Of a DNA stretch of 64,000 nt, positions 1 through 64,000 are shown piece by piece; positions within the stretch are counted from its first letter, which is position 1, and every line of letters begins with the position of its first letter. Source of the DNA: Candidatus Hydrogenedentota bacterium (GTDB lineage Bacteria; Hydrogenedentota; Hydrogenedentia; Hydrogenedentales; SLHB01). The DNA is taken from contig CAVUWV010000030.1 of NCBI GenBank assembly GCA_963745075.1, positions 26,309 through 90,308 of the forward strand, in the 5' to 3' direction. The translations under genes were made by a program, and so were the position numbers. The notes beneath the pieces were generated by a model that searched no databases, had not been told where the DNA came from, and was given only the letters and a program-made list of their open reading frames with translations.

Positions 1-1002
1 CTGGATGCGAAGCGACTCGACGGGTTGCACGCGCACGGGGAGTTTTCGTTCGACGCATTCGGTGAAATGACGAACTTCCATGCGGTGGCCTTCCTGGACG
101 GGAAGCCAGTCGAACTTGGTGCTGGTGAGGGAACGGCCTTCGTAGCTGTATACCCCGGGGGGTTCCGTGGCGATCCCGGCCTTGTCGCCTAAGATGGAAA
201 TTCCACCGCGCTCTTCCGGGATGTTGGCCGCCCAGGAGACCTCGAAGGTCAGGGTAATGTCATTCTCAAAACGCACGTACGCGGAAGCGTAGTCTTCCAC
301 GTCGAATTCCTCGGGAGGGTAGGTTTCCCCCCACTCCCCGTTGCAGAGGTCTTCGCGGTCGCCGAACATCCGATACACCTTACCGGATGCAGCGACCGGA
401 CGGGGACTTCCCATAAGCCAGACCGCAAGGTCGAGCACGTGCACGCCGATATCGATGAGGGGTCCGCCCAAGGACTCATCGCGAAGGTGAAACTTGCCCC
501 AGCCCGGGATGCCGCGGCGGCGCAGCCATGTGGCGTTGGCGGAGTAAATCTGCCCGAGTCGCCCGGATTCGACGACCTCCTTGAGCTTTTCGCTCACGGC
601 CTCGAACCGCATATGCTGCCCGGCCATCAACTTCCGGTTGGCAGTCGTGGCGGCCTTGATCATCGTCCGGCACTCGGTGGCGTTCATGGCCATGGGTTTT
701 TCGACAAGCACGTGCGCGCCGGCTTTGAGCGCAGCGATCGTGAGGGGTGCGTGGCAGCGGTTTTGCGTGTAGACCCCGATGATGTCGTACGGCCCCTCTC
801 GGAGCATGCGCTTGTAATCGGTGTAGACGAGGCGGGCGCCATACTTCTCGGCCTTTTCTTCCGCGCGCTCCTTAATGATGTCGCACACGCCGATGAGTTC
901 GACGCGGCCTTCGGCCTCGAGCTCATGCCAATGCGGCAGGTGATAGCGCTCCGATGCGTCGCCCGCGCCGATAATTCCGACCTTCAACTTTATTTTGCTC
1001 AT
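1..1002 (-). CDS. Gfo/Idh/MocA family oxidoreductase (partial, 3' end runs off the window)
   Basis: Not in the ORF track. Manual translation from ATG at 1002 gives MSKIKLKVGIIGAGDASERYHL...HVLVEKPMAMN...GGPLIDIGVHVLD, with Rossmann GxGxxS, EKP and DxGxH motifs. The start overlaps the upstream stop (TAATG). Confidence 0.9.
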   Translation of the reverse strand, partial: MSKIKLKVGIIGAGDASERYHLPHWHELEAEGRVELIGVCDIIKERAEEKAEKYGARLVYTDYKRMLREGPYDIIGVYTQNRCHAPLTIAALKAGAHVLVEKPMAMNATECRTMIKAATTANRKLMAGQHMRFEAVSEKLKEVVESGRLGQIYSANATWLRRRGIPGWGKFHLRDESLGGPLIDIGVHVLDLAVWLMGSPRPVAASGKVYRMFGDREDLCNGEWGETYPPEEFDVEDYASAYVRFENDITLTFEVSWAANIPEERGGISILGDKAGIATEPPGVYSYEGRSLTSTKFDWLPVQEGHRMEVRHFTECVERKLPVRVQPVESLRIQ

Positions 1003-1832
1003 TAATGGTCCCCGGGAAGTATCGCTCTGTTGACCCGTTCATCCTGGTTGTCGCGAATCCCCCGATCGCGAACCGTTTCCGGTGCAGGCCCCAGCGAAAC
1101 ACGTGCGACGTAGGGCAGGTGATCGGACGCGACTCGCGCCACGGGGGTGTCGACAAAGCGGGATGATACGGCATTGATAGAGCCCGACACCAGCACGAAA
1201 TCGATTCGTTGGTCCGGCATCGAAGTTGCCGATTCTGCGGCGCCGAACGTGTCCCGGTAGCGCGTCAGTAGGATTGTGATGGCCGGCCCATCCGGTCTTT
1301 CGTTCAGATCGCCGGCAAGTATGGTGGGGAGGTCCCGCGCCAGGTCGACTACACGCGCGGCCTGCTCCTTGCGCGCTTGGGGAAGCAGGTCGAAATGCGT
1401 ATTGAGCACATCGATGTCCCGGCCGTCGACATTCACGACCGTTCGGAGACATCCGCGACGTTCGCCGCCTTCAACGAAGGGCAGGGAGAAGTTCGCTGAC
1501 TCGACGATAGGGAAGCGGGACAAGGTGCTATTGCCATAGGCGCCGCCTTCCAGATCGAGATTGGGTCCAAAGGCGTATTCCATATTCAAACGTTTGGCCA
1601 GTTCGGCCGGCATGTCGACGCGGTGCGTCCGGGCGCAATTGCGGTCGACTTCCTGGAGACATACGATGTCGGGCCGTTCGTCGGTAATGACAGTTGCGAT
1701 ACGATCCAGATCCAGGACGCCATCCGTGCCTTCGGCGTGGTGGAGGTTGTACGTTACTACACGAATCTCGGGTTCGGCCGAGAGCGGCAGCAACCCGGTT
1801 AGAAGCGACAGGGCGAGCGCGGTTCCGAACAT
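1002..1832 (-). CDS. Secreted endonuclease/exonuclease/phosphatase (EEP) family protein
   Basis: Motifs TYNLHH, LQEVD, NTHF, GDLN, RIDF, SDHLP; signal-peptide-like MFGTALALSLL. Start moved from 1892 to the ATG at 1832. Confidence 0.88.
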   Translation of the reverse strand: MFGTALALSLLTGLLPLSAEPEIRVVTYNLHHAEGTDGVLDLDRIATVITDERPDIVCLQEVDRNCARTHRVDMPAELAKRLNMEYAFGPNLDLEGGAYGNSTLSRFPIVESANFSLPFVEGGERRGCLRTVVNVDGRDIDVLNTHFDLLPQARKEQAARVVDLARDLPTILAGDLNERPDGPAITILLTRYRDTFGAAESATSMPDQRIDFVLVSGSINAVSSRFVDTPVARVASDHLPYVARVSLGPAPETVRDRGIRDNQDERVNRAILPGDH

Positions 1833-2397
1833 GATACGTTCTGTCCCCCAATTGTGGCTTGTATTCGTGATAATGCCGGTTGAGTGTATCATGGTTCCCT
1901 GGGTACGAAGGAGTTTCGGAACGGACGTTTTGCGGGGTCTGGTGCGGAGCCGTGCGCGTCTGGTGGGTGGGACGGTGTTTGTAAGTTGGGGTAAATAATC
2001 AGCTTACAGTTCTTCAGAATACGCACTTCCTGGCCTGGCGTCGTTTTGCGATTTGGGAGACCTCGAAGGCTTCACCGGTCGTGTAACAACGGGGGCGGAA
2101 AGTGGTATTACTACTAAGCAATGGGGAAGCATTGCGTGCATGGGAACAGGCAAGATTATACCAGATATAGATTGCGTTTTCGGAAATAGTGGTGTATACT
2201 GTGTCCCGCACGCTACATATAGTAGCTTATCTTTCCGACAGACGTATCTGGTGATACGGACGGATGAGATGGGGTCGTTGACCCGTTGTGCAGCGTCACG
2301 GTTTGTCAGTAGGAGGCGTTTGCGCTGGACGGCGGTTGGTTAGGCAGGACGAGTCTTACAAAACGAATCTGCACAAAAGGAAAAGGAGGTGACATTC

Positions 2398-2532
2398 ATG
2401 AAGCACATCAAGGCATTGACGAAGGTCGATCCGCGGATGGCCGCAGCCCCGACGGGTAAGTGCGACACCATTCTGAAGACGCCGGAAGAGAAGGATGCGA
2501 AGAAGGCCGAGAAGCAGAATCCGAGCAGCTAA
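2398..2532 (+). CDS. 44-aa small peptide MKHIKALTKVDPRMAAAPTGKCDTILKTPEEKDAKKAEKQNPSS
   Basis: Below the ORF-track cutoff. Strong SD AAGGAGGT shortly before ATG 2398; sits alone in a long intergenic gap; N-terminus resembles the peptide at 39842. Confidence 0.7.
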   Translation: MKHIKALTKVDPRMAAAPTGKCDTILKTPEEKDAKKAEKQNPSS

Positions 2533-2628
2533 CTTTCGGTTGTAATTTCCAGTCAGATTATTCCAGGCTGCGTCTCTTGCTCGAAGCGAGAGGCGCAGTC
2601 GTTTTTTGTGCGATTCACGAGGAACGGA

Positions 2629-3825
2629 CTACGCCTCGCGATCGAAGCTGGGAACCGGCAATTGCTCTCCCCCACGCTTGGACGACTCGTGGGCCACCAT
2701 CCCCGGGACGCAAAAGGCGAGCGCTTCGTAGAGATCGATGACGGGTTCGCGGTCCTCGACGAGGGCCATGATGAATTCGTTGGTGAGGAACGGATGGGAC
2801 CGGCCGTGGCCGCTGTCCTGCCGCATGGCCTCGGGCACCATGTGCCAGTAGTCCGGTAATACGTCCTCCCCGCTTTCCGGTAAACGCAACGCGAAGGGCT
2901 GGCCGCCGGAACCTGGCATGTAGAGGACGCCTTCGGTGCCGAACCATTGGGCGCGCTCGCCGTGGGCGTGGAGCTTCCACCCCACGTTGCACCGGAACGG
3001 TTTGCCGGATTGCGTGACAAACATAGCGGTCTCGTTCCAGAAGGGGTTGTTGTAGTCGTTGTCTTTGAGCGCCGGTTCATCGTCGCCCCAACCGACGGAA
3101 GAAACGCGGGTCAGCCGCTCGCCCGTGACGCCCACCAGAAACGCCGTGGAATGGGTCGGGTACAACATGGGCGCGAACCCGTAACGCCAGGTCCGCTCGC
3201 CGTTGAGGTACCAGAGCGATTTCCGTTCGGCATCGTTCATGGGGTGATAGTACTCGGCCTCGGTATAGACCAGTTCGCCGAACAGTCCATCCTGATGCAA
3301 GCGCCGGGCGGTGATGGTTTCCCACCGGTAGTAGCTGGTTTCCGCGCTCATGTAGCGAAGGCCCGTGCGCTCCTTCACCTCCTTCAGCCTGGCGGCGTCC
3401 TCCAACGTCATGCACGCCGGGCATGCGGAGATCACGTGTTTGCCGGCTTCCATACAGGCGATGACGTGGCGCGGATGATCGGGTGCGCCGGTGAAGACGG
3501 CAACGGCCTCGATGTCAGGGTCGAGGATGAGTTTTTCGAGGGACTCGTAGGACTTCTCGCAGCCGTAGGTTTTCATGAGGTGATCGCGACGCTCCGGAAT
3601 GAGGTCGCTGACGGCCGCCACTTCGCAATTGGGGTGCTGATGCCAGTGGAACATCGCGCCGAACCTCCCGCCGACAACCCCAATACGGATCTTCCGATCG
3701 GAGGTCTGGGACCATTCCAGCCCATCAGCGAGGACAGACTGCACGGCCAGCGGCGCGGCGAACGAGGCGCCGGCGGCGATGAGACTGGCGCGCTGGAGGA
3801 ACGAGCGGCGGGAAAGGCTAAGCAT
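2629..3825 (-). CDS. Tat-exported Gfo/Idh/MocA family oxidoreductase
   Basis: SRRSFL twin-arginine signal after ATG 3825 (GGAG RBS); IGVVGG Rossmann motif; GKHVISACP; LYPTH. Confidence 0.88.
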   Translation of the reverse strand: MLSLSRRSFLQRASLIAAGASFAAPLAVQSVLADGLEWSQTSDRKIRIGVVGGRFGAMFHWHQHPNCEVAAVSDLIPERRDHLMKTYGCEKSYESLEKLILDPDIEAVAVFTGAPDHPRHVIACMEAGKHVISACPACMTLEDAARLKEVKERTGLRYMSAETSYYRWETITARRLHQDGLFGELVYTEAEYYHPMNDAERKSLWYLNGERTWRYGFAPMLYPTHSTAFLVGVTGERLTRVSSVGWGDDEPALKDNDYNNPFWNETAMFVTQSGKPFRCNVGWKLHAHGERAQWFGTEGVLYMPGSGGQPFALRLPESGEDVLPDYWHMVPEAMRQDSGHGRSHPFLTNEFIMALVEDREPVIDLYEALAFCVPGMVAHESSKRGGEQLPVPSFDREA

Positions 3826-4155
3826 ACTTTTTACTCCCAGTGATGTCATACGTTTCGGCATTCGAACTAACCACCTCGTCAGCGTTGGAAGCAATTTGAA
3901 CCCTGAGGACTGAATATTGCAAGGATTCATCCTTTTAAGTCATGCATACTGCGTGCGGTAAATGGCAGTTTCCCTAGATAATGGGAGCCAACTTCCATTT
4001 GCAGGAATTGGGGATAAGGTTGTTATTCACTGAAATTGCGAAAAGTATAGAATACTATAAACTAAACAATTTTGTTGATGTCATCGGGATTTTCGGGTAT
4101 ACTGTCTTGTGATTCGATAAAATTGCCGTGCTTTTGCGGAATTTTCAGACAGCGG

Positions 4156-4243
4156 GGCTCTTGGCCGTACTTTTTCCCGTGTCATAGGGGGATTCTGTAC
4201 TCGACGACCGGAGCCGCAACGTGAGAAGGGGAGGATTGACAAC
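4156..4243 (+). promoter_or_regulatory. Candidate structured 5' leader (copy 1) of MCP gene
   Basis: Outer stem 4156-4168/4204-4215, inner hairpin 4171-4192; homologous to 7049-7137 with compensatory changes. Confidence 0.5.
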
Positions 4244-6412
4244 ATGAGTCGTAATCGCTCACTGGGGTTCAAGATTATTGCAGGTTACGTTTTAATCATG
4301 CTTTTCGTAGGTATAACGGGGATAGCGGGCTACGTGGGGATTAGGCAATTAACTACGCAGATGCACCACGTGGGAGATGAGGAGGTCCCGCTTCTGGAAG
4401 CGGCAAACGGGTTGAAGTATCAAGTCCAGGCGAGCGTGGGTCGGATGGAGGAATTGCGGTCTGCGACGGCCGTGATCGCGATCGCACAGACCGACAAGGT
4501 GGACGCGATCGAGTCGGAGTACCAGAAGGCGGCAGACGCGTTTGAGACCTACCTTTCGGCGGCACAGGAGGGCGGTCAGATCGAGGGTGGCCTTACGGTC
4601 GTCAAGACGGATGACACCGAGTTACTTGATCTATTGGCGCGCGGAGATAAACTGCACAATGACGAGTTCGGTCCTGCGGCTGAAGAGATTGTGGAGCACG
4701 CCCGGGAACTTGTAGCGGCCAAGAAGGCGGCTGATGCTGGCATGGAGGAGCAAGACCAGCAGTTTGATCTCTTTGTAAAGGCGTTGGATGCCATGGAGCA
4801 GAGGATTCTCGGCATCTTTGTGAAGGACAAAGATGCCGCTACTACGGTGGAAGAACTCCGGAAGGTCACCGACCAAGATACTCCGTTAATCGACGCGGTG
4901 ATGGACATGCGGCTGGCAGTTGCGATGGGCCGAGTACGGATCGAGGAACTCGCACAGTCGACTGATCGGGAAAGTACCAATGAGGGGAAACAGCGATTCG
5001 ATGAGGAAATGGCACGCTTCGACCAAGTGAGTAACGCTCTACGCAGGGGTGGCGAAATTGGCGAGGTTACTGTCGAGCCGATTAAGGACAATGAACTCCT
5101 GGGGCTTCTTGATGCGTGTGATGCAGCGCACGACGGCTATTTAGAAAAGGCGAACGCCCTGATGGAGGGCCAACTGGGGCTGATCGATACCGCCGACGCC
5201 GCTAAGGCCGCGGCCGTACGATTGGCCAAGGCCGGGGATGATATCCAGAATTTGTTCAAGGAATCGGCGCAGATGGCGCGGGACGAAGTGGAAAGTGCAC
5301 AGGTAGCTGGTGAATCTGCGGCCGCTCGCGCAACCACCACGATGATTATTATCGTGCTCGTTTCGGTCGTGTTGGGCATCTTGATTGGCGTATTGGTGAC
5401 TCGATCGATTACGAAGCCGATCAACGCCATTATCGAAGGACTCCGCGGTGGAGCGTCCCAGGTAACTGCGGCGTCGCAGCAGGTGGCGGAATCGAGTCAG
5501 TCGATGGCGGAAGGCGCCAGCGAGCAAGCGTCGTCGCTGGAAGAGACCTCGGCATCGTTGGAAGAGATGGCGTCCATGACCCGGCAAAATGCCGACAATG
5601 CGCGCCAGGCGAACACGATGACTGCGGAAGCCAGTGAAGCGGCGGGTTCCGGCGAAAAGGCTATGGAACGGATGTCCGACGCGATTAACAAGATCAAGAC
5701 ATCGTCGGACAAGACGGCCAAGATCATCAAGACCATCGACGAGATCGCCTTCCAAACGAATCTCCTGGCGTTGAACGCAGCGGTTGAAGCGGCCCGTGCG
5801 GGCGAGGCCGGAAAAGGGTTTGCGGTGGTGGCCGAGGAAGTACGGAATCTCGCACAACGAAGTGCTGAGGCCGCGCGCGACACATCGGCGCTCATCGAGG
5901 AATCGCAACAGAACGCGGATGGCGGCGTAGAAGTCAGCGCCGAAGTGGCCTCGATTTTGAGTTCCATCGGCGCCGGCGTACAGAAGGTGAACCAGCTCGT
6001 CAGCGAAGTTGCCGCGGGAAGTTCCGAGCAATCGCAGGGCATCGAACAGATCAATCTCGCGGTCGCACAGATGGATCAGGTGACGCAATCCAACGCCGCC
6101 AATTCCGAAGAGGCGGCCGCCGCTAGCGAGGAGTTGTCGGCGCAGGCGCGGGAGTTGAACGACATGGTGGCGGTATTGACCGCCCTGGTATCCGGCGGAA
6201 ACGCCAGCCAGGTGGACAGCGTTTCACCGCCGCCTCGACGTGGGGCCCGCAAAGCGGCGCAACCGCCCGTCGAGCGGCGTAAGGTGGCCGTACACCATCC
6301 GGCCTTAACGGCTCCGGCCCACCGCGACGGTTCGAATGGTAAGAAGCCCGAAAAGGTAACGTCGCCGGAAGAGATTATTCCGTTGGACGACGCGGATTTG
6401 GCAGACTTCTAA
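4244..6412 (+). CDS. Methyl-accepting chemotaxis protein (paralog 1)
   Basis: N-terminal TM, large periplasmic region, second TM, signalling hairpin [38 protein letters not shown]-terminal ...[11 protein letters not shown]. Confidence 0.96.
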
Positions 6413-7048
6413 GCGCACCGCGATTATGCAACGACCCCAGAGAATCTGCTCGCATGCACGGTAGCCGGAACGCAGCACCGTGCATGTGAGCAGCGTCTCG
6501 GTGATTCTCGGGCCCGGAAATCTCACACACACCAAACGTTGGATCGGTAACCCCAACCCGCTCTAGGTCTTCACATGTAGGTGCGTGCTTTTTGGGTTGA
6601 CAGAGTGCGTGTGAGAATTCGCTCAACCACGCCCACGGTGTGGCCGTATTTCTCGAAAGCAATTCTCACCGCACCCAAGGTGCCGGTCTGCAAGACAACG
6701 TCGTTCCGGTGGTGAGAAATTCGCCTAGGCAGGTAGATTAGGGGCTGTCTACCTTCGATCCTACTAAGAACTTCTACCAAAAACCAAGTCGTCAGATTGT
6801 GGTGCAGCCATCCTGGCTGCTTTTGGCTGATGGAGAAGGCAGGCAAGAATGCCCGCACCACAATGGCTCGGACAGGTATGTTTTTTGTTAAAAGTTTTAA
6901 GTCAGGAGAAGGTTCTATGTTGCAAAATAAGCGAAAAACCATTAATAGTATTAAACGAAAAATAGGCTTGAATTAGCTGGAATTCTCATATATATTAGGA
7001 GCAGAATTCGATAAAATGCTGCAAGTATGCGGGTTTTACGGTTCAGGG

Positions 7049-7137
7049 GGCTTTTGGCCGTGTTCTCTTCCTGCGTCGATAGGGGGTCCTATTGTCGACG
7101 ACCAAGGCCGTAACGTGAGATAAGGAGAGAAGTTATC
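7049..7137 (+). promoter_or_regulatory. Candidate structured 5' leader (copy 2) of MCP gene
   Basis: Outer stem 7049-7061/7098-7109; tract TTCTCTTCCT (7063-7072) is complementary both to AGGGGG (7081-7086) and to the SD region AGGAGAGAA (7123-7131). Confidence 0.5.
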
Positions 7138-9309
7138 ATGTTTCACAATCGATCGCTGGGGTTTAAGATAGTCAGTGGATACATCTTGATAATCTTATTC
7201 GTTGGTATTACAGGAGTTACGGGGTACTTGGGGATCCGGCAATTGGCGGCTCAGTTGCACCGTGTGGGGGATGAGGAGGCCCCCCTTCTGGAGGCGGCGG
7301 ACGGATTGAAGTTCCAGATTCAGGCGAGCGTACGGCGGATGGAAGAGTTGCGATCGGCGTCAGCGGTCATCGCGATAGCGCAACCGGAGAAAATAGACGA
7401 AATCGAGTCGGAATATCAGAATGCGGCGGATGCCTTCGAGTCCGATCTGGCGGCGGCACGGGAGGGCGGTCAAACCGCGGACGGTATAACGGTGATCAAG
7501 ACGGATGACACGGAATTGCTCGGTCTGTTAGCGCAGGGCGACAAGTTGCACAACGACGAGTTTGGCCCTGCGGCGGAGCAGATTATCGAACATTCCAAGG
7601 AACTTGTCGCGGCCAAGCAAGAGTCGGACGCCGGGATGGAGAAGCAGGACGAGCAATTCGCGGTCATGATGAAGTCCCTGGACGACATGGAGGGGAAGAT
7701 CCTGGATGGGTTTGTGCGGGACAAGAACGCCGCGACCACGTTGGAAGAACTCCGGACCGTGACGGATCGGGATACTCCGCTCATTGATGCCGTGATGGAC
7801 ATGCGGCTTGCGGTTGCCATGAGCCGGATTCGCCTGGAAGAACTTGCACAAACGACGGACCTGAAAGCCGTGGACGAAGGACAGCAAGGCTTTGAAGAAC
7901 AGAAGAACAACTTTGACGCGGTGACCGAAGTCCTCCGGGAAGGCGGCCAGCGTGGCGAGGTAACGGTCGAACCGGTTCGCGACAGCGAGTTGCTGGGGCT
8001 TCTCGACGCATGCGACACCGCCCACGATGTGTATATGGGTCAAGCGGATGCGATGATCGCGGATCAGCGGTCGTTGATTGGAACGGCCAGCGCCGCTCGG
8101 GAAGCGGCCCAACGCCTGGCCACGGCCGGGGACGACATCCAGAAGCTTTTCGGGCAGTCGGCTGAGATGTCGCGCGGTGAAATGGACAATGCGCGGGAGG
8201 CGGGTGAATCGGCAGCGGCCCGGGCCACGACGATCATGACGATCATAATCCTTCTTTCCGCGGTAATCGGGTTAGCGGTCGGTGTGTTGTTAACGTACTC
8301 GATCACCAAGCCTGTCAATCGGATCATCGACGGCCTCAGCTTTGGGGCGGACCAGGTGAATGCGGCTTCACAGCAGGTTGCGGCGGCAAGCCAGTCCATG
8401 GCGGAAGGCGCCAGCGAGCAGGCGTCTTCGCTGGAAGAAACGTCCGCGTCGTTGGAGGAGATGGCATCCATGACGCGGCAGAATGCGGATAACGCACGCC
8501 AAGCAAACACGATGACGGAGAACGCCAGTCAGGCGGCGTCCAAGGGTGGTCAGGCGATGGGTCGGATGTCCGAAGCCATTTCCAAGATTAAGGAGTCGTC
8601 GGATCAAACCGCGAAGATCATCAAGACGATCGATGAGATCGCCTTCCAGACCAACCTTCTGGCCCTGAACGCGGCGGTCGAGGCGGCGCGGGCCGGTGAA
8701 GCGGGCAAGGGTTTTGCGGTAGTGGCGGAAGAAGTCCGCAGTCTGGCGCAGCGCAGCGCGCAGGCGGCAAAGGATACGTCGGAACTGATCGAGGGTTCGC
8801 AGCGCAACGCCGACAACGGGGTCGAGGTGAGCCAGGAGGTCGCGTCCATATTGGGGGCCATTTCGGAATCGGTTCAAAAGGTCAACCAGTTGGTAAGCGA
8901 AGTCGCCGCGGGCAGCAACGAACAGGCGCAGGGCATCGATCAGATCAATGTGGCGATGTCGCAAATGGACAAGGTGACGCAGTCCAGCGCGGCCAACTCC
9001 GAGGAAGCTGCGGCAGCGAGCGAAGAATTGTCTGGGCAAGCCAGCGAGTTGACGGACATGGTGCGGGATCTTACGCAGATTGTGTCCGGCGGCAACGGGA
9101 CGAACGGACGGGCGGTAGCGACCAACGGCAAGCGCGCGTCGCACGCGGTAAAGACGCATGCCGCCGAGCAGGGGCGCCGTGTGACCGATCATGCGCTCGC
9201 ACTGGCGGCGCCGGAGCGGCACGGCCAATCCCGGAAACGGGATGCGGCCAAGGTGAAAACGCCGGAGGAAGTCATTCCACTGGACGATACGGACTTGGCG
9301 GACTTCTAA
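7138..9309 (+). CDS. Methyl-accepting chemotaxis protein (paralog 2)
   Basis: Same architecture as, and collinear with, 4244-6412; ends [11 protein letters not shown]. Confidence 0.96.
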
Positions 9310-9425
9310 TATGTCCATTACCTGTGTATTCTACTAACGGGGTTTTCCGCCGCCGGATGCGGATCCGGCGGCGGGAATCGACCGCGATAACGAGTGGGAA
9401 GTGTGAATTACGCGGAGGGGAGACC

Positions 9426-11099
9426 ATGCGGAGTATCACAGGGATTGTTTTGTTCGGCATCATTGCGGCGGGTTTTTCGGGGGTGGCGGTTGCGGATCTG
9501 CAGAACGTGACCGTCGGGGGCAAGCTGGAGATCTATGGGGCGTGGTATTCGGAATTCTTCGAGCCCAATGACGGCCAGATTCGGATACCGGATTTCTTTC
9601 TGCCCGGCCGTCCGATCGGTCCGAATGGGACGGCGTCGGTCATTCGTTCCGGGGGCAGCGGCAACGAGCTAAGCTTTTTCGAGCAGCGGACGCGACTATC
9701 CGTGGACGCGGATTTCACGAACAACGTGCGCGGGTTTATCGAGTTCGATTCGATCGATACCTGGGGTGAAGATTTTCGGAGCGACTATTTGACCGGGGCC
9801 GACGGCCGCGCCTTTACCGGCGACGATCTCGAGTTGTATCAGGCGTTCATCGACGTGGACGGGATGTTTGGCCGTCCGTTGCGTTTGCGCATTGGCCGGC
9901 AGGAATTGGAGTTTGGTTCGGGCTGGCTCGTCGGCGCCGATCCGGGGCCGGACCCGTTTGTGGGGCTATCGTTCGACGCGATCCGTCTGGATTACACGCT
10001 TGACGAAATCCAGGTTACGGGGTGGTGGGCGAAAGTTGCTGAGCGGGGTATTCGGGAGCAGGATGGGGACACGGACTTCATGGGGGTGTATCTGACCTTC
10101 AGCGAATCCGGCGATGCGCCTACGCAAAGTGGCTTGCGGTTGGAGGAAACCATCTTCCCCATCCACATGCTGTATCACACCATGCGGCACGGTCCGATGC
10201 GCGGGCGATTGGCGCATCCGACTGAAGAAGTGACGTTCGACTTGTACTGGATGTATCTCCGCGATGGGGCTTCGCAGAATGATACGAACTTCATCGCGCC
10301 CATCGAGTGGTTGGAGGATGTGTTCCGGCTGGACGACTATGACGTGACCAACCTGCACACGGTGGGCGCGCGTGGCGCCGGAAATGTGAACCGGTTCGAC
10401 TGGGAGTTGGAAGCCGCGTACCAATGGGGTGATGCGGACTCGGTGGGCGCGCTGTTCCTTCCGAACGGGCAAATCTATGGCGACGATGGCGCGTCGTGGA
10501 ATGCCTGGGGCGGTCATACGGAGATAGGCTATACCGTTGACGGGGAATTGCAGATTCGGCCGTTCCTGGGCGCGGCGTACTACGGCGGCGAAGATAATCG
10601 GGACCTGTCGTTCCGGGAATGGATCAACCCTTTCTACCGGTCGGACGCGAGCGTGTCATTCAACCGGCTGTATTCGTCGTGGCGGGAAGACTCGTTTATC
10701 GACGCGTCGGCCATGACAAACTTCTGGAAAGCTTACGCAGGGTTCACGATGACGCCCACGCCGGCCATCGAACTTGGCGGGTCGGCGGTATACCTGGAGA
10801 CGCTGGAGCCTTTCGACCGGCCGGCAACGTTCAGCGTGGGCGATTGGCAGGTGCCGTTGGCGCCCGCGCTGGCCTTCTGGACCGACCAGGGCTCTAATGA
10901 GCTCGGCTGGCAGACCAACTTGTGGCTGGTCTACAACTATACCGAGGACCTTTCCTTTGAAGTGGGCTGGAGTCATTACTTTGTCGGTGAAGGCATCGAC
11001 GATGGTGCATTCATTGACGAGAATGGTTTGACCTTCATTGGCGGACAAGACAAGAACGACGCGGATTATGTGTATTTTCTGACGACGCTGGAGTTCTAG
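9426..11099 (+). CDS. Alginate-export-family outer-membrane beta-barrel protein
   Basis: Signal peptide MRSITGIVLFGIIAAGFSGVAVA after a GGAGGGG RBS; LYQAFIDV...LRIGRQELEFGSGWLVG...SFDAIR pattern; C-terminal Phe (YVYFLTTLEF). Confidence 0.8.
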   Translation: MRSITGIVLFGIIAAGFSGVAVADLQNVTVGGKLEIYGAWYSEFFEPNDGQIRIPDFFLPGRPIGPNGTASVIRSGGSGNELSFFEQRTRLSVDADFTNNVRGFIEFDSIDTWGEDFRSDYLTGADGRAFTGDDLELYQAFIDVDGMFGRPLRLRIGRQELEFGSGWLVGADPGPDPFVGLSFDAIRLDYTLDEIQVTGWWAKVAERGIREQDGDTDFMGVYLTFSESGDAPTQSGLRLEETIFPIHMLYHTMRHGPMRGRLAHPTEEVTFDLYWMYLRDGASQNDTNFIAPIEWLEDVFRLDDYDVTNLHTVGARGAGNVNRFDWELEAAYQWGDADSVGALFLPNGQIYGDDGASWNAWGGHTEIGYTVDGELQIRPFLGAAYYGGEDNRDLSFREWINPFYRSDASVSFNRLYSSWREDSFIDASAMTNFWKAYAGFTMTPTPAIELGGSAVYLETLEPFDRPATFSVGDWQVPLAPALAFWTDQGSNELGWQTNLWLVYNYTEDLSFEVGWSHYFVGEGIDDGAFIDENGLTFIGGQDKNDADYVYFLTTLEF

Positions 11100-11122
11100 G
11101 ATCTGGCCTTGAACGCTGGATG

Positions 11123-11164
11123 ACCCCGTCGTGGCAGTCACGCTGCGACGGGGTTGTTCTTTTG
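11123..11164 (+). terminator. Intrinsic terminator downstream of the porin gene
   Basis: 13-bp stem ACCCCGTCGTGGC/GCTGCGACGGGGT followed by TGTTCTTTT; lies between convergent genes. Confidence 0.75.
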
Positions 11165-11217
11165 CGATTACGATGGGAAGATCGCAGGACTGGCGGGGCA
11201 ATTCCGCTTGATGGTGT

Positions 11218-11616
11218 TTACGCGGATGGCGTGAGCTGGATCCAGACTTTTCGGGTGCGGGGGCCGTCGAATTCGCAGAAGTAGATGGACTGCCAGGTGC
11301 CGAATTGGAGTTTGCCGTTGCGGATGAGGACTTGCTGGCTGAAGCCCATCATGCTGGCTTTGACGTGGGCGGCGGCATTGCCTTCGGCGTGGGCGTAGCC
11401 CCCCTCCCAGGGCACGTTGCGTTCGAGAATCATCTTCATGTCGCGTACCACGTCGGGGTCGGCGTTTTCGTTGATGGTGATGCCGGCGGTGGTGTGCGGC
11501 ACGAAGATGGTGCAGACGCCATCGCGCAGGCCGGAGTCGCTGACGACGCGCTGCACGTCGCGATCGATGTTGAGGAACTGGCAATGGTCGCGGGTGGAGA
11601 TGGTGATTTCGTGCAT
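11218..11616 (-). CDS. yjbQ: YjbQ/UPF0047 family protein
   Basis: PHTTAGITINENADPDV, H.EGNA.AHVKAS, GTWQSIYFCEFDGPRTR. Confidence 0.93.
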   Translation of the reverse strand: MHEITISTRDHCQFLNIDRDVQRVVSDSGLRDGVCTIFVPHTTAGITINENADPDVVRDMKMILERNVPWEGGYAHAEGNAAAHVKASMMGFSQQVLIRNGKLQFGTWQSIYFCEFDGPRTRKVWIQLTPSA

Positions 11617-11725
11617 GGTGTTGGTTCCCGGATTTTTGCGGCTGTGGATTAGCGGTAGTGTACCACGAAGAAGCGATCGGACGGATCGGGAACATCAGGC
11701 TTTACCGTACGCCGGCGCAAATCGA

Positions 11726-12937
11726 TCAAATCCGGATGAAGATCTTCTTCTTGTACAGGAACCGCAGCAAGAGGAAGAGCAGCGCCATGGCGGTTACTGT
11801 CGTCAGGAGATCGCCATAGCGGCCGGCGGCGTTCTGGACGTGTCCCCCGACGAAGAGTTTGGCGAGGTCTTCGAATTCGACAAAGCGCACGGCAAGATAC
11901 GCGGTCAGGGCGTTGGAGCCAATCCAGATGAAGGGCGTAGACCATTTCCGGAGTTTCCAGACATCGATGATCAGGTAGAACGAGCCGAGTAGGAGGAGAC
12001 TGAAGCCGCCCGCGGCCAAGACGTAGGAGGAGGACCAGATCTTCTTGATGATCGGGAATTGATGCCCCCATAGAAAGCCTGCGGCGACGCAGATAACACC
12101 GGCGGCAAGGAGGATACCGACCTTTTTGTATCCGGTCAGGGATCGGTTCTTGAGCAACAAGCCGGCGAACACCCCCAGCAGCGCCGAGGCGACGGCCGGA
12201 ATGCTGCTCAGCAGGCCTTCGGGGTCCCAGTAGGTGTCCCAGCGGCGGCCGGGCAGGTAGTGGTAGTCGATGTAGTTGGCCCAGTTGTTGCCCTGGTCGA
12301 AGGAAATGCCGCCGTGCCCCCAAGCGGGATTGACGGCCGTCAACGCGGGTTCGGCCGGAACGGGCACGAAGGAGAAGAAGGCCCAGTAGCCGACGAGTAT
12401 GGCCACGCACGCAATGACGAGGTAACGCAGCCGGAAGTTGAGGTAGAGAATGCCGGCGAAGAAGTAGCTGATGGCGATGCGTTGCAACACACCGACGAAT
12501 CGAAATTCAGGCCACAACTTTGACATGCCTCCGTAGTAAATGATGCCCAAGAGGTACAACAGGATGAATCGGCGGATAAGGCGCACGTGCGCTCGGGCCT
12601 TCCCTTCTTCCCGCACATGCTTGTCGAGGGAGAATGGAATCGCCACGCCCATGAGAAAGACGAATAGCGGAAAGATAATGTCGTAGAAGTGGAGTCCCCG
12701 CCATTCGACGTGGCTCAGTTGTGTGGCGAGAAAACCGGTAACGCCGGAATGACCGATCTCGCTGAGACTGTGTACGAGGTCGTCAGCGCCGATGATCCAG
12801 AACATATCGAAACCACGCAGGGCATCGAGACTGATCAGCCGTTCGGTGATTCCGGGAACGTCAACGTCCGGGACCGGCAGTTCGTCGGGCGTAATTGGAT
12901 CAAGGGGAGTGCTGTATTCGGGTGTCGTATCGGTCAT
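11726..12937 (-). CDS. Heparan-alpha-glucosaminide N-acetyltransferase-like (DUF5009/NagX-type) membrane protein
   Basis: RLISLDALRGFDM, H..W.G....D.IFPLFVF.MG, GVLQRIA, DPEGLLS, PIIKKIWSSSY. Confidence 0.88.
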   Translation of the reverse strand: MTDTTPEYSTPLDPITPDELPVPDVDVPGITERLISLDALRGFDMFWIIGADDLVHSLSEIGHSGVTGFLATQLSHVEWRGLHFYDIIFPLFVFLMGVAIPFSLDKHVREEGKARAHVRLIRRFILLYLLGIIYYGGMSKLWPEFRFVGVLQRIAISYFFAGILYLNFRLRYLVIACVAILVGYWAFFSFVPVPAEPALTAVNPAWGHGGISFDQGNNWANYIDYHYLPGRRWDTYWDPEGLLSSIPAVASALLGVFAGLLLKNRSLTGYKKVGILLAAGVICVAAGFLWGHQFPIIKKIWSSSYVLAAGGFSLLLLGSFYLIIDVWKLRKWSTPFIWIGSNALTAYLAVRFVEFEDLAKLFVGGHVQNAAGRYGDLLTTVTAMALLFLLLRFLYKKKIFIRI

Positions 12938-13075
12938 GGGTTGTCGGTACCTTCCAATTGATCATCGGGACTTGCTGGTTGGAACTATCCAAGTCGATGG
13001 GCGATGAATTCGCAGCACTATAATGAGGGGCGGGGGCAAGGTCAACTTGGGGGGATAAAAGATCGAACGAAGAAT

Positions 13076-13110
13076 CGATTACGATTACGAAGCACGATAA
13101 CGATTACGAG
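13076..13110. repeat. Degenerate hexamer tandem (CGATTA/CGATAA units)
   Basis: CGATTACGATTACGAAGCACGATAACGATTACGAG in the intergenic gap after the ABC permease stop. Confidence 0.55.
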
Positions 13111-13183
13111 GGGGAGAAGGTAATCGCATTCGATCTGGAGCAACGGGTCGATCTCCGCGGAATCGCCCTCCCCCAGTCCGCCG

Positions 13184-14872
13184 TCAATACTCGGCTTTGT
13201 TGAGGTTTCGGAGTCCGAGGCGCATGGGGAGCCAGGTGCTTGCGGCGCTGAGGATCGTAATAAAGACAATCGCGGCGGTGAGGGCGTAGGCAAAGGTATT
13301 GACGCCCCGGTAGGCATCGAGGGCGCGCCATTGCATGACGAGGGTCTGGGTGCCGACCACGAGGGTAATGTACCCCATGCTGAGGAGGAAGTTGAGGGTC
13401 CCTCCCATGCCGGAGACGATGCGGGCGGGGTTGTCTTCCTGAAAGTTGGGGTAGAGGCTGCCCAACCCGACGGCAAGCCCGGAGAGCCCGAAGTTGGTGA
13501 TGACGATGCTGTATACGGCGAGGGCGAAGTAGATGGGCTCGACGCCGAGCATGTAACAGGACAAGACAACGAGTGTGATCGTGAACACCGAAGTCGTGGA
13601 TACGCTGAGCCAGAATTTTTGCCAGATGAGTTGGCGGTAGGTCAGCGGAGCAAGACCGATCACCCAGAAACGACGTCCTTCCAGGCTGATGAGCGGGTAA
13701 ACAAAACGGCTTGTCAATGTGGCCAGGATCAAGGTGCACGCGCCGATGTTCAGGCAGACGATCCAGTTGCGGTACGACGCGGTTTGGAATGCCGTCGATC
13801 GATCGCGCAGGCTCGCCACGTACACCGCCATGATGCCGAAGAAGATCACGAATTGAGACCACTGGGCCGGATCGCGCCAGAACAACCGGAAATCTTTGAT
13901 GACCAGCGCGCGGTGCGGTTCGCGAAGGCCGCTGAAGATGCGATCGATACGGGATAGCCACCCGCGCCCGGGCGGGGTCTTGCGATTCATGTCGTTTCCG
14001 GCGAGGTCGGACCATCCGGGATAGAAGATCCATTGCGCGATGCCCGCGGACACGAGGACCATCATCAATGCATTCGACAGGAGCACAAGGAAGAAGAACG
14101 CGGACTCGGTGAACTGACTTTCTGCGGCGGCGAGTACGCCGCGGGTTGCCCAGTGGCTGGGCAGGAGCCAGGATTGGGTGCGCGACATGGCGTCGAGCAC
14201 GCTGCTGAAATTCGGATCGGAAAGATGAACATCGCGGAAAATGACACGGAGGTACAGGAAGACCATGGCGACCGCGATGGCGGCGGCGCCGACCATGCTG
14301 CCTCGCGGCAAGCGGGGAAAAACGCGGACCAACACCATAGCGATGACCGCGCCGATGGCGGCGGGAATGCTGACGAAGGGCACGTAGAATGCGCCCGCGG
14401 CCAGATAGAAGGGCCACGGTGCGTCGTTTGTGATGCCGTAAGCCAGGATGAGCGGTGAACCCAAATAGGCCGAGGCCCAGGAACTGAAGGAGACGCATTC
14501 CACCAGCCGCGCCACGAAGAATTCCCACCAGGATATGGGGGCGTGCAGCAGATAGGCGACTTCGCGCGACTTGTAGAGCGTGGAGAAGGCGATCAGCACG
14601 TTGGAAAAGATCAGCATGAAGAACAGGGCCAACGCGAAGACGGACAACAATCGGGACATGATGATGTCGCCGAGGCTGATGCTACCCGGGTCGGCGCCGA
14701 AGCGCTTGAGCCAGTTGAAAGCGGCCCAGAAGGCGTAGTACGCGCCGAACCACAGGATCACGGCGGACGTGGACACCACCGCGACTTTCAACTTGGACTC
14801 GTCGCGGACGGAGGCGATGTGGTTTCGGGCGATGCGGGTTTTCGCCCAGAGCATGGCGCCCACGCGCGTCAT
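13184..14872 (-). CDS. Putative ABC exporter permease subunit
   Basis: Many TM helices; KDFRLFWRDPAQWSQ and SLEGRRFWVI motifs; 4-nt overlap with the ABC ATPase. Confidence 0.85.
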   Translation of the reverse strand: MTRVGAMLWAKTRIARNHIASVRDESKLKVAVVSTSAVILWFGAYYAFWAAFNWLKRFGADPGSISLGDIIMSRLLSVFALALFFMLIFSNVLIAFSTLYKSREVAYLLHAPISWWEFFVARLVECVSFSSWASAYLGSPLILAYGITNDAPWPFYLAAGAFYVPFVSIPAAIGAVIAMVLVRVFPRLPRGSMVGAAAIAVAMVFLYLRVIFRDVHLSDPNFSSVLDAMSRTQSWLLPSHWATRGVLAAAESQFTESAFFFLVLLSNALMMVLVSAGIAQWIFYPGWSDLAGNDMNRKTPPGRGWLSRIDRIFSGLREPHRALVIKDFRLFWRDPAQWSQFVIFFGIMAVYVASLRDRSTAFQTASYRNWIVCLNIGACTLILATLTSRFVYPLISLEGRRFWVIGLAPLTYRQLIWQKFWLSVSTTSVFTITLVVLSCYMLGVEPIYFALAVYSIVITNFGLSGLAVGLGSLYPNFQEDNPARIVSGMGGTLNFLLSMGYITLVVGTQTLVMQWRALDAYRGVNTFAYALTAAIVFITILSAASTWLPMRLGLRNLNKAEY

Positions 14873-15600
14873 GTCGTGTCCTCGCCTCGGGTGAGTTCAA
14901 GGAAGACGTCTTCCAGGCTGCCGGGGTTACGTGAGAGGGCCAGGATCTCCTTGAGCGTGCCGATGTGCAGGAGTTTGCCGTTATGAATGATGCCGATGCG
15001 GTCGGCCACGTCTTCAATGATGCTCAGCGAGTGCGTAGACATGAAGACGGTGACCCCCTCCCGCGTGCGCTGCTTGAGGTAGTCTTTGACGAACCGGATG
15101 TTCTTGGGATCGAGGCCGACCCAGGGTTCGTCGACGACGACGATCTTCGGGTCGTGCAGGAAACACGTCGCGAATGACAGTTTCTGCCGCATGCCGTGAC
15201 TGTAATTCTCGATGAGTTGATCGCCGACGTGGCGGATCTCGAAGAGTTCGAGCAATTCTTCGGAGGCGCCGTTTAGCGAGGCCGCCGGCAATTGATACAG
15301 CCCGGCGACGAATCGCATGAACTCGCGTCCCGTAAGTTTTTCGTAGAGGAAGGGTGTGTCCGGGATGTACCCGAGCAACGCCTTTGTCTTGACGGGATCT
15401 TTCTGGATGTCGAACCCGCCAAGGACCGCGCGGCCCCCGCTCGGCTTGATCAGGCCGGTCAGCATTTTGATGGTCGTCGTCTTCCCCGCTCCGTTCGGGC
15501 CGAGGAAACAGAAAAATTCGCCGGCGGCGATATTCAGATTCAAGGACTGCACCGCCGCGTTTGCACCGAAACGTTTTGTGAGGTCGATGGTTTCGATCAT
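14869..15600 (-). CDS. ABC transporter ATP-binding protein
   Basis: Walker A GPNGAGKTT, signature YSHGMRQK, Walker B VVVDEP, H-loop MSTH. Confidence 0.96.
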   Translation of the reverse strand: MIETIDLTKRFGANAAVQSLNLNIAAGEFFCFLGPNGAGKTTTIKMLTGLIKPSGGRAVLGGFDIQKDPVKTKALLGYIPDTPFLYEKLTGREFMRFVAGLYQLPAASLNGASEELLELFEIRHVGDQLIENYSHGMRQKLSFATCFLHDPKIVVVDEPWVGLDPKNIRFVKDYLKQRTREGVTVFMSTHSLSIIEDVADRIGIIHNGKLLHIGTLKEILALSRNPGSLEDVFLELTRGEDTT

Positions 15601-15677
15601 GGACTAACCCTGCAATGAAGAAACGATGTCCGTCTGAGATTCTATGCCTTGGCGCCCCAATTTTGCACGACGTACCG

Positions 15678-17213
15678 TTACAACCCCGGTGGCACCATGT
15701 CGGCGAGTTGCCAGGGGTCGGTTTCGGGGACGTTGAGGTTACGAAAGGTCTCGATGACGATGTCGCGAAGCATGCGGATGCGTTTGCGGGCGGTGACGAT
15801 GCCCTGGCCGTCTGCGCAGGGATGCCAGTAGGTGATATGAAAATCCCGTTCGTGGAACCAGCGTGCCATGAAATGCGGATCGGGGCCGATGGCTTCTCGC
15901 GATAGATAGGCTGCCGGGATGCGCGCGATCAGCGTTCCTCCTTCGTAAAGGATCGATTGGGCAAGTCGGACCATTTCGTCGGCGGTGTTCCAGAGCGTGA
16001 GGTCGGAGAGAACGACCGTGTCGACTTTGCCGCGCCAGCCTTTGGGTTCATCGGCATAGGTATCGTCATAGGAGCCATGGCGTTGATTCCGGCGGTCGTC
16101 GTTGGGGGCAATGCCGACGAGGCGGGTCGCTCCCCTGCGGCGTAAGGCGTACTTGGAGGCATCAAGGTTCATGCCGAAGTCCATGACAATGCCAGGCGCG
16201 TGCGGAAGGTAATCCGTCAGGGTGTCTCCCAGTCTGGTGGGTTCGGGCTTGGCCGACTCGAAGTCCGGAAAATTGCGGCGGACCACGTCGAGGATTTCGT
16301 CGACTCGATGATCGTACGTATGCCGGGCGAGCACCTCATCCCTGCCCAGTCGTGCGATGGTGTCGCGCGCGGTTTCGTCGTCTAAGTATTGCTGCGCGCG
16401 TTCGATTAACTCCTCGTCGGAATCGTACGCGATGAGGTGTTTGCCGTCTTCAAACAGGTCCAACAGTCCGTTGAACTCGCTGGCGCGGTTGGTCAGGAGC
16501 GGACAGCCCATGGCGAGGGCTTCGAAGATTCGCATGTTCAGGTCTTCGATAGCGGAGTGGTTGAATGCCAGCCGGCCGCTGCACGTATGCCGGCAGTACC
16601 CGTCGCCATGGACCCGTTCGAGGGCTTCGACGGAGAAGCGATCGGCGAGGAGATGCAACAGGCGCGCCCGTTCACGGTGCACGGGCATGCTGGCGGCACC
16701 GACGAAGGAGATGTCGTACTCCTTCGGCACGTCGACCGGGTAGTGGGTGTCCGGCGCGCATGCCAAGGGCAACCAATACACGTGGCGCGAACCGGTGGAA
16801 CGAAGGTAGGGAATGTAGGCACGTTGCGCTGCAAACACGAGGTCGTAGTGGATGGCCTCGTTGACTTCCATGAGGCATTGCCAGGTGTCGATGCTGAGAA
16901 AAACCGTGGGGCAGGACAGATTGGCGGTCCTGGTGAACAGGGGTATGCCACCACCGGAAATGGATACGACGAGGTGCGGACTCCAGCCGTCTGGAAGCAG
17001 CGCGTAGAGATCGTCGACTGAACCGAGATCGGCCTCGATGTCGTTTTTGACGACCATGTGGGCGAGATGGTATCTCCCCCACCCTTTCAGCACATCCGGA
17101 CTCGGGTTCGGGCCGACGGTCAGAACGTCGCAGTGTCTCCGGAAGGCGCGGACGTAGTGCCCGTGCCATGCGAAGGGATTGGCCTGACCAAGGATGCAAA
17201 CGCGGATCGACAT
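15678..17213 (-). CDS. Glycosyltransferase (CgeB/Glyco_trans_1_2-like) with C-terminal degenerate methyltransferase-like region
   Basis: PLACAPDTH, YDISFVG, DLNMRIFEALAMGCPLLTN, LFEDGKHLIAY, HTYDHRV. Confidence 0.82.
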   Translation of the reverse strand: MSIRVCILGQANPFAWHGHYVRAFRRHCDVLTVGPNPSPDVLKGWGRYHLAHMVVKNDIEADLGSVDDLYALLPDGWSPHLVVSISGGGIPLFTRTANLSCPTVFLSIDTWQCLMEVNEAIHYDLVFAAQRAYIPYLRSTGSRHVYWLPLACAPDTHYPVDVPKEYDISFVGAASMPVHRERARLLHLLADRFSVEALERVHGDGYCRHTCSGRLAFNHSAIEDLNMRIFEALAMGCPLLTNRASEFNGLLDLFEDGKHLIAYDSDEELIERAQQYLDDETARDTIARLGRDEVLARHTYDHRVDEILDVVRRNFPDFESAKPEPTRLGDTLTDYLPHAPGIVMDFGMNLDASKYALRRRGATRLVGIAPNDDRRNQRHGSYDDTYADEPKGWRGKVDTVVLSDLTLWNTADEMVRLAQSILYEGGTLIARIPAAYLSREAIGPDPHFMARWFHERDFHITYWHPCADGQGIVTARKRIRMLRDIVIETFRNLNVPETDPWQLADMVPPGL

Positions 17214-17312
17214 TGTATGACCTGTAGCAGTTCGTGTCTTCCGATTATGGCAGGCGGCGACGGGGGTTACAATGAGACCGTTGGGACGTATGGAACCAAT
17301 GAGAATTCTGGA

Positions 17313-17789
17313 TCAGTTGGCGGCAACGGAAGTAGTCTGCGTAGCGCCACCAGGTAGCCAGACGTAAACGTTCAAGGTTGCCCTCCCCCACTTTTCGGCC
17401 TGGTGGTGTTTTTTGAAGAAGACGTCAATGTGGTTGCCCTTGATGTCGCCGCCGCGATCTTCGACGCGACCGTAGCCGTAACCCGGCACGTACATGACGG
17501 TGCCGAAGGGATAGCGGGCGGTGTCGGCGGCGATGGTGCCAACGTCGGCTTGGGTGCCGCTGGCGGTCTGCCCAACTGTCTTGCGCTCGCCTTTCAGGGA
17601 ACCTGAGGCGTAGACCGGGCGGAAAAGCCAGTTCCGTTTCCAGGCACAGCACTGCTTGCAGGGACAATAGGCGGTGACCTCCATGGGAACGACCATGGTG
17701 GCCGGGCCGAGGCCGTTGTCATTGGTCGCGCAGCCGAGGGGCAACACCACGACGGTAGCGACGGCAAGTGCTTTGTAAAGAGTTTTCAT
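17313..17789 (-). CDS. 3D-domain lipoprotein (peptidoglycan-related)
   Basis: Lipobox LPLG-C; TAYC, IAAD...PFGT.MYVPGYG.G.VEDRGGDIKGNHIDVF. Confidence 0.88.
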   Translation of the reverse strand: MKTLYKALAVATVVVLPLGCATNDNGLGPATMVVPMEVTAYCPCKQCCAWKRNWLFRPVYASGSLKGERKTVGQTASGTQADVGTIAADTARYPFGTVMYVPGYGYGRVEDRGGDIKGNHIDVFFKKHHQAEKWGRATLNVYVWLPGGATQTTSVAAN

Positions 17790-18007
17790 GCTGTCAACAG
17801 ATTACTATAGGTTCGAGGTTTTGACAAGAGGAAACGTGAATTACGCTATTTTCATCATTGAGCCAACGGAAAACTGCCAACTACTCAAGCGTTTACCGCG
17901 TTGCCGCTTGAAGGGCTTTCCGATACACTAGCGGTCCATGGAGTGCGTTGGCGCACCTGGTGTTCCCGGTGGGGCCAGGCTTGGTCGAAATCAAAGGATA
18001 CGTCCCT

Positions 18008-18367
18008 ATGCAGTCTACTGAGAAGAACTACGCGGTGGCGCAACTCGATAGTCTGGATGCGGTTACCTGTCCGTGCGGCCGGGCGCGGCGGGCCTTTGCC
18101 TTGCCGGGCAATCCAGCGAGTGTGCATTTGGTGGACATTCGGATAGATGCGGAGACCCATTATCACAAGGGCATGACAGAGATATACCTCGTCCTCGAAG
18201 GGGAAGGCCATCTCGAGCTGGACGGCGAACTTATTTCTGTCAAGCCATTGACAGCCATCATGATACGGCCAGGCTGCCAGCATCGCGCGGTGGGGACCTT
18301 GCGGATCATCAATATCGCGGTTCCGGCGTTTGACCCCGGTGATGAATGGACGGATGAGCCTGGGTGA
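18008..18367 (+). CDS. Cupin-domain protein
   Basis: CPCG, HYHKGMTEIYLVLEGEG, IRPGCQHRAVG; probable start ATG 18008. Confidence 0.85.
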   Translation: MQSTEKNYAVAQLDSLDAVTCPCGRARRAFALPGNPASVHLVDIRIDAETHYHKGMTEIYLVLEGEGHLELDGELISVKPLTAIMIRPGCQHRAVGTLRIINIAVPAFDPGDEWTDEPG

Positions 18368-18695
18368 AATGGCGGGTGCCTGCTTTGGATAATGTATAAT
18401 TTACTGTACATGATAGTCGATGGATTTGAGATAGATCGCGCATCCCATTGTATACTAATTGCTTACGATACATGGTTGAGACGGGAGAGGCATGGTTAAC
18501 GCATTCGGAATCGGAGGCCGAAGGTGGGTGCGCATTTTGCGAGACCAGTTTTGAATAGAGCGATAACCCTATCGTCTGGTTTGCCGAACTCACAGATGCC
18601 GGCCGCGAGAAGCGGCAAAGACGTGGCAGGTGGCAGGGCCAGAGATTTGGGAGAGTTTGGGCCATCTGCGCTGGGGAATCGAGGAGAGCGGCCCT

Positions 18696-19346
18696 ATGAG
18701 TGTTGCATTGGATTTCTCGTTGCGCTGCGAGATGACGGAGGAAACTCCCGAGTCCGGGAATGTGGCTATGGTCGCGGATAGTGATGACGCGGCGCTGGTC
18801 AGCCGGGCGCAAACGGGCGACTTCCGGGCCTTTGAGGAGTTGGTGCGGCGGTACCGCAACGATGTGTTTGCCCTCGCCTACCATTTTCTGCGCAATCGGG
18901 AAGAGGCGTGGGACACTTCGCAAGAGGTGTTTATCAAGGCGCACCGGTCGCTGAAACGGTTCCGCGGCGACGCGAGTTTCAAGACGTGGCTGATGCGGAT
19001 TACGTCGAACCAGTGCAAGGATTATTTGAAGAAACGGCGGCTTTCGACCGTCTCATACAATGATGCGATTGAAGCCGAGCACGCGACAAGTCCGGTGCTG
19101 GGTCCGAGCCATGCGGCGGAGGCCCAGGAACTGGGCGACGCCATTACGAAGGCGTTGGACGGGTTGTCGTTCAAGCATCGAACGGCTTTTGTGTTGAGGG
19201 AATTTGAAGGATTGTCGTACGAGGATATGGCCCAAGTGATGGGCTGCAACGTGGGCACGGTCATGAGCCGCTTGCATCACGCACGGAAAAAGTTGCAAAA
19301 CAGTCTCCAGCGAATGGGGTTTGCCGGAGGAAACGGTAATGAATAA
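18696..19346 (+). CDS. ECF RNA polymerase sigma-70 factor
   Basis: AFEELVRRY, AWDTSQEVFIKAH...FRGDASFKTWLMRI; region 4 LREFEGLSYEDMAQVMGCNVGTVMSRLHHAR. Start uncertain (18696, 18732 or 18768). Confidence 0.94.
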   Translation: MSVALDFSLRCEMTEETPESGNVAMVADSDDAALVSRAQTGDFRAFEELVRRYRNDVFALAYHFLRNREEAWDTSQEVFIKAHRSLKRFRGDASFKTWLMRITSNQCKDYLKKRRLSTVSYNDAIEAEHATSPVLGPSHAAEAQELGDAITKALDGLSFKHRTAFVLREFEGLSYEDMAQVMGCNVGTVMSRLHHARKKLQNSLQRMGFAGGNGNE

Positions 19347-19791
19347 GTGGGAACGAGATATCGCGCGCCGGTTTGACGGTGAAACCGGCGGGGATGGCAA
19401 CGCGCCGGCCGATGCGCGGTCGGCGGCGTATGAGGCGGGTTTGCGACTATTGCGCGAAGGTGCGCAGCAGGCGGCGAACCGGGCCGAGATTGCCGATGCG
19501 CAGTTTCCGGCGTTTATGGAAGGCATTCGTGAGGAGACCGAGCGCCCGGCGCGCGGTCATCGCGGGTTTTGGGCGGTCGTTTCGTTGAGCACGGCGGCCC
19601 TGCTGGTTGCATTGTCCGCGTTTCTTCTGTTTACTACAGGTGAGCACGCCACGCCGACGGTCGTTGAAGCGGTAACGAACGAAGTCGAAACCGTGTCGAC
19701 GGAGATCAACGGGGCAACGGTTGATTCATACACCGATGGTGACGGTACCACGGTGCTTTGGGTAAGTAACGGTAAACGAGATCTGCTGTGA
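19339..19791 (+). CDS. Putative transmembrane anti-sigma factor
   Basis: Overlaps the ECF stop; GGAGG RBS; single central TM (FWAVVSLSTAALLVALSAFLLF) and short extracytoplasmic domain. Confidence 0.7.
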   Translation: MNKWERDIARRFDGETGGDGNAPADARSAAYEAGLRLLREGAQQAANRAEIADAQFPAFMEGIREETERPARGHRGFWAVVSLSTAALLVALSAFLLFTTGEHATPTVVEAVTNEVETVSTEINGATVDSYTDGDGTTVLWVSNGKRDLL

Positions 19792-20264
19792 GTTTTGCGG
19801 GGTTGACGATCTTTCTGGTCGCGTTGGTGGGAAACGCCGACCAAGCGCTTGAGCTTCCGGTTACCATTTCGATGGTCGCCGTGCAGGCGACGAATGAGAA
19901 TCGCCCGGCGAACGAGAAGTTTTTTGAGTCCGGGTTGGAGTCGATTCGCTCCAGCCTGGAGAGTCTCCCCTTCGACACCTTCCGGAAAGTGAAATCCGAC
20001 CGCGGGCAGGTGTCGGCGCAGGAAGAGGCGAAGTTCGCCATTGACGATCGCTACACCTTGTCCGTCACCCCGTTATCCGGCGATACGGAGGGACGGGTCC
20101 GCGTGAAAGTCCGGATCACCGAGAAGGTCGAGAAGGACGGGAAGACGGTCACCCAAAAAGCCCTGGAAACAACCAGCGCAATTGTTCCGGGGCGGCACCT
20201 GCTCTTGGGGGGCCTGCCGAAAGACGGGGGTCGGCTGGCGATCCTGCTGACGGTGGAGAAGTAA
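19788..20264 (+). CDS. Secreted hypothetical protein, third gene of the ECF operon
   Basis: GTGA overlap with the previous stop; hydrophobic N-terminal signal. Confidence 0.7.
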   Translation: MSFAGLTIFLVALVGNADQALELPVTISMVAVQATNENRPANEKFFESGLESIRSSLESLPFDTFRKVKSDRGQVSAQEEAKFAIDDRYTLSVTPLSGDTEGRVRVKVRITEKVEKDGKTVTQKALETTSAIVPGRHLLLGGLPKDGGRLAILLTVEK

Positions 20265-20520
20265 GTAGTACACCGACCTTCACGGACGGGATGATTGTAG
20301 CGGTCTCGGCTTCATCCACTAATTTTGATACTCCTTCACGTTTCTCTTTCTCCCTTTCATTCAACGCCTTCCGGCGGTTCTCGCGTCCGATCTTAGTGAC
20401 AATAAATGTCGCGCGATTACCTCCATGGTCGTGGAAAACGGCGCCTAACGAGATCACCTCCCTCGGTGAAATCCATATAAGTTATTTTGCGACAGATAGT
20501 TGTGAATTTGGTGCGCCGTT

Positions 20521-20535
20521 TGGCACGGGGGTTGC
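20521..20535 (+). promoter_or_regulatory. Sigma54 -24/-12 promoter of the pilin gene
   Basis: TGGCACGGGGGTTGC matches TGGCACG-N4-TTGC exactly (GG-N10-GC); about 100 nt upstream of ATG 20633. Confidence 0.88.
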
Positions 20536-20632
20536 CTACGAAGGGGGTACAAGTTGAATGGAATGTGTCGGTCCCATGGGGGCCGATGTGGGTAATCCAA
20601 GCGACGGGATAGGAACTCTGGAGGGTAAGGTT

Positions 20633-21127
20633 ATGAAAGCAACGAAGAAATCCGGTTTCACGCTGATCGAGTTGATGATCGTGGTCGCCATTATCGCGAT
20701 CATCGCGGCTATCGCCATTCCGAACCTGCTGCGTTCGCGCATGAGTGCGAATGAAGCGGGCGCGGCGGGCGCCATGCGCACCATTTCGACGGGTGAAGTG
20801 GCCTATCAGACGGCCGCTTTCACCGACACCGACACCGACGGTGTGGGTGACTACGGCACGCTGGCCCAGTTGGCCGACCCTGATGGCGGCGGCGCCACGC
20901 CTCCGTTCATTGATTCGGTTCTCGGCAATGGCCAGAAGCATGGCTACACCTTCACGGTTGCGGTCACCAACGGTACGGCCGCCACGATGCCGGCCTACAC
21001 CTGCACGGCGATTCCGGCTGCGGCAGGCCGCACGGGCTATCGTCAGTACTTCGTCGACGAGTCCGGCGTGATTCGCTTCACCGCGGACGGCACGGCGGTT
21101 AGCGTCGCCTCGTCTCCGTTGAACTAA
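20633..21127 (+). CDS. Type IV pilin-like protein
   Basis: Class III signal KKSG|FTLIELMIVVAIIAIIAAIAIPNLL; GGAGGG RBS; GYTF and TGYRQYFVDESGVIR C-terminal motifs. Confidence 0.92.
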   Translation: MKATKKSGFTLIELMIVVAIIAIIAAIAIPNLLRSRMSANEAGAAGAMRTISTGEVAYQTAAFTDTDTDGVGDYGTLAQLADPDGGGATPPFIDSVLGNGQKHGYTFTVAVTNGTAATMPAYTCTAIPAAAGRTGYRQYFVDESGVIRFTADGTAVSVASSPLN

Positions 21128-21157
21128 AGTTAATCGAATTCCCAGCGCGAGTAGCAT

Positions 21158-21200
21158 GCAAGCGGCGGGATCCCGAGAGGGGTCCCGCCGTTGCTGTTTA
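21158..21200 (+). terminator. Intrinsic terminator after the pilin gene
   Basis: GCGGCGGGATCCC-GAGA-GGGGTCCCGCCGT hairpin followed by TGCTGTTTA. Confidence 0.75.
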
Positions 21201-21286
21201 ATCCGCGCTTCGGTTAACGTCGATGCGTATTGGCGCACAGGTTTCCGCTCCGACGATTGGCGCGTGTGAGAATTCCGGGCTGGATT

Positions 21287-21931
21287 CTAATTGACGAGGC
21301 CGTTCTCGATGGCGTAGCGGATGACGTCGGCGGTGGTTTTCAAGCGGAGTTTCTCGAGGATGCGGACACGATAGGTGCTCACGGTTTTTACGCTCAGGCA
21401 CAGTTTCTCGGCGATGGCGGTGGGCGTGAGACCCGATGCCAGGAGTTGCAGGACCTCGAATTCGCGGTTTGACAATCGTTCGTGAGGTGGACCGTCGCTG
21501 CCGGAATCGAATGACAGTGCCAATTCCTCTGCAAGGCGCCGCGAAAGGAAGCGGCCACCGGCGCAGATCTTCCGGACGGCGTTGATAAGATCCTCCACGA
21601 TGCTTTCCTTGGTGAGATAACCGGCCGCGCCCGCCTGAAGCAAACGCCGGGCGTAGATGTCTTCCGGTTGTACGGTGAGGATCAATACTGGTACTTTGGG
21701 CCGGACGGCTTGCACTTGCTTCAGCAGATCCAATCCACTGATGCCTGGCATGTTCAGGTCCATGACGATGGCGTCCCATGAGCGTTCACGGACGCGATCA
21801 AGGAGTTCCGCACCCGAAGAGGCCTCACCCTCCACGTTCAGATCGGGGGTTGAATCCAAGATGTGAATGATTCCCTGGCGGACTACAGGATGATCGTCGG
21901 CCACAATGATCGAGTTGGTCATGGTTTCCAC
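21287..21931 (-). CDS. NarL/FixJ (LuxR-HTH) response regulator
   Basis: IIVADDHPVVRQGI, MDLNMPG, GYLTK, LSNREFEVLQLLASG...LSVKTVSTYR. Confidence 0.95.
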   Translation of the reverse strand: METMTNSIIVADDHPVVRQGIIHILDSTPDLNVEGEASSGAELLDRVRERSWDAIVMDLNMPGISGLDLLKQVQAVRPKVPVLILTVQPEDIYARRLLQAGAAGYLTKESIVEDLINAVRKICAGGRFLSRRLAEELALSFDSGSDGPPHERLSNREFEVLQLLASGLTPTAIAEKLCLSVKTVSTYRVRILEKLRLKTTADVIRYAIENGLVN

Positions 21932-21935
21932 GCTG

Positions 21936-23192
21936 CTATTTCACATTCAAGACGGGCAGATGAGATCCGATTCGTTCTTCCGATCCGCTGAAGGGGATGG
22001 CAACTTCGACGCGGGTTCCGGCGCCATTCTGGGATTCCATGGTGAACCTTCCTCCAAGCAACGTAACACGTTCGCGCATGCCCAGGATACCGAAGCCTTT
22101 CGACTCGCCGAGAGTCGATCCGCCGGTTATGCCGCGGCCATTATCTTCCACGACTAATTCGAGCCATCCGTTTTGCTCAGTACATTGAAACTGTACGTGC
22201 GTTGCTTCGGCGTGGCGAGCGACATTGGTCAAGCACTCCTGGGCAATCCGGAAGATCGCGGTGGCCTTTTCCTTGGCTACGTCCAAACTCTCGTCGAAAA
22301 GCTTAACGGTACAGCGGGTTTTGGTACGCGTTTGAAAGTCACGTGTCAACCATTCCAGTGCAGCATGTAGCCCCAGGTCGTCGAGAATGGCGGGATGCAG
22401 TTCGGTCACGATACGGCGCGTCGTCCCCACCATTATGTCGACTTGGCGCGACAGTGAGGCGAGGATATTCGCGTAGGGCTCGCTGGTCCCCGTTCGCTCG
22501 TGCAGTTGGCGTTTCAGCCGTTCCAAGTCGATTCGGAGAGCAGTAAGATTCTGGCCGAGTTCGTCGTGTAATTCGCGGGCGATGCGTGCGCGTTCCAATT
22601 CCCGAACCTCTTGCACATGAGCTGTCAGTCGTCGCAATTCGTCGCGTGATTGCCGCAATTCGTCTTCCGCGCGTATACGTTCGCCAATTTCGTCGCGCAG
22701 CTTCGTTTGCTCCCGTTGGAGGATAGCTTTAATGAGAACCATCTCGATCAGGGCGAAGTAGAATGTGGCAAGGAGTATGACGACACCTGTCATCATGAGC
22801 AAGTTCTCAGCGATCCCGCCCCATTCCAGAAGCTGGCTTTGGTGTGTGTGCCAGAAGGATGTTTCCCGAAACACGCTGAGGCCTTGTGCGAGCAAGAGCG
22901 CGGCGACCCCAGCCAACACCATCCACCGGAGCTGAGCTTGCCGGTGAATCATGAAGATAAGGTACAAGGCCGCGGCGCACAAAAGAGCAAGCGATACGAA
23001 ACTCACCGATTTCGCAACGAGTGAGTCGACGCCAAGTGTCTCACCAAGAATCCTTATCGTGACTTCGAGAAAGAATGCGGTGAGCACGGCAATCGCTACC
23101 GCGTAGCGCACTCGTCGTACGCGTTCGGGCGAAAACGTTTTGAGTGCAGTATGCGCGGCAGGGCCATGCCGTTGTTTGTGAGGTCTGTTCAC
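21936..23192 (-). CDS. Membrane sensor histidine kinase (HisKA_3, NarX/UhpB-like)
   Basis: Several N-terminal TMs; ERARIARELHDELGQ, FRIAQECLTNVARHA, DNGRG, GFGILGMRERV. Confidence 0.93.
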   Translation of the reverse strand: MNRPHKQRHGPAAHTALKTFSPERVRRVRYAVAIAVLTAFFLEVTIRILGETLGVDSLVAKSVSFVSLALLCAAALYLIFMIHRQAQLRWMVLAGVAALLLAQGLSVFRETSFWHTHQSQLLEWGGIAENLLMMTGVVILLATFYFALIEMVLIKAILQREQTKLRDEIGERIRAEDELRQSRDELRRLTAHVQEVRELERARIARELHDELGQNLTALRIDLERLKRQLHERTGTSEPYANILASLSRQVDIMVGTTRRIVTELHPAILDDLGLHAALEWLTRDFQTRTKTRCTVKLFDESLDVAKEKATAIFRIAQECLTNVARHAEATHVQFQCTEQNGWLELVVEDNGRGITGGSTLGESKGFGILGMRERVTLLGGRFTMESQNGAGTRVEVAIPFSGSEERIGSHLPVLNVK

Positions 23193-23720
23193 GGTCTAGG
23201 GCCGAATCCCTTGATGCGGGCACTACCATGTTCGCGATATCGCGAGTGAGCGCACCAACCTTTGCAGCGGACATGTCACCATGCGCGGGGCTTACCTTGC
23301 CCCGCCAGGAACATTATAACGCATTCCATGTTCGAACTGGCGCGAAAAATGGCGCTTGGGCCGGACAAAGTTTGTAGGCCAAAACCCGACACAGCCGGTT
23401 CAGCCTATTCTTACGCGAAAATGGCCGTTTGTCCGATAACGGGAATTCCGGCCTGCGAGATATACTTCCGTGTGAAGCGGCTGCGTAAGCATTAAGGCTG
23501 TTGCGAAGGAGGCCCCACAACGTTCTCTTTGAAAGGGAGTTGGAAGATGTACGCCTCCCACGGGGCGAATATGGAGTCTCCAACGTGTCAATCGCGCAGC
23601 CCATACTGCTCGGCAGAATTCTCCCTAAAGTCTTTTTGAACGGCGGCAAGCAGTGTGAAGTTTGGGCGGTGCATGCGATTTGCTGCACCCGCCGGGCCGG
23701 TTGAAGACGAAGGAGGCAGT

Positions 23721-24131
23721 ATGCGGGTGGATGCGAGGGACAGGCATTTGGGTGCGGGATCGCGAGGACGCGGCGTAAGATCAGATGGCGACCAAGTTGG
23801 GACTAACAAATACACGGGATTGCCGTTCGCAATGGTCCCATTGTGGATGCTCAGGGTTTTGCACGACGAGAAGAAGCACGCGGGCCATAAGGAATTAACG
23901 GAGTTGTGTTCGCGGCTCGAAGAGCGAATCATTCACTTTCAACAGAATCCTCGGCCAGGTTCTGATTCTCTCCTGGAACGGCTCGAAGAGGTTACACAGT
24001 CCTTTTGTCGCGATCGAGCTGAATGGAAGACTGAAAGTTCGCTGTCACCGCAACCAGCAGGACCGTTTGTTACGGAGACATCTTCTAATGTCCATCCATC
24101 GAATTGGAACTGGCGCGCGAACCGGCGATAG
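23721..24131 (+). CDS. Hypothetical protein
   Basis: AAGGAGG RBS 4 nt before ATG 23721; helical-looking central part; no recognisable family. Confidence 0.4.
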   Translation: MRVDARDRHLGAGSRGRGVRSDGDQVGTNKYTGLPFAMVPLWMLRVLHDEKKHAGHKELTELCSRLEERIIHFQQNPRPGSDSLLERLEEVTQSFCRDRAEWKTESSLSPQPAGPFVTETSSNVHPSNWNWRANRR

Positions 24132-24230
24132 TCCGCATTTCTCGCCGCCACGAGAGTCGACGTTTTGCCGGCCGGTAGCTTGGCGCGGTGAGAAATGCTT
24201 TCGAGAATTCCGGGATCGGAGGTATGAACG

Positions 24231-24617
24231 ATGAGATGCCAACGCATGGTTGTAGCCACCCTGGCCGTTGCGGTGGGTTTGTTTGCGCTCAGCACTACGG
24301 CATTCGCGGTAACCATGGATAATGTCGAACTCGCCGGCAAAGCGATCCACACGATTGAAAAACGTGGCGATCGGCAGGTGGAGATCTTTGCCGTAGTCGT
24401 GAAATCGGCCACGGCCAAGGACGGTGATACGATCGTGGAATTGGCCGGGAAGACGGTCGCGATCACCGGCCCGGAAACCGCAGAAATCGCCAAAAGCGAC
24501 GGCCACAAGGTGCTTGCATTCGGCACGTTGTCGGAGGATAAGACGACCTTAGAGGCCGACAGCGTGATTAAAGTACCCCCGGCGAAAAACTCCTCCGCCG
24601 AAGTGTTTCAGCCATAA
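24231..24617 (+). CDS. Secreted hypothetical protein
   Basis: GGAGGT RBS; signal peptide ending TTAFA; beta-rich mature part. Confidence 0.7.
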   Translation: MRCQRMVVATLAVAVGLFALSTTAFAVTMDNVELAGKAIHTIEKRGDRQVEIFAVVVKSATAKDGDTIVELAGKTVAITGPETAEIAKSDGHKVLAFGTLSEDKTTLEADSVIKVPPAKNSSAEVFQP

Positions 24618-24667
24618 GTAGGACCTTGACACGTTCTACGGGCGATCTTCGTCCGTTCCGTAATAGA

Positions 24668-24712
24668 GCCGTACGCATGTTTGGCTTATACCACGGTCCA
24701 CATGCGTACGGC
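24668..24712. terminator. Perfect 13-bp inverted repeat between convergent genes
   Basis: GCCGTACGCATGT-N19-ACATGCGTACGGC. Confidence 0.5.
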
Positions 24713-24851
24713 GCATTCATTTGATTGGCGTGGGATCCCCTGAAATCCGGCAGAACCCAAGTACCGCCAGTATCGCCCCCCCCCGCGAATCTGTTGTTTC
24801 ACACTCCGCACCTTTCTCTTTCCGGTCGGCAAAACTCCACGGATTCCGGAT

Positions 24852-25190
24852 TCAGGGGGCAATAAGGGGGGGCGAGGTCAACTCCGGTTGATTGGGATTC
24901 AATGACAGCAACCGCGAGAACATGTGACGGGCCATTTCCCGGTCGTTCATCTCATTGAAATAGATCAAGCCGAGTTCCCGGAACACCTTGGCGTCCTGCG
25001 GGGTGATCTGACTCAAGAACTGAAGCCGGTTTAATGCTTCCCGTGCGTTTCCTGTTTGTCGTAGGCACTGCGCGCTGAACCGTAGCTTCCGGGTCTCCCC
25101 TCCGCGTTGCGAGGATGCGCGCGAATAGCGTGAGGGCCTGTTCCGGCTGGCCTTGTTGCAGCCACCCGAGATAGCGTTTATGACCCTCGC
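24852..25190 (-). pseudogene. Startless TPR-protein C-terminal fragment
   Basis: Manual translation: LGWLQQGQPEQALTLFARILA, then a frameshift, then FSAQCLRQTGNAREALNRLQFLSQITPQDAKVFRELGLIYFNEMNDREMARHMFSRLLSLNPNQPEL. No in-frame start found before the fucosidase stop. Confidence 0.55.
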
Positions 25191-25213
25191 TGGGTCGGCG
25201 ACCGCGCGAGTAC

Positions 25214-26566
25214 CTACTGGGTGACGTTTAGTTCGTCCTTCAATTTGAGCGCTACGGTCGATGAGATTGGGTCGGGCGCGTTCTTGGGAAGTTGGATGAC
25301 GACGCCTTCGGGAGTCGAATCCGTTTCGAGGGCGGTGTCAGGTTCCGCGAGCAGGTACGCGTGGCCGACGGTGGACTTGAGTCCGGGGGCGAGCAGAACG
25401 TCCGTCGGAGGGCCAATCGAAGACGTGCAGGTACAGGGTGGCCCCGTCGTCGTCAATCTTCTTCGTGCAGCGGCCCCACGGGAGGTTGCTGAAGGGGCTG
25501 GCGGTGGTGCCGTAGATCGCCTCGCCGTTGACGTCCATCCAGTCGCCGATCGCCTTGAGCCGGTCGATGGAGGGCTGGGGGATGAGGCCTTCCGAAGTCG
25601 GGCCGACGTTGAGCAGGTAGTTGCCGCCTTTCGAAGTGATGTCGACCAGATTTCGGATGAGCGTCTCCGTGCTTTTCCAGTTGTCGTCGTAGCTCTTGTA
25701 TCCCCAGGTATCGTTCATGGTCATGCAGACTTCCCAGTCACGACCTTCGATACCCGTATCGGGGATGTGCTGCTCGGGGGTATCCGTGTCGCCGTCGAAA
25801 CCGCCGCCGAGACGGTTGTTGGTGATGATGCCGGGCTGGAGTTCGGTCAGCGGGAACAGTTTGGCCGCGCGCTCCGGGGTCATGTCGTAGGGCGTGTCCC
25901 ACCAGAGAATGGCGAGAGGAGCCGTAGTTCGTCAGAATCTCTTTCACCTGGGGCACGGCAACGTTCGTCGATGTAAGCGTCCATGTCGCCATCCTGTGCG
26001 GGGTCCCAGTGGCCGCCCTTGGCCGCGCCGCCGGGATTGTTCCAGTCCTGAGCCTGGGAATAGTAGAACCCGAGTTTCATGCCGTGTTTGTGGCAGGCGT
26101 CGGCGAGGGGTCTTAGTAGGTCCTTACCATAGGGAGTGGCGTCGACGACGTTCCAGTCGGAGGCCTTGGAATCGAAGAGCGCGAAGCCGTCGTGGTGTTT
26201 GGACGTGATGACGATGTACTTCATGCCGGCGTCCTGTGCCATCTGCACCCAGGCATCCGGGTCGTACTTCACGGGATTGAACTGCTTGGCGTATTCGCGG
26301 TATTCGCTCACGGGGATCTGGGCGTGATGCATGATCCATTCGCCGATGCCGTCAATCCGTTCGCCCTTGTAGGTCCCCGCAGGCACGCTGTAGACGCCCC
26401 AGTGAATGAACATGCCGAATCGGGCTTCGCGCCACCATTCCATGCGCGCGTCGCGCTGCGCCGGCGTCTCCTTGAGACCGAGTTCCTGGGCGCCGGCAAA
26501 TTGGGCGAGTAACCCGAGGGTCAGGATGGTGGTTAATGCTAAGGCGACAGTTCGTTTGGTTTGCAT
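25214..26566 (-). CDS. Alpha-L-fucosidase (GH29), split by three apparent +1 frameshifts
   Basis: WWREARFGMFIHWG, AGMKYIVITSKHHDGFALF, ILWWDTP (nucleophile region, recovered across a shift), WEVCMTMNDTWGY, GGNYLLNVGP. Confidence 0.92.
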
Positions 26567-26805
26567 GACTTCCCCTACTTCTCCCGCCCAGCGTGCGGGT
26601 CGTACTTGCGGACGTTAATGTACCATTCTGCCACTTGGGGCACGCCTGAGTCACGCGGATGACCAGGGCAACCGCAGCAAGATTGTTGGATCACGGAAGC
26701 GTGGCCGTCCGGGCTGCCGAAGACACAATGCGAAAACGACGAAATGGGTCCCCACTGGGAGCGCCAGGCTCTGCTTGCCCCCACGTCTCCGTGGAGAAAG
26801 GTACG

Positions 26806-28516
26806 TCAGGACGTGATTTGGATGGCGCTCGGCTTCCGTTTTCGCACGGCAATGAATCCCGTTAGGCTCAACAGGAGGACGAGCCAGGGCAAACCACCGA
26901 GCGGCACATCGGGGACGTTCCGAGGGATCGTAGGGGTCGGTACCGAGCATGGCCTCGAACTTGTCGGGGTAGCCGTCGCCGTCGGAATCCAGATCGAGGA
27001 AGTTGGGTTTGCCGTCCAAATCGATGTCGGCCAGGCCTTCATAGCTGTCAAGAAGCGTATCGCCGTCGGAATCGGTGTCGGCGAAGTTGTAGATGCCGTC
27101 GTGGTCTTCGTCGCCGGAACCTTCGTCCTCGTTGAGGATCCCATCGCCGTCGTTGTCGCCGGTGGCGGGGTTCCAGTCGTAGCGTGAGGCTACCGTCCCC
27201 ATATGGTAACCGTCATTATCCCAGACATTATACGCGCCTATCCACGTACCTTGGCGGCTCGCGGCGTAACCCGTGGCAAAAACGCCCGCGGCGTAGTTGG
27301 CAAAGGGAGGCGTTATGTCGCTATGGTTTTCCCAAGTCGCGCCGCCGTCGTGAGAGGAGGCCGCAGCCATACGCCGAGTTGAGTGACTCTTAGCCCAATA
27401 GACCATCCAGTGCCCTCGTTTGTCGGTGGCGACCGCTGGATATTCATCTTGATCGAACAACGAGTTGGAACTTACGAGTCCCATGGAAGACCACGAACCG
27501 CCATAATTTGCCGAGTGGACAAATAGGATGTCGGGATCGCTATCGAAACCGAGGCCATGGTCTGCATCCGAGCCCCACACCAGCACGACATTTCCGTTGC
27601 CGTCAGCGGCTAGAGCGGGTTCCCGGTCAGTACGATCGTTGATAGAGGTGTGCGAGAGGGGCAGCGGAGTCGACCACTCAGTCCCGTTATTCGTCCCTCG
27701 GGCATAGAACAGGTCAAGATCGGTACCAATTGTATCGCCAAAGGTATTGTTCGAGGTCCACACCAGACACCATTTGCCATTCCCAGCGTATGCGATCGCG
27801 CTGGTGGTGCTGGCGCTGCTGGTGGTGGTGTAGGCGTCCGTGAGTAGCACAATCCGGGTACCCCACGAAGCGCCATTATCGGTCGATGCCGCGACGTGAA
27901 AACCGCCGTGACGGTTGGGGTAGGCCTCATTCACCATGAAGTACCAGCAAACGACCCAGTTACCCGAGGAATCCGTTGCGATTTGCGGTTGTAGCGCGAA
28001 GACGCTGCCGGTGGCGGCCTCACTGTTCACCTGGGCTCGGTTTGACCACGTTATACCGCCGTCCGTCGAACGCGTTGCAAAGATGTTCTGTCCGCTCCAC
28101 GTGACAATCCAATCGCCATTTCCAAATTCGATGCTGGGAGAGTTTTCATGAAGACTGTCGGTGGTCATGTCAGCCAGGAGGAGCGCAGCCGGGGTCCACG
28201 TCTTTCCGTCATCGGTGGAACGGACGAAGTAAATATCGCCGTCGATTCCGCTCCCCAGCACATCCTCCGACGAATCGCACACGGCAATCCAGGTGCCGTT
28301 GCCATCCGTGGCGACGTTGACGCCAAAGATGCCTCCGTTTGGCGCGTCGAACTGGACCACGGGTGTTTCAAAGGCGAACTGGGCGAACGCCGTCGGTGCA
28401 AGCAGTGTTAAGGAGACAACAAGTAACGTGACGCACCGCAGTCGTTGGAAACCCCACGTTGGAGCCACGCTTTGCTCCGAAGGGCGAACGCTCTTGGAAT
28501 GTGAATACGTGAACAT
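26806..28516 (-). CDS. Secreted BNR/Asp-box (sialidase-like) repeat protein with DxDxDG Ca-binding repeats and C-terminal anchor (one frameshift near 26910)
   Basis: Repeated [24 protein letters not shown] Asp boxes; [21 protein letters not shown]. Removing one C from a C4 run gives the end [28 protein letters not shown]. Confidence 0.8.
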
Positions 28517-28753
28517 GCTTCGCACCCCCCAATCGATCGGATCCCCCATCATTTGTGCCGATCTAACGCAGTAATTATAGAGAACGCCATGCATTCTGGC
28601 AAGTTGCATAACTGTGGCATTTTGTGGGACGTTCGATTTTTGCCTAACCGCAATGATTTGAAACGGTAAGCCATCTCCGGGGAACGCGTGTCATAGGTGG
28701 GGTGAACGGAGTTTCATGCGACAGACGTGAGGGAATCGGGTAGCGGTTTTCGC

Positions 28754-29809
28754 TCAATACTCCGGAGCGGTTTCTTCGACGAGGGATTCGCGGATGCGGA
28801 CGTAGGAGTCGTAGCGGGCTTTGGCGATGTGGTGCGCTTCGACGGCGGCTTTGACGGCGCAGTGGGGTTCGTGGATGTGGGTGCAATTGCGGAACCGGCA
28901 GTCGCTCGCGAGTACGGCAATCTCGTGGAAGAAGAAGTCGAGTTCCTCGGGGGACACGCCCCAGAGGCCGAGTTGTTTGACACCGGGCGTGTCGATGATG
29001 GTGGCGCCGTTGGCGAGGGTGTAGAGCTTGGAATAGGTCGTGGTGTGTCGGCCCTTCTGGGTGCTCTCGCTGATCTCCTGGGTGTCGATACTGATGGTAG
29101 GCTCAAGGGCGTTGATGATGGACGACTTCCCGACTCCGCTGTGTCCGGTGAGGACACTGACACGGCCCGCCAGTTCGCCGCTCAGCCGTTCGAATCCCAT
29201 ATCGAATGCACAACTCGTGTTGAACACTTCGAGTCCAAGATCGCGATAGGGTTGCACGCCGGCCGGTTCGCGGTCACCGAGGTCCATCTTGTTGACGACG
29301 AGAATCGGCGTGGCGCCGCCGGCTTGCGCCGCGACGAGGTAGCGGTCGATGAGGCCGGGATTGAACGCGGGCTTGGCCACGGATGCGACGATGATAACGC
29401 GGTCGATGTTTGCCGCGATGACCTGTTCGCCGTTGCGGCCCACGGCAGGACGGCTCAGTTTGGTGCGGCGCGGTCGTGCGGCACGAATGATCAGTTCTTC
29501 GCCGTCCTCTTCGACGAACACGTCGTCGCCGGGGGCGAGGACGGAGGTTTTCCCGTCCATGAGTGCGTCATCCACGCGACATATGTACTCGGTATCCGTG
29601 CGTAACACGAAGGCGAGGGCGCCGTAGGGCGTGATGACGAGGGCGTTGGGTTCACAATCCGTGAAATACTCGCGCTCGACGGAGGGCAAACGGACCGCGC
29701 CGCGGTCTTCGCGGCGGGCGCGGGACTCGCGGGCGAGGGTGTCCGCGTCGCCGGGATCCCACTGACGGCGGCGGACGGGCTTACTCTTTTTGACGACTTT
29801 CTTGGACAT
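28754..29809 (-). CDS. rsgA: Ribosome small subunit-dependent GTPase A
   Basis: IAANID, LVVNKMD, GHSGVGKSS, GRHTTT, IDTPG, CRFRNCTHIHEPHCAV zinc motif. Confidence 0.97.
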   Translation of the reverse strand: MSKKVVKKSKPVRRRQWDPGDADTLARESRARREDRGAVRLPSVEREYFTDCEPNALVITPYGALAFVLRTDTEYICRVDDALMDGKTSVLAPGDDVFVEEDGEELIIRAARPRRTKLSRPAVGRNGEQVIAANIDRVIIVASVAKPAFNPGLIDRYLVAAQAGGATPILVVNKMDLGDREPAGVQPYRDLGLEVFNTSCAFDMGFERLSGELAGRVSVLTGHSGVGKSSIINALEPTISIDTQEISESTQKGRHTTTYSKLYTLANGATIIDTPGVKQLGLWGVSPEELDFFFHEIAVLASDCRFRNCTHIHEPHCAVKAAVEAHHIAKARYDSYVRIRESLVEETAPEY

Positions 29810-29919
29810 GATGTTCAGTTTGTTATCGGTCCGCTGTCAATTTGGTGAAAGACCGGTGGAACAGCGGGGACACGAGCGACGTTTCGATTCGTTGATTCCC
29901 CACTCCGGACTCCAGCCTT

Positions 29920-30658
29920 TCACCTCTCACCCCATATGATAACAGATTCCCAAGCGATTGGGTTGGGTAATTTGCCGTGTTGCGCCACATCGGCGCGCAG
30001 CCGGGCCAGACCGGATTCGAATTCGTTGCCGGGAAGTAGCGCATAGGTGCTGATAAACCTGCCGGCGACTCGTTCGACGTATGCGGCATCGATGGGCACG
30101 GGCGCCGCGCGGCACACCTCGCTTTGAACGTGGTCAAACCCTGCTGCCTGCATGGCCGCAACAATTTCCGGGACGTTCCTGGAAGCGGCCCGTGTCGACG
30201 CGGGCGAAACTGGGAAAGTAGGCGTTCATGGGATGCCTGCGAATGAACCCGTGGGTCGTCGTGATAAGAACGGCGCAACCTTTACCGAGCACGCGCGCGC
30301 ATTCCTTCATGAGTTCGTCGAGGCGCGGCAAGTGGTGAAGCATGTAGACCGAGAAGATGAAGCCCACCGATTCATGGGCGAAGGGCAGAAACTCGGCGTC
30401 GCCTTGAACCCAATTGACGGGGAGTCGCTTCTTCTGGCCCTTCAATAGCATGCCGTGGGAACGTTCGAGAGCATAGAAAGTCTGGCATGGGTGGCGTTCG
30501 AGGAAGGCCTCGGTGTTGTTGCCGGTACCGGCGCCGAGTTCGAGGATGTGTTGCGCGTTATGTTCGCGGGCCAACGCGATGAGGCGCTCGATGTAGGGTC
30601 CACCGCCACGCCGGTGCTTGTCGTAGTCGTTGGCAAGTGTGTCGTAGTCGATGCGCAT
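29920..30658 (-). CDS. Class I SAM-dependent methyltransferase (one frameshift near 30170)
   Basis: ILELGAGTG, WVQGDAEFLPF; C-terminal ...AAMQAAGF...WESVIIWGER continues in another frame. Confidence 0.85.
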
Positions 30659-30760
30659 ATGATAGTTCATTCTAGCGTATCGGAAGAGTGGACTATTCTG
30701 GACCGATCAAGTCTTAATCATCTGTGCCACGCTCGGCAAGCGCGGCGGTACTGAACACGG

Positions 30761-33700
30761 TCACGCCTTTTTTTCGATCTGGGTGAAGTCTGCGGTCAGG
30801 GTAATGGCGTCGCGCACGTCGCGAACGAGGGCGTGGCGATTCTGACGGACGCGGTCGTTTTGGTCGTTCACGAGGACGGCTTCGAAGTACGCGGCGATGA
30901 TGGGTACCCACGTCAGGATCTCTTCGCAAGCCTTGTCAAACTCCTTCCTCTCGATGAAGGTGCGGACTTTGTCCGCGGAATCGGTGCGAATGAGATTGAG
31001 CGCTTTCTCGTTGTCGTCCAGGAGAGACTCGTCAACGGCGTCAGCGGGATCCTTGACGATGCGCTGCATGCGCTTGGTCTGTTCCGCGAGGTCCTGGAGT
31101 TGATGCTCTTCGAGTTTGCTGATGGCATCGAGGCAGCGGTGCAGTTGCACCGGACGTTTCCCGTGCACGGCGAGTGCGGCCGCGACCTGGTCGTAGACGT
31201 AGCCGTGATCGCGCAGCATGACGGCCATGCGGTCGCTGAAGAAGTCGAGGATGGTTTGCAGCGCCTTGTCCGGTGCGTGAACGATTTCGCCGTAGTTGGC
31301 CAGCGCCGCGCGCACGAACACTTCGAGGTCGATGTCGAGTTGATTCGCGTCGATGATGGAGAGTAAGGCGAGCGCGTTGCGGCGCAGTCCCATGGGATCG
31401 CTGGTGCCTTTGACCCGCTGGCCGATGCCGAAGTAGCCGGCAAGGGTGTCGAAGCGGTCGAGGATGCCGGCCACGGTGCCGAGATTGCATTGCGGCAAGG
31501 CGTCATCTGCGCGGCGGGGCAGACGATGCTCGAAAATGGCTCGGGCGATATCTTCGTCGATGCCCTCTTTGCGGGCGTAGAGCATGCCGACGACGCCCTC
31601 GAGGGAATCAAATTCAAAGACCATCTGCGTGGTGAGGTCGGCCTTCATCAGGGTGAGCACCTCCCCCATCTTCCGGTCGTCGACTTCGGGGAGGAACTGC
31701 TTGAGCGTGAAATAGAGATCGCGCAACCGCGTGACCTTATCCGCTACGGAGCCGAGTTTCTGATGGAACATGACGGTATTCAGCTTCTCGGCGAAGGCCT
31801 TTAATGGGGTCTGGGTGTCCGTATCCCAGAAGTAACGGGCGTCGCGGAGGCGCGCGTTCAACACGCGCTCGTTTCCCGCGCGGATGATGTCGCGGCCCTC
31901 TTTGCTGAACTGGCCGTTTGCGACGCAGATGAACTTGTGGCTGAGCGAACCGTCGGCGGCGCGCAGCGGGATGTAGCGTTGATGGACTTTCATGGGCGTG
32001 ATGATGATGTCCTCGGGAAGGACGAGGGCGTCTTCCGGGATCGCGCCGACGATGGGGTCCGGGTATTCGACGAGATCGGCAATTTCCTCGTAGAGGTCGT
32101 CGTCATCTTCGGCGACGAGTTTTTCCGATTTGGCTAATTCGTGGACGCGATTGACGAGCATCTTCTTGCGATCCGAGTGGTCGGCGAGGACGTAGTGTTT
32201 CTCGAGCGTGTCGAGATAGTCACCGGTGGAATCGATGGTGATGGGTCCGGCGGCCAGACGACGATGACCGTAGGTGACGCGGCCGGAGTTGATGACGCGT
32301 TCGGCGCCGGTGTCGCCTTCGTCGCGAAGCTTGACGGACGCGGGGACGACGGTCGATCCGTGCAAGGCGAGAAGCCAGCGGATGGGCCGGGAGAAGACGG
32401 TAGTCGTATTTTCCCAGCCCATGGTTTTTCCGAAATGAATGCCGGCCAAGACGTCCTCGACCACTTCGCCCAAGAGCTTTGCGAGGTGCTTACCTTTCTG
32501 GTGTACTTTGACGAAGCAATACTCCGATTTGCCGTCGCTGCGGAATTCGATGTCGTCGACGGTGGCCCCTTGTCCTTCCGCGAAGCGTTGTGCAGCCATG
32601 GACCAATCGCCCTTGTCGTTCTGGGCGGCTTGGCGTTTGGGACCGCGGACTTCCTTGGTTGCGTCTTGTTGACGCGCAGGGACGTCGTCAATCAGGAAGG
32701 CGATGCGGCGGGGCGCGACGTAGGTTCGGATTTCGCCGTGCGTGAGACCGCGGGCCTCAAGGGCTTTGGCGACGAGCGCCGGCGTTTGGGATTGGACGGT
32801 CTGCACGTCGCGGTGTGGCAGTTCTTCCACGCCGATCTCGACGAGCAGCGTATCTTTGTCTTTGTAAGTCGGACGGGTCGGGGCGTTCCTGTTCGATGGC
32901 TTCGTACGTGACCGGGCTCGGATGGCGCAACATCGGGAAAGCCCATCTCCTCGCGTTGGGCGAGGAACCCTTTCGCGCACTGTTCGGCGAGGGCCCGGCA
33001 TCGAAGCAGGAAGCGTCCGCGTTCGGACACCGAAAACGCGCCGCGCGCGTCGAGCAGGTTAAACAAGTGCGACAGCCGCAGGCAGTGGTCGTAAGCCGGG
33101 AGGATGAGGCCAAGTTCGAGAAGGCGCTGCCCCTCCCCTTCCCAGATGTCGAAGACCTGGAGCAGTTTCGACGTGTCCGCGACGTCAAAGTTGTACTTGC
33201 AGTACTCGACTTCCTGAGCGTGAAAGATGTCCCGGTAGGTGACACCGCCGGGTGACCATTGCAGATCGAAGATGTTCTCGACGCCTTGCAGGTACATGGC
33301 GATGCGTTCGATGCCGTAGGTGAGTTCGCAGGCGCGCACGTCGAGCTTGAGCCCGCCGCATTCCTGGAAGTAGGTGAATTGGAGCACTTCCATACCGTCG
33401 AGCCACGCTTCCCAACCGAGACCCCAGGCACCGAGGGACGGGCTTTGCCAGTTGTCCTCGACGAAACGGAAGTCGTGAAGTTTTAGATCGAGGCCAAGGG
33501 CTTCGAGGGATTCGAGGAACAGTTCCTGCACGTTTGGCGGCGATGGTTTCAGGATGACCTGGTACTGGTAGTAGTGCTGGAGGCGGTTCGGGTTTTCGCC
33601 GTACCGGCCGTCGGTCGGGCGTGTGCTCGGCTCCGTGTACGCGACCCACCAGGGTTCCGGCCCCAACACGCGCAGGAACGTGGCCGGGTTGGACGTGCCC

Positions 33701-33792
33701 GCGCCCACTTCCGTGTGATACGGCGTCCACAAGAGACAGCCGCGGCTGCTCCAGAAGTTGTTGAGGGTCTGCAACACATCCTGCACGTACAT
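30761..33792 (-). CDS. glyS: Glycine--tRNA ligase, probably a single alpha-beta fusion (GlyQS) interrupted by two apparent +1 indels near 32870-32940
   Basis: Alpha part: [40 protein letters not shown]. Beta part: [40 protein letters not shown]. No separate start or RBS for beta. Confidence 0.95.
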
Positions 33793-33960
33793 GATCGATT
33801 CGGTCCTTCTAACGTGGTCGTATCCCGGGAAAGTCCGCCGTGCCACCCGGCCCCGGCGCCGGCGAAGAAAGGGTTAATGCAAAGCGAGAATTGTACTTGC
33901 GAACGGGTGCGGGAGTCAAAGAATGGGCGGATGAATGGGTGGACGGAAAAGTGGGAAAGA

Positions 33961-33987
33961 CCACAGCCGGGGGCGGCTGTGCCACAC
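33961..33987 (-). repeat. REP copy 1
   Basis: CCACAGCCGGGGGCGGCTGTGCCACAC, the reverse complement of GTGTGG-CACAGCCG-CCCC-CGGCTGTG-G. Confidence 0.92.
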
Positions 33988-34088
33988 GTCTACCTCGTAA
34001 GACCATGTTCTTGTCCACCCGTTGCACGCTCAGTCTATATTCAGAGACTTCGACGGTTAGTTGTGAAAACCGAGTGTTCACCAAGCGA

Positions 34089-34114
34089 GTGTGGCACAGC
34101 CGCCCCCGGCTGTG
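34089..34114 (+). repeat. REP copy 2
   Basis: GTGTGGCACAGCCGCCCCCGGCTGTG. Confidence 0.92.
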
Positions 34115-34203
34115 ATTTTTCCGCACTTCGTGAACATGCAGTCCCGGAGTAGCTCGCAGAACCCTCCTTAATCCCATGTGAGAAGTCACGTCAGAATCCC
34201 GAC

Positions 34204-34770
34204 ATGGAACATGAGAAGCCCGACAAACCGGACGTCCATGGCAAACGCCGAAAGGCGAAGCCGAGCAAAGAGTTCTACCACCGAAACCTGCCACATATTC
34301 AGAAGTCAGGCCGTCCAATCTTTGTCACTTTCCGTACCTACCGGCGCATCATCTTGCCAGAGACTGTACGTACGCAAGTTCTACAGCATTGTTTGTACGA
34401 CAACGGACGCCGAATCCACGTCTATTGTGCGGTCGTCATGCCAGATCACGTCCATATGCTCTTCACCCTGCTCGAAGATGATGACGGAACGGCGTTCAGC
34501 TTGGAGGAGATTACAAACGGGATTAAGGGCGCTTCCGCTCACACGGTCAACCGTCAATTGAGGCGAAAAGGATGCCTATGGCAGGACGAATCCTTTGACC
34601 ATGTTCTTCGATCCGACCAGAGCGTCGAGGCGAAATCACAGTATATTTGCGATAACCCGATTCGAAAGGGTCTGGTTTCCGAGCAGGACGACTATCCCTG
34701 GCTTTGGCGAGAATGGGTTGAAGGCGAAGCGGATACTCAAAACGACTCGGCGCAAGAAGAACGAGACTAA
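34204..34770 (+). CDS. REP-associated tyrosine transposase (RAYT, IS200/IS605 TnpA-like Y1 family)
   Basis: RNLPH, IFVTFRT, HUH motif VMPDHVHML, LWQDESFDHVLR, catalytic Tyr in QYICDNPIRKGLV. Confidence 0.92.
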   Translation: MEHEKPDKPDVHGKRRKAKPSKEFYHRNLPHIQKSGRPIFVTFRTYRRIILPETVRTQVLQHCLYDNGRRIHVYCAVVMPDHVHMLFTLLEDDDGTAFSLEEITNGIKGASAHTVNRQLRRKGCLWQDESFDHVLRSDQSVEAKSQYICDNPIRKGLVSEQDDYPWLWREWVEGEADTQNDSAQEERD

Positions 34771-34773
34771 AGA

Positions 34774-34800
34774 CCACAGCCGGGGGCGGCTGTGCCACAC
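34774..34800 (-). repeat. REP copy 3
   Basis: CCACAGCCGGGGGCGGCTGTGCCACAC, starting 3 nt after the RAYT stop. Confidence 0.92.
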
Positions 34801-34901
34801 TCGCTTGGAAAGTACTTGATTCTTGGGTCCAACCGTCGACATCACTGAGATCGACAGCGGCTTCGCCGGGTTGGGAGGGGAATTTGTCTTGTGCGGTAGA
34901 C

Positions 34902-34928
34902 GTGTGGCACAGCCGGCCCCGGCTGTGG
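34902..34928 (+). repeat. REP copy 4
   Basis: GTGTGGCACAGCCGGCCCCGGCTGTGG (one loop substitution). Confidence 0.92.
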
Positions 34929-35063
34929 TCTTCTTACTTGAGCTAAGTCCTCGCCATATGGCATTCAAGCCCAAAATTCCCCTATAGTGCTTCAGAGCTT
35001 GGAGAATGCGGAATGGAGGCGCACCTTGATGCGTCTCACATAAGCCAACGGGGAGTTTTTGCG

Positions 35064-36284
35064 ATGAAGTTCTATCGTGTACTGACATTGGGCGTGCTGT
35101 GTCTGGCTTTGGCGTTCGTGTGCCTTTCTGCGAAAGCAGAGCCTAAGCACGTTTACCTGACCTATTCGGATGCGCCGGAAACGACGATTGACATCAACGT
35201 GATGCTGGACGAGAAGGAAGGCGATACGGTGGATGTGTATTACGACACGAAGCCGCATGGCGGGGAACTCGATGCGTACGCGCAGCATGTGACCGCCGAG
35301 TACGTTCAGACGGTGATGCAAATCAGCGACGACCGCGTCGTGTATGTGGCGACGCTGACGGGGCTGGAACCGGGAACCGAGTATTACTTCGTTGCGGGCG
35401 AGACGAAAGAATATGGCATGTCGAAGGAGCGCAAGTTCCGGACCTTGCCCGGAGGCGACAAGCCGTTCCGCTTTGTGACCGGCGGCGACATGGGCGTCGA
35501 CGGCTTTGCGATCGCGCTGCTCGAGATCGTGAGCGAGACGGAACCGGACTTTGGCGTCGTTGGTGGCGATATACCGTACGCGAACGGGCGGCTGGCTGAC
35601 CGCTTCTTGTGGGACAAGTGGCTGGACAACTGGGACCGGCTGACGACGACGGAGGACGACCGGATGATTCCGATCGTGGCCGCCATCGGAAACCATGAGA
35701 CGAACGACTATGATTCGCCAAACCAGGACTTGCGGGCGCCGTGGTACATGAGCATTTTCGGTCGTCAGGGCGAGAACGTGTATTACTCGCGGCAGTTCGG
35801 CGATAACATGGTGTTGTTCGCGCTGGATTCGGGTCATCTGGTGAGCCATGAGGCACAAGCGCCCTGGCTCGACAAGGAGATGGCAAAGTACCAGGACGTA
35901 AGGTACAAGTTCGCGGTGTACCACGTGCCGCTGTATCCCGCTCACCGCCCCTATGAGGGCGGCGGTTCGGTTGCCGGTCGCGAGTATTGGCTGCCCATCT
36001 TCGACAAGTACGGGCTGACCGTGGGGATGGAGAATCACGATCACGTGTTCAAACGCACGAAGCCATTGAAGGGAAACAAGGTTGTTGAGCAGGGTACGGT
36101 GTTTATCGGCGACGGCTGTTTCGGCCGCGAGCCGCGCGAGGTGGATGCCGAGTTACGCTGGTACAACGTGAAGCAGTTGTCGAAGGCGCATTTCTGGGTG
36201 GTCGACGTGGCCGATTCGGGGCTGAAGCTGAAGGCAATCGATGCCGAGGGGATTGAGATTGACGCGTTCGAGTTGCCGGGGTAA
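35064..36284 (+). CDS. Secreted purple-acid-phosphatase-like metallophosphoesterase with N-terminal FN3-like domain
   Basis: Signal peptide; LTGLEPGTEYYF; GGDMG, GGDIPYA, GNHE, VYHVPLYP, HDHVFKRT. Confidence 0.9.
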   Translation: MKFYRVLTLGVLCLALAFVCLSAKAEPKHVYLTYSDAPETTIDINVMLDEKEGDTVDVYYDTKPHGGELDAYAQHVTAEYVQTVMQISDDRVVYVATLTGLEPGTEYYFVAGETKEYGMSKERKFRTLPGGDKPFRFVTGGDMGVDGFAIALLEIVSETEPDFGVVGGDIPYANGRLADRFLWDKWLDNWDRLTTTEDDRMIPIVAAIGNHETNDYDSPNQDLRAPWYMSIFGRQGENVYYSRQFGDNMVLFALDSGHLVSHEAQAPWLDKEMAKYQDVRYKFAVYHVPLYPAHRPYEGGGSVAGREYWLPIFDKYGLTVGMENHDHVFKRTKPLKGNKVVEQGTVFIGDGCFGREPREVDAELRWYNVKQLSKAHFWVVDVADSGLKLKAIDAEGIEIDAFELPG

Positions 36285-36309
36285 GTTGCCAATTTAGCGT
36301 TGCGGTGGT

Positions 36310-36344
36310 CAAAGTAGACGCGGCTTCCAGCCGCGTCTACTTTG
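36310..36344. terminator. Perfect 16-bp intercistronic hairpin
   Basis: CAAAGTAGACGCGGCT-TCC-AGCCGCGTCTACTTTG, ending just before the AAGGAG RBS of the next gene. Confidence 0.6.
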
Positions 36345-36359
36345 GGAAGGAGTAATCTC

Positions 36360-37390
36360 GTGATTCGATACTTCGTTCTGATGGCAGTGTTCGCTGGCGT
36401 GCAGGTTGCCGCTTCTGCGCAGGATTTGGCGGCGGCACCCAACCGGCCGGTGCCGTTGATATTCGATACGGATATCGGGAATGACGTGGACGACGCGCTG
36501 GCGTTGGGCGTGATCCATGCGTTGGAGAGCCGGGGCGAGTGTACGTTGCTGGCCGTGACGATCACCAAGGACAATGAACTATGCGCTCCGTTTGTGGACG
36601 CGGTGAACACGTTTTACGGGCGCGGCGACATACCCATCGGCGTCGTGAAAGACGGGCCAACGCCGGAAGTCAGCAAGTTACTGCCGCTGGCGCGGGACAG
36701 AGCGACAACGGGGTGTTGCGGTATCCCCACGATCTGGAGAGTGGCAAGGATGCGCCGGACGCGACGACGGTGTTACGCAAGGCGCTGGCCGGCGCGGAGG
36801 ACCATTCCGTTGTGATTGCCCAAGTCGGGTTCTCGACGAATCTGGCGCGCCTCTTGGCTTCGGGTCCGGACGAGATTTCGGAACTTTCCGGAAGGAATCT
36901 CGCCGCGAAGAAGGTGAGACTGATTTCCGTGATGGCGGGGGCGTTTCAGCCGATCCAGGACAAGACGCACAAGGAATACAACGTGGTGATGGATATCCCC
37001 TCGGCGCAGGCCTTGGCGCGGGACTGGCCGACGCCCATCGTGTATAGCGGATACGAGATTGGCCTGAACATCCCCTACCCCGCCGCGAGCATCGATAACG
37101 ATTTTGCTTATGTGGCGCATCATCCGCTCCAGGAAGCGTATCAACTGTACATGCCGACGCCCCATGAACGGCCGACCTGGGATCTGACGAGCGTCCTGTG
37201 GGTGGTGCGGCCGGATCGCGGGTATTTTGATTTATCGCCCCCCGGCAAGACGCAGGTGACAGACGATGGTGTGACGGAATTCAAAGAGGCCGCGGATGAG
37301 AATTGCCGGTACCTTATCGCGAGCAAGGAGCAGCGCATACGGGTACGGGAGGCGCTGGCGCTGCTGGCGAGCCAGCCGCCCGGAGAATAG
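36360..37390 (+). CDS. Secreted nucleoside hydrolase (IU-NH family), one frameshift near 36700
   Basis: GTG start after AAGGAG; IFDTDIGNDVDDALAL; later KEYNV, RPTWDLTSVL in the second frame. Confidence 0.88.
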
Positions 37391-37509
37391 GCTGGAGTCC
37401 GGAGTCTGGAGGAAATCGGATCGGTCGGCGCGGTGCGATTGAATTTAACCGTACCCACGCGGCCCGTGGGTGGTCCCGGAGCAGATTCACGATTAGGGGT
37501 GCAATAGCC

Positions 37510-39762
37510 ATGCGTTGGCCAATCGGAGTGTGGATAGGCGCGGTTGTTCTTGCCACGCACGCGCTGGCGCAAGAGCTTACGCTTCAAAGTGCTGCCATTC
37601 GCGTTGCCCTTGAGCCAGATGGTGCGGCGGTTGCGCAGATTTCCGATCTCGGGACCGATCATGCCTTTCTCTCCACGGCCGGACACACTCCCCTTTGGTC
37701 GCTCGAATTGATGGACGGGACTGTTTTGGGTCCGGAGTCGTCCAAACGGGTGCCGAAGCAAGTCCGTTCCGATGCGGGAGACCGCGTGGCTATTACATGG
37801 TCCGAATTCGGCGTCGAGACGGCGCCGGATTTGCGCGTCTCGGTGAGTATGGGTATGCAAGCGGAACGGCCGGTAGCCCAGTGGCATATCACGTTGGATG
37901 GCTTAGGGGAGGCGGCGGTGCGTGCGGTTCATTTCCCACGAATCGGGCCGATTGCCAAACAGGGTGGCGAAACCTTGGTCGTGCCGCAATGGATCGGCGA
38001 GGCGACGACGCAGGCGCGGACCATGCTCAATCCGCAAGGTAGCGAAGGCCGTCGGCGGGAATGGGAATACCCAGGACTGCTGTCGATGCAGTTTCTGGCG
38101 CTGTACGGGGGCGACGGCCCGGGATTGATGGTTTCGACCAATGACACGGCGCTCAAGGCGAAACGATTCGCTGTCTTCGGGGACGGCAACGGGGGCTTGG
38201 GACTCGACGTCACGCATATTGTTCCGGTTAGAAGCGATGAAGACGGTCGTTTCGACCCCGGGTACGACGTGCTGATCGGCACGTTCGACGGGGATTGGTA
38301 TACCGCCGCCGATCGATACCGGGATTGGGCCAAGGAACAGTGGTGGGTCACGGAGAGCCGCGTGCGCGCGGGCCAAACGCCGGACTGGGTGCGGGACACG
38401 GGGCTGTGGGTGTGGAACCGGGGCAAATCACCCGGGGTGCTGGGACCGGCGGAGGCGCTGCAGAAGCGAGCGGGCATGCCGGTGAGTGTGTTCTGGCACT
38501 GGTGGCACGGATGCGCGTACGACGTGGGGTTTCCGGAATACCTCCCGCCGCGAGAAGGAACGGATGCGTTCCGCGCGGCGGTCGCGAAGGCGGATACGCA
38601 GGGGATCCATGCCATCGTCTATATGAACCAGCGGCTTTGGGGCATGACGACGAAGAGCTGGAAGGAGCAAGGCGCGGAAGCGTACGCCGTGAAGCAGCCC
38701 GATGGCACGGTTCACCCGGAGGTGTACAACACGTTTGTGAAGGCGCCGTGCGCCTCGATGTGCATGGGCACGGCGTTCTGGCGGAATACGTATGCAGAAA
38801 TTGCGGAACGGGTCGTGCGCAATCTTGGGGTGGCAGGCATTTACATGGATCAGGCCTGTTCGCGTCTCGCGTGCTACGACCCGATGCACGGCCATCCGCT
38901 GGGCGGCGGAACGTACTGGATGGACGGATTCAAGGCGCTGGAGCGCGACATCCGCCAACGTTGTGCGGATGTAAAGGCGGTGGCGCTCGCGGGAGAAGGA
39001 TGCGGCGAGGGGTGGCTCCCCCACCTCGATCTGATGCTTTCGTTGCAGGTCAGCCTGGAGCGTTACGCCGCACCGGGGATGTGGGAGCCGATCCCGCTGT
39101 TTAATGCCGTGTATCACGACTGTTCGACACAATACGGGAACTACTCGTCACTAACGCGTCCGCCGTACGACGAATTGTGGCCCAAGGAATTTGCGCCGAA
39201 GAACCCTCTCGCGTTGCTGAACCGGAAGTTCGCGACGCAGTTTCGGATGGAACAGGCGCGGTCTTTTGTGTGGGGACAACAACCGACGCTCGCCAACTTT
39301 CAGGAGAATCAAATAAAGGAGCGCGCGGAGGAGATCGATTACTTGTTGCGCGTTGCGCGGTTGCGGCGAGTGGCTTCAAAATATCTGAGAGACGGTGTGT
39401 TTCTGCGGCCGCCGGAATTCGAAGTGCCGCGCGCCGAGATTCCCATCTCGCGCCTCTCGATCTACGCGGGGCAACAGGACGCGGTACAGGAATACACGAA
39501 GACCGTTCCCCTGGTTCTTGCGAGCGCATGGTTGGCGAACGACGGCGACATTGGCATCGCGCTGGCCAACATTGACGACGCGCCCGGGCCAATTACCATT
39601 ATGCTGACTTCGGATCAATATCCCCTACCCCAATCGGGAACCGTTTATCGACTGACGGAAACGGGTCGCAGTGAGGTGACACGGATCTCAGGCGGTTCCG
39701 TGCGACTGGACCTCCCATTGGATCCCTGCGACGCGCAGGTCTATGAAGTCGTAAACGAGTGA
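37510..39762 (+). CDS. Secreted DUF6259-like putative glycoside-hydrolase-type protein
   Basis: Signal peptide ending THALA; WHWWH, GIYMDQ and LAGEG motifs reminiscent of a GH TIM barrel. Family label is from recall. Confidence 0.65.
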   Translation: MRWPIGVWIGAVVLATHALAQELTLQSAAIRVALEPDGAAVAQISDLGTDHAFLSTAGHTPLWSLELMDGTVLGPESSKRVPKQVRSDAGDRVAITWSEFGVETAPDLRVSVSMGMQAERPVAQWHITLDGLGEAAVRAVHFPRIGPIAKQGGETLVVPQWIGEATTQARTMLNPQGSEGRRREWEYPGLLSMQFLALYGGDGPGLMVSTNDTALKAKRFAVFGDGNGGLGLDVTHIVPVRSDEDGRFDPGYDVLIGTFDGDWYTAADRYRDWAKEQWWVTESRVRAGQTPDWVRDTGLWVWNRGKSPGVLGPAEALQKRAGMPVSVFWHWWHGCAYDVGFPEYLPPREGTDAFRAAVAKADTQGIHAIVYMNQRLWGMTTKSWKEQGAEAYAVKQPDGTVHPEVYNTFVKAPCASMCMGTAFWRNTYAEIAERVVRNLGVAGIYMDQACSRLACYDPMHGHPLGGGTYWMDGFKALERDIRQRCADVKAVALAGEGCGEGWLPHLDLMLSLQVSLERYAAPGMWEPIPLFNAVYHDCSTQYGNYSSLTRPPYDELWPKEFAPKNPLALLNRKFATQFRMEQARSFVWGQQPTLANFQENQIKERAEEIDYLLRVARLRRVASKYLRDGVFLRPPEFEVPRAEIPISRLSIYAGQQDAVQEYTKTVPLVLASAWLANDGDIGIALANIDDAPGPITIMLTSDQYPLPQSGTVYRLTETGRSEVTRISGGSVRLDLPLDPCDAQVYEVVNE

Positions 39763-39841
39763 GCTGCAAATCTTGTTTTCGTTTGTATGGGATCCTGTAA
39801 AACGCCGGTGCTGTCCTAACCACGACAAAGGAGAACCGTTT

Positions 39842-39949
39842 ATGAAGCATCTGAAGACGATGTCGAAAGCGAAACGTCCCGCTCCGGCGGTGGTTTCGTC
39901 GAACCCGATCAAGGCGTTCCTGATGAAGATTAAGGGCTCGCCGGATTAA
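39842..39949 (+). CDS. 35-aa small peptide MKHLKTMSKAKRPAPAVVSSNPIKAFLMKIKGSPD
   Basis: Below the ORF-track cutoff. AAAGGAG RBS 8 nt upstream; N-terminus similar to 2398-2532. Confidence 0.68.
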   Translation: MKHLKTMSKAKRPAPAVVSSNPIKAFLMKIKGSPD

Positions 39950-40058
39950 GCGACGCAGTCGGTACAAGCATGCGCCGGACATGTTAGGTTCGAGTATTGA
40001 GGCTTTGACGTGTAAGGCGAATTTTCGCTGGCGAAAGTACGAATCCGGGTCCAGTGCG

Positions 40059-40931
40059 TTAGCGAACGGCGGCGCCTTCTGTGCTCAGTTGCGCATTCTT
40101 GGTCGAGTGTCCGGAGGGTGATTCGAGCCACCTGCGGTAGTAGGCGTCGACGGCGTTTTGCAGCAGCCGTTTGTGCGCCTCCGCGTTGGGGTGGATGCCG
40201 TCGGGGGAGATGCCGGCCGGCATGCCCTTTGCCGGATCGCCGCCGGGAAGCGGCACGGATTTCGGCGGTGCCCCGAACCAGTATTGAAGGGTTCCCCAGT
40301 TGTCGACGTATTCGCAGCGGTCGATTTCACCGGCGAGTTCTTCCTTGCGGTCGCCCAGCTCGTGAAACCACGTGTTCAGTTCCTGCGTGGTGGCGCGATG
40401 GAAGTCCATTTTCCAGGCCTGATGGGCAAGCTCGAAATCGAGATAATCGTATCCCGCGATGACGACATGCATGTTCCCACGTACGGCGAGGCAAGTCTCG
40501 ACGATGGTTCGGATGTCAGCGATAATAGGGTCCCACATGCGCTGACGTTCTTCGGCACTCTTGCCGGTGAAGTCCCCCTTTATTGCCCGCGAAAGAAAGT
40601 CGTTCCCGCCGATCATGAGGTGGACGATATCGATGGTGGGATACTTCTCCAATTCCGCTTTGATTTCTGCGAGGTGTTCCGGTTTCGCCCAGTCCGACGC
40701 TTTACGCCCTCCCCACGCCGTCACCTTCCCTTCGGTTTCGTATGCGCCCAAACCGTTCTCCGCGAGCACGTCGTTGAAGACGTCCGGCGAGGGGAAGCCG
40801 TCGTGGTTTTCGGCGGTGATGGAGGCCGACCAGCTATCGCCGACGATCAGAATGCGTTTTGTGGCGTCCTGCGCGTAGACGAGCGCGCATATCGCGACGA
40901 GCGCAAACCGTGTCAGAATGAATCGGGGCAT
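40059..40931 (-). CDS. Secreted SGNH/GDSL hydrolase
   Basis: ILIVGDSW (block I), IGGND (block III), DGIHP (block V); signal peptide ending VYA. Confidence 0.88.
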   Translation of the reverse strand: MPRFILTRFALVAICALVYAQDATKRILIVGDSWSASITAENHDGFPSPDVFNDVLAENGLGAYETEGKVTAWGGRKASDWAKPEHLAEIKAELEKYPTIDIVHLMIGGNDFLSRAIKGDFTGKSAEERQRMWDPIIADIRTIVETCLAVRGNMHVVIAGYDYLDFELAHQAWKMDFHRATTQELNTWFHELGDRKEELAGEIDRCEYVDNWGTLQYWFGAPPKSVPLPGGDPAKGMPAGISPDGIHPNAEAHKRLLQNAVDAYYRRWLESPSGHSTKNAQLSTEGAAVR

Positions 40932-41043
40932 TCGTCTATTCTCCATATTGTGGTGGTTCCGATCACGGGGGAAGCCGGTCCGGCTGGGAGATTGCCGGAC
41001 CGGCCTATCCGAAGGTGTCATAGGTTAGAGACTGGGGAAACGA

Positions 41044-42045
41044 TCAATTGTCTACGATGGCGCTCGTTCCGCCGATCCAACTGGCAAGGTTTTCACCATA
41101 GGTGCCAACGTCACTATTCGCTGCCGGATACTGGGAGCCGTACTTCAAGAAGGAGACGTGTCCATCCATGTAGAGGGCGTTGACGCCACCGGGGATGTGG
41201 TTGAACGATTCCAGTGCGGGGTACGACAGGCCAAGGGCCGGGAATGAGAGTGGATCGCCGCCATACGCGTCCAGCATGGTGGGGATTTCCGACTGAGCTT
41301 TTGCGCTCCCCGCCGGATTGTTAATGTCGGTGATGAAGAACCGCTCGATGCCTTCACGAAGCCGTTGATACTCGTTGGGTAGGGCCATTCCATCGTCGTC
41401 GGTGGTTCCGGCTACGCCGTCGCCGCCCGAAGTCTTGTATGTGGAGGTGTCCAGGACATTCGGCATTTCGTAGTTTGGCCGTGCTTCGATGGCCCAGGTG
41501 CAGCCGTACAACTTAGCAGATGATTCCTCGGGTACCGTGTAGGCGCCCGCGCCTGGATTGAAGAACTTGTGGAAGGTCAGACCGACGATAATGTCCTTCA
41601 AAGTTGACGACGAATCGACCGCATACGGGATATAGTAATACGAAGGAAGCATGCTCGTCAGCGAGTCCAGGCAGGTCTTCGCATCCGGCTCGGACGCAGC
41701 CGATTCACTGGCCAGTTGCAAACGCTCGTCGAACCCGAATTCGTTGGAATCGGACGGACAGACCGCGATGTTCATGTCAGTCAAATACTCGGGGTACATG
41801 ACCGGGCCGTCGATTCCGATGATAAAACTGCTCCCAAATCGGGACACTGGGGGCATCACCTCGCCGTCGCTTTCGTTTGCGAACATTTTGATGACGATGC
41901 CCCACTGCTTCAGGTTGTTTTGGCACGAGGCGCGGCGCGCGGCCTCCCGAGCCCGCGCCAAGGCGGGAAGTAATATGGCCGCCAGAATTCCAATAATGGC
42001 GATAACGACCAAGAGTTCAATCAGCGTGAAACCCCTTTTTCTCAT
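41044..42045 (-). CDS. DUF1559 / prepilin-type N-terminal methylation, H-X9-DG domain protein
   Basis: KRG|[61 protein letters not shown]. Confidence 0.93.
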
Positions 42046-42132
42046 TGCTCCATCCTCCCTCTCATGTAGAATAGCGTTTACTTTCTACGCTCCACGTTCT
42101 CACCCGCGAGCGACACCCGAACTAGAGAAGGA

Positions 42133-42147
42133 GCAACAGGAATGCCA
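42133..42147 (-). promoter_or_regulatory. Sigma54 promoter of the DUF1559 gene 41044-42045
   Basis: Minus strand TGGCATTCCTGTTGC (GG-N10-GC), about 90 nt upstream of the ATG. Confidence 0.75.
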
Positions 42148-42305
42148 AGTTTGGTGAAACTCATTAACTCATGATCCCCCAGTTGTTTGCGTCTATAGGG
42201 TGTCCGCATGGGAGGAGAGGTAGTGCTCCGTTTGAAACACATTTCGGCACACAATGTGAAACACTTGTGTAACAGCGACCGATATGGTGGGAACCGCCAG
42301 CCTGG

Positions 42306-44048
42306 TCAGTCCTTGTTGCCGGCGAGGCGCCGGTAGAGCGTCGTCCGGCTGATGCCGAGGATGCGGGCTGCCTTGGCCCGGTTGCCACCGGCCAGGGCGA
42401 TGGCCTCCTGAATTCGCTGTTCTTCAGAGGCGTCGGGATTCATGAAACCACCTCCCCCCGCGGGCTGGTATGAGAAGGTATGTATCGGGGAGGCGCCGGG
42501 GACCGGCGATGAAAGTTCCGGAGGCAAATCAGCGGATTGAATTGCGGTCCCCCGGCAGGAGATGGCAGCGGCTTCGATGACGTTCTGCAATTCCCGCACA
42601 TTGCCTGGCCAGGAGTAGGCGATCAGCATGGAGGCTACTTCGGGACTGAATCCATTGATCGTTTTGCCGGATTTGGCCGTGAACTGCCGGAGGAAACTCG
42701 ACGCCAGAAGTGGGATATCCTCGCGTCGCGAACGAAGCGGAGGAAGATTGATGCGGGCCACGCGCACGCGATAGAGCAGGTCGTTGCGGAAGCGGCCGTT
42801 TGCGACGGCGCGTGTGAGGTCGTGGTTTGTGGCGGATAGCAGCCTGACATCAACGGACTGCGGCACCGACTCGCCGACGCGGACAATTTCGCGCTCCTGG
42901 ACGACGCGGAGCAGCATGGTTTGAACGACCGGCGGGATGTCGCCGATTTCATCGAGAAAGAGTGTGCCGCCGTCGGCGGCCTCGAAGTACCCGACGTGAT
43001 CGTTAACCGCGCCGGTGAAGGCGCCTTTCGTGTGTCCGAAGAGTTGGCTAGCCAGGATGGATTCCGTGAGCCCGGCACAGTTGACGGCGATGAACGGTTT
43101 GTCCGATCGGTGGCCGGAGAAATGGATCGCACGCGCCACGAGTTCTTTGCCGGTGCCGGTTTCTCCTTCGATCATCACGGTCGTATCGTAGCGGGCCAAT
43201 TCGCCGATCTGCTGGAAGATGATTTGCATGGCTTCGCTCTTGCCAATGATGTCGCAGAATTGCGCCTTTCCATCGAGCAGCCTGCGCAATCCATGGACAT
43301 CGGTCACGTCATAGAGCACCAGGATTTTGCGTCTCTTGTCGCGGGGTTCGTCGAGGACCTCCAACTCGGTCCAGAAACGCTCTCCATTGGGGGTTTCCCA
43401 GTGGAGTGGAAGACGTGACCGCTGTGCGGGGGGCAAACCGATTTGTTCGCGAATGGCCGCACGATCGGCGTTCGAGACGGGCAAGACATCCGCCCAGGAG
43501 ACTCCGAGGAGTTGTTGTCTCGGCATTCCGACCAGCCGTTCAAAGGCCCGGCTGACGAAGGAGAGCTGCTCGCCGTCCTCGCGCGTAATGCCGGTTCCCG
43601 TCCGCAATTCGTCCAGAATCGAGCGAACATCGTTGCGGCTTCGCACGATCTGTTTCTGCAACTGATATTTTTCGATGGCGTAGCGGATAGTCCGATCGAG
43701 CAGGGGCGGAGAAAGGCTCGCCTTGGTCATATATTCGTCCGCGCCGGCAGATAACGACTCCTCATCGATTGCCCGGTCGTCGTAGGCCGTCAACATAATG
43801 ACGGGGACTTGGATGTCGGACTGACGAATGTGCTTCAGGAACTGCAGACCCGACCGATCGCCCAACAGGTAATCCAGGAGGATGATGTCGGGGGGCGCAT
43901 CCTGAAAGGTCCGCAGCGCCTCCTCGACCGTCGACGCCCACGTGAGGGAATAGGACGAGCCCGGGATATCGTCGAATACGTCTCGCGTAATGACATAGTC
44001 GGCGCGGTCGTCATCGATAAGCAGCACGTGTATCGGATTGGTTGAAAT
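42306..44048 (-). CDS. Sigma54-dependent activator, REC-PAS-AAA+-HTH (NtrC/Fis family)
   Basis: LLIDDD, LLDYLLGD, GETGTGKE, GAFTGA, FLDEIG, WPGNVREL, AARILGISRTTLYRRL. The best-spaced start is ATT 44048 (or GTG 44027). Confidence 0.95.
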   Translation of the reverse strand: MSTNPIHVLLIDDDRADYVITRDVFDDIPGSSYSLTWASTVEEALRTFQDAPPDIILLDYLLGDRSGLQFLKHIRQSDIQVPVIMLTAYDDRAIDEESLSAGADEYMTKASLSPPLLDRTIRYAIEKYQLQKQIVRSRNDVRSILDELRTGTGITREDGEQLSFVSRAFERLVGMPRQQLLGVSWADVLPVSNADRAAIREQIGLPPAQRSRLPLHWETPNGERFWTELEVLDEPRDKRRKILVLYDVTDVHGLRRLLDGKAQFCDIIGKSEAMQIIFQQIGELARYDTTVMIEGETGTGKELVARAIHFSGHRSDKPFIAVNCAGLTESILASQLFGHTKGAFTGAVNDHVGYFEAADGGTLFLDEIGDIPPVVQTMLLRVVQEREIVRVGESVPQSVDVRLLSATNHDLTRAVANGRFRNDLLYRVRVARINLPPLRSRREDIPLLASSFLRQFTAKSGKTINGFSPEVASMLIAYSWPGNVRELQNVIEAAAISCRGTAIQSADLPPELSSPVPGASPIHTFSYQPAGGGGFMNPDASEEQRIQEAIALAGGNRAKAARILGISRTTLYRRLAGNKD

Positions 44049-44063
44049 GGGTCGTCCCCCTCT

Positions 44064-46007
44064 CTACAAAGCGGCCGGCGCTTCTTCCCTCGAATCGACG
44101 GCCTGCGCATCCTGTTCCTGTGCGATGGGCAGTACCACCGTGAATCTGGTTCCCCCGCCGGCCACGGATTCGACATCAATCGAGCCGCCATGGCGTTCCG
44201 CGATCTTCCGGCATACCGCCAAGCCGACACCGCTTCCCTCACGGCTTCCTTCGTCGTGGACCCGTTGAAACAAGGCAAAAATGCGGTCTGCGTCGGCCGC
44301 ATCGATTCCAGGTCCATCATCGTGCACGTGGATGGCACAGCGTTCACCGGGCGCAGCACCGGCTGCCGGTTTGCTTGAATATACGCGCACGCGAGGCTGC
44401 TCGCCGTCTCGGCCATATTTTAGCCCGTTGTCAATTAGATTCTGCAATAGCTGTCGCATTTGAAGGGGGTCCGCTTCGATGACCGGGAGCGGCTCGATGT
44501 CGACGGAGCCGCCGGTTTCGTCGATACGGACTGCCAAGTCGCCGACAACGTCCCGCGCGATCCGGGTCAGATCCACCCACACAAAGGGGCTTCCATGGGT
44601 GGTTACACGCGATACTTGCAGGATATTTGTGATGAGCCGTTGCATGCGCTCCGTGCTGGCCTCGATGAGTTCAAGGTACTCTTCCGCGCGTCCCGAGGGT
44701 CCCTCTCCGAGTTGCCGATGCAGCTGTTCGGCGAGCACCCTGACCTTGCGGAGCGGCTCCTTCAAATCGTGGGACGCGATTACCGCGAAATCCTGGAGGT
44801 CGTTATTGCTGATGGCGAGTTGCCGGTTCAACTGTTGCAAGGATTCGTTGGAATGCTCCAGCAAATCAAGGAGTTCGTCGCGCTCGGCTTCAAACTGTTT
44901 GCGCGCGGCAATCTCCGTGGATAGGCGCTCGTTCGTGCGCTGCAGTTCGGCGGTACGGCGGAGTACGAGGGCTTCCGCTTTTCGCCGTTGCCGAATCTGT
45001 GAGAGAAAGTGCTCGAATGCGACCGCGGTAAGGCTTAAACCGGCCAAGAGCCCCAGGAGAGGCTGCCAGGTGTAGGCCTCGGAAAGATAGGCCTGCGTGG
45101 GCGTGCAGACGAACCGCCATCGCCGTGTCGTAGCCAACTCGATTTCCCCCGTGTAGTTCATGCGATCCTCCGTCAGGACTTCGCCTTCAGCGACGGACGC
45201 TTCGTTGTTCTCCGCGGGCCGATGATAGAGTGCCTTTTCTCCGTCGAGGGCGAACGCGTCGAAGATATGAAGGTTTACCCGTTTCTGGTCAAGCCGCGTG
45301 AGGGCAACGTCCACAACGTCTTTGACCTGGAATGCGCCGATGGCGTACCCAATGAAACGCCCCGCTTCGGGCATCGACGTGGGCAGTTCGGAATTGCGTT
45401 CGCGGACGGCGGTGACGACCAGTACCGTGGTTGGTCCGAGCGATTCCTTCATTCGGGCGCAGTTGGAGACAACGAAGATCTTGTCCGACTCGCGCGCGTA
45501 GTCCAGGTACTTACGCAGGTGCGGATCGGCGGCAAAATCGTAGCCGAGCACGTCGTCGTGGTTTTTTACTCCATTCACGGCGCGTATCGGATAGGAGTCA
45601 CCTTCGCGCACTTGATTTTGGATGGCGAAGTGTTCGTGCAAGGTTTGTGCTTGCCGTACGAAAGATGCTCGTTCATCCGGTGGGACTGCCGGCGCCCAGA
45701 TCAACGTGAGCGTGTCGTAGCGTTCGCTCGAAAACGGAGGCAAGCGACGGTTATAAACGCCCTCGCCGGGCGCAACGGGAATAGCCAAAGTGGCGGCGGT
45801 CCACCGTACTGCGTCGATGTTGGCGTCGACAACTTTTTCGATGGCGCTAATGTAAGTCTTGGCCTGGTCGGCAAAATCAAACTTCGCGGTCTGTTCATCG
45901 CGAACACGCAATAACCGATAGAACAGCAGAGATATCACCAATCCCGCCAGTAGGGTCAAGGCCGCCGGCCAGTACGCGCGAACGATTCCGCTTGGGGTGT
46001 GCTTCAT
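44064..46007 (-). CDS. CHASE-domain sensor histidine kinase
   Basis: Two TMs flanking a CHASE-like region (VLGYDFAADP, FIGYAIGAF); ASHDLKEPL, QLLQNLIDNGLKY, DDGPGI, GSGVGLAVC. Confidence 0.92.
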   Translation of the reverse strand: MKHTPSGIVRAYWPAALTLLAGLVISLLFYRLLRVRDEQTAKFDFADQAKTYISAIEKVVDANIDAVRWTAATLAIPVAPGEGVYNRRLPPFSSERYDTLTLIWAPAVPPDERASFVRQAQTLHEHFAIQNQVREGDSYPIRAVNGVKNHDDVLGYDFAADPHLRKYLDYARESDKIFVVSNCARMKESLGPTTVLVVTAVRERNSELPTSMPEAGRFIGYAIGAFQVKDVVDVALTRLDQKRVNLHIFDAFALDGEKALYHRPAENNEASVAEGEVLTEDRMNYTGEIELATTRRWRFVCTPTQAYLSEAYTWQPLLGLLAGLSLTAVAFEHFLSQIRQRRKAEALVLRRTAELQRTNERLSTEIAARKQFEAERDELLDLLEHSNESLQQLNRQLAISNNDLQDFAVIASHDLKEPLRKVRVLAEQLHRQLGEGPSGRAEEYLELIEASTERMQRLITNILQVSRVTTHGSPFVWVDLTRIARDVVGDLAVRIDETGGSVDIEPLPVIEADPLQMRQLLQNLIDNGLKYGRDGEQPRVRVYSSKPAAGAAPGERCAIHVHDDGPGIDAADADRIFALFQRVHDEGSREGSGVGLAVCRKIAERHGGSIDVESVAGGGTRFTVVLPIAQEQDAQAVDSREEAPAAL

Positions 46008-46047
46008 AACGTCTTCACCGTGTTAAGTATTCCGTGCTCGCGTGTGT

Positions 46048-47034
46048 TCAATCCGCCCCTGAAACCGTCGACATGACTTGGGCGAGGTCGGCGCCATAGG
46101 TATCGGGAGGGCTGTTCGCCACGGGGAACCGGCTTCCGAGAGTTATAAACTTTACATGGCCGTCGAAATAGAGGACGTTTGAGCCGCCGGGGATATGGTT
46201 GAAACGGGCCGTTCCTCCCAGGAGGGGAACGTTGGCCGCCCATGTGTCCATGAGTACCGGTATCTCGGTTTGGCCTTTATAACCGGAAGCCGGCGAGTTT
46301 ATGTCCGTGATAACGAATCGTTCGATTCCGTTCCGCAGGCGCTTGTACCCGGACGGCATGAGGCTCCCGTCGTCGTCGATCTTTCCGTATCCGGCTTGAA
46401 ACTGCGGGTCACCGGGGATGTCGTCTTCGCCCAGGGAACCGTAGGCAACGAACTGTTTTTTCGGGCATCCCTGGTTCTGCATTTCGATCGCGTCGACAAA
46501 CACGGCGTTTCCGCGATCGCTTTCGTCAATTGCGATCAGAACCCGGCTGAGGATGATGTCTTTCAATTGCGATGACGAGTTCGTCAGATAGGAAATGTAC
46601 GTGTAGGAGACGCCCAACGACAACAACGCGTCGACACAGAGTGGCGTCGCGCCCGCATCGATGGCGTCTTTCACATAGGACTCGAGATTCAGTTTGAGTA
46701 CTCCCACAAACTCCCGGGCCCGCGAGTCGGATGGACAAAGGGTGATGTTCAGATCGGTCATGTAGTCTGGGTAGAGCACGGAACCGCGCACCCAGGACAG
46801 CGTCGGGGCGCCGTTCAGATGCCACTTTTGCGTCGGAGGATAGGATTCCTGTGGGTCCTCGGCGGCGTACATTTGGAGCACAAGGGACAGTTGCTTGAGG
46901 TTGCTTTGACAGGCTGCGCGACGCGCGGCTTCTCGCGACCGGGCCAAAGCCGGCAGCAGCACGGCGGCCAGAATTGCGATGATGGCGATCACCACGATGA
47001 GTTCAAGTAAGGTCAGCCCAACCTTTCCGATCAC
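46048..47034 (-). CDS. DUF1559 / H-X9-DG pilin-like protein (paralog)
   Basis: GTG start after GGAG; KVG|[42 protein letters not shown]; [15 protein letters not shown]. Confidence 0.92.
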
Positions 47035-47135
47035 GAAGCACTCCGCGGGTCCACCCGTGACCCGGTTTGAGGTATAAGGGTACCCCATCTACGGCCGTAG
47101 CCCTGTAAAAGGCGATTTGGCGCGAACGCCCGAAG

Positions 47136-47152
47136 TGCAGCGACTGCGCCAA
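47136..47152 (-). promoter_or_regulatory. Sigma54 promoter of the DUF1559 gene 46048-47034
   Basis: Minus strand TTGGCGCAGTCGCTGCA (GG-N10-GC), about 100 nt upstream of the start. Confidence 0.62.
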
Positions 47153-47310
47153 CTTCTTACGACGTTCATTATACAACATATGGGTGTAAGCAGAACCTGT
47201 CGAGGGCCAAATTGGCTTTGTTGTGGACGCTTCCAACCGGTTTCTGGTAGCTTCTATCCCATGTACCTGTGCGTAATTTCGGGTTTATACCGTTTTCGAG
47301 GAGGACACTG

Positions 47311-48078
47311 ATGAGTCATGAGCGATCGATACTTTCACGTCGGGCATTGTTGCAGGGTGCGGCGTTGGCGGGCGGTGCGTGTGCGCTGGGGCCGGCCGTG
47401 AGCGCCGCGGCTGTTCAGGAAAGCGCAGCCCCGCCGCTGAACGCGGGTGACGTGGTCCTGTTCCAGGGAGATTCCATCACGGACGCAGGCCGAAACCGGG
47501 ACGCCGTGGGCGCGAACGATCCGCATGGGTTCGGCTTTGGTTATCCCTTCATGATTGCGTCGCGGATGCTCGGGGTGTATCCGGGACTGAAGTTGCAGTG
47601 TTACAACCGCGGTATCAGCGGGAACAAGGTCCCGGATCTCCAGGCCCGATGGCAGACGGATACGCTGGACCTCAAGCCGAACGTGCTGAGCATTCTGATT
47701 GGCGTGAACGACATCTGGCACAAGCTCGATGGGAAATACGATGGTACGGTCGAAGACTACGAAGAAGGTTTCGCGGCGTTGCTGGCGGAGACGATTCAGG
47801 CGTTGCCGGGCCTGAAGCTGATCATCTGCGAACCGTTCGTGCTGCGGTGCGGCGCGGTGAACGACCAGTGGTTCCCCGAGTTCGACCAACGGCGCGAGGC
47901 GGCGAAACGCGTTGCCGATCTCGCGGGGGCGACTTGGGTGCCGTTCCAGTCCATGTTCAATGATGCGATCAGCGATGCGACTCCACCGGAATACTGGGCT
48001 GCAGACGGCGTGCATCCAACGATGGCCGGTCATGCGCTAATGACAAAGACCTGGCTCGACGTTACGGGTTTGGGATAG
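47311..48078 (+). CDS. Tat-exported SGNH/GDSL hydrolase
   Basis: GAGGAGG RBS; SRRALL signal; FQGDSITD, NRGISGN, IGVND, DGVHP. Confidence 0.92.
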   Translation: MSHERSILSRRALLQGAALAGGACALGPAVSAAAVQESAAPPLNAGDVVLFQGDSITDAGRNRDAVGANDPHGFGFGYPFMIASRMLGVYPGLKLQCYNRGISGNKVPDLQARWQTDTLDLKPNVLSILIGVNDIWHKLDGKYDGTVEDYEEGFAALLAETIQALPGLKLIICEPFVLRCGAVNDQWFPEFDQRREAAKRVADLAGATWVPFQSMFNDAISDATPPEYWAADGVHPTMAGHALMTKTWLDVTGLG

Positions 48079-48189
48079 GGCATCGAGGCATTTTCATTTT
48101 CGGCGTCTTCGTCTCAGTCTGGCGAAGGCGCCGGTTTGTCTTCATGGAACGCACGCGGCTGAGCTGCACGCCGTACAGGAGGTCAGACC

Positions 48190-48687
48190 GTGACCAAACT
48201 TCATTTTCCCAAGCCGTTCGAGCACACCCACGCGCCGGTAGCAAACGTCAATGAAATCGTCCAGGAGCGCATGACGGTCGGCCAGCACGCCGCGGACACG
48301 GTGGCGCGGGTGGCCGGCTCCTGGGGGTTCATCATCACCCAGTCGGTCATCCTCACGGGTTGGGTGATCCTGAACATCACCGCGTGGGCCGCCCACTGGG
48401 ACCCCTACCCTTTCATCCTGTTGAACCTTTTTTTGTCCTTGCAGGCGGCCTACACTGCGCCCATTATCATGATGAGCCAAAACCGGCAAAACATCCGCGA
48501 CCGCATCGAAGCCCATCAGGATTACTTGGTAAACCAAAAGGCCGAGGAAGAGATCCGCGCGGTCTTGAATCATCTTGCGGCGCAGAACCACGCGCTCGAG
48601 GAGATTCACGCCGCACTGGCGAACGGCGCCGCCGGAGCACGGGGCAATGATGCGCGGGCCAACGATCCAACGGCGCCTGAGCGCTGA
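48190..48687 (+). CDS. DUF1003 membrane protein
   Basis: ADTVARVAGSWGFI, WDPYPFILLNLFLSLQAAYTAPIIMMSQNRQ. Confidence 0.92.
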   Translation: MTKLHFPKPFEHTHAPVANVNEIVQERMTVGQHAADTVARVAGSWGFIITQSVILTGWVILNITAWAAHWDPYPFILLNLFLSLQAAYTAPIIMMSQNRQNIRDRIEAHQDYLVNQKAEEEIRAVLNHLAAQNHALEEIHAALANGAAGARGNDARANDPTAPER

Positions 48688-48720
48688 CGGAAGCGCGCGA
48701 GCCGAATGCTCGGTGCGACC

Positions 48721-50052
48721 TCAGATACGCCACGGTCCCCGCATGGAGCGGGTGAGCATCCGTTCGGCGGTGGAGTCATCGAGGATTTGCTCGTTGACGG
48801 GATCCCATCGGATTTTCCGTTGTAGTTTCATGGCGATGTTGCCGAGGTGGGCGGGCGTGATGGAGCGATGGGCGATCTCGATGGGCGCGGCGGTCCGCTC
48901 CCGCGCGCGAACGCAGTGAATGAAATTCTCGTAGTGGCCGTGGCTGGCATAGAGGTGGATTTCATTGGGGCCAATCCGTTCCTGTTTCAGTGACGCCGGT
49001 TCGGACCCGCCTTCCAAATCGATCCAGCCGTCGGTGCCTTCGAAACGAACGCCGTGGGGCAGCTTGCTCGACACGATCATGGTGTAGCCTTCGGCATAGG
49101 TGCAGCGGAACTCGAAGTCCGTGGCCGTGTTGTTCAGCCAGTCGTTCGGGTAGACCGCCTCTCCTACCACCTCCACCGGACCGGACAACTCGGTGCCCAT
49201 GCCCCAGTGGGCCATGTCGATCATGTGCGCGCCCCAATCCGTGACCTGTCCCCCGGAGTAGTCGTAGTTCCAGCGAAAGGTGAAGTGGCAACGCCGTAGC
49301 GTGTACGGCGCCCAAGGCGCGGGACCGAGCCAGCGGTTGTATTCGAGGTTGGGCGGTGGATCGGTAATGGGGTTGTCGGGTACGGCCAGGGTTTGTCCGC
49401 CCGGCAGGCCGACCTTGATGGTATGCAGCTTGCCGATACGCCCGTTACGGACCAGTTCGCACGAGTAACGGCATTCGTCGCTGGAACGGCGCTGGCTGCC
49501 GGTCTGAAACACGCGGCCGTATCGCTGCACCGCGTTGACCATGGCCTGGCCTTGTTGGATGGTCAAGGACAGCGGCTTTTGACAGTAGATGTCCTTCCCC
49601 GCTCGCGCAGCCTCCACGACGACAATGCCATGCCAGTGATCGGGCGTGGCGATGGAGACCGCGTCGATGTCGTCGCGCGCGAGGAGTTCTTCGAAGTAGA
49701 CGTATTCGTCGACGCCGTTCCAGGCGCCGCTCGTCGTGTTTGCGCCGTAGTGTTCCTTGAGGGCTTGCACCGCCTGGGCGCGTCCCCGAAACCAGCCGCG
49801 CTCGTAGTTCTCGCTGCCGGAATCCACGTCGCACACAGCAACCATCTGCACGCCGCGCACACCAATGAGGTTGCGCACGTCGCGGTCGCCCTGTCCGCCG
49901 ACGCCGATCACACCCATGACGATGCGTTCGCTCGGTGCGACGGCACCGTCCCGCCCCAAGGCCGATGCGGGTACAATCATCGGGGCCGACGCCGCCGCGG
50001 CCGTGGCCAGGAAACGGCGGCGGGTGATCTGGTGCGGTTTGTGTTGATTCAC
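48721..50052 (-). CDS. Tat-exported Gfo/Idh/MocA family oxidoreductase
   Basis: TRRRFL signal; MGVIGVGGQG, ATPDHWH, DIYCQKPL, FQTGSQRRS, TDWGAHMID. Confidence 0.93.
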   Translation of the reverse strand: MNQHKPHQITRRRFLATAAAASAPMIVPASALGRDGAVAPSERIVMGVIGVGGQGDRDVRNLIGVRGVQMVAVCDVDSGSENYERGWFRGRAQAVQALKEHYGANTTSGAWNGVDEYVYFEELLARDDIDAVSIATPDHWHGIVVVEAARAGKDIYCQKPLSLTIQQGQAMVNAVQRYGRVFQTGSQRRSSDECRYSCELVRNGRIGKLHTIKVGLPGGQTLAVPDNPITDPPPNLEYNRWLGPAPWAPYTLRRCHFTFRWNYDYSGGQVTDWGAHMIDMAHWGMGTELSGPVEVVGEAVYPNDWLNNTATDFEFRCTYAEGYTMIVSSKLPHGVRFEGTDGWIDLEGGSEPASLKQERIGPNEIHLYASHGHYENFIHCVRARERTAAPIEIAHRSITPAHLGNIAMKLQRKIRWDPVNEQILDDSTAERMLTRSMRGPWRI

Positions 50053-50276
50053 GTGAAGGTTCCAGTTCGTCGTTGATGTGAATCATTCTGCACGTGCGAC
50101 GCGGACGTGTAAAGCGGACAGTCAACTGCTGGAAGGTCTGCCCTCACGCGACGTGGCAGTTGCGGGAATTGTCGATGGGCACGGATGTAGCGCAGGCGTT
50201 TCGTCTGCAACCGTACGGCAAACTTCGACACTAAGGTATACCCCCACGGTTGCAGGCGAGATGCCTGCGCTACGAC

Positions 50277-52544
50277 TCACTCCGCGACGCCTTGTTCTGC
50301 GGCATCAACCGCGGCGATGGCGGTCATGTTGACGACATCGACTTCGTTGAACCCACCGTATTGGAGGAGGTGCACGGGCTTGCGCATGCCGAGCAGGATC
50401 GGTCCGATAGCCTCCGCGCCGCCGAGGCGTTGCACGAGTTTGTAAGCAACGTTTCCGGCCTCGAGTGTCGGAAAGATCAACACGTTGGCGCCGCCGCCAC
50501 TAAGCCGGCTGAACGGGAACTGCTCTTCGAGGATGGAAGGCGTCACCGCCGTATCGGCTTGCATTTCGCCGTCGGCGATGATGTCAGGTTCGCGGTGTCG
50601 CAGGATTTCGACGGCTTTACGCACTTTTTCGGACTCGGGAAACCGGCTGCTGCCGAAGTTGCTGAAGGTGACCAAGGCCACGCGAGGCTCGATGTTGAAG
50701 CGGCGAACGCTGCTCGCGCAGAGGATGGCAATGTCCGCCAGATCCTCGGCGCCCGGGTTTACGTTTACCGTCGCGTCGGCGAAGAAATAGATCTTCTCCT
50801 TGAGCACCAACATATACATGCCGGCGACGCGACGCACGTCGGGACGCGCGCCGATGACTTCCAGTGCGGGCCGGAGCGTGTCCGGGTAGCTGGAAGTGAG
50901 CCCCGAGACCAACCCATCGGCGTCGCCCATGTGAACCATCATCGCGCCGAAATAGTTCCGGCGCGTGACAAAGCTGCGGGCCATCTCCCGCGAGACCCCT
51001 TTGCGCTGGCGCATGCGGAAGAACTCCTGCTCGTACCGGGGAAGACGTTCGCTCTTGAGAGGATCGATGATTTCCACGCCGCCGAGCAGATCGAGTCCCA
51101 ACTCCTCGATTATTTTTCGGATGCGTTTCCCGTTGCCGAGGAGGATGGGATGGGCCATGCCCTCGTCCAGGATCGTTTCACAGGCTTTCAGTATCGGCGC
51201 GTGATCGCCTTCCGGATAGACGATGCGCTTGGGCGCGTTGCGCGCCTTGTTGATCATGACGCGCATGATCTTGCGGGAAAGTCCCAAGCGCGCTTCGAGG
51301 CGTTCACGGTATTCGTCGATGTCGATCTTCTTGCGGGCGACGCCGGTTTCGATGGCGGCTCTTGCCACCGCCGAAGCTTCCCAGATGAGCACGCGCGGAT
51401 CGAAGGGCTTCGGTATGATGTAGTCGCGCCCGAACTGGAGGCGTTCTTTCCGGTAAGCCATCTCGACGGCGTAGGGCACGGGTTCGCGCGCGAGTTCCGC
51501 CAGGGCCTTGGAGGCCGCCACTTTCATCTCGTCGTTGATGGCCGTGGCGCGCACGTCAAGAGCGCCGCGAAAGATGAAGGGGAAACCGAGCACGTTGTTG
51601 ATCTGGTTGGGATAATCGCTGCGGCCGGTCGCCATGATGACGTTTGGCCGTGCGGCGACCGCATCCTCGTACGTGATCTCGGGATCGGGGTTGGCCATGG
51701 CGAAGATGATCGGATCGTCGGCCATGGAGCAGACCATGTCCTGGGTTACCAGATTCGCGCTGGAAACCCCCGCGAACACGTCGGCATCGACCATTGCCTC
51801 TTCCAAGGTGCGGCGGTCGGTGTCGACCGCGAAGGCTTCCTTATACGGGTTCATGCCATCGGTACGGCCCTTGTAGATGACGCCTTTTCTGTCGCAAAAG
51901 AGGATATTCTCATGGCGCACGCCCAGGGTGATGTAGAACTTGGCGCAGGCAATGCCTGCGGCCCCGGCGCCACAGAAAACCACGCGCACGTCTTCGATCT
52001 TCTTGCCGACGATTTCCAGCGCATTGAGCAGGCCCGCGCCGGAGATGATCGCGGTCCCGTGCTGGTCGTCGTGAAACACAGGGATATTCAGCCTCTCCTT
52101 GAGGCGCTCCTCGATGTAGAAGCATTCCGGCGCCTTGATGTCTTCGAGGTTGATGCCGCCGAAGGTGGGTTCGAGGAGCGTGACGGCCTTGATGATTTCG
52201 TCGGGGTCGTGCGTATTTAGCTCGATGTCGAACACGTCGATGTCGGCGAAGCGTTTGAAGAGGACCGCTTTGCCTTCCATGACGGGCTTGCCGGCCATGG
52301 GGCCAATGTCCCCGAGGCCGAGTACCGCCGTGCCGTTCGTGACGACGCCCACGAGGTTTCCTTTTGCCGTGTATTCGAAGACATCATCCGGGTTCTTCTC
52401 GATGGCGCGGCAGGGAACGGCGACGCCGGGAGTATACGCCAGGGACAAATCCCGCTGCGTCTGGCAAGGTTTTGTTGGTGTGACTTCCAGTTTCCCGTGC
52501 CGGACCCCGGCGTGATAGTCGAGCGCTTCGTTTTGCAGGTCCAT
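50277..52544 (-). CDS. maeB: NADP-dependent malic enzyme with phosphotransacetylase-like domain
   Basis: [67 protein letters not shown]. Confidence 0.97.
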
Positions 52545-52718
52545 GCTTTCCCCTTCTTTTGCCTACGATCCGTGTGGGCACGCTGTCAGCGTACGCCCAA
52601 ATAGGATAGCACGAATCGTGAGGCAACGCCTCCGCGCGGACGCGGCCGGCATTTCAACCTTGGCAAAGCTGTCCCGAGCGAATAGAATGGCGTTCAACAT
52701 TTTGGGGAGGCCAGTCTA

Positions 52719-53903
52719 ATGAATGTCCGAAAGAAGGTTATCTTGCTTGTCACCTTGGCGCTGTTCGCGGGGGCGGCGTACGCGGAGTCTATCTTCGTCA
52801 CGGAAAACATCTTTCCGCAGCAGGAGCTGCATTGTCACAGCAGCAGCATCGTGCGGTGTTCGAACGGGGATTTGCTGGTGTGTTGGTTTTACGGGACCGG
52901 CGAGCGCACGGCGGATGACGTTATCGTGCAGGGTGCGCGGTTGAAGAAGGGGGCCTCCGCCTGGAGCGAACCGTTCCTGATGGCGGATTCGAAGGATCTT
53001 GCGGACTGCAACCCGGTGTTGTACATCGATCGGAACGAGAAACTGTGGTTGTTCTGGATCTCCGTCCTCGCCAAGCGGTGGGAATGCGGGATGCTGAAGT
53101 ACCGGACGTTGACCGACTATCTGGGCGATGGGCCGCCAAAGTGGGATTGGCAGGACGTCATCGTGTTGAAGCCCGGTGAGGCGTTTGCCGAAGACGTTGA
53201 GTCGAAACTGAAAGAAATGCATTATCCGGAAGGTACGTGGGCCGAATATGCCCGGCCGTATCCGGAGCAACTGATCCAGGCGTCCAAGGATCCTTACAAA
53301 CGTCAGACCGGATGGATGCCGCGCATTCATCCCCTGACGTTGAAGAGTGGCCGCATCATTCTTCCGCTCTATTCGGATGGCTTCAACATGTCGGTCATGG
53401 CGATCTCGGACGACGACGGCGCGACGTGGCACGCCAGCCTGCCGATTGTCGGGTCGGGTCCGCAGCAGGGTTCCCTGATTCCGCGAAGTGACGGGACCAT
53501 CGCTGCGTACCTGCGTGATGAGGGTGACCCTCCGGGGCGTATACAGATGAGTGAATCCGTCGATGACGGGGAATCCTGGTCGATTCCAGTCGATCTCGAC
53601 ATTCCCAATCCCGATTCGAGTTTGGAGGTCATTCCCTTGAAGAGCGGTAAGTGGGTGCTGGTCTGCAACGATACCGAAGACAGCCGGGCGCAGTTGACGG
53701 CATACGTGTCCGACGACGAAGGCAAGACCTGGAAATGGCGGCGTCAGATTGAACCATCTGACAATGAGGGCGATAACTTCTCCTACCCCTCGGTGATTCA
53801 GGCGCCGGACGGATTGATCCACATGACCTATACATACAGAGGTCCCAAGGGAAACTCGATTCGGCATACGACATTAAACGAAGAGTGGCTGCTCGGCAAG
53901 TGA
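52719..53903 (+). CDS. Secreted exo-alpha-sialidase-like (BNR_2) protein
   Basis: Signal peptide; HCHSSSIV, NPVLY, SDDDGATW, SVDDGESW, SDDEGKTW, FSYPSVIQ. Confidence 0.85.
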   Translation: MNVRKKVILLVTLALFAGAAYAESIFVTENIFPQQELHCHSSSIVRCSNGDLLVCWFYGTGERTADDVIVQGARLKKGASAWSEPFLMADSKDLADCNPVLYIDRNEKLWLFWISVLAKRWECGMLKYRTLTDYLGDGPPKWDWQDVIVLKPGEAFAEDVESKLKEMHYPEGTWAEYARPYPEQLIQASKDPYKRQTGWMPRIHPLTLKSGRIILPLYSDGFNMSVMAISDDDGATWHASLPIVGSGPQQGSLIPRSDGTIAAYLRDEGDPPGRIQMSESVDDGESWSIPVDLDIPNPDSSLEVIPLKSGKWVLVCNDTEDSRAQLTAYVSDDEGKTWKWRRQIEPSDNEGDNFSYPSVIQAPDGLIHMTYTYRGPKGNSIRHTTLNEEWLLGK

Positions 53904-53933
53904 GTTTGTAGCGCTTCGCATAGTAGGTAAAAG

Positions 53934-53969
53934 AAGAGCGGGCGCTTCGTATACGAAATGCCCGCTCTT
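53934..53969. terminator. Bidirectional terminator between convergent genes
   Basis: AAGAGCGGGC-GC-TTCGTATACGAA-AT-GCCCGCTCTT hairpin. Confidence 0.75.
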
Positions 53970-53990
53970 ACTAATTGAAGCTTAAGAATC

Positions 53991-55709
53991 TCAGTAAGCC
54001 GTGAACGGTCCGGTTACGACAACCTGGACGGGGACGTTCTCCAGCGAGGTCGGAATCTGGCTTCGCGCGGACGCGTTTTCCGAGGCCAGGAACACGCGGA
54101 TGGACGGCTTGCCTGATTTCGACAACCCGACGCCGTGGCCGACCACACCCGGGATGTTCAGGAGCGCCTGCGAATGGCGGGCGTTGACATTACGGACAGT
54201 CTGGAGCTTTACGACCTTACTCGCGGCGCCGGAGGCACTTCCCGATGTGGATGACGCGCTGGCGTTGCAGAAATCAGCGGGAACGCTGTCCGTGCCTTTG
54301 ACGAATGAGTTGACGGGCGTTGAACCCGATACAAAGGCTAGACCGGCGGCGGCGATATCCGTAACTTCAGTGGAATAGGTTCCGGATGAGGCGTTACGTA
54401 CGCCAACGGAAGCTTCGCCGTTGCTTCCGGTCGTGCCGGATGCGCTTCCGATCGACTGGGAGTTGTAGGTGACCTCGACGGTCACGGAGGCGTTCGCGAG
54501 CAGGTTGCCAAGGTCGTCTTCCGCCCGAACCGTGATCACCAAGTCCTTGTCGTGATTCTTGCCGCCTTTGGTATCGTAAATCACGCACCGCACGCGGGAC
54601 ATGGTTGCGACTGTGGCTGCGTTCAAGGGCGAAATCGACCGCTGTGTCGGCGCTGTCGTTGACCGTCGCCGTGGTCTGCTGGACTTCATAGCCCAGCGCG
54701 CTTGCCGTGACGGTGTGATCCCCGGTGGAGATTCCATCAATAGCGTAGGCGCCATTCGTGTCGGTCGAAGCGCTCTGGCCCGTGTCTACCTGCACGGTTG
54801 CACCCGCGATACCGGCGCTGGTCAAAGCGTCTGTTACGACGCCGGAGATCGACCCCGTCGCCACCGGGGTGCCCGTCGTGGCGCCGACCATGGAAACGCC
54901 TAAGCCGCTCAGCACGGCGTCAATGGGGTTTGCGATGGTGGAACTGGAGCTACCGGCGAACAGGAGCCCGACCGCACGGGGTTGGCCGTTTGCAGGGTCG
55001 GAGGTCCCGGACTCGAGAATGAGCGAACCGGAGTCGCCGCCCGCACTGAAGCTTCCCGGCGTGATGCGGACCTGGTTGACGAAACGGGCGACATTTTTGG
55101 CGGCCCCGCCGCATTCGTCCGAATAACCCACGTCGACCGTCACGTCGATTTCCGAGACACTGCCCGTCGTATGCCCGGTGGTACGGCCGCTTTTCTGAAC
55201 GGCCTGGCCGACGGAAGCAACGAGCGTATTCGCGCTCGGCACACCGACATCCAGAATGGTTCCGTCAGTCTGGACTTGACCGGCGCGAATTTCGGCCACC
55301 GCCGCATCAACATAATTCTGCGGGGCGATTACGGCCTTGCCTGAACATCAACGGGACGAACCCGCTGAGATCGGCCACAATTCCGCTTTGTCCGCAACTT
55401 TGATCGACCATGCCCGGGCTGGTTCACGTCTTCGCCGACAATCCCGTTATTCGCCCGCGCCAGCACATGGTTGTTGCTCAAAATGTACAGGGTTCCCGCG
55501 CCGTCCCGGACGAGCGCCCCGAGGGTCCCGCTACAGCAATAGAGCGTGCTGTGGTCTTCGATGTTCCCGCCGCTTGTTCCCAGCGCAATGGGCCGGGCTT
55601 GGCTGACCTGATGCTCCGGCCCGGAATCCGCGTGCGCGGAGACCAGTGCCGCGCATACTACGGCAACCAGCCGGACAGTGCTCTTGAATGGAAAGATCGT
55701 GATACGCAT
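53991..55709 (-). CDS. Secreted trypsin-like serine protease with Ig-like domains, split by three apparent +1 frameshifts
   Basis: GTLGALV, His in LSNNHV, Asp in VDAAVA (recovered at a junction), KSGRTTG, Ser in GDSGS; then a carboxypeptidase-regulatory-like GSISGVVTD...STDTNGAY domain. Confidence 0.82.
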
Positions 55710-55829
55710 TTGGCTACCCTTATCATTACTTTGGACCAGATCGTCGTTAAGGCCTTGCAAACCGTTGACAAAGGGTAGCATACGTCGAAAATTGCGTCAA
55801 TGACGCAAAACTAGTACGGAATTTTCGAG

Positions 55830-56885
55830 TTATCCCACGAGATAGCGGTCGAGCCAGTCGAGAACCAGCGCCCGCATTTCGGGAAGTTCCTGGTGGGGAC
55901 AGTCGAAAAGATCGATCTGGCAGTCTTCGCGGTGGCCGAACTGCTCATAAAGGGGAAGCAGATAATCCCGGACCTTTTCGACGCCGCGGGGCGGGGTCAA
56001 CCCGTCCTCGCGACCGTTAAGACTCAGGCGTGGGCGCGGCACGATAAGTTCGTTGATGCCGGCGGTGTCGAAGTGTTTGAGCAGGCTGGGGACGTAGTAG
56101 TAGATGCCGTGCCGGTGCAAGCCTTTGTCTTCGATGAGGGAGTCGAAATCGGTCAGGCAGCAGAGGTCGATGCAGACCTTGATGCGTTCGTCGAGGGCGG
56201 ACATCCACCAGGCTTTGGTGGAGCCCATGGACATGCCGAAGGCTCCGATACGTTCCGTATCGACTTCCGGACGGGAACACAAATAATTGAGCGCCTGCCA
56301 CTCGTCGAAGAGCATCATGCCGAAGAGCACCTGGCCTTTCCAGAGCATCTCCTTGAAGGTGTCCTCTTCCCCACGCCGGCCTTCTTCAGGGTACGGTGCG
56401 CGTTCGCCAAAACACCAACTGTCGATGGCCAGGGCGACGATACCTTTCTCCGCGTATACGGGGGCGTAGGCTTCCATGGCACGCGTGCCTTGGAGCAGTT
56501 CCATCTTCCCCACGTTGTAGTCGCCGCCGTGCCAGTGGATGTAGAGCATGCCCGGCGCGGGGGTCTTGACCTTGTCGGGGATTAGCATCAATGCGGGGAC
56601 CGGTTGGATGCCGTTGAGGTCGAGAACGAGGTGTTCGAGGGTGAAGCCGTCGTGCTGTTCGCGCTTGAGCGGTTTAGCTGCTGGTTTCCGCTTCTCCGGA
56701 AGATCGCCGAGCAGGTTCCAGAGTTCTTCCCGTCGGGCCTTTTGAAACTTAGTGAAATCGCGGTTGGTCTTCGACATGGCGGCCCACGCTCCTTCTGCAG
56801 TCATTCCGGCGGCGGCAAACAGGGCAGTGCTTCGGATGAAATCGCGCCGTATCATTCTCGAATCATTCGGTTCCCACGCATTCAT
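55830..56885 (-). CDS. Tat-exported alpha/beta hydrolase (dienelactone hydrolase/acetylxylan-esterase-like)
   Basis: RRDF signal; YIHWHGG, nucleophile GMSMG, APRPRL-like VPRPRLSLNG, CPHQ. Confidence 0.85.
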   Translation of the reverse strand: MNAWEPNDSRMIRRDFIRSTALFAAAGMTAEGAWAAMSKTNRDFTKFQKARREELWNLLGDLPEKRKPAAKPLKREQHDGFTLEHLVLDLNGIQPVPALMLIPDKVKTPAPGMLYIHWHGGDYNVGKMELLQGTRAMEAYAPVYAEKGIVALAIDSWCFGERAPYPEEGRRGEEDTFKEMLWKGQVLFGMMLFDEWQALNYLCSRPEVDTERIGAFGMSMGSTKAWWMSALDERIKVCIDLCCLTDFDSLIEDKGLHRHGIYYYVPSLLKHFDTAGINELIVPRPRLSLNGREDGLTPPRGVEKVRDYLLPLYEQFGHREDCQIDLFDCPHQELPEMRALVLDWLDRYLVG

Positions 56886-56915
56886 GGTAACGACGTTCCT
56901 CCCGGGTCCATGGTG

Positions 56916-59316
56916 CTATGCACGCTCCGGCTGTTCCGGTGACTTCGCAATCACAATGCTTGCAAGATACCCGATTAGGAAGGCCGTACAAAACCCGATG
57001 GCGCCGTGGAGGAAGAAATGGATGGGAGTGAATCGGTGGACCCAATACACGACTACCGCGCTCACGACCGCGCCGACGATTGCCCCTGCCCCGTTTCCGC
57101 GTTTTGTGAACACGCCCAGGGCCATGATGCCGGCAAGGCCGCCGCCCACGAGGCCGAGGATTTGCAGCCATTGGTCAAAGAGCGACGGCGCATCGAGTCG
57201 CGCGACGACCAAGGCGAGGCCGGTTCCGAAGACGCCGAAGAACAAGGTCAACCCCCGCGCGACGCGGAGGCCGTGTGGTTCGGTGATATTCGGACGAAAG
57301 CGGCGGTAGTAATCGGTCACGAGGACCGTCGACATGCTGTTGATGCTGCTGTCGAGGGAAGACATGGCCGCGGCGAACACGCCTGCGATGAGCAGCCCCG
57401 ACAAGCCTTGCGGGAACTGCTCGGCCACGAACAGCGGCAGGATAGCGTCAGTCTTGAGCCGCGGATCGAGGAGGTCCGGATGGCTGCGGTAGAAGACCCA
57501 TAGCGCGGTACCAATGCCAAAAAACAGAACGGAAATTGGAATGGTCAGCAGCGCGTTCGTCCAGACCGCTTTGGCAGCGTCTTTTTCGGTGGAAGTGCTC
57601 AGGTAGCGTTGCACGACGGTTTGGTCGGCGGTACTCGGGTAGGCCATACCGAAGGCGTTTCCGATAACGCAGACCCATACCGCAGTGGTGGTGGCGTCCC
57701 AAGTCCAATTGAAGGTGTGGAACTTGCCGGCTTCCCATCCCGTCGAAACGATCCCGGAGAACCCTCCATCCACGTCCCATGCGATAACGGCTACCGCCGC
57801 GAGAGCCCCGGCCACAAGCACGAAGGACTGCAGCACATCGGTCCAGATGACGGCCTCAATACCGCCCATCATGGTGTAGATCGTGGTCAACACGCCCATG
57901 ACGAGGATGCACGCGTAAATGTTGAGTCCGGTTGCTGCGGACAGGGCGATGGCGGGCAGGAACAACACGATAGCCAGAACGTCCGATCTGGAAACTGAGG
58001 AATACAAGACTCCCGTAAACCCGAATGGGAAAGTTGAAACGCGTTTCCAGGTATTCGTAGGCGGTGGTGATGGGGGCTTCACGGAATCGCGGGAGGTAGT
58101 AGCGCACCACAAACGGCGCCACGGCGAGAATGCCGAGGTTGCTGAGGATAAAGACCCAATCGGTCGCATACGCTTTGGCTGGGATGGCGAGATAGGTAAT
58201 GGCGCTCAAGGACGTGCCGAAAATGCTCAGTCCTACGGCCCACCAGGGGACGCGGCGGCCGCCCAGGAAGAAATCCTCCGTGGTGCGTTCGCGGCGGGCG
58301 AAGTAGGCGCCCATCCCGACCAGGATACCGAAGTACAGGACGAGGGCGACGTAGTCCAGGATGGTGAAGGCGCCTTTCCGCGGGATCGGAGACCCAAAGT
58401 ACACGCGGGTGACATGGTCACCTGGACAGACCAGGACCGGGTTGCCGTCTAGTACGGTTGCGGTTCTGGGCCCGCTGGCGGGGGGTGACATGCCGTAATG
58501 GGTCCACGTGTCGGTGATGGTGTCATAAGCGAGGACTTCATCACCAAAGAACAGGAGATGCGCCTGACCGTAGGGGATTGCGGGGCCGACCGCACGTCCT
58601 TCCGGTAGTGGCGCGATGAACGACCAGCCGGCTCCGGGCGTGTAACGGAAACAGTCCCGTAGAAATTCACCGTTCGCATCATGGCCGCCGCACACGTAGA
58701 GGTTTCCGCCGCTAGTCGCGACGGCAGCGTCGTATCGTGGCACGCCCGGCACCTGCTCCAACACCCGCCATCCCGATTCCTGCGCGTTCAGGCTGAGCGC
58801 CCATAATTGGTTCTGCGGACGCCCCTTCAATCGGCCCGATACGCCGGAAACGTAGACCGTATCACCCAATAGTGCAGCGCCCGGACTCGACAACGGCTCG
58901 GGCAAGGCCGGCAAGGGTCCGATTTTGGCGGTGTCCGCGCCCTGGATCTCGATTTGCCACACGCTGTCCACGGAGGCGTCGGTCTGTCCTCCAATTCCAA
59001 CGATACTATGCCCTGTCGAAAGGGTCGCCCCTCCCCAGACGGCGACAGGCAAGGTCGCTGCCGGTTTCCACGCCGATGCGGTGGGGGGTAAGAGGTAGGC
59101 TTGCCCGTTTGCCAGAGGCCGGCCCTCGTGGACCGTCCGGCCTCCGGCTACGAGTAGAACGCCGTTATCGGATGCCAGAAATGGTTGAACCAGGTTCGCA
59201 GGAAGATTGGGCAGCGATTTCCAGTCGAAGAGACCATCGGACGGATTGGCGCGGGCAGAGGTCGCACCGAGCAGGAAGATGACGGCGCAGAAGGCAAGGG
59301 GTTTCGATCTCAACAC
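56916..59316 (-). CDS. Kelch/NanM-like beta-propeller fused to a sodium:solute symporter (one +1 frameshift near 57980)
   Basis: GTG start after GAGGA; Kelch GG motifs (LLVAGG, LYVCGG); SSS motifs FFLGGRRVPWWAVGLS, AYEYLETRF, GGIEAVIWTD, DQTVVQRYL, FAAAMSSLDS. Confidence 0.9.
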
Positions 59317-59541
59317 TCGTTGTCCTCGTATTCCGTGCACGAGATTCGGAGGCTGCATCAAGTACGGAGTCTGTGACCGGTCGTGGGCTAGGATATCGGT
59401 CCATCTCAGTGATTTGCAAGGAATTGCAGGGCATGAGAGGTGGTTGATTTCAGCGTGCGTTTGCGGGCATACTCTGGGCGGTGTCGCATACCGCGACAAC
59501 GCAAATTGGCCGATCCACTGGACAACTTGGAAAACCCACAA

Positions 59542-59835
59542 ATGAAGGGCTCGAACCGCGAGTTTCTCCGAAGCAAGGCGCATCCGCTCAAGCCGCTGGT
59601 ATTCGTTGGAAAACAAGGGGTTACGGATAGTCTGCTCGTGGCGGTGAACGAAAATCTGACCGCACACGAGTTGATTAAAGTAAAGTTTAATGATCTCAAG
59701 GATCGGAAGCGGGCCATCGCAGAAGAAATTGCAGACCGTACCGAGAGTGAGCTGGTGGGCATCGTGGGCAACATCGCGACGTTTTACCGGCAGCATCCCG
59801 AGGAAGACAAGCGCCGAATTCATCCGCCCGGGTGA
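59542..59835 (+). CDS. yhbY: YhbY/CRS1 RNA-binding protein
   Basis: LRSKAHPLKPLVFVGKQG, HELIKVK, VGIVGNIATFYR. Confidence 0.93.
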   Translation: MKGSNREFLRSKAHPLKPLVFVGKQGVTDSLLVAVNENLTAHELIKVKFNDLKDRKRAIAEEIADRTESELVGIVGNIATFYRQHPEEDKRRIHPPG

Positions 59836-59913
59836 GTTGGAACACATTGCGTTCCCGCTCGTGGAAGTGTAGAATATAGTTAGGCTTGCAAACATCATGG
59901 AGATAGCTGAGCA

Positions 59914-60159
59914 ATGACTGCAAAACGAATGATAGCGCTGGTGACACTGTGCGTCGTGGCGGTATTCCTTTTGTCGGCCTTCGCCCAGCCCGCGTACGCT
60001 CAGGCTGGCGATCGGAATCTTGCCGAAAAGAAAGGCATCGCGGGCCTATTCCAGGGTAAAGGCGTCGAAGCAGGTGATCCGCGGTTGCCAACACCGTTTC
60101 AGAAATGGGCGGGCATCGGTTCGATCCTCGTCATGATCATCGTGGTGAAATACCTCTAA
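59914..60159 (+). CDS. Small protein with signal peptide and C-terminal TM
   Basis: 81 aa; signal ending PAYA; C-terminal WAGIGSILVMIIVVKYL. Confidence 0.72.
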   Translation: MTAKRMIALVTLCVVAVFLLSAFAQPAYAQAGDRNLAEKKGIAGLFQGKGVEAGDPRLPTPFQKWAGIGSILVMIIVVKYL

Positions 60160-60243
60160 GGGTCCCACCCCAACTTACCGCAACGACGCGGCTGCAATCA
60201 GGAGCCGCCCTTCGGGGCGCGAGGGGCCGCGGGGAAGATTCTG

Positions 60244-61602
60244 GTGGAAAACACCATCCTTCTGCTAGACGATGAACCGGGCATCCTGGAAGTGATGCGA
60301 AAGCATCTCGCCACTCAGGGGTATGCGTGCACTGCGGAAACTTCGCCGAAGCAGGCGTTGGCGTTGCTGCGTCAGAAACGTTTCGCATTGCTCTTCACCG
60401 ATTTGCGCATGCCGGAAATTGATGGCATGGAGGTGGTGCGCCAAGCCAAGGCCGGCGACGGAGACATGGCCGTCGTGGTCGTCACGGCGATTCAGGAAGT
60501 CAGTAACGCGATCGATGCCATGCGGGCCGGAGCCGACGATTACATCGTCAAACCGTTCAACCTGAGCGAGGTTGGCACGGCGGCCGAGCGGGCGCTCGAA
60601 AAGCGAACCCAGAATATCGAGAAACGGCATCGTCAGGAGGATTTGGAGCACCGTCTTTCTGAGGCCACCGAGGATCTCGAACGGCTCAACGGGGAGTTGC
60701 GGAACACCAAGCAGTACCTGGAAAGCCTGATCGAGAGCACCATTGACGGCATCATCACTACCGATACGGAGAACCGGATCGAATTCATCAACGAAGGCGC
60801 CCTTCGTGTACTGGGATACGCGCGGCAGGAGCTGTTGGGAAAGGCGGCATCGTTCATCTACGCCGGCGGCGACGAAGAGGTCGCGTTTATCCGGCGGAAG
60901 CTGGAGGAAAGCGTTGTCCTGAAGGATTACGAGACGGAGCTATTGCAAAAGTCGGGCGAAACGGTTCCGGTGAACGCGTCCATTTCACCGGTGTTCGATG
61001 CGAGCAAGCAGGTGCGCTCGATTTTGGCCGTGTGCAAGGATATTACGCGCCAAAAGGAACTGGAACACGAACTCAAGGAACTGTCGGTCAAGGACAGTCT
61101 GACCGGGCTGTACAATCAGCGATATTTTTACGACCGCCTGGCCCAGGAAATCGAGCGTGCGCAGCGTCAGAAGCATCCGTTGTCGATGCTGCTCTTCGAT
61201 ATCGACCAGTTCAAGTCGTACAACGACGGGAAGGGCCACCTCGAGGGCGACCGCGTGTTGCAGACGGCGGGACAGGTCGTGATTCAGAGCACACGCGAGC
61301 ATGTGGACCTCGGCTTCCGCTATGGAGGCGACGAATTTACGGTGATCCTGCCGGAAGCCGGCGAAGAACAGGCGCTTCATATCGCCGAACGTATTCGGAA
61401 GGGGTTTCGTGAACGGGGTTTCGACGAACTCACGTTGAGTATCGGACTCATGACCTATCAGTCGGGTCTGAGCTTGAAATCGTTCATTCATCTGACCGAT
61501 GCCGAGATGTATGAAGCGAAACGAGCGGGCGGAGACCGCGTCAGCGTGTACCGCCCGGAGCAACACCAGGCGTCCGCAGTAGAGGAAAGTCAAAACGCAT
61601 GA
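60244..61602 (+). CDS. Diguanylate cyclase, REC-PAS-GGDEF
   Basis: LLLDDE, FTDLRMP; PAS; DSLTGLYN, DIDQFKSYND..GH..GD, RYGGDEF. Confidence 0.95.
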   Translation: MENTILLLDDEPGILEVMRKHLATQGYACTAETSPKQALALLRQKRFALLFTDLRMPEIDGMEVVRQAKAGDGDMAVVVVTAIQEVSNAIDAMRAGADDYIVKPFNLSEVGTAAERALEKRTQNIEKRHRQEDLEHRLSEATEDLERLNGELRNTKQYLESLIESTIDGIITTDTENRIEFINEGALRVLGYARQELLGKAASFIYAGGDEEVAFIRRKLEESVVLKDYETELLQKSGETVPVNASISPVFDASKQVRSILAVCKDITRQKELEHELKELSVKDSLTGLYNQRYFYDRLAQEIERAQRQKHPLSMLLFDIDQFKSYNDGKGHLEGDRVLQTAGQVVIQSTREHVDLGFRYGGDEFTVILPEAGEEQALHIAERIRKGFRERGFDELTLSIGLMTYQSGLSLKSFIHLTDAEMYEAKRAGGDRVSVYRPEQHQASAVEESQNA

Positions 61603-62411
61603 AGTTTGGAATTTGCAGCGAGATTTTCAAGGAATGGGACGACGTTGAACGGACGATCGATTACGTGAAGGAAGTCGGGTACGACGGCCTGGAAATCGCC
61701 CCCTTTACGTTATCGAAACACGTGACGGATATTTCGGACCAGACCCGCAAGACCATTGTGAAGAAGGCCGAAGAGGCTGCCCTCGACATTCTTGGCATTC
61801 ACTGGGTGCTGGTGGGCCCCGACGGGTTGCATCTGACCCATCCGGACAAGAGCGTGCGCGACCGCACCGCGCAGTACCTGATTGACTTGGCCCACTTCTG
61901 CGGCGACGTTGGCGGCAAGGTCATCATTTTCGGATCGCCGAAACAGCGTAACGTTATGGAAGGCGTGAACTACCAGCAAGCCTTCGACAACGCGGTAGCC
62001 GTGTTCGAGAAGGCACTACCCACCTGTGAAGAACGCGGCGTGACCATCTGCATGGAGCCCTTGGCCGCATCGGAAACCAACTTCTGCAAGTCCGCCGCCG
62101 AGACGGTAACGCTCATCGAGCGCATCGCCCATCCGAACTTCCGCTTGCTGCTCGACACCAAAGCCATGACCGACGAACCCGAAGGTCGCCCCGCCACGAT
62201 CCGCAAACACGCCAACCATCTCGCCCACTACCATGCCAACGACGCCAATCTCGAAGGCCCCGGCTTCGGTGACGTTGAATTCGGGCCCATCTTCGAAGCG
62301 CTGAAAGACATCAACTACGAAGGCTACGTCTCCGTCGAAGTCTTCATCTTCGACCCCGGCCCCGAAGCCATCGCCACCAAAAGCCTGCGGTACATGAAGC
62401 AGTTTGTGTGA
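61599..62411 (+). CDS. Sugar phosphate isomerase/epimerase (xylose-isomerase-like TIM barrel, ketose 3-epimerase-like)
   Basis: GYDGLEIAPF, IIFGSPKQR, CMEPL, LLLDTKAM, HYHAND, YVSVEVF. Confidence 0.88.
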   Translation: MKFGICSEIFKEWDDVERTIDYVKEVGYDGLEIAPFTLSKHVTDISDQTRKTIVKKAEEAALDILGIHWVLVGPDGLHLTHPDKSVRDRTAQYLIDLAHFCGDVGGKVIIFGSPKQRNVMEGVNYQQAFDNAVAVFEKALPTCEERGVTICMEPLAASETNFCKSAAETVTLIERIAHPNFRLLLDTKAMTDEPEGRPATIRKHANHLAHYHANDANLEGPGFGDVEFGPIFEALKDINYEGYVSVEVFIFDPGPEAIATKSLRYMKQFV

Positions 62412-62488
62412 GCGGAGGTTACGACCTGCACCCGTCGACGAAAGTGGTAGAAAGTTGAAATGACCTAATTGCGTCGCGCATCTGAAGT

Positions 62489-64000
62489 CTACAACGGGTC
62501 GCATTCCAGCCTGCTCCACAATGTCTTTCTTCTCCTTATCCGCAGCAAGCCGAGGAACATGGCGACGGCAAGTAAAATGCTAACGTTCGCCATCGCGCCC
62601 AACTGGACGCTGCGCCAACGACCAACTGAACTACGCCACGATGGTTCACTTGAAATTCCACATAGGTTTGTCCATCAATCTCTACGATTCGACGGTTTCC
62701 GGGAACCATCCAATCAAAGACGTTTTCGCCGAGGTACCAGCCACGGTGATCCTCGGACTCGCTGAAGAATAGATTTCGAGGTCGTGTGGGTCGGACCCCG
62801 CCGGGAACCGGAATCTGCACGAACTGGCTCCGCGAATACCTCATCCGGACCGATTCGATACAACGCTGAGACTACATCAGCATCAAGCGAAGCAACATGT
62901 GCGTCTGTCGATGGCTCTATTACGTGCAGATAAGGCTCCTTAGTTACGATCTTGCGGCCGCGTTTCCAATAGTGAACTGCATTGAAACCGGACCGACCTC
63001 TCGTCCTGAAACGGTTTGTGCACCGGCCGTCACTTCCACGACATCTCCCGGCAACCACGGTGAGTTGGGCGTAAACACCACCCATCCGTCACGGTTGTCA
63101 TCCAACTGCGTCGGCCACCACACGCCACCTTGTTCGGACCTGTCGCTCCCCACGGCCACCGCCCAAACGGTCTCCGGTGCAATGGGTTCCACGCTTATAA
63201 GCCGGACAGCTAAATCGGAATCGAGGCCCGCCTCCCCAATCGGTATGGCCGGCTCGTACGTGAGCGGGAAGTCGAACCCGATTTTGTGCTGCCCCGATGG
63301 CCGGAATCGGACGGACTCCAGTTCGCCGACACCGCAATCGCTCCGTGCTTTGACCTGATAGTCGTGATAGTAGTAGTCAACGACCGTGGAAGAATTGCAG
63401 CCGCCCGTCGAAAACACGTCCGGCGCTTGTGCATTGAAGTCGTCGTAAACCGTTCCCGACTGCCAGGCACCAATGGCCGCGCCGTCTCTGAACACTACTC
63501 GTACCACTGCTACCGCTTACTGCATTCCACCATACACGCACTTTGTCGGGATAAGCGCCGTCGGACGCAGATATCCCAGTTGGTGGCGAAGGTGGACTGC
63601 ACAACTGCGTGTACGTGCGCGTTAGGAGATAGGTTTGGCCGGAGCTTATCGTGACCACCTGGCTGCTGGGAGCGCTCCAACCTAGAATGCTCTCTGAATT
63701 GCACCGTGTGTTTTCCCGTAGTTAATCCCGTCACCGTATATCCGCTCGTTCGTGCCAGATTTCCGCCATCGACACGCCATTGAGCCCCCGCCGCGACGGC
63801 ATCGTTCGGGGAAATGGTCATTTTGAGCGAGCCCGTGGTCACGACGGCGGTGTAAATTCCGGTTTCTTGTGTGAGACCACCGGCCTGAATGGTTGCCGTC
63901 TTGTTCCCCGCGTGGTGTAGCCGGATACAGTGCTGAACGAGATCGTATGCTGTCCAACGGTCAAGCCAGAGACCGTAGAACCGCTGTTTTGCCAACTGCC
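62489..64000 (-). CDS. Large surface-anchored multidomain protein (partial, 5' end beyond the window, many frameshifts)
   Basis: Fragments across frames: GSLKMTISPNDAVAAGAQWRVDGG; FN3-like PPTGISASDGAYPDKVRVWWNAV; C-terminal ANVSILLAVAMFLGLLRIRRRK. Confidence 0.6.

Follow-up and report, generated by a model that had tools for sequence, protein, structure and literature searches.

A short peptide gene of Hydrogenedentota as a probable remote precursor of a leader-guided processing system

The window analysed in this study, a stretch of 64,000 nucleotides from a Candidatus Hydrogenedentota bacterium, contains at positions 2398 to 2532 of the plus strand a short open reading frame (ORF) that is a real, monocistronic and selected gene, probably for a remote ('orphan') precursor of a peptide-processing system restricted to the Hydrogenedentota. 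Its 44 amino acid long product (MKHIKALTKVDPRMAAAPTGKCDTILKTPEEKDAKKAEKQNPSS, as read from the window sequence) consists of a conserved leader and a variable core, and the candidate processing genes form a single cassette on another contig of the same genome. More tentatively, this system may represent a new class of ribosomal peptide pathway, built on a radical-inactive SCIFF-type scaffold and GNATs, in which the leader is carried by about 20 unlinked genes in the genus of the window and one cassette would acylate, trim and export a secreted peptidome.

The ORF follows 505 nt of intergenic DNA, which separates it from a minus-strand gene for a secreted Exo_endo_phos protein starting at position 1892, and no same-strand gene is present downstream. 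The textbook Shine-Dalgarno (SD) sequence and the roughly 500 nt of preceding non-coding DNA that the initial annotation had described are both present (Table 1), and the SD region GGAGGTGAC is identical in every ortholog of the ORF. A block approximately 200 nt upstream of the ORF (TATACCAGATATAGATTGCGTTTT...GGTGGTGTATACTGT) is kept at three same-genus orthologous loci and contains a promoter-like site, which would imply a 5'UTR of about 190 nt. This site was not called by a consensus promoter scan, and its -35 hexamer has only three of six matches. The predicted fold of the 5'UTR leaves the SD sequence free and has a z-score of -1.98; with these values, a structured 5'UTR or riboswitch was rejected, and an Rfam scan of positions 1800 to 2700 matched no family. 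At the other end of the gene, the stem of the strong predicted terminator is retained in orthologs via compensatory changes. The exact 44-residue product is a called gene in one public Logan assembly, only ten relatives, all of them unnamed, are found among 5.8 billion predicted proteins, and a PDB search with the peptide gave no match.

Table 1. Features of the flagged gene, the second family member in the window and the candidate processing cassette on contig C20.
Feature	Position	Strand	Remarks
Putative promoter-like site TTGCGT-N17-TATACT	2172..2200	+	inside block conserved at same-genus orthologous loci
Shine-Dalgarno sequence AAGGAGGT	2383..2390	+	7 nt 5' of the ATG
Leader, residues 1-15, MKHIKALTKVDPRMA	2398..2442	+	ends in the family P-x-x-A motif; family HMM E=2.3e-7
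Hypervariable spacer, residues 16-20	2443..2457	+	directly after the putative cleavage site
Core, residues 21-44, KCDTILKTPEEKDAKKAEKQNPSS, and stop codon	2458..2532	+	hydrophilic, Lys/Glu-rich, one Cys
Predicted intrinsic terminator	2566..2607	+	16-bp stem (2566-2600), 3-nt loop, T-run; 3' of the stop codon
Second family member, 35 aa, MKHLKTMSKAKRPAPAVVSSNPIKAFLMKIKGSPD = MKHLKTMSKAKRPAPA + VVSSNPIKAFLMKIKGSPD	39842..39949	+	leader HMM E=1.9e-6
Family member heading the cassette	C20:140377-140571	-	
Family member heading the cassette	C20:140120-140257	-	
Cassette gene 1: GNAT, 190 aa		-	
Cassette gene 2: GNAT, 276 aa		-	
Cassette gene 3: CPBP/Rce1-like intramembrane protease, 245 aa		-	
Cassette gene 4: ABC ATPase, 346 aa		-	
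Cassette gene 5: ABC-2 permease, 267 aa		-	
Cassette gene 6: CteB/ScfB-like protein, 659 aa	C20:133684-135663	-	

An ortholog of the ORF is present in all five same-genus genomes, and the codon comparison covered the six distinct coding sequences among the genus orthologs. Leader codons 1-15 differ by 37 synonymous versus 8 non-synonymous codon differences and core codons 21-37 by 40 versus 26, while the ratio is reversed in codons 16-20, directly after the P-x-x-A motif, with 3 synonymous versus 48 non-synonymous differences. With this spacer left out, the differences at the three codon positions amount to 13:25:93. The ORF is thus confirmed as a real gene, and purifying selection acts on it in each of the five genomes of the genus. 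The spacer reads AAPTG in the flagged ORF and QLNTS, QLSTS or ATNGA in orthologs, and the hypervariability of five residues after P-x-x-A between two conserved flanks suits a processing junction. The core motif of the flagged peptide, [CA]D[TS][IF][LF]K[TS][PL]EEK, is kept at four loci of other genera.

The flagged peptide shares its N-terminus with a whole family of other short ORFs of the genome. A regex scan, followed by a leader HMM, was run on all short ORFs of the genome (6.8 Mb, 318,201 ORFs) and recovered about 17 members, all with ATG starts, SD-like upstream sequence and E-values between 1e-9 and 2e-6; together with three later candidates, the family comprises about 18 to 20 members, with the common leader MKH[ILV]xx[ILMV][ST]Kxx(x)P[AV]xA. 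The initial annotation had aligned the leader with that of the peptide at 39842 and had called the C-terminal halves of the two peptides unrelated. Both statements hold: the E-values in Table 1 refer to the N-termini of all 318,201 short ORFs, the best match of the reversed-sequence control has E=0.3, and the N-terminal likeness of the two ORFs is therefore beyond chance, and their C-terminal halves are unrelated. A same-genus ortholog of the 39842 peptide reads MKHVKAVTKSQMPAKAVFSSNPIKAYLMMKKGSAD.

Across the fetched loci, 77 unique peptides were collected. Met1-Lys2-His3 is invariant in 76/76 MKH-type peptides, residue 4 is Ile, Leu or Val, residue 7 is Ile, Leu, Met or Val, residue 8 is Ser or Thr, residue 9 is Lys in 67/76, and P-[AV]-x-A terminates at residue 15 or 16 in 61/76, frequencies that are partly ascertained by the search pattern itself. 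Variants with an MRRIK start, and thus devoid of His3, also exist. The leader is 15 to 16 residues long, has a net charge of +3.5 and a mean Kyte-Doolittle value of -0.41, and the cores that follow it fall into six or more unrelated types, all of them conserved between genera. These include Pro/Val/Lys repeats, a two-Cys hydrophobic core, the motif of the flagged peptide given above, a HPxLIDSI...KDPxGTI core and two Trp-rich types. The proposed layout of a conserved basic leader ending near P/A-x-A and followed by a variable core is therefore confirmed at the level of the family. Lys is the commonest core residue (11.8%); any Cys is found in 16/71 cores, and two or more in 10/71. In the genus of the window, one leader is fused to a phage-type S74 self-cleaving domain.

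The scan of this genome and its relatives that the initial annotation had suggested extended the family well beyond two members. Of 41 relatives, 25 contain the start pattern of the leader, as do 77 of 135 genomes across the phylum, with one backwards-control match in total, and leader copies reach up to 12 per genome in the genus of the window. A composite pattern of SD sequence, leader and P-x-x-A was scanned over 596 Gb of GTDB genomes representing 185,579 species and matched 44 stretches, about 38 of which are from Hydrogenedentota, a number that takes in TPA records labelled 'uncultured Nitrospiraceae'. The other matches, in Streptomyces, Sphingobacterium, Halanaerobiales, FCB and one more, are as many as expected by chance; in these 596 Gb, the leader family is thus restricted to the Hydrogenedentota and found almost nowhere else. 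No curated family covers the MKH peptides: Pfam and NCBIfam scans of ten members at E-values up to 10 gave no meaningful match, and TIGR03973, run genome-wide at E up to 10, did not recover any family-member locus.

Processing genes are absent from the neighbours of the flagged ORF, in agreement with the initial annotation, which had concluded that any processing had to be encoded elsewhere. A cassette that fits this expectation is located on contig C20 and is headed by two family members; it encodes a CteB/ScfB-like protein, two stand-alone GNATs, a CPBP protein and an ABC-2 exporter (Table 1). The GNATs match Acetyltransf_4 (41.2 bits, cut-off 24.3) and Acetyltransf_3 (50.6, cut-off 25.4), and the CPBP protein matches PF02517 with 38.8 bits (cut-off 22.4). 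The ScfB-like protein is probably about 640 residues long, counted from Met20. Its best NCBIfam matches are ScfB/SCIFF maturases, which score far under their cut-offs (TIGR03974, 77.6 versus 425 bits; not_ScfB, 82.7 versus 855), while a SPASM remnant is recognised by TIGR04085 with 41.3 bits against a cut-off of 27. The SPASM region carries only four conserved Cys (412, 415, 421 and 444; motif CRRCWARNLCGGGN). CteB (5WGG) is the sole PDB sequence match, and the alignment of residues 24-192 to CteB 6-174 extends over the RRE into the first part of the barrel. The CNLRCKYC stretch of CteB is placed opposite a Cys-free stretch, so that CX3CX2C is absent, and Pfam Radical_SAM does not match the protein. 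Only Cys 42, 44, 47, 412, 415, 421 and 444 are conserved in nine ScfB-like orthologs, with none between residues 48 and 411.

The AF2 model of the ScfB-like protein has a pLDDT of 69.8 overall and of 85-95 in the barrel. Its N-terminal part contains strands 26-30, 33-38 and 43-47 and helices 49-57, 63-70 and 76-91, and the model thus predicts that the protein keeps a three-strand, three-helix domain of the RRE type. Foldseek places 5WGG first (E=7.5e-14, target-normalised TM 0.66, 482 aligned columns), followed by GNATs of about 170 residues, SpeG and RimJ-type, with TM values of about 0.7. In line with this, a profile of the last 169 residues retrieves only GNATs from the PDB, the best with 2.8e-4. 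The protein lacks the radical-SAM cluster motif and has a C-terminal GNAT domain, so that the earlier suggestion of a radical SAM enzyme applies only in part, to a relative of this enzyme family. Its seven conserved Cys may serve some non-radical, metal-dependent chemistry. Split ScfB-like/GNAT genes were considered as the source of in-frame stops and rejected, as the stop at locus L094 precedes the true start and reflects an alignment-extension artefact.

The connection between peptides and cassette is seen in several ways. The identical six-gene order, headed by one to five tandem MKH peptides, is present in four other genomes, namely one of the same genus, two distant and complete genomes, and one from another family-level lineage, whose ScfB-like protein is 28% identical. 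In ten or more genomes, a leader-pattern match and the ScfB-like gene are 4-6 kb apart. Of the 135 phylum genomes, 123 carry one copy of the ScfB-like gene, as do 83 of the 86 high-quality genomes among them. The 12 genomes that lack the gene contain two leader matches, one with an in-frame TGA and one in a 60%-complete MAG; thus, genomes without the ScfB-like gene carry no true leader match. Co-occurrence of gene and leader has a Fisher p of 0.0045, or of 0.0005 when the stop-containing match is removed, values that are affected by phylogenetic non-independence because most of the cassette-less genomes come from one family.

A second HMM was derived exclusively from 13 leaders that lie next to the cassette in other genomes; among the 318,201 short-ORF N-termini of this genome, it places the flagged ORF 7th and the 39842 ORF 3rd. 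At least 13 of its top 15 distinct matches are family members, and the reversed control yields none. The flagged ORF has a weak E-value of its own under this HMM (0.21) and the likeness spans only 15 residues, so that its assignment to the cassette rests on rank and family context.

Genes next to 17 members in this genome, and next to members in the fetched loci (L001-L077), were compared by all-vs-all BLAST, which revealed no recurrent processing gene beside remote members. What does recur beside them are genes for sulfatases, Ser/Thr-kinase-FGE fusions, GGDEF regulators and ECF sigma factors. A link to sulfatases was rejected, since of 75 Pfam matches (about 60 genes) only three are within 5 kb of the approximately 20 peptide genes, which is about chance. 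A shared promoter or ECF regulon was likewise rejected, as the 300-nt upstream regions of the members have no common motif. Several remote members have their own sigma70-like promoters, and about 16 to 18 of the approximately 20 precursors, the flagged one among them, show no linkage to the only cassette of the genome. Unlinked precursors with their own promoters and a single cassette imply processing in trans.

Judged from its sequence features, the flagged peptide fits a RiPP precursor by its conserved leader, the variable cores of its family and the RRE-bearing maturase homolog encoded in the genome. The 18-residue leader of CteA binds the RRE of CteB as an added beta-strand (PMC6231123), and by homology to this pair, the 15-residue leader of the flagged peptide would dock on the N-terminal RRE of the single ScfB-like protein. 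Without a radical-SAM cluster motif, this protein probably serves as a leader-binding scaffold. In RiPPs, the side chains of Lys or Orn are known to be acylated by GNAT maturases (PMC8784127, PMC13647313); in the proposed system, the fused GNAT and the two stand-alone GNATs would N-acylate the Lys-rich core that the scaffold presents. The CPBP intramembrane protease, or another protease, would then cut off the leader after P-x-x-A, and the ABC-2 transporter would export the product. In this way, about 20 precursors, scattered over the genome and unrelated in their cores, would be handled by one cassette. We infer the acylation, the cleavage site, the export and the use of the cassette by remote members; of the earlier proposal of a RiPP-type or exported precursor, the layout and the cognate cassette are supported, and modification, cleavage and export remain its predicted part. 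Hydrophobic, Trp-rich, Pro/Lys-repeat and acidic cores occur in the same family, and one shared modification is not obvious from this diversity. CPBP proteins and ABC-2 transporters also act as immunity proteins in bacteriocin loci, and those of the cassette could have immunity functions instead.

Several other explanations have to be weighed against a remote precursor that is processed in trans. The leader could be a cassette-independent export or cleavage tag, such that general machinery handles the remote peptides and the C20 cassette only the adjacent ones. P-[AV]-x-A conforms to the -3/-1 rule for cleavage by signal peptidase I, with Ala at -3 in 46 of 71 leaders, Ala at -1 and Pro at -4 as in the c-region of signal peptides; moreover, SKxxPAxA is tighter in remote members than in some cassette-adjacent ones, and the sigma70-like promoters of remote members would fit as well. 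However, with its hydropathy, charge and length the leader has no hydrophobic h-region, which makes Sec or Tat targeting implausible, the MKH...SK.P..A layout is also found on cassette-adjacent peptides of other genomes, and the leader is absent from genomes without the cassette. We therefore regard such a tag as unlikely. Even less credit is given to uncleaved cytoplasmic or membrane small proteins, whose N-terminus would be a partner-interaction motif or a metal-binding H2N-X-X-His (ATCUN-like) site. A His in third place agrees with the definition of an ATCUN site, Met1-Lys2-His3 is invariant in the MKH-type peptides, and the flagged core is hydrophilic, with no obvious antimicrobial character. 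Arguments to the contrary are the hypervariable residues that suit a processing junction, the MRRIK variants without His3, and the physical and phyletic tie of the family to a cassette with RRE protein, protease and exporter, and we consider uncleaved proteins rather improbable.

Peptidase-containing transporters had also been named as candidates, and the peptides could accordingly be class II bacteriocins or microcins, cleaved and exported by an ABC transporter with a C39 peptidase domain. Leaders of class II microcins are generally known to have about 15 residues and no hydrophobic core, and several cores of the family are amphipathic or hydrophobic. Nonetheless, the leaders end in P-x-x-A and lack a Gly-Gly or Gly-Ala motif, and the transporters do not track the peptides. 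Strong full-length C39-ABC genes are found in a family (f5/g34) where the leader is nearly absent, whereas none is present in genome G005, which has 12 leader copies, and genome G000 has only a marginal match of 257 aa (E=1.6e-4). The distribution of PF03412 across the phylum is opposite to that of the peptides, and C39/PCAT exporters were rejected as the cognate machinery, which leaves class II peptides very improbable. An untranslated element, acting as sRNA or regulatory upstream ORF, would be in line with the approximately 190-nt 5'UTR, its conserved block and a predicted short transcript that ends in a terminator. This reading has hardly any probability in view of the third-position bias and synonymous excess, and of amino acids that are conserved across unrelated loci while codons vary; the missing Rfam match, the modest fold z-score and the lack of a same-strand gene downstream also argue against it.

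The Hydrogenedentota are uncultured and, to our knowledge, very poorly characterised bacteria that are common in wastewater, anammox and sediment communities. We found no accessible paper that links Hydrogenedentes to leader peptides or that describes the whole system. The peptide family illustrates that a leader alone can tie a small unannotated gene, far from any enzyme, to processing machinery, and one cassette probably serving many dispersed and diverse substrates would bring the logic of prochlorosins, carried out by different enzymes, to a new phylum. Should the GNAT chemistry prove right, the system would provide a naturally promiscuous, leader-guided peptide acyltransferase with a 15-aa tag for engineering lipopeptides and acylated peptides, as well as an example of a radical-SAM enzyme that is retained as a non-catalytic scaffold. 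It would also define a new annotation family, as each genome of this genus has about 20 such genes outside all curated protein families, and their public relatives are unnamed.

Compared to known leader types, the MKH leaders do not have the h-region of 7-15 residues that defines Sec/Tat signal peptides. They resemble those of double-glycine class II microcins and bacteriocins, in which a non-hydrophobic leader of about 15 residues is likewise found on diverse small peptides that leave the cell by ABC export. Different from these, the MKH leader ends in P-x-x-A, the linked transporter is of the ABC-2 type with a separate CPBP protease, and C39 exporters do not co-occur with the MKH peptides. 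Selidamides and other GNAT-acylated RiPPs (PMC8784127, PMC13647313) are similar in having GNATs in the precursor cluster and Lys-rich cores that suit N-acylation. In contrast to the system proposed here, in which acylation is a prediction, selidamide precursors are of the proteusin or Nif11 type with long leaders, and no CteB-like scaffold is involved.

In enzyme make-up, there is a likeness to the SCIFF/ranthipeptide systems (CteA/CteB, Tte1186a/Tte1186; 5WGG; TIGR03973, TIGR03974), because the central protein of the cassette is a CteB homolog with an RRE-type N-terminal domain and a SPASM remnant. SCIFF leaders may likewise begin with MKHIK, and SCIFF systems typically have a single adjacent precursor, in contrast to the many dispersed precursors of the Hydrogenedentota system. 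Both systems use short precursors with a short N-terminal leader, which in the case of CteB binds the RRE as a beta-strand (PMC6231123). In SCIFF precursors, the last 45 residues include about six Cys (PMC8172795), whereas the flagged core has one. The MKH peptides in general lack the six-Cys core and are unrecognised by the SCIFF models (TIGR03973/PF13165), and the ScfB-like protein differs from SCIFF maturases by the absence of CX3CX2C, by its low TIGR03974 score and by the fused C-terminal GNAT.

In prochlorosin biosynthesis, one ProcM locus is combined with many dispersed ProcA precursors that have a conserved leader and hypervariable cores. The Hydrogenedentota peptides are arranged alike, with hypervariable cores behind a conserved leader and with many precursor genes that are unlinked to the one maturation locus, but prochlorosins employ lanthionine synthetase chemistry and a Nif11 leader, and phylum and leader length differ, too. 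Thus, the logic is that of RiPPs, with leader, RRE-bearing maturase, protease and exporter, while the enzyme make-up and the dispersed multi-core precursors are new.

Peptide genes of the flagged type are divergent from a gene for a secreted Exo_endo_phos protein, both in the window and at loci L017, L059 and L067, and the intergenic span between the two genes is 500-640 nt. The pairing is kept in the same genus and in another lineage, in which the enzyme is only 58-59% identical, and the two genes may be under common regulation. Upstream of its coding sequence, the flagged gene has a long 5' region with two conserved blocks. One of them, TATACCAGATATAGATTGCGTTTT...GGTGGTGTATACTGT, is promoter-like and partly palindromic (TATAC...GTATA), and the other reads GTAGGAGGCGTT..CGCTGGACGG. 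The fold z-score of this 5' region is only -1.98.

ECF sigma factor genes are found near family members in five loci (L014, L050, L051, L053, L071). At L014, three tandem family members are directly preceded by genes for a 213-aa ECF sigma factor and a 523-aa anti-sigma factor of the zf-HC2 type. No ECF-type promoter motif common to the family members was seen in their upstream regions.

A subfamily of variant peptides is also encoded in the genome of the window; its leader, MRRIK[SR][VIL]SR.PF...P.A.A, is devoid of His3. At both of its loci, a gene for an M4 thermolysin-type protease (600 or 660 aa) is located immediately upstream of the MRRIK peptides, and protease and peptide may constitute a dedicated pair. 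Two additional candidate members of the family were retrieved solely by the profile built from leaders of cassette-neighbouring peptides of other genomes; they start with MKHHRCISRRPAVATSA... and, lacking the MKH start, MSNHLRCLSRKPKSAV..., respectively.

Tandem arrays of three to five family members each are present at L013, L023, L044 and L066. The cores of these peptides consist of Pro/Val/Lys repeats, e.g. AKKPVKPKPVKPKSES, and are polycationic with a repeat period of 3. Sulfatase genes often adjoin the arrays, and because the genome holds roughly 60 sulfatase genes, this proximity is near chance. Some loci of the Hydrogenedentota type are deposited in public MAG records (TPA_asm) whose titles read 'uncultured Nitrospiraceae' or 'Nitrospirales' (L040, L044, L048, L062 and L069, CAZWDH01...; L039, L046, L064 and L068), and these titles look wrong.

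In the cassette on contig C20, calling the ScfB-like ORF from its first TTG creates a 58-nt overlap with the terminal part of the ABC-2 permease gene. Comparison with genome G035 indicates that the conserved protein begins near Met20, and the in-frame stops in many orthologs are therefore artefacts of alignment extension and do not mark pseudogenes.

Coordinates of the features discussed (C, contigs of the window's genome; L, fetched loci carrying family members)
Feature	Position	Strand	Locus or record
Exo_endo_phos gene and flagged peptide gene	window 1002-2532		
Conserved 5' block	window 2158-2203		
Conserved 5' block	window 2306-2335		
Three tandem members with sigma/anti-sigma genes	C17:124428-127624	-	L014
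MRRIK member	C9:115753-115932	+	L029
MRRIK members	C18:193492-193668 and 193755-193913	+	L028
Candidate member (MKHHRCISRRPAVATSA...)	C8:504684-504905	+	
Candidate member (MSNHLRCLSRKPKSAV...)	C31:239797-239919	+	
Pro/Val/Lys array	L013:8311-12024		G003, BTVY01000001.1
ScfB-like/permease overlap	C20:135606-135663		
S74 fusion member	L065:702-1139	+	JBHEKO010000200.1

A family member of 145 aa is encoded in a Hydrogenedentales MAG (L065), where the genes directly downstream encode another family member and a sulfatase. Its MRHVKEVSKSKMPAVA leader is joined to a short Pro/Lys core, the sequence SDRRLKRNV... and a Peptidase_S74 domain (Pfam, E=1.4e-16), which in phage tail fibres acts as a self-cleaving intramolecular chaperone.

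Follow-up and report, generated by a model that had tools for sequence, protein, structure and literature searches.

Introduction

Translational control of flagellin leaders by CsrA and its partner FliW is established in Bacillus (B. subtilis hag) and in Campylobacter (flaA). To our knowledge, few chemoreceptor genes anywhere carry structured leaders, and the post-transcriptional regulation of Planctomycetota has hardly been explored. Among the leaders that have been described, the c-di-GMP-I riboswitch Bc1 is frequent upstream of genes for methyl-accepting chemotaxis proteins (MCPs) in the Bacillus cereus group (PMC11218506).

Here, we describe the leaders of two tandem MCP genes in a window of 64,000 nucleotides from a Candidatus Hydrogenedentota bacterium. 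Like Bc1, they are structured leaders in front of chemoreceptor genes, but in contrast to Bc1 they match neither the c-di-GMP-I nor the c-di-GMP-II model, have no terminator-type platform and are not phylogenetically widespread. With the fourU and ROSE thermometers and other translational leader switches that sequester the Shine-Dalgarno (SD) region they share a leader hairpin whose U/C-rich tract is complementary to the SD, and the MFE fold of copy 1 pairs UUUUUCCC with GGGGAGGA. Unlike in these systems, the tract is located inside a long hairpin with the SD outside of it, Rfam contains no match, the SD of copy 2 is predicted to be largely free and no temperature response is predicted. The likeness to the CsrA-FliW flagellin leaders consists of the motility regulon, a purine-rich loop, a GGA-containing SD and adjacent fliW and csrA frames, whereas the missing second GGA in copy 2 and the conserved stem arms and pyrimidine tract set the MCP leaders apart. 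Finally, the hairpin is reminiscent of REP/REPIN elements in being an imperfect, extragenic palindrome that retains its bulge and mismatch, occurs in either orientation and varies in its centre. In contrast to such elements, there are three copies and not tens to hundreds, the hairpin is unrelated to the RAYT-flanking REP of the window, and the surrounding non-palindromic MCP leader is conserved as well. Based on the analysis below, the conserved leader of about 130 nt is probably a regulatory RNA that is private to this genome.

Genomic setting and conservation of the leaders

The source genome (6.8 Mb in 36 contigs, 59% G+C) encodes DUF1559/N-methyl proteins, which are characteristic of Planctomycetota. 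MCP1 (4244..6412, plus strand, 722 aa; Pfam MCPsignal 1.2e-45) and its paralogue MCP2 (7138..9309, plus strand, 723 aa; MCPsignal about 1e-45) are arranged in tandem and share 70% amino acid identity. The spacer of 725 nt between them contains an inverted repeat with 23-nt arms that are 87% complementary (6440-6499, 28 nt past the MCP1 stop codon), beyond it a terminator-like hairpin GCAGCCATCCTGGCTGC followed by TTTTGG (6804-6820), and a minus-strand ORF of 123 aa (6571-6942) that has no Pfam match. Downstream of MCP2 lies a gene for an Alginate_exp-family porin (9324..11099, plus strand). A porin gene of the same family is also found directly upstream of a distant metagenomic MCP homologue (L016:1390-2922; L017:598-2130), and this adjacency may reflect a conserved sensor-porin pairing.

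The initial annotation had described the roughly 90 nt before each MCP start as homologous, which is borne out by local alignment of the upstream regions: positions 4112-4233 align with 7006-7129, nothing is alignable further upstream, and the two leaders are 83% identical over the 139 columns between the presumed 5' end and the ATG. A consensus scan yielded a promoter-like site in front of each gene, TTGATG-17-TATACT for MCP1 (4075..4103, plus strand) and TTGAAT-17-TATATT for MCP2 (6968..6996, plus strand), and both the -35 and the -10 sigma-70-like hexamers align between the copies. Transcription of MCP1 would presumably start at about 4109-4112, and the homology of the leaders appears to begin at the expected transcription start, just past the aligned -10 boxes. 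Readings of the conserved boxes as sigma-54 or sigma-28 promoters were rejected on direct reading, as either the spacing or the -35/-12 elements are inconsistent with them. The first bases of the alignment form the conserved box ATTCGATAAAAT, the putative 5' end of the mRNA (4112..4123 in copy 1 and 7006..7017 in copy 2, both plus strand). This 12-mer occurs five times in the genome, and TTCGATAAAAT, from the 5'-end box of both leaders, is present at two more AT-rich, intergenic-looking sites on the minus strand of C36, near 62892 and 90240.

In 5' to 3' order, each leader consists of the AUUCGAUAAAAU end, a small hairpin (HP1), a variable linker, a hairpin of about 62 nt, the single-stranded AACGUGAGA tail and the SD. 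Conservation is distributed as a mosaic over these parts, with 14/17 identical positions in the AUUCGAUAAAAU region, 14/16 and 10/14 in the stem arms and 9/9 in the AACGUGAGA tail (4218..4226 and 7112..7120, plus strand), which leads from the stem to the SD. The linker (5/14, 36%) and the segment between SD and ATG (10/20, 50%) are the least conserved parts. At four-fold-degenerate sites, MCP1 and MCP2 are only 40% identical (42% in the first 100 codons), so that neutral sequence of the same age should be unalignable. We therefore conclude that the leaders are under purifying selection, and the coexistence of invariant blocks with a diverged linker indicates that this selection acts on particular blocks and does not reflect a conversion tract.

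The same numbers bear on the reading that the similarity has no function and is a remnant of the tandem duplication or of gene conversion limited to the leader. Conversion between tandem repeats is common, and the two MCP genes are indeed tandem paralogues. However, the synonymous sites directly beside the leader are saturated, on which ground gene conversion was rejected as the source of the likeness, the mosaic of several completely identical blocks and diverged segments points to constraint, and a third copy of the hairpin has been retained elsewhere in the genome. A by-product of duplication, named in the initial annotation as what would be left if its proposal were refuted, finds no support in the gap between 40% and 83% identity, and we consider a functionless remnant hardly credible.

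Open reading frames also span the leaders (4124-4225 on the plus strand, 33 codons from a TTG; 7016-7123 on the plus strand, 35 codons from an ATG). Their ends lie beside the MCP SD region or coincide with its start, and no SD precedes either of them. A leader peptide was rejected, since 1-nt indels shift the conserved blocks between frames and only 6/16 of the first residues agree.

Secondary structure of the leaders

The hairpin of about 62 nt is closed by an outer stem in which GGCUCU(U)GGCCGU (4156..4168) pairs with ACGACCGGAGCC (4204..4215) in copy 1, and GGCUUU(U)GGCCGU (7049..7061) with ACGACCAAGGCC (7098..7109) in copy 2, all on the plus strand. This stem of 12 pairs, 11 standard ones and a C.A mismatch, with a bulged U is the same in both MCP copies, and it was recovered in independent single-sequence folds as well as by RNAalifold with two and with three sequences. 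It corresponds to the stem drawn in the initial annotation: three neighbouring pairs change from U-A to U-G, from C-G to U-A and from U-G to U-A, all of them still pairing, and both copies have the bulged U as well as the C.A mismatch. The accompanying statement that the two leaders fold alike is correct for the outer stem and incorrect for the inner part, where the MFE folds differ between the copies. Next to the 5' arm, the basal stem encloses a pyrimidine tract, CUUUUUCCC in copy 1 (4170..4178) and UUCUCUUCCU in copy 2 (7063..7072), which is followed by an inner G-run GGGGG (4187..4191, inside the conserved AUAGGGGG, and 7082..7086; all plus strand). Upstream of the linker, the MFE folds of the full leaders contain HP1, built from AAAAUU-G-CCGU and GCGG-AAUUUU in copy 1 (4119..4145, plus strand) and from UAAAAU-G-CUGCA and UGCGG-GUUUUA in copy 2 (7012..7038, plus strand). 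Its inner five pairs are part of the RNAalifold consensus, and 3/3 changes within them are compatible with pairing.

Several observations support the stem as an RNA structure. If the stem is taken from copy 1 alone, all of its four to five substitutions are compatible with pairing, with p between 0.003 and 0.06 depending on the assumed transition bias. Compared with 1000 column shuffles, the consensus folding energy reaches a z of -3.7 for the core (2/1000 shuffles as good), -3.4 for the leader without SD and -2.7 for the full leader. On the antisense strand the corresponding values drop to -1.8 for the core and -1.1 for the leader; the folding signal is therefore specific for the sense strand, as expected where G.U pairs matter. 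The stability of the single sequences relative to dinucleotide shuffles is not significant (z -1.0 to -1.4). Moreover, the outer stem drops out of the copy 1 MFE in a fold of about 100 nt, and it is absent from the MFEs of both copies when the full leader is folded together with 30 nt of coding sequence. The three known sequences, two of which are paralogues, are too few for covariation statistics of the R-scape type. We also noted a ratio of transitions to transversions of 15:0 in paired columns vs 12:18 in unpaired columns. As independent evidence for the stem this excess was discarded: it is circular, being largely a consequence of the way RNAalifold picks pairs, and shuffled alignments give similar counts of compatible changes. 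An intrinsic terminator or attenuator was likewise rejected, as no U-run follows the outer stem.

Possible pairing of the pyrimidine tract with the Shine-Dalgarno region

Each pyrimidine tract, a candidate anti-SD, can form eight contiguous pairs with the SD of its own gene (GGGGAGGA at 4228..4235 for MCP1 and AAGGAGAG at 7122..7129 for MCP2, plus strand), as is evident from direct reading. Since pairing of the tract with the G-run and pairing with the SD are mutually exclusive or pseudoknotted, a switch is possible, and both pairings proposed in the initial annotation do appear in the predicted folds. The further claim that tracts and SDs had changed in concert did not hold. Tract 1 is predicted to pair with SD1 at -11.2 and tract 2 with SD2 at -10.7 kcal/mol, but tract 2 pairs with SD1 at least as well (-11.8 kcal/mol; tract 1 with SD2, -7.8 kcal/mol). 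Among 1500 SD-like regions of the genome, 15% pair equally well or better with tract 1 and 53% with tract 2. As pairing with the own SD is unexceptional and cross-pairing as good, the proposed anti-SD switch amounts to generic complementarity of pyrimidines and purines. In constrained folds, the SD-paired state of copy 1 is favoured by 4.1 and the stem state of copy 2 by 5.5 kcal/mol, so that the thermodynamic model places the two MCP copies in opposite states, with the tract paired to the SD in the MFE of copy 1. Between 10 and 45 C, the SD is computed to become only slightly less paired, its mean unpaired probability in copy 1 going from 0.02 to 0.12 and that in copy 2 from 0.55 to 0.67. None of these computed results singles out a switch between tract and SD. 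What remains of the suggested translational on/off switch is a sense-strand hairpin that is maintained in both leaders; covariation of the anti-SD is not seen, and a riboswitch is unlikely.

In this context, an RNA-binding protein has to be considered. The obvious candidate is the motility-linked CsrA, the partner of FliW, which would bind the GGA of the apical loop together with that of the SD and repress translation of the MCP genes. The genome carries adjacent, overlapping fliW and csrA frames, a partner-switch pair of the flagellar type, on one strand (C24:173018-173173 = L054:1435-2155, minus strand; Pfam 2e-35 and 6.9e-25; csrA on C24 matches PF02599 at 88.8 bits), next to a DegT/DnrJ aminotransferase gene. 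In copy 1 both candidate sites are present, AUAGGGGGAUU in the hairpin top (GGGGGAU loop) and AGGGGAGGA at the SD (GGAGGA), and the single GGA site of copy 2 lies in AAGGAGAG at its SD. Besides, the invariant bulge, the mismatch and an unpaired UCG hint at a recognition that involves more than base pairing. However, the hairpin top of copy 2 reads GGGGGU and contains no GGA, the third copy has no G-run at all, and the best-conserved parts, namely the stem arms, the pyrimidine tract and AACGUGAGA, are not motifs of the CsrA type. Control by CsrA is therefore an unlikely explanation of the leaders.

Distribution and family searches

In agreement with the initial annotation, which recognised no c-di-GMP-I or c-di-GMP-II motif, cmscan of the whole window against Rfam at gathering thresholds gave no match. 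In the region 3900-7300, the c-di-GMP-I/II models were unmatched even at E<=10, and the only matches came from two irrelevant eukaryotic families, snoR80 over the 5' part of the leader and mir-4859 between MCP1 and MCP2, each with a score far short of its gathering threshold. For covariance searches, we used a model built from the two MCP leaders (R1) and a core model built from three sequences (R2) and applied them to the family (54 genomes), to 40 close relatives with the speed filters off, and to 135 genomes of the phylum. In each of these sets, both models recovered nothing beyond the source genome's own copies, which number three among the 135 genomes. The two best foreign matches (G005 and G032) have an E of about 0.005 per genome, which is chance level for 135 genomes, and were rejected, because one lies within an ORF of 807 aa and the other lacks both the tract and a gene context. 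The exact pattern GGCCGT-N-TCGACGACC-N-AACGTGAG was found at 13 loci in 185,579 species genomes and at 21 in JGI metagenomes, all of which were rejected by the model.

The sensor domain of the two proteins has a similarly isolated position, with its nearest relatives only about 30% identical in 61 related genomes and in a set of 5.8 billion proteins. The genes of these relatives follow a CheW or an Alginate_exp porin gene after a short spacer, or have unrelated leaders, and model R1 had no match in their upstream regions. Homologous MCP leaders, which were to be collected from related genomes according to the initial annotation, were thus not found there, the upstream regions of the relatives being unrelated. 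Within the collections searched, the element is private to one genome, and it belongs to no described RNA family.

This distribution also bears on a reading of the leader as an RNA thermometer or as a riboswitch for a small molecule, with the pairing of tract and SD as its expression platform. The conserved unpaired nucleotides, the irregular basal stem and the SD-complementary tract would be in line with such a device; the pairing U5CCC:GGGGAGGA of copy 1 resembles a fourU element, and MCP genes are known riboswitch targets (PMC11218506). In contrast, no Rfam family was assigned at E<=10 apart from the two irrelevant ones, conservation of the apical part does not extend to the third copy, and the predicted accessibility of the SD is nearly flat between 10 and 45 C. 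Confinement to one genome, as judged from the 135 genomes of the phylum and two pattern scans, weighs in the same direction, because a riboswitch is unlikely a priori for an element known as three copies in a single genome. Taken together, a riboswitch or thermometer is highly improbable.

A third copy of the hairpin outside the chemoreceptor genes

The genome scan revealed a third copy of the hairpin (C21:25618-25682 = L055:3119-3184, plus strand), in which TTTTGGCCGT, TTCTCTTCC and TCGACGACCAA are the same as in copy 2 without a mismatch; UUCUCUUCC from the tract of copy 2 is likewise identical there. As the chance expectation for these common blocks is between 9e-5 and 7e-10, chance similarity is excluded. 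The C21 copy keeps the stem, the bulged U, the C.A mismatch and the pyrimidine tract, and adds a change from C-G to A-U, a double transversion. In the three-sequence stem, 97% of cells pair and two pairs are changed on both sides, and shifting the stem partners by one to three columns reduces pairing to 20-46%. The inner arm halves show no change among the three copies, whereas the central 20 nt or so of the C21 copy, including the G-run, are replaced, and tail and SD are absent. Homology is limited to the hairpin of about 62 nt (L055:3124-3183 = window 7052-7114), which identifies the hairpin as the conserved unit and thereby strengthens the stem and weakens the idea that the element is dedicated to MCP genes. 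The copy is located in a spacer of 224 nt between two minus-strand genes for an FGE-sulfatase-like protein and a DegP/HtrA-like protease, on the strand opposite to both, and its hairpin can be folded on either strand. Owing to this orientation and to the missing SD and G-run, it fits poorly to a dedicated translational switch of MCP genes. The initial annotation did not anticipate such a copy, which broadens the range of readings. The spacer at C21 is without a DNA homologue in the genus.

Such a setting is what would be expected of a REP/MITE-like or copy-pasted palindrome that landed upstream of the ancestral MCP gene before its duplication and once more at C21, and that was co-opted or simply tolerated in the MCP leaders. 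The C21 homology is bounded exactly by the stem arms, the site is an unrelated intergenic region in which the hairpin runs opposite to both neighbours, the similarity is not due to chance, and the arms are conserved while the centre is replaced, as in repeat hairpins. On the other hand, three copies in 6.8 Mb are few for a repeat, and the hairpin does not resemble the REP at 33950-34115, beside the RAYT of the window, nor does it have target-site duplications or a REP-type terminal tetranucleotide. Given the saturated synonymous sites, any neutral insert should also have decayed, and the non-palindromic leader blocks ATTCGATAAAAT and AACGTGAGA are conserved in addition to the palindrome. A mobile or copied repeat therefore seems rather unlikely as an explanation.

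Alternatively, the arms could be inverted half-sites of a DNA operator, TTGGCCGT and ACGACCAA, about four helical turns apart; a transcription factor would occupy them past the MCP promoters and, at C21, ahead of the DegP-like gene. An operator would work irrespective of its orientation, in line with the C21 copy, and it could account for the inner arm halves that are invariant in all three copies. However, the distal arm positions differ between copies and are nevertheless complementary within each of them, including G.U pairs; this combination is expected of a hairpin and not of half-sites that are read by one protein. The strand specificity of the folding signal argues against an operator as well, and the arm spacing of 33-36 nt among the three copies is tolerable for a hairpin but not for a phased operator in double-stranded DNA. 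We thus regard operator function as very unlikely.

Proposed mode of action

The reading we favour, to which we give about an even chance of being right, is that the two leaders represent a lineage-specific structured RNA module that has been kept by purifying selection since the duplication and probably acts on translation. Judged from position and conservation, the hairpin module most likely acts on translation or on the fate of the mRNA. It would set the rate at which translation of the MCP mRNAs is initiated and possibly also how stable they are, with the pyrimidine tract pairing with the G-run within the hairpin or, alternatively, with the SD. The balance between both pairings may be tipped by a factor in trans that recognises the irregular stem together with the tract. 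The conservation and the stem are shown, and the promoter, the transcription of the element, the SD pairing and any signal are putative. Under this lineage-specific module, the locus would show how a newly duplicated sensory pair retains shared translational control. If the module is not functional, it is still an example of small palindromic modules that spread and persist. The hairpin is in either case a compact target, with natural compensatory variants in two MCP mRNAs and a third copy free of this context, even though its general importance is limited by the confinement to one uncultured genome.

A more speculative and quite improbable extension is that the 62-nt hairpin with its displayed tract is an orphan recognition module for a factor in trans, be it a protein, a small RNA or a ligand, which works in cis in the MCP leaders and as a free-standing small RNA or decoy at C21. 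The C21 copy could, from its sequence context, be a small RNA gene. If the orphan module were true, translation of chemoreceptors would be tied to a signal via an RNA class that is new to Planctomycetota.

Some minor features accompany the three copies. Upstream of the C21 copy and on its own strand, a sigma-54-like TTGGCAC-N5-TTGAG (L055:3056-3073) has a -12 element that reads GA and not GC; about 13 sigma-54-like 10-base matches are expected by chance genome-wide. In the MCP leaders, GUGAGA of the invariant tail (4221-4226 and 7115-7120) is complementary to the early coding sequence of its own gene, at non-homologous positions: CUCAC in codons 6-7 of MCP1 (4260-4264) and UUUCAC in codons 2-3 of MCP2 (7141-7146), a complementarity that is probably due to chance. 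Just upstream of the C21 copy lies a perfect 6-bp hairpin, CGCGAUCUUCAUCGCG (L055:3103-3118).

Follow-up and report, generated by a model that had tools for sequence, protein, structure and literature searches.

A RAYT gene enclosed by two inverted REP doublets probably spreads its flanking hairpin repeat through a Hydrogenedentota genome

Introduction

To our knowledge, work on RAYT-REPIN systems has been confined almost entirely to Pseudomonas, Enterobacteria, Neisseria and Stenotrophomonas, and the rule 'one RAYT, one REP family' is known from Pseudomonas. A preliminary description of the locus analyzed here placed such systems mainly in Gammaproteobacteria. This needs to be widened, since published surveys list GTAG- or GTGG-tagged REPs together with RAYTs from Planctomycetes, Verrucomicrobia, Cyanobacteria and Chloroflexi (PMC3733652, PMC6006769). 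Abundant flanking 16-mers were reported by Bertels et al. for RAYT groups 2 and 3 only (PMC5581495).

The E. coli protein RayT (TnpA_REP) with its REP-BIME elements (PDB 4ER8; Quentin subclass 2.2, Bertels group 2) has the Y1 HUH fold in common with the locus described below. In both systems, REPs in inverted orientation also enclose a single-copy gene (a REPtron), the hairpin is preceded by a GT[AG]G tag at its 5' foot, the protein contains a W-Q...[ED]-H...R tag-contact segment, and REP doublets are scattered outside genes. In E. coli RayT, the residues contacting GTAG are W94, Q95, E100, H101 and R104 (PMC6006769). However, the two proteins are only 25% identical, and their motifs read DHVH/WQ/YICDNP here and DHLH/WE/YIHYNP in E. 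coli. The REP here has a perfect stem of only 8 bp, a 4-nt loop and a GTGG tag, whereas the E. coli REP has a long bulged stem, and it is present in about 40 copies compared with several hundred in E. coli. Moreover, the position of the RAYT locus varies among congeners here, while the RAYTs of Pseudomonas and E. coli are vertically inherited at a conserved locus. The REPIN-RAYT system of Pseudomonas fluorescens (Bertels & Rainey 2011; group 3/subclass 2.5) resembles ours in several respects: its inverted doublets can form long hairpins, each REP family has one RAYT, a genome contains several families, and REP populations collapse where the RAYT is absent, as seen here within the genus. It differs in host phylum, in its larger number of copies, and in that the whole REPIN is conserved in Pseudomonas, whereas here the REPs are exact and the spacers of about 100 nt nearly randomised.

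Judged by published motif signatures, the RAYT described here seems closest to the small subclass 2.7 of Quentin et al. (2018), which we take as a resemblance only. The Bertels groups do not include this subclass, whose genes reportedly have canonical GT[AG]G REPs on their flanks (PMC6006769). Common to our system and to this subclass, together with the Planctomycetes GTGG-enriched 'arc a-c' of the same study, are the [ND]HVH / WQ / YI..NP motifs, an aspartate at the position of E100, a distance of about 65 amino acids between the HuH motif and the tyrosine, the absence of a C-terminal extension domain, and canonical REPs with a 5' GT[AG]G tag. The third residue of the tyrosine motif distinguishes our protein, in which it is a cysteine (YIC[DENQ]NP), and the REP core found here, CAGCCGCCC, is absent from the supplementary REP table of that study. 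TnpA proteins of the IS200/IS605 type (IS608, ISDra2) have the same HUH/Y1 catalytic core and recognize hairpins on single-stranded DNA, a property that homology predicts for the protein analyzed here. They are dimers encoded by multi-copy elements with same-strand LE/RE hairpins, a Y-x4-Q motif and often a tnpB gene, none of which applies here.

In this work we describe a cassette from a Hydrogenedentota genome in which the ORF is very probably a RAYT and the four hairpins around it, which make up two REPIN doublets, are its cognate REPs. The RAYT gene probably spreads this flanking hairpin-repeat element through the genome. The system is of a well-known kind; its REP family and its host phylum are previously undescribed in the searchable literature.

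Results

Architecture of the cassette

The window is the whole 64,000-nucleotide stretch of DNA that we analyzed (C30:26309-90308). It belongs to a 6.8-Mb draft genome of 36 contigs (G000), the nearest public relatives of which are 'Candidatus Hydrogenedentota' MAGs. The window contains four copies of the 24-mer GTGGCACAGCCGCCCCCGGCTGTG, where none is expected by chance (100 shuffles). Each REP is composed of GTGG followed by CACAGCCG-CCCC-CGGCTGTG, so that the GTGG tetranucleotide sits directly at the 5' foot of a hairpin with an 8-bp stem and a 4-nt loop. As the preliminary description had it, the four REPs form two inverted doublets around an HUH/Y1 ORF (Table 1), which is 188 amino acids long and enclosed by two REPINs of about 163 bp each. 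An Rfam scan of positions 33700-35200 gave no match at E <= 1.

Table 1. Features of the REPIN-RAYT-REPIN cassette, in positions of the window
Feature	Position	Strand	Description
REPIN-RAYT-REPIN cassette ('REPtron')	33957..34932	+	976 bp
REPIN A	33957..34119		REP1(-), 101-nt spacer, REP2(+); GTGG tags point inward
REP1	33962..33985	-	exact copy; GTGG tag, 8-bp stem CACAGCCG/CGGCTGTG, CCCC loop
REP2	34091..34114	+	exact copy; RAYT-proximal on the upstream side
RAYT / TnpA_REP gene	34204..34770	+	188 aa
REPIN B	34770..34932		REP3(-), 101-nt spacer, REP4(+); full-length inverted copy of REPIN A
REP3	34775..34798	-	exact copy; RAYT-proximal on the downstream side
REP4	34904..34927	+	one loop mismatch, GCCC for CCCC

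The cognate REPs thus flank the RAYT gene in inverted orientation, REP2(+) and REP3(-) on the inner side and REP1(-) and REP4(+) on the outer side. The inner arrangement, REP2(+)-RAYT-REP3(-), is the canonical REP(+)-RAYT-REP(-) layout also found in other phyla. A perfect 34-bp inverted match between positions 34081-34114 and 34775-34808, which had been pointed out before, can be read directly in the sequence, and the inverted match then claimed for the two outer copies corresponds to a 47-nt repeat with 91% complementarity (33957-34003 / 34886-34932). Between the inner arms the inverted repeat reaches 80 nt at 78%. The spacers of REPIN A and REPIN B, each of 101 nt, align without gaps and are identical at 56/101 positions. 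When REPIN A was folded as single-stranded DNA, it formed a single long hairpin with its REPs paired (-48.1 kcal/mol, z = -8.3). In the explanation that we consider best, the two REPINs would act as the long inverted terminal repeats of the REPtron.

The TAA stop codon of the RAYT gene (34768-34770) abuts, or shares nucleotides with, the start of REPIN B. On the left, the cassette begins about 110 bp upstream of the start of glyQ (33846), which is divergently oriented on the minus strand, in agreement with the reported location upstream of glyQS. The neighbor on the other side is a gene for a secreted metallophosphoesterase-like protein that starts at about 35064.

The encoded protein

The ORF product scored 93.3 bits against the NCBIfam profile NF047646 (REP_Tyr_transpos), above the cut-off of 80, and 24.1 bits against the IS200 equivalog NF033573, below the cut-off of 55; the Pfam profile Y1_Tnp also matches the ORF. 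Its top PDB sequence match was 4ER8, the E. coli TnpA_REP protein (E = 2.5e-8). An AF2 model built with an alignment of 40 orthologs (pLDDT 85.4) had the same protein as its top fold match (TM 0.53/0.60, rmsd 3.4 Å, 137 columns), and the next fold matches were the TnpA proteins of IS200, ISDra2 and IS608. These profile scores and the closest structural relative agree with the assignment of the protein to the RAYTs, and not to the IS200/IS605 TnpA proteins, made in the preliminary description.

When aligned with E. coli RayT, the protein has its HUH motif at H82-V83-H84, and the tyrosine at the catalytic position is Y147 in the sequence YICDNP (Y-x3-NP). Residues W126, Q127, D132, H133 and R136 align with W94, Q95, E100, H101 and R104 of E. 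coli RayT, the tag-contacting positions introduced above. Invariant in this alignment, which contains E. coli RayT, are P80, H82, W126, Q127, H133, R136, Y147, N151 and P152, and this same set of motif residues is conserved across the 40 RAYT orthologs. Only one full copy of the RAYT gene was found in the genome, and other tblastn matches were at most 31% identical; this single-copy count is provisional because the draft assembly has a completeness of 89.7%.

The REP family in the source genome

A genome-wide count of the 24-mer bore out the interpretation of these hairpins as REPs: 20 copies are exact, and allowing up to 3 or 4 mismatches raises the number to 41 or 43, respectively. The 41 copies are spread over 13 contigs, while reversed-pattern controls gave 0. 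The conserved unit is about 31 nt long and reads GTGTGG-stem-loop-stem-GTCTT. Most copies belong to inverted doublets (26/43, forming 13 doublets), in which a minus-strand REP is followed by a plus-strand REP with the tags inward. The doublet spacers are 97-105 nt long, giving elements of 145-153 bp, and one doublet has a spacer of 225 nt that is enlarged by an internal tandem repeat. The remaining REPs are singlets, four of them in one 229-bp tandem array. The location of the REPs relative to genes was judged by the position of each copy within the frame spanning it, because a stop-to-stop test is confounded by 5' frame extensions. The copies lie in the 5' extensions or in the final 1-3 codons of long open frames, including two that run across the stop codons of genes about 900 codons long, and the REPs are therefore essentially extragenic. 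A k-mer census of the same genome revealed further RAYT-like genes or paralogs, each with its own hairpin family, which fits the 'one RAYT, one REP family' rule, and in addition an IS-like Y1 element that is present in multiple copies and ends in long inverted repeats.

To describe how the hairpin varies, we collected 42 different variants of the REP from the source genome and its relatives. In this set 99.1% of the stem cells are paired, and compensatory double changes occur in 7/8 stem pairs. The covariation score of the stem was 0.475, compared with 0.096 in shuffles and at most 0.081 in slid registers. Furthermore, the two arms of one doublet carry a matching loop or stem variant in 12/13 doublets, the variants shared between arms being the loops CCCT or CTCC and the stem CAGGCG/CGCCTG. 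The one exception is REPIN B of the cassette, where the loop change is present in REP4 alone. Such arm-matched variants are what selection or repair acting on a long REPIN hairpin would produce. The spacers of the REPINs are nearly randomised, with a median identity of 59% versus 54% in shuffles and 81% in the best pair. The comparison of spacers shows subfamilies in the source genome, and no recently copied REPINs were found there by pairwise spacer comparison. Because the REPs are exact but the spacers randomised, the REP ends are actively maintained.

Congeners with and without the RAYT gene

Two genomes of the same genus, G001 and G002, encode a RAYT ortholog that is 66-67% identical, with the four-REP layout kept. 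They contain 132 and 217 REPs within 3 mismatches, respectively (181 and 291 with a degenerate pattern). The RAYT genes of G001 and G002 were expected at the glyQS locus and were not found there by synteny. G012 also has a RAYT ortholog, together with 19 REPs. Three other congeners, G003, G004 and G005, have no RAYT ortholog and 0 REPs within 3 mismatches; they contain only 2-4 REP relics of the variant GTGGCACAGGTGCCCTCACCTGTG, and for two of the relics the orthologous site in G000 also has a REP. When the glyQS locus was compared in relatives, as had been proposed earlier, the cassette was found to be absent from these RAYT-less congeners. At glyQ they are 83-84% identical to G000, whereas G001 and G002 are 79-81% identical, and G003-G005 are thus closer to G000 than G001 and G002 are. 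This genus offers a natural experiment in which three species have the RAYT gene and 40-290 REPs, and three lack the gene and have relics only. The abundance of REPs in the presence of the RAYT gene, and their reduction to relics in its absence, speaks in favor of a dependence of the REPIN population on RAYT.

In G004, the spacer between glyQ and the downstream gene contains a decayed single REPIN at the same site as the G000 cassette, with the left junction in common. Since REP1 and REP3, as well as REP2 and REP4, are direct repeats, recombination within either pair would delete the RAYT gene and leave one REPIN, and the G004 relic may have originated in this way. The simplest history is that the lineage of G003-G005 lost the RAYT gene and its REP population then decayed. 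Decay of REPs following RAYT loss is described for REPIN-RAYT systems in a preprint (bioRxiv 10.1101/2021.07.10.451892).

Distribution in the phylum and beyond

We surveyed 135 Hydrogenedentota genomes, defining an ortholog by E <= 1e-30 and a REP-rich genome by the presence of at least 9 REPs. RAYT orthologs were present in 4/9 REP-rich genomes versus 2/126 of the others (Fisher p = 1.3e-4). The association between RAYT and REP abundance across the phylum is thus real but imperfect: no RAYT ortholog was detected in the REP-bearing MAGs G030 (71 REPs), G074, G107, G116 and G081. All of these MAGs are fragmented; a gene flanked by repeats may have dropped out of such assemblies, or the REPs may outlast it. 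G030 encodes distant RAYT-like genes, none of which is flanked by the REP of the cassette type, and its doublets have spacers of about 106 nt or longer and a polarity opposite to that of G000.

RAYT orthologs with 48-69% identity were found in Planctomycetota, Acidobacteriota, Thermodesulfobacteriota/'delta' lineages, WOR-3/Stahlbacteria and Dehalococcoidia. These genes are flanked by a REP family composed of GT[AG]G, a covarying outer stem and an invariant GCCG-CCC[CT]-CGGC core. The 24-mer is found unchanged in Hydrogenedentota, Planctomycetota, Acidobacteriota and Chloroflexota, where the proteins themselves share only 50-60% identity. Planctomycetales bacterium ZRK34, a cultivable carrier of the REP/RAYT system, has 146 REP copies in its complete genome. 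In ZRK34 the doublets have 16-nt spacers and outward tags, whereas those of G000 have spacers of about 101 nt and inward tags. Since the hairpin is common to these phyla while polarity and spacer of the doublets differ, the conserved module consists of the tag and the hairpin. Sequence comparison thus suggests that hairpin and tag are the conserved recognition unit; the doublet architecture is lineage-specific.

Discussion

On the basis of homology with E. coli TnpA_REP, the system can be expected to work as follows. The RAYT would act as a monomeric HUH/Y1 protein that binds the REP hairpin, with its 8-bp stem, on single-stranded DNA and reads the 5' GTGG tag through its W-Q...D-H...R segment. 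The single strand would then be cut and rejoined beside the hairpin, with Y147 joined to the DNA as a 5'-phosphotyrosine. REP and REPIN units would in this way be mobilised in trans, and the outcome would be the family of about 40 extragenic REPs seen here, mostly as doublets of 145-153 bp. That the RAYT is catalytic and currently active, and where and on which strand it would cleave, we infer by analogy with the E. coli protein.

Several other explanations of the locus have to be considered. An ordinary insertion sequence of the IS200/IS605 type with subterminal hairpins, in which case the other hairpins of the genome would be decayed IS ends, could account for the Pfam Y1_Tnp match and for the TnpA proteins of IS200, ISDra2 and IS608 being the next-best folds. 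We find this explanation scarcely credible: the equivalog score is 24 bits against a cut-off of 55, and Y-x3-NP is the signature of class 2 (TnpA_REP) and not the class 1-like Y-x4-Q (PMC6006769). In addition, the flanking hairpins are inverted and not on the same strand, and there is one gene for about 41 hairpins and no tnpB. An IS200/IS605 identity was accordingly rejected on profile score, single copy number and inverted hairpin orientation. The hairpins might also be host regulatory elements, acting as bidirectional terminators or mRNA stabilisers under host selection, with a link to the RAYT that is historical only and an enzyme that has ceased to act on them. The REP hairpin with its T-rich tail does score as terminator-like, the REPs are at gene ends (two across stop codons) and are perfectly conserved next to randomised spacers, and several MAGs have REPs and no detectable RAYT. 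Yet REPs are nearly gone from the RAYT-less G003-G005, conservation includes the GTGG tag and the 5' GT, for which a terminator has no use, and throughout the clade the RAYT ORF is uninterrupted and its catalytic residues are preserved. We therefore regard this origin of the hairpins as very unlikely; a use of the REPs by the host is itself compatible with RAYT-driven spread.

A further explanation concerns whether the gene itself moves. The whole REPIN-RAYT-REPIN cassette could be an autonomous, IS-like element, mobile within genomes and between lineages, with the REPINs as terminal inverted repeats of ~163 bp. The dispersed REPINs would then be its deletion derivatives (MITEs), and the RAYT would not be a domesticated, immobile gene with the REPINs as cargo. 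The same four-REP layout is found at three different loci in G000, G001 and G002, and G000 has no REP at the RAYT locus of G002. Moreover, the RAYTs of these three genomes are about 67% identical as proteins, compared with 79-84% at the DNA level for neighboring genes. One Planctomycetota MAG contains two cassettes that are 90% identical only across REP cluster, RAYT and second REP cluster, and the family occurs in many phyla with a near-identical REP. Set against these observations, there is one copy per genome in G000 and its congeners, and the comparison of relatives' loci yielded no target-site duplication and no clean empty site with two sides. The REPIN relic of G004 at the glyQS site fits an old resident locus, and REPtrons do not transpose as a unit according to the literature (PMC6006769). 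Furthermore, phyla are clustered in the RAYT tree, with 11 label changes versus 23.5 for shuffled labels, and this strong clustering argues against frequent transfer. We consider such an autonomous cassette unlikely. A related proposal is somewhat less doubtful, and we put it forward tentatively: the REP hairpin and the RAYT may form an ancient recognition module that is near-unchanged across phyla, and that in this genus is a self-mobilising, not-yet-domesticated REPtron with the REPINs as its MITEs. The reading that we prefer is that of a RAYT gene with cognate REPs mobilised in trans.

In the preliminary description, neither the REP family nor its host was recognized as described before. 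As for the host, a full-text literature search found no paper reporting REPs in Hydrogenedentes, and the phylum is new to the searchable literature. The same search returned no paper with the REP core, which is also not in the supplementary tables of PMC6006769 or PMC3733652; the REP is, however, common to orthologous RAYTs in several phyla and in this sense not particular to the locus. The cassette provides a clean example of a RAYT-REPIN system in the candidate phylum Hydrogenedentota and adds comparative detail.

Finally, the REP reads in frame as VAQPPPAV. This translation gives rise to spurious ORF extensions and spurious ORFs, and annotators should mask the REPs.

The host genome encodes further RAYT-like genes with hairpin families of their own

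Besides the RAYT enclosed by REPIN doublets upstream of glyQS, the host draft genome (G000) carries other RAYT-like genes (Table). A second RAYT-like gene, recognized with the NCBIfam REP_Tyr_transpos model (NF047646), has doublets of a classic GTAG REP, ATGTAGCGCAGGCGTCCCCGCCTGCA, on either side, and 14-mers of this REP reach up to 69 copies in the genome. A REP-like piece is also present within the gene itself (C10:85886-85903). Of the hairpin families flanking the two further pairs of RAYT-like genes, GGAGTGCGGCCGCTTGCGGCTGC occurs in approximately 30 copies in the genome and CACTGGGAGCGCCAGGCTCCAGCCTGGCG, which flanks the other pair, in approximately 46 copies; the C33 gene contains an internal TAA. 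The genome also contains a Y1-transposase element with terminal inverted repeats GGGAAATTCAGGGACAGACTACGAATTAAA, which behaves like an IS or a TIRYT, in contrast to the single-copy RAYTs. The commonest 14-mers of the genome (approximately 170 to 200 copies genome-wide) are part of a repeat, ...CCCCCTTCAAAGGGGGATCAAGGGGGATGTTC..., which is not linked to any of the RAYTs examined.

Features of the host genome (G000)
Feature	Location	Remarks
Second RAYT-like gene	C10:85587-86534	NF047646, 89.6 bits
Two further pairs of RAYT-like genes	C33:56206-56613, C36:32905-33312, C24:16655-16960, C20:221976-222278	Own flanking hairpin family per pair
Y1-transposase element, ~850 bp	C9:1641-2498, C20:238-1117, C24:379416-380263, C29	Multi-copy (5-9x)
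Tandem expansion, 32-bp unit	C1:114298-114570	~5 repeats within one REPIN
Tandem expansion, 229-bp unit	C1:317098-318013	x4

Two local tandem expansions at REPINs of the host genome

Two tandem expansions at REPINs were identified on contig C1 (Table). The 32-bp unit, GGCTGTGCCACACGTCCAACTCCACCGACCGT, consists of half of the REP stem, the tag and flanking sequence, and the 229-bp unit comprises the right REP of a REPIN together with neighbouring sequence. At the site orthologous to the latter, the congeneric genome G005 has a plain REPIN doublet.

REPs and RAYTs in other genomes

A RAYT ortholog was not detected in 5 genomes of the same phylum, G030 (loci L121 and L122), G074, G107, G116 and G081, despite the presence of 9 to 71 copies of the REP. 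The G030 doublets are of opposite polarity, with tags pointing outward and spacers of approximately 106 nt or longer. G039, a single-contig genome of the same order, contains approximately 50 copies of a sister REP, GTGGCACAGCCG-TC[CT]-CGGCTGTG, whose loop is 3 nt long, and several of its RAYT-like genes share approximately 45% identity with the studied RAYT. The ortholog from a 'Deltaproteobacteria' genome (L018:2929-3510) may be inactive: its HUH motif reads HVP rather than HVH, although the REPs on both of its flanks are intact.

Translation of the REP affects gene annotation

The in-frame translation of the REP is V-A-Q-P-P-P-A-V, and its GTG is usable as a start codon. Because of these two properties, many orthologous RAYT ORFs (L009, L018, L028, L038 and L040, among others) seem to be N-terminally extended across the upstream REP. 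The REPs of the window likewise give rise to spurious ORFs (MAQPPPAVVF...), and in-frame translation of the REP is an annotation hazard. Elsewhere in the window (32692-33001), the glyQ frame continues for approximately 85 low-complexity codons and overlaps by approximately 310 nt with the stretch over which the glyS frame remains open on its 5' side. The overlap could be real, or an assembly indel could have split a fused glyQS gene in two.

Follow-up and report, generated by a model that had tools for sequence, protein, structure and literature searches.

Two REP doublets with related spacers of about 100 nucleotides bracket a RAYT gene in an uncultured Hydrogenedentota lineage

Introduction

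The closest described counterparts of the locus analysed here are the REPINs and their REP-associated tyrosine transposases, or RAYTs (PMC3116915, PMC3337134; RAREFAN preprint 10.1101/2022.05.22.493013). In these systems the two inverted REP hairpins are separated by less than 130 bp, and it is the doublet that is copied; there are tens to hundreds of extragenic copies, and a single-copy RAYT is flanked by doublets of the same kind. The spacers are less conserved than the REPs, no two of them are identical and they have lengths characteristic of the family (PMC3116915, PMC3337134), and REP dimers with spacers of similar length and variable sequence have been published already (PMC3116915, PMC3733652). 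These traits recur at the locus described below, which lies in a window of 64,000 nt (the whole stretch of DNA that was analysed, positions 26,309 to 90,308 of contig CAVUWV010000030.1) from the genome of a Candidatus Hydrogenedentota bacterium (GCA_963745075.1). However, a REPIN is by definition an imperfect palindrome over its entire length, spacer included, and forms one long hairpin (PMC3116915), whereas the spacer here is about 100 nt long, asymmetric and without the expected hairpin.

A second group of relatives comprises the GTAG-tagged REPs and their TT dimers (Di Nocera et al. 2013, PMC3733652). As in those families, the REPs described here carry a GT[A/G]G head (GTGG in this case) 5' of an 8-bp stem, the heads lie inside the dimer, heterodimers of different stems occur, and some copies are clustered or are tandemly reiterated along with adjoining DNA. 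However, neither the REP sequence nor the host group is found among the listed families, as far as checked, and the TT dimer is here the dominant form, with spacer ends that are conserved but not complementary.

In E. coli, the TnpA-REP protein binds the REP hairpin and its head on single-stranded DNA and cuts beside them, as shown in vitro, and the linker of BIME-1/RIP elements carries an IHF site. There, as here, a REP consists of a head tetranucleotide and a hairpin, and the protein is homologous to the one encoded at our locus. The linkers of E. coli BIMEs are, however, short defined motifs, some of which bind IHF, while the spacer examined here is long and variable.

Results

A RAYT gene between two REP doublets

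The features of the locus are collected in Table 1. Read in the canonical direction, the REP arm is GTGTGG-CACAGCCG-CCCC-CGGCTGTG-GTCTT, in which a GT[A/G]G-type head precedes a hairpin with an 8-bp stem and a 4-nt loop, followed by a tail. The GTGG head of the left outer arm, read on the opposite strand, points toward the spacer, and in each doublet both heads face the spacer, which is the arrangement called a TT dimer. The arms of the upstream doublet form inverted repeat I3 (34 nt, 94% complementary) and those of the downstream doublet inverted repeat I4 (31 nt, 97% complementary), each with 101 nt between its halves, so that the identical spacer length given in the first-pass annotation is exact. 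The REP stem is kept by compensatory change, CCG/CGG predominating here and GCG/CGC being the main form of two congeners, and the minority forms are paired as well. The upstream doublet ends 81 nt before the RAYT start. At its other end, the RAYT stop codon TAA (34768-34770) falls inside the tail (AAAGAC) of the REP arm that follows, and the 3' end of the RAYT of one congener (G001) likewise runs into a REP.

Table 1. Organisation of the RAYT locus (window coordinates)
Feature	Position	Strand	Sequence	Remarks
Left (outer) REP arm, upstream doublet	33954-33987		GGAAAGAC-CACAGCCG-GGGG-CGGCTGTG-CCACAC	8-bp stem, 4-nt loop
Spacer, upstream doublet	33988-34088	+	GTCTACC...CAAGCGA on + strand	101 nt; asymmetric
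Right (inner) REP arm, upstream doublet	34089-34122		GTGTGG-CACAGCCG-CCCC-CGGCTGTG-ATTTTTCC	
RAYT gene	34204-34770	+		188 aa
Left (inner) REP arm, downstream doublet	34769-34800			32 nt identical to 33956-33987 (direct repeat D1, 100%)
Spacer, downstream doublet	34801-34901	-	GTCTACC...CAAGCGA on - strand	101 nt; inverted relative to upstream spacer
Right (outer) REP arm, downstream doublet	34902-34932		GTGTGG-CACAGCCG-GCCC-CGGCTGTG-GTCTT	

The protein encoded between the doublets scores 93.3 bits against the NCBIfam equivalog NF047646 (REP-associated tyrosine transposase; cut-off 80) and 32.5 bits against Pfam PF01797 (Y1_Tnp; cut-off 23). Its sole match among solved structures is E. coli TnpA-REP (PDB 4ER8), with which the HUH motif (HVH, residues 82-84, nt 34447-34455) and the catalytic-type tyrosine (residue 147, in YICDNP, of the form YxxxNP, nt 34642) are aligned; however, the alignment is distant (E = 2.5e-8). 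With IS200/IS605 elements and their non-autonomous derivatives the system shares the Y1 HUH fold, end hairpins recognised on single-stranded DNA and the lack of an evident target duplication. An IS200/IS605 identity was nevertheless rejected, as the match to the IS200 equivalog NF033573 (24.1 bits) lies below the cut-off of 55 and the gene is single copy; moreover, the end hairpins here are one sequence on opposite strands, whereas IS200 has distinct LE and RE on one strand. The next paralogue in this genome is 30% identical to the RAYT and other Y1 genes are at most 33% identical. There are 16 Y1_Tnp matches in the genome, and the window holds a second REP family, a GTAG-headed palindrome at 36310-36345 (CAAAGTAGACGCGGCTTCCAGCCGCGTCTACTTTGG), 16-mers of which have up to 27 genomic copies, so that several REP/RAYT pairs may coexist in this bacterium.

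In each of the three congeners that possess it, namely this genome, G001 and G002, the RAYT has a doublet on either side. The flanking spacers measure 101/101 nt here, where they are inverted and 55-64% identical; those of G002 measure 99/99 and are direct repeats with 82% identity, and those of G001 measure 96/97 and are likewise direct, but each of the two is nearer to other family members than to its partner. RAYT homologues 50-67% identical to ours occur in Acidobacteriota, Deltaproteobacteria, Planctomycetota and others, and these too are often bracketed by doublets, with spacers of 77/78, 80/81, 83/87, 113/106 and 136/134 nt. These lengths are locus-specific but internally matched. Thus, two related doublets around the RAYT are the normal state, and spacer length is a lineage trait rather than a universal distance. 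Many of these loci, among them L075, L081, L090, L130, L136, L143 and L145 in Deltaproteobacteria and Acidobacteriota, have a REP hairpin that hardly differs from the one described here, namely ACAGCCGCCCNCGGCTGT preceded by GTGG or GTAG as the head; this pairing of RAYT and hairpin across phyla could be due to extreme conservation or to horizontal spread.

According to published descriptions, RAYTs occupy a fixed locus and are passed on vertically. Here, none of the genes neighbouring the RAYT matches among the three congeners within about 1.2 kb (the flanks are short and the genomes are MAGs), and its distribution in the genus is patchy, which together with the uncultured host lineage would set this system apart from described REPIN-RAYT pairs. 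The three other congeners that were searched gave no match; the REP/RAYT system was found in three of the six, and in one genome of another family.

The two flanking spacers are inverted homologues whose equal length is coincidental

The first-pass annotation had counted 56 matches in 101 positions between the upstream spacer and the reverse complement of the downstream spacer, and this count is reproduced. In the direct orientation the same spacers share 29 matches, and 19-32 at offsets of -6 to +6. As 20,000 shuffles gave a mean of 25.3 (sd 4.3) and a maximum of 43, the homology in the inverted orientation is real. It is not ungapped, however, as had been claimed. Positions 21-55 or so of the pair fit better at offset +1 (8/15 per window vs 3-7/15), and the best alignment contains two compensating 1-nt indels. 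Allowing one extra base in each spacer yields 64/100, a gain of 8 compared with a maximum gain of 6 in 300 indel-free simulations. The closest third copy, located elsewhere in this genome (C24:463072), is 100 nt long and has neither of the extra bases; it is 73-74% identical to the upstream spacer, or 74/100 once the extra base of that spacer is removed. The equal length of the two spacers thus results from two compensating indels and is a coincidence.

The islands of identity that had been named are all present in both spacers, yet they are of two kinds. The terminal ones, GTCTAcC.. and ..CAAGCGA, are family-wide, while the C24 copy alone has the internal TCAG.GA, TCGACGG and AGT in common with them. 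The two RAYT-flanking spacers and this third copy make up a subfamily.

The doublet is the copy unit of a dispersed, extragenic family

The 26-nt REP core occurs 43-45 times in this genome (6.8 Mb in 36 contigs), in about 18 full doublets and in partial ones; G001 has 71 doublets and G002 118, and a genome of another family of the same order contains the exact 26-nt core with its heads outward. Every spacer of this genome is oriented, beginning with GTCyAnCT...GAC and ending with ...CAAGCGA, and the mean pairwise spacer identity is 54%, compared with 45% for shuffled controls. The elements are extragenic, 17 of 19 having no spanning gene according to a crude gene caller, and the genes beside them stand in all possible arrangements, with the element in either orientation.

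That the REP-spacer-REP structure is one unit rather than two independent REP pairs, as had been proposed, is confirmed by the oriented, homologous spacers in every doublet of the three genomes. Two G002 copies with unrelated flanks (L050 and L055) have spacers that are 90% identical and REP arms that match at 30-32 of 34 positions, and their similarity extends exactly from AAGAC to GTCTT; the same boundaries delimit the similarity between the copy at C24:463065 and the copies in the window. Conservation across 53 elements stops at TCTT on both sides, and neither a target-site duplication nor a motif is conserved beyond it in these elements. A clean empty site was not obtained, the only G002 site without an element being rearranged. 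Since copies at unrelated sites are alike from outer REP end to outer REP end, the mobile unit is the whole doublet of about 165 bp. This is the REPIN or REP-dimer concept as already published.

A REP arm variant with a 12-bp stem (CACAGCCACGCCGCGGCGTGGCTGTG) is present in 28 copies in G002 (for example at L162 and L165), 5 in G001 and 2 in this genome (C1:290977-291002), and forms heterodimers with the standard arm. Tandem arrays occur as well: at C1:317094-317945 in this genome a 229-bp unit is repeated about four times, in which a doublet's right half, with the REP and a portion of the spacer, is joined to about 130 nt of flank, and G002 L161 has a comparable 131-nt duplication of spacer and REP. 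GATC-rich palindromic repeats (GGACGGATCGGACCGATC...GATCCGTCC) are found at least 45 times in this genome (e.g. C8:445004) and often abut REP doublets in the congeners (G002 L159, L161, L163, L165). Other high-copy short repeats lie in the window at 26749-26771 (TCCCCACTGGGAGCGCCAGGCTC, up to 33 copies) and 50182-50199 (CGGATGTAGCGCAGGCGT, up to 18 copies), and an unrelated repeat of about 95 nt at G001 L153:1505-1600 has at least 39 further copies in G002 with 74-96% identity.

Spacer length is narrow but not fixed

The doublet had been taken for an element of fixed length whose strict conservation pointed to a geometric or functional constraint, and a genome-wide survey of doublets had been suggested as a check. 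In this survey the terminal islands proved common to all spacers, but the lengths vary: in this genome, spacer lengths in the 13 clean doublets are 93, 93, 94, 94, 95, 95, 97, 100, 100, 101, 101, 101 and 102 nt, and those of the congeners range from 86 to 100 nt, with a mode of 96-97. A further doublet of this genome (C1:114298-114570) has a spacer of 221 nt owing to an internal tandem repeat, in which a 32-nt unit (GTCCAACTCCACCGACCGTGGCTGTGCCACAC) that spans the junction of REP head and spacer is present five times, each unit ending at the CCACAC head.

It is possible that spacer length is nonetheless under direct functional constraint, because the hairpins would have to be held about 100 nt apart for RAYT synapsis or by the geometry of a single-stranded DNA loop, and indels would be selected against. 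Lengths are indeed narrow despite a pairwise divergence of about 40%, with 35 of 40 sampled G001 and G002 spacers measuring 96-98 nt (a hand tally of G001 gave about 40 of the 49 listed), the two doublets that flank a RAYT have nearly equal spacers at each locus across phyla while differing between lineages, and length has been described as an apparently critical feature of REPINs (PMC3116915). However, indels do accumulate in these spacers, as illustrated by an orthologous pair from G001 and G002 with lengths of 93 and 97 nt (two indels), in which the spacer is 80%, the REP arms 96% and the flanks 82% identical, and the RAYT-flanking pair in the window has itself undergone two indels. The spread within this genome, including the 221-nt copy, also speaks against a strict requirement. 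Moreover, spacers of 50-140 nt occur in lineages with near-identical REP hairpins and RAYTs 50-67% identical to ours, so that no single distance is required, and about half of the G001 copies deviate from the modal 97 nt, roughly as expected from a 97-nt source and a few 1-nt indels. We therefore regard a direct constraint on length as a doubtful, though serious, alternative. The narrow range is as expected if the copies derive from one source and have since acquired a small number of short indels, and a mild selective constraint, of the sort already proposed for REPINs, is conceivable.

No fold, conserved start codon or foreign match is detected in the spacers

Neither spacer in the window has a significant fold (MFE z of +0.95 upstream and -0.96 downstream), and their self-complementarity exceeds that of shuffles only weakly (z of about 1). 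Among 53 spacers, considered on both strands, the mean MFE z was 0 to +0.8, and RNAalifold returned no consensus pairs for any of three sets. The whole elements do fold strongly (z = -8.4 and -8.7), but this is due to pairing of the REP arms only. A structured RNA or an extended hairpin in the spacer was rejected on these grounds, and an Rfam scan of 33500-35300 at E <= 1 returned nothing. A small ORF or start codon was rejected likewise: three does not divide the spacer lengths, and the conserved right end contains an ATG (in GGCATGGCAAGCGC) that is not itself conserved. By eye, the spacer consensus contains neither a promoter-like hexamer pair nor an obvious match to the IHF-type site WATCAANNNNTTR.

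These results bear on the possibility that the spacer has a function of its own, for instance as a small RNA, a terminator, an mRNA stabiliser or a site for a nucleoid protein, and that its ends and length are conserved through this function and not through the RAYT. In favour of this, the spacer is oriented and has islands conserved across three species, and in 7 of 19 cases the element is no more than 25 nt from the 3' end of a gene. However, the spacer is not biased toward either orientation with respect to the adjacent gene (2 same vs 5 opposite), its orientation flips between species, and it yields no RNA family match, no fold or consensus structure on either strand, no conserved start codon and no promoter-like motif. 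A function residing in the spacer itself is thus quite improbable.

The spacers had also been considered as a cargo-like variable region. Variable sequences of regular size between conserved repeats might recall captured foreign DNA, either as cargo or as a CRISPR-like memory, but all spacers are homologous to one another, the repeats are inverted, the elements are dispersed singly, and blastn searches of both doublets against phage and plasmid sequences gave no match. A CRISPR-like array was rejected for these reasons, and foreign capture in any form is barely conceivable.

Spacers differ in orientation and sequence at orthologous sites of two congeners

Ten G001 sites were compared with their G002 orthologues, whose flanks are 67-91% (mostly 73-91%) identical; nine are occupied in both genomes and one is rearranged in G002. 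Three sites have retained both the orientation and the sequence of the spacer (80-88%), and in such conserved pairs the flanks are 75-91% and the REP arms about 96% identical. Two others have kept the orientation, but here spacer identity is down to 56-60%, against 73-83% for the flanks. At one site the same spacer is inverted (73% globally and 85% locally, with flanks of 85-88%), and at three more it is inverted with an identity at the family background of 54-64%, one of these being within a complex cluster. Thus, five of the nine sites have spacer identities of 54-64%, far below those of their flanks, and simple drift does not suffice to explain them. In addition, two sites carry the 12-bp-stem REP variant in G002 and a standard arm in G001, although spacer and flanks are orthologous. 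These comparisons suggest, as a lead, that spacers are inverted or replaced and REP arms converted at fixed sites; the swaps are treated as no firmer than a lead because G001 and G002 are fragmented MAGs.

One way to account for this pattern is that the REP arms serve as recombination sites and that the asymmetric spacer of about 100 nt is a cassette, which the RAYT would probably flip in situ and exchange between fixed sites; in a variant of this scenario, recombination between arms or template switching, rather than the RAYT, would flip and swap the spacers. Opposite spacer orientation at four of the nine orthologous sites, in one case with clearly the same sequence, argues for it, as do the two sites at which the orientation is kept and only the spacer has diverged, the replacement of standard and 12-bp-stem arms, and the finding that no two of the three congeners have their spacers oriented alike with respect to the RAYT. 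However, G001 comprises about 800 and G002 about 340 contigs, and apparent swaps could stem from mis-joins at repeats or from mixed populations. Independent insertion into a preferred target is an alternative, and DNA between short inverted repeats is expected to invert in the course of evolution even if no dedicated enzyme acts on it. We consider such a cassette unlikely, even if it is not far-fetched. Conversion of arms combined with replacement of spacers would also account for uniform arms beside diverging spacers.

Discussion

The two spacers are very probably the interiors of two REPIN-type copies, each a TT dimer of inverted, GTGG-headed REPs, that bracket the single cognate RAYT of this genome, and their resemblance is then due to descent from one REPIN. 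The RAYT-flanking copies of G002 would still be recognisable as such, being 82% identical direct repeats, whereas here one copy would have come to lie in the opposite orientation. By analogy with E. coli TnpA-REP, the RAYT would bind the REP hairpin and its GTGG head on single-stranded DNA and cut beside it, and the whole doublet (AAGAC...GTCTT) would be copied to new extragenic sites. Recognition by the RAYT, together with conversion from copy to copy, may keep the REP arms nearly identical, while the interior of the spacer would drift at about the rate of the neighbouring DNA and only its two ends beside the REP heads would be conserved. A length of about 100 nt would then be a family trait that is derived from the source copy and loosely held. 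The data show the anatomy of the locus, the family to which the doublets belong, the unit that is copied, the identity of the RAYT, the absence of structure in the spacer and the history of its indels, whereas the catalytic steps and the cause of the conservation of the spacer ends are inferred here. Three observations sit less comfortably with this reading: the spacer is not an imperfect palindrome, the RAYT locus is non-syntenic within the short flanks and patchy among congeners, and five of nine orthologous spacers have diverged beyond drift.

The locus adds a REPIN-RAYT system to an uncultured lineage, which is of little consequence by itself. A more appealing prospect is that the long asymmetric spacer allows orientation and identity to be tracked from site to site, which is impossible in the palindromic REPINs of Pseudomonas. 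Near-identical REP hairpins associated with RAYTs that are 50-67% identical to ours, in Acidobacteriota, Deltaproteobacteria, Planctomycetota and the present lineage, add to its usefulness as an object of study. If upheld, the inversions and swaps would bear on what RAYTs do in cells and on why REP arms are uniform while spacers diverge. Should the spacers indeed prove to be cassettes exchanged between REP arms, this would amount to in-vivo evidence of RAYT-type recombination at REPs and to a mode of REPIN evolution other than copy-and-decay, and the inverted spacer beside the RAYT described here would represent one such flip.

Follow-up and report, generated by a model that had tools for sequence, protein, structure and literature searches.

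A 35-residue MKH-leader peptide of Hydrogenedentota as a proposed remote precursor of a CteB-like/GNAT/CPBP/ABC cassette

Introduction

In prochlorosin-type systems, and in those built on Nif11 or NHLP leaders, many unlinked precursors share one leader, carry hypervariable cores and are served by one enzyme set. The leaders of SCIFF peptides may begin with MKH, as do those described below, a likeness that is not used here as evidence. In the SCIFF or ranthipeptide systems, e.g. CteA/CteB (PDB 5WGG) and Tte1186a/Tte1186, the precursor is short, has an N-terminal leader of about 16-18 residues and six Cys in its C-terminal 45 residues, and is encoded by one adjacent gene. On CteB, the RRE domain takes up the 18-residue leader of CteA by strand addition (PMC6231123). 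Acylation of ribosomal peptides by GNATs is described for the selidamides, for the nostolysamides and, as N-acetylation, for goadsporin (PMC13647313, PMC13060382, PMC5303826).

The present analysis concerns a gene for a 35-residue peptide at positions 39842-39949 of a window of 64,000 nucleotides, i.e. the whole stretch of DNA that was analysed (G000:C30:26309-90308). The window belongs to an assembly of 6.8 Mb with 59% G+C (G000), and the public relatives of its MKH-leader peptides in a protein collection search are labelled Candidatus Hydrogenedentota. Another contig of the same genome, C20, carries a cassette of modifying, proteolytic and export genes. From leader and genome comparisons we put at about 0.6 the probability that the peptide is a remote precursor of this CteB-like/GNAT/CPBP/ABC cassette and not a stand-alone amphipathic antimicrobial. 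A full-text search of the literature found no description of this cassette or of this leader.

Among the described systems, SCIFF machinery is related by descent. The cassette enzyme, a protein of 659 residues, is homologous to CteB over the RRE-containing N-terminus and the SPASM region, and its precursors are likewise short with an N-terminal leader of about the same length; as read from this homology, the cassette system is a descendant of SCIFF/ranthipeptide machinery. On the other hand, the enzyme is without the CxxxCxxC motif, its SPASM cysteines are incomplete and it has gained a GNAT-like C-terminal domain, and the Hydrogenedentota precursors are numerous and scattered where SCIFF systems have one adjacent gene. 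Identity with a SCIFF/ranthipeptide system was rejected, since the 35-residue peptide contains zero Cys, the enzyme has no radical-SAM motif and a search of the genome with TIGR03973 (SCIFF) matched none of the MKH-leader family members. Prochlorosin, Nif11 and NHLP systems offer a parallel in layout, as the present genome combines one processing locus with about 20 dispersed genes whose products have a conserved leader in common and cores that are unrelated. They differ in that the MKH leader is unrelated and has 16 residues against about 70-80, with no Nif11 or NHLP domain detected, and in the absence of a lanthionine synthetase, of a double-glycine site and, from the cassette, of a C39-peptidase exporter. 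A double-glycine-leader bacteriocin or PCAT substrate was also considered and rejected, because the leader has no GG motif and the exporter of the cassette is of the ABC-2 type without C39; the only match to PF03412 (C39 peptidase) in the genome is weak (23.7 bits, C8:454044) and lies away from family members. With the GNAT-acylated peptides, the common features are GNATs encoded with the precursors and core Lys residues that could accept an acyl group, in this peptide the conserved Lys24 and Lys31. The cassette is set apart from them by its GNAT modules, which number four and include one that is fused to a dead radical-SAM scaffold, and by a CPBP protease and an ABC-2 exporter that replace the usual partners, and acylation in it is putative.

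The peptide gene and its conservation

The gene lies on the plus strand at 39842-39949 (TAA at 39947-39949 included) and encodes MKHLKTMSKAKRPAPAVVSSNPIKAFLMKIKGSPD. A Shine-Dalgarno sequence, AAAGGAG, occupies 39827-39833, 8 nt ahead of the ATG at 39842, and the coordinates and the AAAGGAG agree with the initial annotation of the ORF and its ribosome-binding site. Gene callers list the ORF as an unnamed 35-aa protein, and sequence searches of Pfam, NCBIfam and PDB with the peptide gave no match. Residues 1-16 (MKHLKTMSKAKRPAPA, 39842-39889) carry the family motif described below and would form the leader, with a putative end at residue 16; residues 17-35 (VVSSNPIKAFLMKIKGSPD, 39890-39946) form the putative core. 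The core has three Lys and one Asp in 19 residues and a net positive charge, so that its earlier description as Lys-rich is borne out. A Sec, Tat or lipoprotein signal peptide was rejected on inspection, as the basic n-region and the PAPA site, which resembles a c-region, have no hydrophobic stretch between them.

A block directly upstream (39760-39826, plus strand) aligns with the orthologous loci and may act as a promoter of the gene itself or as its 5' UTR. Within it are a weak -10-like element, TGTAAA/TAAAAC at 39796-39803, which stands opposite TAGAAT in the orthologues, and the sequence CTGTCCnAAC; a consensus scan of the block found no canonical sigma-70 site. No terminator belonging to the gene was found.

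A six-frame search of 40 relatives of the genome recovered orthologues in three of the five same-genus genomes (G003, G004 and G005), aligned over residues 1-35 with 60-63% identity and no stops. All three are exactly 35 codons long, without indels and with the GGAG of the Shine-Dalgarno sequence kept in place, and they follow the pattern MKHVKA[LV]TK[TS]QMPAKAV[LF]SSNPIKAYLMMKKGS[SA]D. Two further orthologue variants are present in a protein collection; the profile search of the protein collection returned orthologues of other family members and none of this peptide, for which the orthologues come from the whole-genome search. The peptide was found within one genus only. In the six orthologue variants the segments SSNPIKA[FY]LM and KGSxD are invariant; Lys24 and Lys31 of the core are thereby conserved, and the last Lys stands 4 residues from the C-terminus. 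The start codon is TTG in two of the three orthologues, and in G003 and G004 a stop codon directly precedes it. Together these features fix the start and exclude the 58-aa TTG extension that is seen in G000.

Between the loci, only the ORF and about 80 nt upstream can be aligned, and the flanks cannot. Substitutions within the ORF are biased to third codon positions: over the whole ORF, G000 differs from the orthologues with pS of 0.69-0.76 and pN of 0.21, and over the core alone with pN of 0.12-0.14 vs pS of 0.7-0.78, while omega is 0.08-0.19 among the close trio of congeners (dN/dS about 0.1). This substitution pattern indicates that the gene is under purifying selection. With 35-aa orthologues in three congeners and omega of about 0.1, the earlier proposal of a small peptide with its own ribosome-binding site stands, and the ORF is almost certainly a real gene.

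The MKH-leader family

Regular-expression and HMM scans of 302,905 small ORFs of the genome point to a family of about 20 Shine-Dalgarno-preceded small genes that have in common the leader MKH[ILV][KR]x[ILMV][ST]x1-4PxxA and are unrelated at their C-termini. The earlier reading of a leader followed by a variable core thus holds across about 20 members. The members, some of them paired or in triplets, are spread across 11 contigs or more and have no match in Pfam or NCBIfam. Several have orthologues with well conserved cores in public Hydrogenedentota MAGs, which indicates that the variable parts of these peptides are functional. At the DNA level, the 6.8-Mb genome contains five copies of ATG-AAR-CAY-(I/L)-AAR, where about one would be expected by our estimate; each heads an ORF of 32-50 aa, and a Shine-Dalgarno sequence is evident ahead of four of them. 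A looser pattern, ATGAARCAYNTNAAR, gives 10 matches in the genome vs one for the reversed control. The window contains a paralogue, a 44-aa peptide with an MKHIK leader (MKHIKALTKVDPRMAAAPTGKCDTILKTPEEKDAKKAEKQNPSS, 2398-2532, plus strand) that has orthologues in public MAGs. The MKH[IL]K start that was first noticed in these two peptides is accordingly far beyond chance genome-wide. Family members are conserved, Shine-Dalgarno-preceded coding ORFs of 30-75 aa, as is the 35-residue peptide, which very likely belongs among them. No shared promoter motif was seen by eye upstream of 19 members.

Some family members have neighbours of other kinds. At G000:C17:124430-127624 (minus strand), an ECF-type sigma factor (213 aa) and a 523-aa anti-sigma-like protein are encoded in a row with three tandem MKH-leader peptides, which start at 125250, 124920 and 124637 and all have widespread orthologues in Hydrogenedentota MAGs; this row may be a regulatory loop of the peptide system. 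The members at G000:C30:9996, 17 kb before the start of the window, and at G000:C13:166851 adjoin genes for asparagine-synthetase-like proteins (MCGI... N-terminus), the one on C30 apparently frame-disturbed in mid-gene. These neighbours could possibly provide extra tailoring, or their position may be coincidence. A sister subfamily, found at G000:C9:115753, C18:193492 and C18:193755, two of the members being in tandem, has the leader MRRIK[SR][VIL]SR..PF...P.P..A and cores of 52-59 aa that are rich in Cys and Trp.

The cassette on contig C20

The cassette was located by a genome search for PF02517. Seven genes for Rce1-like proteins are present in the genome, and one of the matches lies 3 kb from two family members on C20. 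The cassette spans G000:C20:133684-140571, with all its genes on the minus strand, in the order peptides, GNATs, CPBP, ABC ATPase, ABC-2 permease and 659-aa protein. The two peptides, of 64 and 45 aa, have the MKH leader; the three GNATs match PF13302/PF13420; the Rce1-like CPBP protease has 245 aa (PF02517); the ABC ATPase, which is followed by the ABC-2 permease, matches PF00005; and the 659-aa CteB homologue has no Pfam match.

Residues 24-192 of the 659-aa protein align with residues 6-174 of CteB, which hold the N-terminal RRE domain (E 1.8e-6), and residues 358-448 align with the SPASM region of CteB (E 7e-11). At the position of CNLRCKYC in CteB the protein reads EETVEKKKGW, CxxxCxxC is found nowhere along its length, and Asn takes the place of the fourth SPASM Cys. 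Its C-terminal 150 residues have a weak likeness to aminoglycoside N-acetyltransferases. From these features, the protein probably performs no radical chemistry and acts as a leader-binding scaffold with a GNAT-like domain of its own. A search of the genome for PF13186 (SPASM) matched only ordinary radical-SAM genes, five in number and all away from family members, and left the 659-aa protein undetected, its SPASM region being too degenerate.

A CteB-like gene is present in 102 of the 109 genomes of the phylum. Across the order, the RRE-like N-terminus is the best-conserved part of the cassette enzyme (58-64% identity vs 26-53% elsewhere), which fits a conserved leader. In relatives, many of the matches to the enzyme contain one or two in-frame stops (TAA, TAG or TGA) or come in two pieces, with the N-terminal part (about 120 aa) separate from the remainder. 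Some lineages may encode the RRE-like domain in a gene of its own, or the cassette-enzyme gene may be decaying.

Link between the peptide and the cassette

The leader connects the 35-residue peptide with the cassette. In at least 13 relatives, the CteB-like gene is preceded at a distance of a few kb by a same-strand match to ATGAARCAYNTNAAR, and the peptides encoded there begin with MKHxK. All of 20 in-cassette precursors from 12 other genomes start with M[KR]H[ILV], in most cases followed by [KR]x[ILMV][ST], and the hydrophobic in-cassette peptides of type A carry PxxA, e.g. in VTKSPAKAD and VSRTPARAAD. A leader HMM was built from the first 14 residues of these 20 peptides, i.e. from other genomes only, and searched against the 302,905 small ORFs of G000. 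The ORF at 39842 ranks first (18.4 bits, E 0.025), the E value being only modest since the motif is short; 14 of the top 15 are Shine-Dalgarno-preceded family members, and the genome's own in-cassette peptides rank 13 and 15. With an independent in-cassette profile, the leader similarity proposed in the initial annotation is thus well above that of random short ORFs.

The leader also follows the cassette across genomes. In 40 cassette-positive relatives, the leader DNA pattern has 206 matches vs 31 for the reversed control, and in six cassette-negative genomes (at least 85% complete) it has seven vs seven. A seventh cassette-negative genome, G090 (88% complete), which is not among the six counted, gives three vs zero, and the cassette may simply be missing from its assembly. 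Five of the six counted negatives belong to one family and the cassette is near-universal in the phylum, so that this test of co-occurrence rests on few independent events. As judged from the profile match and these counts, the leader of the 35-residue peptide is that of the cassette, the cassette is present in the same genome, and signature and cassette co-occur across the phylum. Physical linkage is absent, as the cassette stands on another contig than the peptide gene. The precursors encoded in the cassette itself have helical cores that are long and hydrophobic or aromatic, in contrast to the short cationic core of this peptide, and a substrate tolerance of the cassette has to be assumed.

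The same observations could be accommodated if the peptide were a real family member whose conserved N-terminus has a purpose unrelated to the C20 cassette, e.g. recognition by a different one of the seven CPBP proteases or by a different exporter, or a function inside the cell, with the likeness to in-cassette leaders due to common descent only. Such a role is rather unlikely, though it agrees with several features: no member outside the cassette is linked to it, some stand in the ECF sigma/anti-sigma operon (three) or beside AsnB-like genes, and Rce1-like genes are several in the genome. What speaks against it is that the leader at 39842 fits the in-cassette consensus better than do the in-cassette peptides of its own genome, that the leader pattern is unenriched in cassette-negative genomes and that the RRE-like N-terminus is the part of the cassette enzyme that is best conserved.

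Gene neighbourhood and core properties

The neighbours of the peptide gene are a DUF6259 gene upstream (plus strand) and then a convergent GDSL lipase gene, a DUF1559 gene and a sigma-54 activator. In G003, G004 and G005 the peptide gene stands between a DUF1559 gene and a GDSL-like gene, the orthologues of which in G000 are at 46048-47088 (minus strand, 73% identity) and 47251-48078 (plus strand, 76% identity). The syntenic site between them (47089-47310) is empty: the conserved flanking blocks CATTATACAACATA and TGGACGCTnCCnnCCGGTTTCTGGTAGCnTCTAT are kept and the peptide unit, ~300 bp in the three congeners, is missing. The G000 gene is found 7 kb from this site, beside another GDSL lipase and a DUF1559 paralogue of 34% identity. 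The empty site and the displacement suggest that a unit of roughly 200 bp, comprising the upstream block, the Shine-Dalgarno sequence and the ORF, has moved or been inserted independently within one neighbourhood. As there are more than 20 DUF1559 paralogues per genome, adjacency to one of them is weak functional evidence, and no GG-N10-GC box was seen before the peptide gene. The placement of the gene next to the DUF1559 cluster, as first described, is correct; a functional tie to a sigma-54-controlled cluster does not follow, given the different intergenic site in the congeners and the lack of that box. As the comparison of loci indicates, the adjacency reflects shared ancestry.

The core had further been described as amphipathic, as in antimicrobial or signalling peptides. 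Over the best stretch of 11 residues, its helical hydrophobic moment reaches 0.47, where shuffled sequences average 0.40 (P = 0.26), and the orthologues score below the shuffle mean. A conserved amphipathic cationic helix is therefore unsupported, and with it the antimicrobial or signalling role; the class of cationic amphipathic alpha-helical antimicrobial peptides was rejected on the moment, with the charge alone agreeing. A stand-alone peptide of this kind, tied to the sigma-54/DUF1559 cluster, is distinctly improbable. The three Lys and the net positive charge of the core would suit it, as would the DUF1559 and GDSL genes that lie nearby in G000 and its congeners alike. However, apart from the moment, the structured part of the core amounts to only about 11 residues, the flanking GDSL and DUF1559 genes of G000 and of the congeners are non-orthologous, and the abundance of DUF1559 paralogues and the missing upstream box weaken the association itself.

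It is hardly credible that the ORF is a chance one or an untranslated non-coding element such as a small RNA or a regulatory leader, since, very short as it is and without a Pfam, NCBIfam or PDB match, it has third-position bias, low omega, a fixed length and a Shine-Dalgarno sequence conserved in its orthologues, its locus has no Rfam match and its 3' region no RNA fold beyond shuffles (z = -0.94), and the synonymous codon variety across the family leader points to selection at the protein level.

Proposed pathway

Returning to the cassette reading, the peptide, with its 16-residue leader and 19-residue Lys-containing core, would be one of about 20 remote precursors served by the C20 cassette. 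In the first step, the RRE-like domain at the N-terminus of the 659-aa CteB homologue would bind the leader as a strand. The GNAT-like domain of that protein, the three free GNATs, or both, would then acylate the core, with either the side chain of a Lys or an N-terminus that has just been freed as the acceptor. Trimming of the peptide would fall to the CPBP (Rce1-like) membrane protease and its export to the ABC-2 transporter. We infer this order, from docking through acylation and trimming to export.

The position of the last Lys in the core is non-random. In 22 of 31 precursors, the distance from this Lys to the C-terminus is 3-9 residues, vs 9.6 expected by shuffling, with the 3-9 range chosen post hoc; by set, G000 contributes 11 of 17 members (5.7 expected) and the foreign in-cassette precursors 11 of 14 (3.9 expected). 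The 35-residue peptide fits the pattern with K31-GSPD at 39932-39946, and the counterpart in the paralogue is at 2512-2529. In-cassette precursors typically end in a hydrophobic residue, K and [EKN], followed by a polar or acidic tail of 4-8 residues. This position of the last Lys, together with a CAAX-protease homologue beside four GNAT modules, allows a CAAX-like logic built on lysine, in which a GNAT would acylate the subterminal Lys (Lys31 of ...MKIK-GSPD) and the CPBP/Rce1-like protease would remove the C-terminal tail, which is short and polar. We regard this version of the pathway as a long shot; in it, the tail may be cut as well as, or instead of, the leader. If true, it would mean that about 20 different C-terminally lipidated or acylated secreted peptides are made by one machine.

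Significance

Taken alone, the gene at 39842 is one more member of the MKH-leader family. Its analysis adds a verified member, a statistical link between leader and cassette, a test of their co-occurrence and a case of gene relocation within a locus, and the core encoded by the gene itself is short, contains Lys and lends itself to synthesis and substrate tests. Genome mining that looks only beside the enzymes would miss most of the substrates in a system of this layout. If the cassette reading is true, one phylum-wide cassette would serve peptide genes that are unlinked and evolve fast, up to about 20 of them in each genome, and a radical-SAM maturase turned into a non-radical leader-binding scaffold with acyl-transfer domains would represent a new biosynthetic logic for ribosomal peptides. 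An uncultured phylum would thereby offer a diversity of secreted peptides, probably acylated.
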